The notes: a model not told the origin generated them from the sequence alone. DNA of 64,000 nucleotides from Octopus vulgaris (GCA_951406725.2 OX597817.1:175832001-175896000); one strand, 5' to 3'. Positions 1-64,000 are shown, numbered from the stretch's first letter. Numbers and translations are program-made.

Positions 1-41885: not shown

Positions 41886-43713
41886 TTGACTGATTGATTC
41901 TAGTTTCAGCTCACGAGCTGTGGCCATGCTGGGGCACCGCCATTTGGTGTTACTACATGGTTTTACTTCACGAATGCTTTTTAGCAACTGCCATTTGGTG
42001 CATGAGAGAGTTCGATGCAGCTGCCCTCATCTGCACCTCCTGCCGTGAAGTTGGTTCATCTGGGATACCTGACAAGAAGAGATCCAGTTTCATTTTAAAG
42101 ACATCTGCATCAACCCCATGCAGGTCTCTTAGGTTCTTCGGGAGGATATTGAAGAGCTGTGGGCCTCGGAAGCCCAGGCTATCACAGTATCTTGTCCTAC
42201 ATCTTGATGGCAAATTTGGAGTCCTTGGCACCACGCAGTGGCGTCCAGTTCTGGCATTTGTGTAACTCTCGATGCCAAAGTTTGGGACAAGTCCTTCCAG
42301 GATCTTCCAGATGTATATTATGGCATATCTTTCTCGCCTACGCTCCAAGGAATAGAGTCTCAATCTCTTGAGTCTTTCCCAATAGCTTATATGCTGCACA
42401 GAGGCTATCTTCTTCGTGTAGCTACGTTGGATCGCCTCAAGTTCTGTGATCAACTTGACACTGGATGGTGACCATAGCTGAGAGCAATAGTCAAAGTGGC
42501 TTAGGACAAGTGTCCTCCAGAGGACCATCATGGTTTCTTGTTCTCTTGTTCTAAAGGTTCTAAGAATCCATCCGGCCAGTCGTCTACATTTCATTGCCAA
42601 TTTAGCAACATGTACACGAAAGGTTGCGTCATCACTCATGTAAATACCCAGGTCACGCACTGATTGTGCCTCTGGGATTGCAATTCCTCCGGGTCCAGTG
42701 TATTCATTGGGTATTGCATTTAGTTTTGCATGCTGATAGCATAAAGTTTGAAACTTTTCAGCATTGAACTGCATGCTATTCTTTTCAGCCCACTTGTATA
42801 TTTTGTCCAGCTCACATCGCAGACGTTTAGTGTCCTCAGGGTTCTGTATTGCCTGTGAAACTTTTGTATCATCTGCATAACTTGTGATCGTGGCTCTCTG
42901 CGTGGCTGAGGGCATGTCTGAGAGGGCCATTATGAACAGTAGTGGTCCCAAAACAGTGCCCTGCGGAACACCGCTCACTATTTGCGTGTTAATGGAAGTG
43001 GCCCCATTGGCTACTACCACCTGACTTCTATCTTTCAGAAAGTCATGAAGCCATTCTCCCAGTTTTCCAACTATGCTAAGATCACGCAGTTTGTGACATA
43101 TCACTCCATGATCGACTTTATCAAAGGCCTTTGCAAAGTCGAGATATATCACTTCCACATTTGAGTGGTTGAGCAGTCGTTTCAGCACCCAGTCATAGTG
43201 TTGTAGGAGCTGAGTTAAGCAGCTTCTTCCTGGTCGGAAACCATGTTGGATGTCAGACAGCAAGTCATTTTCTTCAAGGAAGGTGATCAGTTTCCTTCTG
43301 ACTATTCGTTCCATGACCTTGCTGATGTGTGAGGTCAGAGAGATAGGTCTGTAGTTCTTTGCCTCCGCTCTGCTACCTCCTTTATGAATAGGGCATATTT
43401 TACCTTCCTTCAGTTTTCTTGGAAGTTTGCCAGTTGCAAGGAAGCTCTGAAAGAGGAACTGCAGTGGTCTTGCTAGGACTCTCTTACATACTTTTAGGAG
43501 GATTGCCGGGAATCCATCGGGGCCAGTAGCTGAGTCTGTTTTCATTTCATCTATAGCCTTTATTACATCGTCTTCCTTTATATCGATGTAATCTATCGTC
43601 GCTGCCTCTGATTTTATATCTGCAGTGGTAAAGAAGTCAGTTGGATTGGTGATTTGGAAATGCCCAAGGGGTGGAGTGAAAACACTCTTGAATTGCTCAT
43701 TCAGTATTTCACT
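41886..43713 (-). mobile_element. 5'-truncated CR1-type LINE with an uninterrupted RT ORF (41968-43545, 525 aa); endonuclease domain absent
   Basis: GPDG, NYRPISL, QHGFRPGRSC, YLDFAKAFDKV, GVPQGTVLGP and YADD motifs; (TCAA) tail. Confidence 0.95.
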
Positions 43714-44790
43714 TTAGCAATAAATTTCACTGGGTAACACGATTTTTGTCCTTGGGTAGCAACAGTTATTTCCTATCTGCTTACCCTTAGAAAATATGAA
43801 AATCGGTTAATATTTCCTTCAGACTTTTCTTTTGTTGTGTCTGGGGAGAGTCATTTTCTTTTTGTGCCTTATGATATAACACACTCACCGGTAAAATTTC
43901 CACTTATTCCTTATTATTATTTTCCTAAAATCTTCGTTGCGTCTTGCAGTCTTTTCAATAATCTTGACTCTTTTGTTACATTTATTCAAACCCCAAAGAA
44001 TCCCTCTCAACACATGCCTATGATGCTCCCCCATTAGTCGTGCTCATGATTAGAGATGCAAATATAACCACTAAGGGATACGCTCATGTGGTTATGGTCA
44101 AGAAACTGACAAGCAATTCTGTGATATTAAGGATAATATTTGTTATAACGATATTTCTGCTTCAGCAATTCAGCGCTGAATTTGTCAGAAATGTAATGGA
44201 AAAGAAGGCAGTTTCAAACCATTGATATCCAGGTGACAAAAGCAAAGTTTGAAGGGAATAGTAGACATTTCCTTCGATTTCTCGATAGAAGCAAATAGGA
44301 AATAACACTTACTGACCAAAGACAAAAAAAAAAAAATTATTACTCTGTGTTATAAGTATACATGAAGGCATACATGCAGACTCGCACACGCGCATAAATC
44401 TATGCGAGTGTATACATACACACACACGTACACACACACACACAGAGGCAGGTATGTGTACATATATATATATATATCCACACATACACATGTGTACATA
44501 TATATATGCCCACACATATACATGTGTACACATATATATGTGTACACATATATACATCTACATATACTCATATGCAAATCTGTGCTTATGTAAAATATCT
44601 ATACCTATAATCATATATATTCACATGTACCCACTTGCATGTTCATATATGTATACATATACACGTATATACACGCATGCATATATACATGTACATATAT
44701 ACATACACATATATATACATACATACCTACATGCATATACACACATATATGCATATGAATATACATATACATATTCATACACACACACAT

Positions 44791-44829
<39 letters not shown>

Positions 44830-44974
44830 CATGTACATATATACATATATATATTTGACTGAAATTGATGGGTGAGCGTTTGGCCAATCAGATTCGCAAG
44901 GAGCCATGACAGCTACGATTTGTGGGTTCGATTCAGCCTGAGGTTAGCTCATCATTTTTCGGTCATTTGTTTAT

Positions 44975-45420
44975 ATTTAAAAATCGTCTGAGATGGGTGG
45001 GCCACGTAGTAAGAATGAAAGAAAGCGGTGAACTTTCCACTGCAAGAAGACTCCATGGCCGTCCCCTCCGTCGATACATGGATCATCTGAAGCAAAGCCT
45101 AAAACTGACTGGAATCGATCTCAAAGCTTGGGGCATTGACGCTCAGGACAGGCCCGGCTGGCATCATTCCATTTCTACTGACAGATCATTTTGATGCTGA
45201 ACGACAGGAAAGAGAAACGACAAAAAAGAAAATGGAGGCTACAACAACGAAAGCCTCCACCACGGATCCCCTATGAACTTTGCAACAGACGCTTCCATGC
45301 AAGAATTGGCCTCATTAGTCATCAGAGGCATAAATGCGGACAGAGGGGAAGAAGTGGTCAAGAAAAAAAAAAAACAAATAAATTATCTGACACACGATAA
45401 CACGCCGCTGCCGCCGCCGA
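44975..45420 (+). mobile_element. RTE/BovB-like LINE 3' fragment
   Basis: RLRWVGHVVRM...GRP..RY.D.LK..LK, W...AQDR..W and the terminal finger ELCNRRFHARIGLISHQRH. Confidence 0.85.
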
Positions 45421-45421
45421 C

Positions 45422-45497
<76 letters not shown>

Positions 45498-46140
45498 GAA
45501 TGTATATCAGTGTGTGCATGGGTGTGTATGCGTGAATGTGTATGTGTGTCTATATGTTTTATACTAAGAGACTGACATGTGATTTAAGGTCGTACACTGT
45601 ATTATAAGAACGATTGTTTTTCTACAATGCTCTTCCGACATAAACTGACAAAACACTGTTATTCTGGGATATATTTATTTCTTGATATGTGATCATATGC
45701 GAACTTAAACAATTAATTAAAAATATAACAACCACCTCTCATATAACCACAGATAAGAACCAATCTTTTATATAACGTGTTACTGAGAGCAACGGTTTGA
45801 AGTGTAGTAGTATTACAGAACGTTCAAGGGTCATATTTCTATTGTATGAAAGCTATATTATATAGTTCAGCTTACTGAGATAGAAATATGTACAGTGCCA
45901 AATTATGGTAATCACACGCGCACACATACACATACACAAATACACACTCACACACACACTCACAGGCACACACACGCGCACACATACGCGCGCGCACACA
46001 CACGCGCGCGCACACACACACGTTTATACATTCATAAACACACATTTACCTACATACATGCACACATATTTAGGTATACATCGTGCGTATATACATACAT
46101 ATATACATACATACACAAATATATATACACATATATATAT

Positions 46141-46184
<44 letters not shown>

Positions 46185-46217
46185 ATATATATATATGTAT
46201 ATATATATATGTATATA

Positions 46218-46317
<100 letters not shown>

Positions 46318-46637
46318 ACAGAACAAAAGCGTAAATAGGCAGTCAATAGGTATCAAGTTTATTATTAACATATTTACACTTATATAAGATATTGAAAAGA
46401 AATGCAAATATACGTGAAGAATTATATAGCAGTAAGTCAGGAAGAGCCCCCAAATGTGAAAAGTTCACAATAGTTCAGATGTAGATAGGTACATTCCTGG
46501 TTAAGGTAGGAAAGAAGTCTATAGCGTTGATAAGACATAGTTTAGTCAATAGATGATGTCACTAAACATGGGTATATAGAAAGGAGAAATAAGAAAGGAA
46601 ATGCCAAAGAAAAGTGCCCTGACAATCCTTTATTTAC

Positions 46638-46834
46638 ATTCTTTTATTCTTTTACTTGTTTCAGTCACTTGACTGTGACCATGCTGGAGCACCGCCTTTA
46701 GTCAAGTAAACCCCGGGGCTTATTCTTTGTAAGCCTAGTACCCCCCCCCCACCGCCGAACCGCCAAGCCACGGTGACGCAAATACACCAGCATCGGTTGT
46801 CAAGCGATGTTGGGGGACAAACACAGATACACAA

Positions 46835-46906
<72 letters not shown>

Positions 46907-47062
46907 GACGGGCTTCTTTCAGTTTCCGTCCACCAAATCCACTCACAAGGCTTTGGTCGGCCCGAGGCTATAGTAGAAGACAGTTGCCCAAGGTGCCATG
47001 CAGTGGGACTGAACCCGGAACCATGTGGTTAGTAAGCAAGCTACTTACCACACGCCACTCCT
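46638..47062 (-). mobile_element. SINE family B with expanded internal (CA)n
   Basis: Homologous to 6886-7288. Confidence 0.9.
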
Positions 47063-49286
47063 ACATGTACATACATACATGCAAACATATACATACATAC
47101 ATACATATATACACACACACATGGGTATATATAAGCACCTGTCTGTATGCATAAACGTATGTATGTGAATATGTATGCATATGTATGCATTCACAGATAT
47201 AGAAAAGGCCCAGTATGTACACTATATTCTAATAGCGAGACCCCTACAAGGAACTCGTCCATTCCACACGTCCTTTCCGTCGTGGTCTGTCGCTCTCGAA
47301 ATAATGTATACATACCTAGCGAGATAGAGAGACATGACGGGTCCCAGCTGCTTTTAGTATGACGTCATGATGTAACCAGCCCCTAACTAAAATTGAAATT
47401 CTTTACGAACCAAACAGAGCAGACAATCCGGAGATGAATTCACGTGAAGATAAAATAACTTAAACACCTCATTCTATTGATATAGATAAAATGATTTTTC
47501 ATTTACCCTCCCAAGGTATTTCACTAATTCTATGTAGGAGCCTCACAAACAACTTAAACGTTGTTACGTGTTGCTACAGGTGTGGTTTGCAAAGTTCAGG
47601 CTTGTATTTTGTTTGCTTAGTGACACACCATCCCTTTTCTAAGCGGACGCACTGTTTAAGAACTTGACCTATTTTTTTGTTTTTGTCTTCGTGTGTTCAC
47701 CCGAACGTAAATGTGTGTGTATTGCTGTCTTCTGTTGCCTGTTGTATTTGTTGTGCATGTAGGTTTGCTACGTGTCATCTATTGTGTATGTGTGTGTGTC
47801 TATTGCGTGTCGTCTGTTATATATCGTGTTGTTTGTTATGTTTGGAGTGTCATCTGGACGAAGCATGGTCGAAGGGTTAAAAATTTCATCGTGCAATCAC
47901 GAAGTCCTGGTCCTGGATTCAATCTCATTGCGTGGCATCTTCGGCAAGTTTTTTTTTTACCAAAGCCTCGGATTATTCTGTGCCCTGTTATTTAAAATGA
48001 GTCGCCGGAAACTATAATGAAGCCCGTCGGGTAGCTCGTGAATGAGATTCACTAATACAGCCCTGTCACACATTGTCAAGCTGATTCTGCTTGAGAATTA
48101 CTTTAAGGGTACACTTGTCTGTGGAATACTCAAGCATTCACTATTCTAATTCAATGAACAAGTATTTCAGTTGATCGAACCACTCAATACTCATCGTCGA
48201 AACCGATGGAGATCCAATTAACTTTTTTTATATTTCTTTTTCACTGTTTATCTAAATGAAATAAAATCCATAATCGATTTCTTGTTTCCAGCCATTGAAT
48301 ATGGAGGGCATCGGATGAACTGTCTTGCAGTATTTGGTTATATCCCTTTGCCTTCTGATATCAATTCCTACCATGGCCAACTTCACCATTCATCTTTCCG
48401 GGGATTGATACTGGGGTCGATATAATCAAATATGAGGCTATATATAAAGAAATCGCTATTTTAGAATCGCTAAAACGGTAGAATAAATACATTTTCTTTT
48501 ATCTTGTATCGTGTACTTTTTCCAGTCATTAGATTGCGGTCATACTGGGGTACAGCCTCGAAAGATTTATTCGAACAAAGTTTTGCCGAGCTGCTAAGTT
48601 ATGGGAACGTAAACAAACCAACACCGGTTGTCAAGCGGTGTAGGGGGGCAAACACAGCACAAGCACAAGCACACAGACACACGGGCGATATATATAAATA
48701 TATATGTATGTATGTATACAGTTATGTGCTTTGACTACAGTACTAGAGCATTTTAGTTCTTATTTCTAGCAATGCAGATGTTTCTAAAACCCTATTACCC
48801 TAGTCGCATTTAGTGACAATTATAGTTTTCTTTTTTGGTAAACATTGCAAACTGCTGTATATTTTAATTATATATATAATTTATAAACAAGGGCAAAAGA
48901 AAAAATATTTCTATGCCAATATGCTGAGAACAGACGTGGAGTGACGAAGTCACTATAAGTAAGGTGACGTCGGCCAGTATCGGGGAGTACGAGTTAGAAT
49001 GTGTTGAGAGTCGTGTCTTACAGAGCTAATAGCGATACTGCGATAACCGAAATGGGCGTGTTACTATACTGACATATAAAGGATATATCAGTGACAATGC
49101 AAATTACAACAGTGGCGACGAGGATTTAAATTATACTGTGATACTGAGTGGACGCTATAATAATAGTATGCGACTGGTCGTACAGTGCCAGATAGAAACC
49201 TTCTATCGACGACTTCGGATTTATAACAATATCTGTCAGAGAGGCAACCGTCGTACAAAGACAGATATAATACACACACACACACG

Positions 49287-49347
<61 letters not shown>

Positions 49348-49661
49348 ATATAATTATATAGATGCAATTATAATCCCAGCTGTTTCCTCTCGAAGTACAT
49401 CTGCTGATTCCAGTAGTCTAAAGTCGCATGTTATATTTGTGTGAAGTATGCATAAGAGTTGAAAAATACTGGAAAATATATCTTGCAAAGTTATTTCATA
49501 TCAAAACAGGGGATTGGAAAACATATTAGTATTATTTACTCACCATTACACGTGTTTCATTTGCTAATAGGAGTTACAAAATTGTAAATGTAACACGTGC
49601 AATGGTGAATAAATAATATAAAAATATTTTTCCATTTTCCTGTTTTGATATACATATACAC

Positions 49662-49717
<56 letters not shown>

Positions 49718-50472
49718 GACAGGCTTCTTCACAATTTCCGTCTACCAAATTCATTCATAAGACATTGTCCGGCCCGGGGCCAAAGAAGATGACACTTGCC
49801 AGTAGCGCCGCACATTAGAGCTTAATCAGAGGCTGCAAAGCGAGTTTCCTAATTATCCAGCCAAACCTGTGGATTTTTTTTCCGTTTCTTTCTTTTTTTT
49901 TTTACATTGTGAGTTAAAACGACTCAGAGACCAACTTGCCTTTTAATCTTCCGGGGGGAAATAAAATGAAATAGTAATCAAACACTAGGGTCGATGATAT
50001 CGACTAATCCACATCTTAAATTTACTGACCCTCTGCCTAATTCTGCAACAACTATTTTATGTCTATTTTTCTGTCTGCGTTTTATTACATTTTCTTTTTG
50101 CTTCACCTATTATTTGAACATTCCCCCTTTTTTATTACATCAAGGTCATAGAAAACAAGGTAACCTAAATTTGTTTTAATAGTGTACAAATGTTTTCTGT
50201 CCCCTTTCATGAATGGATAATCTGTTACAGAGAAGTCTCACCGAAACATAGTAATTAAAACTTGCCTAGCAGGTGTTATTATCGTGATGGATTACAATAA
50301 GCAGGGCCTAACAAAACGGCGTTTCGGCAGGTGCTTCGGTCCGTGTCCCGAACCGGCGTAAATATTATATATCCTATATAAGCCTTTTTGTGGACCTGGT
50401 TAAGTTACAGAGATGTAAACAAATCAAGTACTGAGAGATAAGCACAGTACAAAGACGCAAGCACACAGACAT

Positions 50473-50541
<69 letters not shown>

Positions 50542-50629
50542 TGTGTGTGTATTTGTGCACGCGCGCGTGTGTGTGTATGTGCATAGTTTCCGAGTGCCAA
50601 ATTTTGTCACAAAGCATTGGTCGAATAAA

Positions 50630-51034
50630 GCGGTGATCTGGCAGAAACGCTAGCACGCCGGGCGAAATGCGTAGCCGTATTTCGTCTGTCGTTACGTTCT
50701 GAGTTCAAATTCCGCCGAGGTCGACTTTGCCTTTCATCCTTTCGGGGGTCGATAAATTAAGTACCAGTTACGCACTGGGGTCGATATAATCGACTTAATC
50801 CGTTTATCTGTCCTCTCTGTGTTTAGCCCCTTGTGAGCAATAAAGAAATAGGTATTTCATCTGCCGCTACATTCTGAGTTCAAATTCCGCCGAGGTCGAC
50901 TTTGCCTTTCATCCTTTCGGGGTCGATAAATTAAGTACCAGTTGCGCACTGGGGTCAATGTAATCGACATAATCCGTTTGTCTGTCCTTGTTTGTCCCCT
51001 CTATGTTTAGCTCCTTGTGCGCAATAAAGAAATA
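50630..51034 (+). mobile_element. SINE family A dimer (full copy plus 5'-truncated copy)
   Basis: Junction taaagaaata|ggtatttc at 50850; B box gagttcaaattcc in both units. Confidence 0.9.
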
Positions 51035-51309
51035 AGAATTAATACACAAATTTAGTCTATAATCAAAATGTTTGTTTACTTTTTTTAATTAAAAGATGTT
51101 TTAAATTTTGGCCGATGAGCTTATATAAATATTTTATTTCGTCTGTCTTTACGTTGTAAGTTCAAATTCCGCCGAGGTCGACTTTGCCTTTCAGGTTCGA
51201 TAAATTAAGTACCAGTTGCTTACTGGGGTCGATCTAATCGACTGGCCCCTTCCCCCAAAATTTTGGGCCTTGAGCCTAGAGTAGAAAAGAATATAAATAT
51301 TTCATACGT

Positions 51310-53340
51310 GCAGTCATTGCAAACTTCATTTTATTGATTATTGTTAAGATTTTAGCAGAACGAGATCGTTCGTTTCGTGGTTAAAGATGTAACTGTTTCC
51401 TCTCCACGCAGTGGAAATCACTAGGGCTTTGTGAGAACTACTAGTTAAAATTAACCCTTTTCTAATGGGATATACAAATATATGTGCAAACAGAGGAGAC
51501 TTAAATTATATCTACCTAAAACAACATCTGAAGATTTCATCAATTTGAATGGATACAACATACTGGACAACATTAGCTGTGAAGGAAAGAAGCTCAAGTA
51601 TTATTCTGCTTCATTGGATTTTACTCCAGATATATTTTATTTGATTCAGTTGACTTTAACTGTGCGTTATGCTTTATCGTTTGGCATAGTTGAAAGATTT
51701 GTGAGGTTTCTAGATTTAGAAGGTTTATTTTTTTTATATTGCCCACAGGGGGCTAAACATAGAGGGGACAAACAAGAACAGACAAACGGATTAAGTCGAT
51801 TACATCGACCCCAGTGCGTAACTGGTACTTATTTAATCGACCCCGAAAGGATGAAAGGTAAAGTCGACCTCGGCGGAATTTGAACTCAGAATGTAGCGGC
51901 AGACGAAATACCTATTTCTTTACTACCCACAAGGGGCTAAACACAGAGAGGACAAACAAGGACAGACAAACGGATTAAGTCGATTATATCGACCCCAGTG
52001 CGTAACTGGTACTTAATTTATCGACCCCGAAAAGATGAAAGGCAAAGTCGACCTCGGCGGAATTTGAACTCAGAACGTAGCTACAGACGAAATACCGCTA
52101 AGCATTTCGCCCGGCGTGCTAACGATTCTGCCAGCTCGCCGCCAGTGCTAAACAGTTCGCTCAGAACTTATTCGGCTTTTTGAAAGAACATGGTATTGAT
52201 ATAAAAGAATGCAATACAGTCAAAGTTATGACAATATCAGTGAGTGGAGAATGTAGTGACTCACAAACATGAAATAAAGAATTTTGAATAAATTTTGCTG
52301 ATTCGATTTCATGTTTTATACATTCACGAAGAGTAATGCTGTCAAGAGTAATTAAGTTCCTTTGAATTTCAGCACTTTTTGCCCTGTTTTTACCTATATG
52401 TTGGAGCTCCTTTCTGCTGCATTATTATATGTTAATTGCCCACTATCACTATGAATATAATGTTAGATATCAAGCAGCCAGTTAAGGAAGCAAGAAAAGC
52501 ACTTTTACATAGTAAATCTTGGATAACAACGATTAGGAGGGAGGGAGAAAAAGAGAGAGAGAGAAAGAGAAAGATAAGGATAGGTTCATGAACTACTCTC
52601 TACAATGTTGAAGTTGGAAACAGGAATAATGGTTTTACTGTAAGGTCAAGTATTGTAGCATTTTCAATTATTTGCCGTTTCTTTGCAATCTTCTGGCCAA
52701 GATTTGAACACAGTTTGCGCATTCTATGAATCCTTCCATGACCATATTCAAACTTTGTAGTCTACTTTCTTCTTTCAGATATTTATCAAAAAGTCAAGGA
52801 TCTGAATGAGTGTAAACATTATCAACAGGAAACTCGAAGGAAGAGAATAAGCGACATTACAAATATGATGCTTTCACTATTTTCAGTACTTGATCTTCTT
52901 GTTAAATCTCAAACAACTTCTCAGAAATTTAAAAGCCGGGCAGTCTTGCCATATTTGATGGCTTGCTTTCTGCTCCGTCAAAATGCCAGAAAACTTATCG
53001 AAAGGCGAATTTGGATTTTTTTTTCATCAGCTTACGGTTCTTCATACCCGAATAAATTGCAAAAAGATCATTAAATCTGGATGATCTGAAAGGAAGTCTC
53101 GGCGGAGAATTTACGTAGTTTACAGAAATGTTTAAAACTGCTATTGCTTCTCCAAACAAGACTTTATAGAGTTTACCGTTTTACCGTTTAATAACAGACA
53201 GTTCTTTGGAGTCTCATTTTCAAATATAGGAAATGCCTAGCGCATCTACTCATGGTTATCAACTACTATGGGAAACATTCATTTTCAAAAATGAAAGGAA
53301 TAACAATGAACTAAGAAGTACCATAGGCCATAACAAATTG
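51310..53340 (+). pseudogene. Decayed hAT transposase, interrupted by a SINE dimer
   Basis: KYYSASLDFTPDI..QLTLTVRY..VERFVRFL; after the SINEs, FLKEHGIDIKEC..QSYDN; near 53280-53330 SFSKMK...NELRSTIG (hAT dimerisation domain). Many stops and frameshifts. Confidence 0.8.
51727..52143 (-). mobile_element. SINE family A dimer, inverted relative to 50630-51034
   Basis: Same full-plus-truncated junction (gaaatacc|tatttcttta at 51912). Confidence 0.9.
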
Positions 53341-54680
53341 ACTAATCACCTTGTAATAAATAATGTATACTAAGTTGACATTTCTGGTACCCTTAATAGA
53401 TTGGCCTCAGCTAAATCTAGAAATTGTAGTTTTCGGTGCCTTTAGATATTGTCCTTAAATATTTATGTCTCGTCTATAAATATTTGTTTATCTTTTTTAT
53501 TAATAAATTTAGGACTCATAACATATACTACAAGCCCCGTAATACCTTAGTCTTGCCTTAAATTCCACCAACCACTGTAATTATTTTTCATTACCTCAAA
53601 AATTCTTTTGACCCTAATGCCATAACTAATAATTGCAAATAGCACTTCCATAAAAATGGTCACCACAGCAACTAAGATGTTATCGTTACTAGCATAACTA
53701 ATAATACAACAAATAATAATGCCACCACCACTATCAACACCATCGCCACCATCACTACAATCATCATCACAAGCATCGCCGTTTCGACCTATACCGCCAA
53801 TAAAATACTAGGACCAATATTGATATAGTCATTTCTACTGCAACATCTACAACAACTACACTAAAACCACGATTGTAACACCTACTAATACGTCTATTAC
53901 TAACAACTAAGAGTACCATCTCTATCATAACTTTCACCGCAGCCACCGCCGTTGAGGCTGCTAACATTATCACCACAACTGACAAGAACGGCAGCAAAAA
54001 CAAATGCAACAAGAAAAGTTCACAAACATTACACAATTATTCGCTACTGATATTTTCTCTTCAATGCTGAACATGTAAATTTTAGCTTCTGATCTTCCTC
54101 CCTGAATACTGAAATTAGTGAGAGTGGTGGCGTTGGTGTTGATGGTGGTGATGGTGGACTTGGTGGCAACGGTGGTACTGGTTTCGTTTGTAGTAGAGGG
54201 TGTTGTTTCTGCTACTGCTACAAATTGACTATCGACATTTGAATCAATATCACGGTTCTTATTTAATTATACGTCTGACATTTTTTTTTTGTTTGGTTGT
54301 CTTTTGAATGTTTTATCTTTTAATATCAACTGATTTTTGGCACAAAATTACCACGTTTAAAAAAAAGGAAAAATAAAGGTGCCTGTTAATCTCTCTTTTC
54401 AAATTTGGGCCAAACAAAGTACTAGTATATTTGGAGTATTCTAGATTCTTCCATTAGGTTCCTATATCAGGATGGAGAATTTTAGTGCGTCACATATGCG
54501 TCTCTTGTACTGAAGAACAATATATTGAAACGAGCCTATGTAAGGCTGGTAATATACTGTCAGTCTCTTTTGAGAGCCGCTAAGTAATCGGCAAGTAAAT
54601 AATGCCACATCGGCTGTCAAATGGTGGGAAGACGAACACAAACAGAGATACACACATACACATGCACGCACACACACACG

Positions 54681-54765
54681 TGCAGACCCTCGGTTTACAA
54701 ATTTAATTCGCTCATGAAGGCCGTTCGTCACTCGAAATGTTCGTAAATCGAAGTTCCACGGTGTA
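54681..54765. mobile_element. Small pogo/Tigger-like MITE remnant
   Basis: accctcggtttac versus gtaaatcgaagttccac (imperfect TIRs). Confidence 0.4.
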
Positions 54766-54799
54766 CACACACACACAGCACATTATATATATATATATA

Positions 54800-54950
54800 T
54801 GGTTGTGTGGTAAGAAGCTTGCTTCTCAACCACATCGTTCCGGGTTCAGTCCTACTGCATGGCACCTTGGGCAATTGTCTTCTGCTATAGCCTCGGGCCG
54901 ACCCAAGCTTGTGAGTGGATTTCGTAAATAGAAACTGAAAGAAACCCGTC

Positions 54951-55012
<62 letters not shown>

Positions 55013-55027
55013 GTGTGTATGTGTATG

Positions 55028-55076
<49 letters not shown>

Positions 55077-55101
55077 GTATGTATGTGTGTGTATGTGTAT
55101 G

Positions 55102-55133
<32 letters not shown>

Positions 55134-55156
55134 TATATATACATATATATATATAC

Positions 55157-55212
<56 letters not shown>

Positions 55213-55227
55213 GTGTGTATGTGTATG

Positions 55228-55259
<32 letters not shown>

Positions 55260-55281
55260 TGTATGTATGTGTATGTATATA

Positions 55282-55325
<44 letters not shown>

Positions 55326-55354
55326 TATACATATATATACATATATATATATAC

Positions 55355-55423
<69 letters not shown>
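54800..55423 (+). repeat. SINE family B 5' half followed by a ~470-bp compound TA/TG microsatellite
   Basis: SINE head at 54800-54952; the block atgtatgtatgtgtgtgtatgtgtatgtat recurs in the array. Confidence 0.85.
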
Positions 55424-55426
<3 letters not shown>

Positions 55427-55977
55427 TGGAAAAAACCCTTCTTTCAGACCATGACATGGTTCTCTGTAACATGAAATTCCACCAGCCGAAAGCTAATCCT
55501 AGTGACCTCCCTCCAGCCCACCCATTTGACAACATGGATCTCCATAATGCCAACTGGGATGCAATCAGGAACGAGCTATCACATCAGCAATCCTGATATG
55601 GCCGATCTGGGCTGTATCAGTGATGTCAACCCCCAACACACTATATCGGACATAACGTTTAGTGCCCCTGATGTCTTAGCGGCGATGCACAATTATTTCA
55701 CCTCAATTGGCCCCGCTCTCTTTAACATTACACCAAAACACATTAAAACAGAAACTGACCCTATAGGGTTCAAGAAGTCTTTGGACAGATTCCTTCAAAA
55801 AATCCCGGATAAACCCCCCTACACCCGGATATGTCTCTGTAAACAATAACTCTCTACTTGAGTGGGCCATAGTGCCCAAATTCTGACTTGAAAGACTTCA
55901 CCAGGTGGTGCTATTAAGTTAGACATGGCATAGGCCAATAATGGCCGAAACCTATCAAAGTATCAAAGTATCAAAGT
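55424..55977 (+). mobile_element. Doubly internally deleted CR1-type LINE with (TATCAAAG)3 tail
   Basis: LSDHDMV (end of APE endonuclease), DITFSAPDVLAAM (linker) and GPALFN..P..FKKSLDRFLQKIPDKP (C-terminus) joined within about 550 bp. Confidence 0.75.
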
Positions 55978-55980
55978 ATG

Positions 55981-56038
<58 letters not shown>

Positions 56039-56129
56039 GGAGTAAACACATAAATGTGAAACAAGGTGGAAAAAAGAGTACTCAAATACCAGTGGTAGAG
56101 TAATATGCTTTATTTTAAGCAGCAGAAAA

Positions 56130-56190
56130 TTCAACAAAATCTGTTACTCTGAGTTTCTCGTTGCCGTTCATCAGACAGTTTTTGCTAGAA
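56130..56190 (-). ncRNA. Minimal type I hammerhead ribozyme, sense to the PLE ORF
   Basis: aaaaactgt-CTGATGA-a cg gcaa cg a-GAAAC-tcaga-GTA-acagatttt. Stems I and III pair; predicted cut after GUA (56145/56144). Confidence 0.78.
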
Positions 56191-58317
56191 TGGAACTTAT
56201 ATATTAATTCAATCTATACTCTTACAAACGCTACACCTTTAAAAAGAAATGGACTTGTTTGATTGGCCCTTTAGAAAAAACGGTCAATCTTCGAGCGATA
56301 AACAAAAAGGTCAAAAATATATGTATATATATATAAAAAAACTTATAAAAATTATAAAATCCGAGGAAAAAATCGAGGAAAAAAACCTATTGCCGTTAAT
56401 GAAGACAGTACAAATTAATGCATAGAAATTAAACCTGTTATAAATACTGCAATACATATTTATATTAAAATCCACATATATATATCAACATACACAAAAG
56501 GATGCGCGTAAACGCCATACATACATATACAGACGTATGAATATGAATCTAAATATACACATAAAAGCATGTGTACATATATTCACGCAAACCGTCTCGC
56601 ACGCAAGCTAAAATTCATCTATGTAGCAATTCTCATATACTGAGCAAGGAGGGGGAACGAAAGAAAGGGAAAGAGAGAAAAAGGAACGAAGGAGGGGTGG
56701 GGAAAAAACTTGTAACGATGTTATTGGCATCTATAGAGGCCAGTATACATACACAAGTTTGAATTGATAATATACATACCGTCGTGTATATGTGTGCTTA
56801 AGCACAAGCATACTTTCACTTACACATACACAGATACGCATGCTTACAAATACATATGCTTTGCTATACACATACTTATATAAACATTCTAATTTTGACA
56901 ACATTGCTTTTTTTAAAAAAAACATTGCTTTTAAAAAATGGGTGCATTAATAAAAATATATACGAAAGACATATAAAATAAAATATAACATCCTATTTTG
57001 GGTCATTTATAAATAATCAAGGTAATATAAATAATCAAGGTAATCCTATGCAATACAATAACATGAAAACAAAGTTTGTAGGTTTTTCCTAATATATATG
57101 TAGAAACAATAAGACTTTGCTATAGATCCGTCGTAGCGCTCAAGAGTCAAAATCAAAATCAAAAATCAAAATACAAAATATATACTCTATCCATATGGTA
57201 TATTTATATTCGACATTTTAAATTTAGCCGCGTGCCTACATAAGTTCATTAACTCACTTCTTTGATTCAAAGAATTATTGTCTTTGAATAAGATGTGCAT
57301 TTTCTCTAATAAGCAAAGTCTGCACTTGAAATTATATTTGTAAGCTCCATGTCTGTATGGTGCCGCCCTGTCCAGAATGCTCCATGTCACGTTGAAAGGA
57401 GGGGCTTCCTTTTCTTTTAGTTCCCAGACATATTTTGCTAGGCTGGTTTTCTTCCTATTCTCTGGGTATTTAAAAGAATTCTTATGAGAATAAAATCTTG
57501 TTTTAAATGAATTTTCTGAAGCCCCTGTGTATGTCTTGTATTCCGATGAGCCTTCCACTTGCACCTTGGCTCTATAAACTACTCCTTTCACTAGACATTT
57601 CCCTTCTAACGGACAGGAGCTTTCGTTTTTGAAATTACATTTCTTAATGGGCTCGGCACCATGTCTAATCTCAATTAGCTTCCTATTATGTTGGCTAATG
57701 TAAGAGGCGAAATTTCTGCAACAAGAATAGCTAACCTTCAGGGTTCTTCTATTAAATATTCTGTAGAATTTATGACCCTGCTTAAAATGCTTAGAGACTA
57801 ATCTCAAAAATTCCTTACCTATATTAGTCTTTACGGCCAAATTGAAAGCCGGGTTGAACCACAAAACTTTCCTGGTCCTAGTTCTTCGTGCAGCATTATT
57901 ATTAGCATTAAGCTGGTTGAACTGGAATATATGTACACATGCTTTTATGTGTATATTTAGATTCATATTCATACGTCTGTATATGTATGTATGGCGTTTA
58001 CGCGCATCCTTTTGTGTATGTTGATATATATATGTGGATTTTAATATAAATATGTATTGCAGTATTTATAACAGGTTTAATTTCTATGCATTAATTTGTA
58101 CTGTCTTCATTAACGGCAATAGGTTTTTTCCTCGGTTTTTTCCTCGGATTTTATAATTTTTATAAGTTTTTTTATATATATATACATATATTTTTGACCT
58201 TTTTGTTTATCGCTCGAAGATTGACCGTTTTTTCTAAAGGGCCAATCAAACAAGTCCATTTCTTTTTAAAGGTGTAGCGTTTGTAAGAGTATAGATTGAA
58301 TTAATATATAAGTTCCA

Positions 58318-58378
58318 TTCTAGCAAAAACTGTCTGATGAACGGCAACGAGAAACTCAGAGTAACAGATTTTGTTGAA
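58318..58378 (+). ncRNA. Minimal type I hammerhead ribozyme, inverted copy
   Basis: CTGATGA at 58334-58340, GAAAC at 58351, GTA at 58361-58363; identical to the minus-strand copy. Confidence 0.78.
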
Positions 58379-59469
58379 TTTTCTGCTGCTTAAAATAAAG
58401 TATATATATATATATACATATAAATATATACCGCATATGCTCGAGTAATAGTTGAAGACGCTTGTCTAAGGTGTTGCGCAGTAAAACTGAACCCGAAATC
58501 ACGCGCTTGTAAAACGAACTTCTTTACCACGTAGCTATGTCTGCGCCGAAGAATTTTGGGAATGTTCAGTAAAAATAAATAAATAAAATAACGAAATGTA
58601 GAATAGAATTCAATATTTATTTGTTTTGATATGAATAAATAAAAGCCATATTGGAAGCTTCTGCTTTCATGATGAGATAAAATGACAGTAGTCAGTACTT
58701 CATGATATAAACAAGAGATGTCAAAAGAATCGAATATATTCGAAATTATTCTAGCCATTTCCACGAATTAAAGACGATCGAAATTCATACACCGGTGTAT
58801 TTTTACTTATCTTTAATTGTATAATAAAATACATCAATAAATAGATATTCACAGAAGATAAAATTTGTGAAAAGATAGCTTTGAATCAATTGGTGAATAG
58901 ATGCTGTTTTGTTGTTTATCGACTACATTACTCTAGGTATTACGGATGAAAGAGCTGAATTAATGTGATAGTGATATTTAGAAAGATTTCAGGAACAAAA
59001 GCAACAAAAAACAAGTAGATGTACGATATAATTACTTTTGTGTAATGTAATGATAAACAGGAGAATTCAACATTTCGGATTGTGGTCCTTCGTCAAATAT
59101 GTAAGAGCTAAAGTCGTTTGATATAGTGTACTCCTGATTAGCAAAATTGCATTTTACTTAATCTGTATGACCGTAATTATTCCTAGTAATTATTGCATAA
59201 TTCAAAGTGTATGAAAATCTGACTCAGACTGATCGATGAAGAATATCAAAAGGAAGTGAATACTTTATGAGCAATAATGCAGATGGCTGCTATATATATA
59301 TATATATAAAAAGTGGCTTGGTCTGGATTTTGCGTACATTTAATTTGCGTATGCACATGCAAAACAGTGTAAATGAAGAACGTTTTATTCTTGTTATATT
59401 ACATATTCCATATATAAGATAAAACCTACTTGGAAGAGGATGCGTGGCATTTAATCCTATAATAATATA

Positions 59470-59528
<59 letters not shown>

Positions 59529-59749
59529 TACGTATATTTACATACTTACATCTATACGTATATATATGTGCATATGTGGGCACAGAACGTCACGAAACGT
59601 GTACAACAAAAAAGTACGAAGTACGAGTACATAGAACATGAACTATTCTTTCGAACAACAAAAGACACAGATGGAAAACAAAACAAACAACATAAAGGAC
59701 GACCCTTCGTCAATTGTTTGCTGTTTTTCTAGTCTCGTATTTCGAGCAC

Positions 59750-60603
59750 ACACCGTACTTCAATAGCTGCAGGAAGTGCAGATTATGCCTGGCTGAGAAG
59801 AGAGTGATTTTAAAAGATACCCAACGCCCAGATGTTTACCTGAATAGTAAGAGTGAGGTGGTTAATGCTTGCCCGCATGAAAGGAAGTACATTCTATCGC
59901 ACCTGCGCGCTCCACCATGACTGCAACCACAAGTTCCTTGCCTCGACCTTCTGCAAACGACCTTCCACCAATGCCCTTGAGCCCGACAAAAAGAGTTTTG
60001 ACCAAAGCACACACCAAGGCACCCATGTACACACATGCATACAATCCTATAAGGCGGATACCCCACAAACTAAACCAACCCGAATACATACTCTTTCACA
60101 TAAATTATACCCCAATATATATACACAGATCCCCCACGTATCGCACGCTAACATACCCTCCACACACACACATTACACACCGCACGCTAATAACCCCCAC
60201 ACACCACGGTTTTATGCTTTATAGAAAGAAAACAGACCAACGAACACAACTATATATACCTGTACCCCCGGAAAATATTATACATATGACATACCGCTAC
60301 ACATCCCCACAGGAGCACCACATTAATAATACACTTCCCCCACTTCAAGATAACTTTTGACGGCTTCACAGCATACCCAACCAAGTGTCATAACTCATAA
60401 ACTAATCTTCTGGCCTCTTTTCGTTCCATCACCTTTTTCACAGCAACCGTTGACCGGTTATACTAATCCACCTCCGACAATCGAGAGCAGTCGCTATATT
60501 CCGTTCTATAAATTCTGATGAGCGTGAAGTTATATAATCGGTTTGTTACCTAACATTCCATTGTATTCTTTATGCGAAACCGATTGATAAGGCCAGCCGT
60601 GAT

Positions 60604-60606
<3 letters not shown>
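59750..60606 (+). mobile_element. 3' fragment of a second GIY-YIG PLE with a degenerate hammerhead in its UTR (about 60510-60592)
   Basis: PYFNSCRKCRLCLAEK...LNSKSEVVNACPH matches the C-terminus of the 57187 ORF. The UTR has CTGATGA-gcgtgaag...ttttatgc-GAAAC-cg-ATT. Confidence 0.75.
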
Positions 60607-60636
<30 letters not shown>

Positions 60637-60638
60637 CA

Positions 60639-61175
60639 AATTAATAAATAAAACATATGCATATATACATACATATATGTACGTACTTACATCTACATTT
60701 ATATATACGTGCATATATGGGTACAGGACACCAAAAAAAAAACGTCGAACACAATGAGAAACGAAAACATAAACACAAAACCAAGGAAATGGACATTTTT
60801 CTTAAACATCGAAAAAATAGAGTACAGGACATACAAAACAAGGAAAATTCCCCTTCTTCAGTCGCCATTGTTTCATCTACTCCGCGTTACAGAGGCGACT
60901 GAAGAAGGAGAATTTTCCTTGTATTGTATGTCCTGTACTCTATTTTTTTCGATGTTTAAGAAAAATGTCCATTTCCTTGGTTTTGTGTTTATGCTTTCGT
61001 TTCTCATTGTGTTCGACGTTTTTTTTTTGGTGTCCTGTACCCATATATGCATGTATATATACATGTAGACGTAGGTACGTACATATATGTATGTATATAT
61101 GCATATGTTTTATTTATTAATTAATTTATTATATGACAGAACGCACGCATCCATTTCTAAGTAAGTTTTATCTTA
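60639..61175 (+). repeat. Fold-back insertion: ~228-bp inverted arms (60639-60866 / 60894-61122) plus a ~53-nt unduplicated tail
   Basis: Arms read directly; same family and terminus as 9499-9778. Confidence 0.9.
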
Positions 61176-61189
61176 ATATATATATATAT

Positions 61190-64000
61190 GTTACGAAAAG
61201 AAAATATAAAATACACGTGGAAATGTAAGGGTAAAATATGAAAAATCAACGAAAATGCATATTGCAGATAGAAAAAGGCTATTTATGACAGGTAGTGACA
61301 AATATATACTTTAGATTGACTGAGGTAGTAATACGAGTCATAAAGGTCATTATTATGAGATGATTATAATAATAAAGTAAGAGGACAAAACGAACCAATT
61401 GGTTTACGCGAAGAGAAAAAAGATTATTTGTAAGGGAGGTAAGTAGTTCTGGAATTAGAGATGTGAGTGATGTAGATAGTGTATAGGGTTTAGTGGTTTA
61501 AATTGAAGAGTTAGTGGTGTTCTGTATTGAGTTGTGTGTTCATATTTATTTGGGGGAGAAATTTGTTGATGAAAAATGCCTCTTTATTCAACCTTTGTTG
61601 CATTGTGGTGTTCTGTGAGCATTGGTAAAAGGGAAATATTTGGAAATTGAGATTAAGATTCCTGGCACATCTTTCTATGTGTTCACTCACCTTTAACTGT
61701 CTGTATTGTGGGTGACGGATTTGCTCTTTGTGAAGGGTGATTCTTTGACGGAGCGAAATTCCTGTTCGTCCAATATAGTGTTTACCACATTCTATGCATG
61801 TCATGACATAGATTACATTTGCTGAGGCGCAGGTGAAATTTGATTTGATTTTAAATATTTCTCCTTGTTTGAAGTGAAATTCTGAACCCTCCAGAAGGTG
61901 GGGGCATGTTCCACAGTTAGAACGTCCACATTTTGTCACTTTTGGCTCAGTAGTTAGTGAGTAAAGTCTAGCGCTGGTTAATATTCTTTTCAGTGACTTC
62001 GGTTGCTTTTTGCTTTTTATAATTTTATATGAGCTTAAAATTTCGTTCATTGTTTTGTCTGCTGTGAGGATGGTGAGGTTTTGGGTGATGATGTTGAAGG
62101 CTTCGTTATTTCTGGGGTTATGTGTGGAGATGTACGGGAGTATTTTTAAGTCTTGCTTAGTATTTCGGCTAGTTTTCCTTAATCTTTGTATATCTATTCC
62201 CTTAGCTCTTTTGATGCCCTCATTTACTAATGAGATTGGGTAGTGTCTTTTAGTTAGTGTAGATCTAAGTTCAAGGAGTCTATGTTCACGAGTGTACGTA
62301 TCGGAAACTATGGTGCAGATTCTTTTAGCTAGGTTAAAGGGTATGTTGATTTTTATGTGTTTGGGGTGGCAGGAGTTAAATAATAGGTATTGTTTAGAAT
62401 CTGTGGGTTTATAAAGATGTCTGTTTCTATGTGGTTGTTAACTATTCTAATTAAGATGTCTAGAAAAGGTAGTTGCTTACTGTTGTGTTCCATAGTGAAT
62501 TGTATATTGCTGTGTATGTTGTTGAGCATTCTTTTGAAATCAAGGAGTTGATCCATTGCCAAAGTATGAAGCAATCATCTAAATATCTCTTCCATTTCTC
62601 CTTTAAGTAGCAATTGAAAGAGGCGCCATATTTTTCTAGTGATGATTGGTATAATTTAAGTTCGTGGTAACACATTACGAGGTTTGCAATCACTGGAGCA
62701 GCTCTGGTCCCCATTGCAATTCCGCATTCTGTCGATAGTAAGTAGTATCGAACAATAAATGATTGTTCAACAGGACGAATTTCAGTTCTTCAATTATAAA
62801 ATTGTGGTTAATTCGTCCTGGGATCTCTTCTGGGTGTTTTTCTAGCCAAAATGTGATTGTTTCTATACCATAGTCGTGTGGGATATTAGTGTATAGATTC
62901 TCCACATCGATTCACCAGTAGAGTTCTGTCCTTTACTGTCTTCGGGAGGTGGTTCAGCATGTCTAGGTCATCCCTGATATAGCTTTTCACATATTTTAAA
63001 AGAGGTTTGAGTAATATGTCAAGGAAGTTACTCAAACGGTGGGTTTCGCAAGGGCCAGCTATGATGGGTCTGAGTTTGAGGTCAATAGGTGGAGGGACAT
63101 TAATGCATAGGCTTGTAGAGACTTTGCAGGCTTCACAAATGAGTGGATTTTTATGTATTTTGGGTAATCCGTACAATAGACTAGGACTGTATTTGAAATT
63201 GGATAAATAGTCTATTTCAAGTTTAGTGAGACCCTTTCCATGAATGTGGAGCAAGGGGGATAAGTTTTTCAGTGTTTTCTGTGGGTTGTAATATGTTAGT
63301 TTCTCATAGTAAGTATTATTTTCCAACATGGAATGTATTAAATTTTTGTAGTACTCTGTATCCATCAAAACTACCACACTTTCTTTGTCGGCTTCTTTAA
63401 TAGTGAGGTTTATGTCATTTTTTAGCTCGACAAGGTCTTTCCATTCGTTTAAAATAAGGTTGGATTTGATATGTTGTTTTGGAATGGTATTGTAAGGAAA
63501 ACAAGTTATGTGATCACAGAAAACATCAAGTGCTTTATTTCTACATTTTGTAGGATGGTACTCACTTTTGTTTTTCACTATTGAGTCATCTTCACTGGTA
63601 TAGTTGTGAAGAGCTTCTGTGTGGCGTAATTTACGGCAGAAGTCCAAAGTATTGTCCTTAATTTCATTTGGGTTCGATCTGCGGTGGGTAGGGGTAAATT
63701 TTAGACCTCTTGCTAGGATTTTGATTTGTGTAGAACTCGGGATTTTCTTTGACAGGTTGATTATTTTCGGTTGGACTTGTTTATTTGTTTCCATTTCACA
63801 TTTCTGTTTCTCTGGTTTGCGTCTAAAAAATGGTTGTAGTATGTGGATTGTAGTGGAAGGTCTGTATTTTGTTTGGTTTGCTGAGGGAAAGGTGGGTGTA
63901 AATTGTGTCTATGGTAGTATGTTTGTGGTGGAGTGGTTGTGTAGTGTACTGGATTATGGTTGTACTGAGGATTGTTATATCGTCTGTGGCTGATGTAGTC
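61190..64000 (-). mobile_element. Penelope-like retroelement (RT plus C-terminal GIY-YIG), frameshifted, running off the right edge
   Basis: IINLS, LARGLKFTP, EADK, YGLPKIHK, LRPII, LYTNIP, MGT.AAP..ANL, RYLDD, FTME..LPFLD; Cys linker CGRSNCGTC; NVIY..C..C..HYIG.T (61511-62050). Confidence 0.95.

Follow-up and report, generated by a model that had tools for sequence, protein, structure and literature searches.

Why do the two inverted arms of one Penelope-like element (PLE) insertion end at different places, one with a tail and the other without? The insertion lies in a window of 64,000 nt from Octopus vulgaris (GCA_951406725.2 OX597817.1:175832001-175896000), the window being the whole stretch of DNA that was analysed. 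An inverted 5'-truncated copy with a tail at one end is the typical PLE layout, and Penelope-13_HM has exactly this layout with a hammerhead on each strand (PMC8557442). A tail is also found optionally on one of the inverted pseudo-LTRs (pLTRs) of Adineta vaga PLEs (PMC3846280). The insertion as a whole, with its inverted arms, is ordinary, its layout being already known for PLEs. The formation of tandem and inverted structures and of tails is named as unresolved in PMC8557442, and internal starts have been shown with no defined RNA signal in the sections of PMC11167929 drawn on here. The pair of leader hairpins described below matters for these two reasons.

Layout of the insertion

The element is oriented on the minus strand in the order inverted arm, 244-codon open fragment, 3' UTR, sense arm and 71-nt tail (Table 1). 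The original prediction saw almost identical inverted arms around an ORF fragment and a last stretch of ~70 nt that is not duplicated, and both observations hold. Arms 56108-56584 and 57925-58400 have 2 differences over 476-477 nt, one substitution and one homopolymer indel, and 56037-56107 has no duplicate in the right arm. The distance from the ORF to the hammerhead is 1015 nt in the window versus 77-539 nt in 59 of 60 relatives.

Table 1. Positions of the features of the insertion and of the solo tails of its family in the window
Feature	Position	Strand	Flanks, content or basis
Whole insertion: inverted tail-less arm, EN fragment, long 3' UTR, sense arm, tail	56037..58400	-	(TA)n at either side
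Left (TA)n target run	55986..56036		sequence
Right (TA)n target run	58401..58417		sequence
Unduplicated tail, 71 nt	56037..56107	-	outer terminus 56037, 65 nt from hairpin 1 start
Tail hairpin 1	56077..56101	-	ACUC-UACC-ACU-GGUA-UUU-GAGU-ACU
Sense pLTR arm, 477 nt	56108..56584	-	
Type I hammerhead motif, sense copy	56138..56181	-	core 56174-56154; predicted cut after 56145
Unduplicated 3' UTR	56585..57186	-	family sequence, tiled by near-identical contigs
C-terminal 244+ codons of Hydra-clade PLE ORF, 5'-truncated at 57926	57187..57926	-	linker, finger, GIY-YIG-type EN (by homology), CxxC..E..N..CxH
Head-to-head junction microhomology, 2 nt	57925..57926	+	
Inverted tail-less arm, 476 nt	57925..58400	+	end 2-7 nt ahead of hairpin 1 start position
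Type I hammerhead motif, inverted copy	58327..58370	+	core 58334-58354; predicted cut after 58363
Solo tail, same family, identical to 56037-56102	1259..1324	-	(TA)n both sides; begins at hairpin 1 foot
Solo tail, same family, 2 differences/71 nt	21912..21982	+	(TA)n at outer end

Other copies of the family bear on the termini. The solo tail at 1259-1324 begins at the hairpin 1 foot and shares its outer end with the window tail. Records from runs X1, X2 and X13 (79, 30 and 3 contig records, respectively) have (TA)n as loose ends before 56103, and since (TA)n abuts this position in three runs, the place where the right arm ends without a tail is a terminus throughout the family. The target is (TA)n at both ends of the insertion, at the solo tails and in all 112 of these loose-end records; (TA)n is abundant in the host animal, and the repeats nearby appear cephalopod-like. 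Loose ends behind 57926 indicate that the ORF continues upstream of this position in other copies, so the window copy is 5'-truncated. At 58036/56472 both arms have G where most of the summed contig depth has A, and this shared minority base suggests that the arms are likely derived from a common source. Among the 15 joints listed, to which 112 further joints are to be added, 13 join left arm to right arm in other runs, so short head-to-head copies are present elsewhere. Many of these short copies (listed joints, mirrored to 58317-58368) have their break at 58317-58324, where the extended stem I has its 5' foot. Such breaks retain the whole hammerhead, which fits an uncleaved RNA as template. 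Truncation at the ribozyme cut site was rejected, as no listed joint lies exactly at 58363/58364 or its mirror (112 further).

The family has many copies of mixed age: among 14736 of its records in run X1, 2992 are 99+% alike and 1042 fall under 90%. Run depth is given throughout as summed contig depth, which is a basis neither for copy number nor for expression, and run X13 is guessed to be RNA. The insertion is likely young, as had been proposed, given the 2 arm differences, the open ORF fragment and the many records at 99+%.

Identity of the element

The ORF fragment is stop-free over 244 aa on the minus strand and has 57% identity to a 713-aa RT+EN protein, its best homologue (P0001). It aligns C-terminally with 15 proteins of 486-854 aa, in which a C-terminal EN follows RT in a single ORF. 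The fragment had been called GIY-YIG, and this label may be kept by homology to those C-termini, with weak fold support. A Pfam search of the fragment gave no match and gave a weak GIY-YIG match in 2 of the 15 homologues, and Foldseek listed I-TevI, UvrC, Hpy188I and T4 EndoII for the fragment, none at E<=0.001. The CxCX5C-type finger has F at the second C in the window copy; the codon at 57632 is C in other copies (189/197 of the depth in X13), and a relaxed CxCX5C pattern is found in 14/15 homologues. CxxC..E and N..CxH are present in the window and in 15/15 homologues, and CCHH is absent (judged by eye). The RWK and DKT motifs are found in the best homologue and in 11/15 and 13/15 homologues, respectively, and RT has been truncated away in the window copy.

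The Hydra clade is defined by clade protein motifs, a (TA)n target and a hammerhead (PMC8557442). CxxC..E..N..CxH, the RWK and DKT of the homologues, the (TA)n target and the hammerhead are therefore Hydra-clade features, and the element is almost certainly a 5'-truncated, multi-copy Hydra-clade PLE in (TA)n. The original prediction had a TA-targeting PLE with inverted pLTRs, in agreement with these motifs and with (TA)n at both ends. It named no clade and overlooked the tail hairpin, the more telling feature. Protein motifs and target are shared with Penelope-13_HM and Hydra-2_Amil, the 5'-truncated inverted copy with a hammerhead on both strands is shared with Penelope-13_HM, and Hydra-2_Amil has an identical stem I and a nearly identical stem III (PMC8557442). 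The window family lies outside those presented in the sections of PMC8557442 drawn on here, and its hammerhead differs from that of Hydra-1_Obim. Its 3' UTR is ~1.15 kb and its tail is ~65-70 nt, compared with 30-40 nt for the tails of published Hydra elements (PMC8557442).

A single-protein metagenome scan and a viral scan each returned no relatives. Sixteen Hydra-like PLE loci (L082-L097) in prokaryote-labelled genomes and MAGs are likely host-animal contamination. The element was also compared with non-LTR retrozymes, which are tandem non-coding units with a hammerhead in each (10.64898/2026.07.22.740005), and this identity was rejected since the units here are inverted and accompanied by an ORF fragment.

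The hammerhead motif

Each arm has CUGAUGA, a 10-nt stem II region (A CG GCAA CG A), GAAA, the palindromic ACUCAGAGU, GUA and a 4-bp stem I. That each arm carries a complete core, as predicted, is borne out by a strict descriptor, which finds only these two sites in the window and gives 0 matches in 40 order-3 Markov shuffles. A covariance model of 15 relatives, with the window excluded, scores both sites at 38.8 bits (E ~8e-10) and the runner-up at 18.4 bits. Helices I-III covary among the relatives. The Rfam hammerhead models, which had been suggested for a search, give no match in the window; they also miss the motifs in 10/10 related loci, so the window miss says nothing. The folding z-score of the hammerhead is not significant.

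Stem II has 2 bp with A.A at 10.1/11.1, so there is no G10.1-C11.1 pair, just as was first described. The further claim of an unusual ribozyme variant was overstated. For comparison 94 related loci were fetched, 7 of them without the C-terminus and 78 with at least 150 nt downstream, and a hammerhead was found 3' of EN in 60 of the 94. The 52 distinct related cores have U.U (23), G-C (21), A-U (4), G.U (3) or C.A (1) at 10.1/11.1, so that 31/52 are without G10.1-C11.1. The published Hydra families, in our interpretation of the table in PMC8557442, have G-C in 7/25 and not in 18/25. The pair is thus not defining in the clade, and the window ribozyme is, on comparison of the cores, of a type ordinary for Hydra elements. 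One related locus (L013) has the same mismatch, 2 bp and tetraloop in stem II as the window, and stem III is self-complementary in 52/52 cores. Only A.A is unseen elsewhere (0/52 relatives), and its 3' A (58350/56158) is G in 37-41% of the summed contig depth in four runs. Among the best 40 of 127 variant rows, the sites within the ribozyme are 58350/56158 and 56140, both unpaired. The type I fold, the palindromic stem III and the position near the 3' end are common to the Hydra clade and the window, and A.A or A.G at 10.1/11.1 is unlike the Hydra-clade systems compared (PMC8557442). Minimal PLE hammerheads share the type I core, the palindromic helix III and an expected low monomer activity with the window, but they have a highly conserved G10.1-C11.1 and a long helix II (PMC4209133), whereas Hydra-clade cores often have U.U and a short helix II.

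Is the hammerhead of the window copy likely to be active? The best fold of the monomer is inactive (-13.0 versus -5.8 kcal/mol for the active fold), and the best fold of two copies is a double hammerhead (-28.2 versus 2 x -13.0 kcal/mol). The active fold is predicted only as a dimer, which agrees with the dimer type first suggested; self-cleavage is judged here from folding energies only. The two motifs lie on opposite strands, which leaves no dimer pairing within one RNA. Whichever strand were transcribed, the arm with the motif would come second and would pair with the complementary arm already made. A transcript from either strand would carry a hammerhead, as predicted, which is not special because it follows from the known inverted copy; opposite-strand hammerhead pairs 100-700 bp apart have already been reported (PMC4209133). 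The long dsRNA proposed for a read-through RNA is likewise predicted, but the hammerhead would be locked in it, and the motif is likely inert in the window copy.

Further hammerhead-like sites were observed. A site at 10384-10422 (18.4 bits) has a Hydra-type core and the same palindromic stem III with no stem II and a broken stem I; it was taken for a decayed relative. The hammerhead pattern gave three matches in viral sequences, all without stem I, which were put down to chance.

Twin hairpins in the leaders

The tail begins with a bulged hairpin, which recurs in relatives; there GCUC is followed by a stem that varies, a bulge of 2 nt (UU in most) and GAGCACU. The first pair of the window hairpin is A-U versus G-C in the relatives, and its bulge is 3 nt versus 2. 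The motif is found 5' of 59/68 ORF starts and is double in 39, against a background of 5/511 ORF-interior windows and 4/49 antisense flanks. The two hairpins are spaced 55-74 nt apart in 38 related leaders, and the end of hairpin 2 lies at a median of ~20 nt before the first ATG. Hairpin 2 of the family of the window is predicted; the distance in the window from the start of hairpin 1 to the end of the tail is 65 nt, within the 55-74 nt of the leaders. One leader (L039:148-300) has a single hairpin before the ORF and is a possible natural test of tail absence.

The four outer pairs alone served to select hairpins, and covariation of the inner pairs was counted in 30 families. Inner pair 1 of hairpin 1 is paired in 30/30 (18 U-A, 12 C-G), which 0/5000 shuffles reached, although kinship alone can let related sequences exceed shuffles without structure; the second and third inner pairs are paired in 25/30 and 20/27, respectively. 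In 25 aligned sequences the covariation score is 0.287 versus 0.094 shuffled and <=0.133 slid, with 96% of cells paired, and the outer stem shows a G-C to A-U double change in the window and a U-A to A-U change in L087. Hairpin 2 covaries weakly (second pair 15/30, 501/5000 shuffles). The folding z-score of the tail hairpin alone is not significant. The commonest tail variant listed (56093) falls in the hairpin loop. Counts of G.U versus A.C (2:1, 3:2) show no preference for a structure in RNA over one in cDNA.

By eye, three of the six new consensi of PMC8557442 carry hairpin 1 (Hydra-2_Amil, Hydra-2_Ajap and, as a variant, Hydra-1_Crog), and the published consensus of Hydra-1_Obim has no clear hairpin motif. 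The pair has no Rfam match. No description of it was found in the open-access literature searched, and there is no mention in the text or supplement text of PMC8557442. The conserved twin hairpin across the clade appears to be new; the window insertion itself is a known kind of element. A 25-nt covarying motif that occurs twice at fixed spacing in 30 families lends itself to exact mutants and to the annotation of Hydra ends.

Hairpins and copy ends

The related copies gave 33 listed 3' ends, of which 12 cross-family rows were dropped by hand (L005 twice, L006, L008, L024, L026, L051, L055, L067, L068, L078 and L088) and 21 same-family ends were kept, the 3' end of L086 being taken from the leader-spacing data. 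Ten of the 21 lie at -12..0 of hairpin 1 and ten at -8..-2 of hairpin 2; the exception, L016, ends 27 nt before hairpin 2. The clustering has p<1e-9 under a uniform null, with about 14 family groups among the ends. The ends of the window insertion match the hairpins in the same way, the inner one lying 2-7 nt before hairpin 1 and the outer one 65 nt after its start. The hairpins are very probably tied to the termini. TATA/ATAT words are enriched directly 5' of the hairpins (61/763 versus 26/2395 positions), so the ends could also be set by (TA)n pairing alone.

A tail at only one end is seen in the window, L084, L089 (two pairs) and L094, and L084 has the same layout as the window with 763-nt identical arms. 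This asymmetry, in 5/6 pairs, is not significant (p ~0.11), and the five related pairs come from one assembly. The remaining pair, L089 1681-1830/5377-5526, is tail-less at both ends but lies inside a larger inverted duplication. At L089:1449-1830 and 5377-6008 the arms run through the TA run into a shared 139-nt flank, and an inverted pair of another family is nested between the arms.

A possible mechanism and its alternatives

The ends of the window insertion may come from two cDNAs, each begun just upstream of one conserved leader hairpin. As a full account this is the best explanation, held with modest confidence a little above an even balance; the two-cDNA step itself, drawn by analogy, stands just at that balance. 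In a tandem-copy RNA the hammerhead would be followed by hairpin 1, hairpin 2 and the ATG. Both (TA)n strands would be nicked by the protein, which is likely to be dimeric, like the predicted dimer of the anole PLE. Each subunit would hold one hairpin, with the short AU-rich stretch on the 5' side of that hairpin as the priming site. The hairpin-2 cDNA would carry the tail and in the window would have run 1.9 kb into the EN domain, and the hairpin-1 cDNA, made on the other strand of the target, would be tail-less and would have reached 476 nt. Head-to-head joining of the two cDNAs would then take place at the 2-nt microhomology. A start just upstream of each hairpin would make the tail length equal to the hairpin spacing, and two cDNAs on opposite strands joined at their truncated ends would leave one arm tailed and the other tail-less. 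A hairpin-2 cDNA stopping at the hairpin-1 site would give a solo tail. It is possible, somewhat short of an even balance, that the twin RNA hairpin docks two protein subunits on one RNA with cDNA starts on opposite target strands. If so, one cis-signal would explain the tail, its length, the solo tails and the one-tailed inverted arms, and the questions of tails and inverted arms in this telomerase-related class would be addressed. The hairpin pair may also provide a telomerase-related, (TA)n-targeting reverse transcriptase with a portable loading signal.

The closest precedent is Poseidon PAc of Anolis, in which two internal start sites bound the tail and both target strands are cut and extended (PMC11167929). 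The protein is a predicted dimer, RNA 3' of the start sites is required and the hammerhead is dispensable for insertion (PMC11167929). Two starts bounding the tail, an AT-rich target and the use of both strands are shared with the mechanism proposed for the window. However, Poseidon PAc belongs to a different clade and has one AC-rich stem loop inside the ORF, not a duplicated leader hairpin; its start site is not homologous to the target and lies within the stem loop (PMC11167929), whereas Hydra ends lie beside the hairpin. The sections of that work drawn on here give no account of inverted arms. By analogy we infer that the downstream RNA signal of the anole PLE would correspond in Hydra elements to the hairpins, one per start.

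A second comparison is with the eel LINE UnaL2. The UnaL2 stem-loop is single and lies inside the copied 3' end. Hydra elements differ in having two hairpins, each 3' of its terminus, with hairpin 2 excluded from the copy. Both systems have a bulged RNA hairpin near the element end, and that of UnaL2 is needed for mobilisation (PMC1636434).

Are the hairpins starts or cuts? A single cDNA could fold back or switch template at the 2-nt microhomology, with EN then cutting beside the hairpin as a DNA or cDNA structure, in which case the hairpins would mark cut sites. This is the leading alternative, though an unlikely one. EN-mediated resolution is given as the tail origin (PMC8557442), the D. virilis EN needs the tail for recognition (PMC11167929), and several 5' junctions likewise start near a hairpin foot (L018, L086, L010). 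The G.U and A.C counts favour neither kind of strand. The only in vitro PLE data, however, map RT starts to the tail boundaries (PMC11167929), and inner stems that are variable yet paired argue against plain double-stranded sequence recognition. It is more doubtful that the hairpins have another leader role, such as in translation, RNA packaging or a promoter, and that the ends arise from AU-rich words pairing with a (TA)n primer. The enrichment of TATA/ATAT words 5' of both hairpins and the closeness of hairpin 2 to the first ATG are in keeping with such roles, but the AU words are conserved too, at a constant position next to the hairpins, and 20/21 ends lie at hairpin feet in spite of 26 other leader TATA/ATAT positions. 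The data here cannot separate a start signal, an EN cut signal and AU-word pairing.

The remaining alternatives are much weaker. Inversion by self-priming on an antisense template has been proposed for rotifer PLEs, where head-to-head junctions have palindromes (PMC3846280); the window junction has a 1.34-kb spacer, a 2-nt microhomology and no palindrome, and self-priming leaves two fixed termini unexplained, which makes it very improbable here. The sections of PMC3846280 drawn on here give no cis-signal for the termini of the Adineta vaga PLEs. Slightly less probable still is that the locus, with a distinct hammerhead variant, works as a ribozyme on both strands or as a dsRNA device. The motif is intact in both arms, A.A is found in none of the 52 related cores and a read-through RNA would form a long duplex, but the layout is shared with Penelope-13_HM and L084, the best monomer fold traps the core, in a transcript of either strand the complement would precede the hammerhead arm, and no record among those listed spans the insertion. 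That the inverted arm is an assembly artefact is barely credible: inverted repeats and (TA)n runs pose difficulties for assembly and the junction is unbridged among the listed records, but the arms differ at 2 sites, the flanking sequences are unlike each other, the arm stops at a terminus found across the family and the joints in other runs show short head-to-head copies.

Other features of the window

Several other stretches of the window resemble PLE ends or parts of them. A spacer-less head-to-head palindrome at 60640-61120, with ~300-nt arms that are 92% alike, is the end of another repeat family. A single copy of this repeat at ~9445-9700 has by eye a decayed hammerhead, so the repeat is likely another PLE end. 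The C-terminal fragment of a second Hydra-like ORF lies at 59774-59914 (42% over 48 aa), and 61697-61951 weakly matches a GIY-YIG-like stretch of another type (E 0.21). Short near-perfect palindromes at 24920-25184 and 22999-23182 lie beside (TA)n runs, with no hammerhead core found in them. A fragment at 55424-55980 between two (TA)n runs ends in (TATCAAAG)-type repeats, with no Pfam match, and presumably resembles a LINE 3' end. A hammerhead-like core on the minus strand at 39376-39398, near a (TA)n run, may belong to another PLE family. Two hammerhead-like cores at 16196-16326, on opposite strands and ~50 nt apart, are likely a short inverted PLE remnant.
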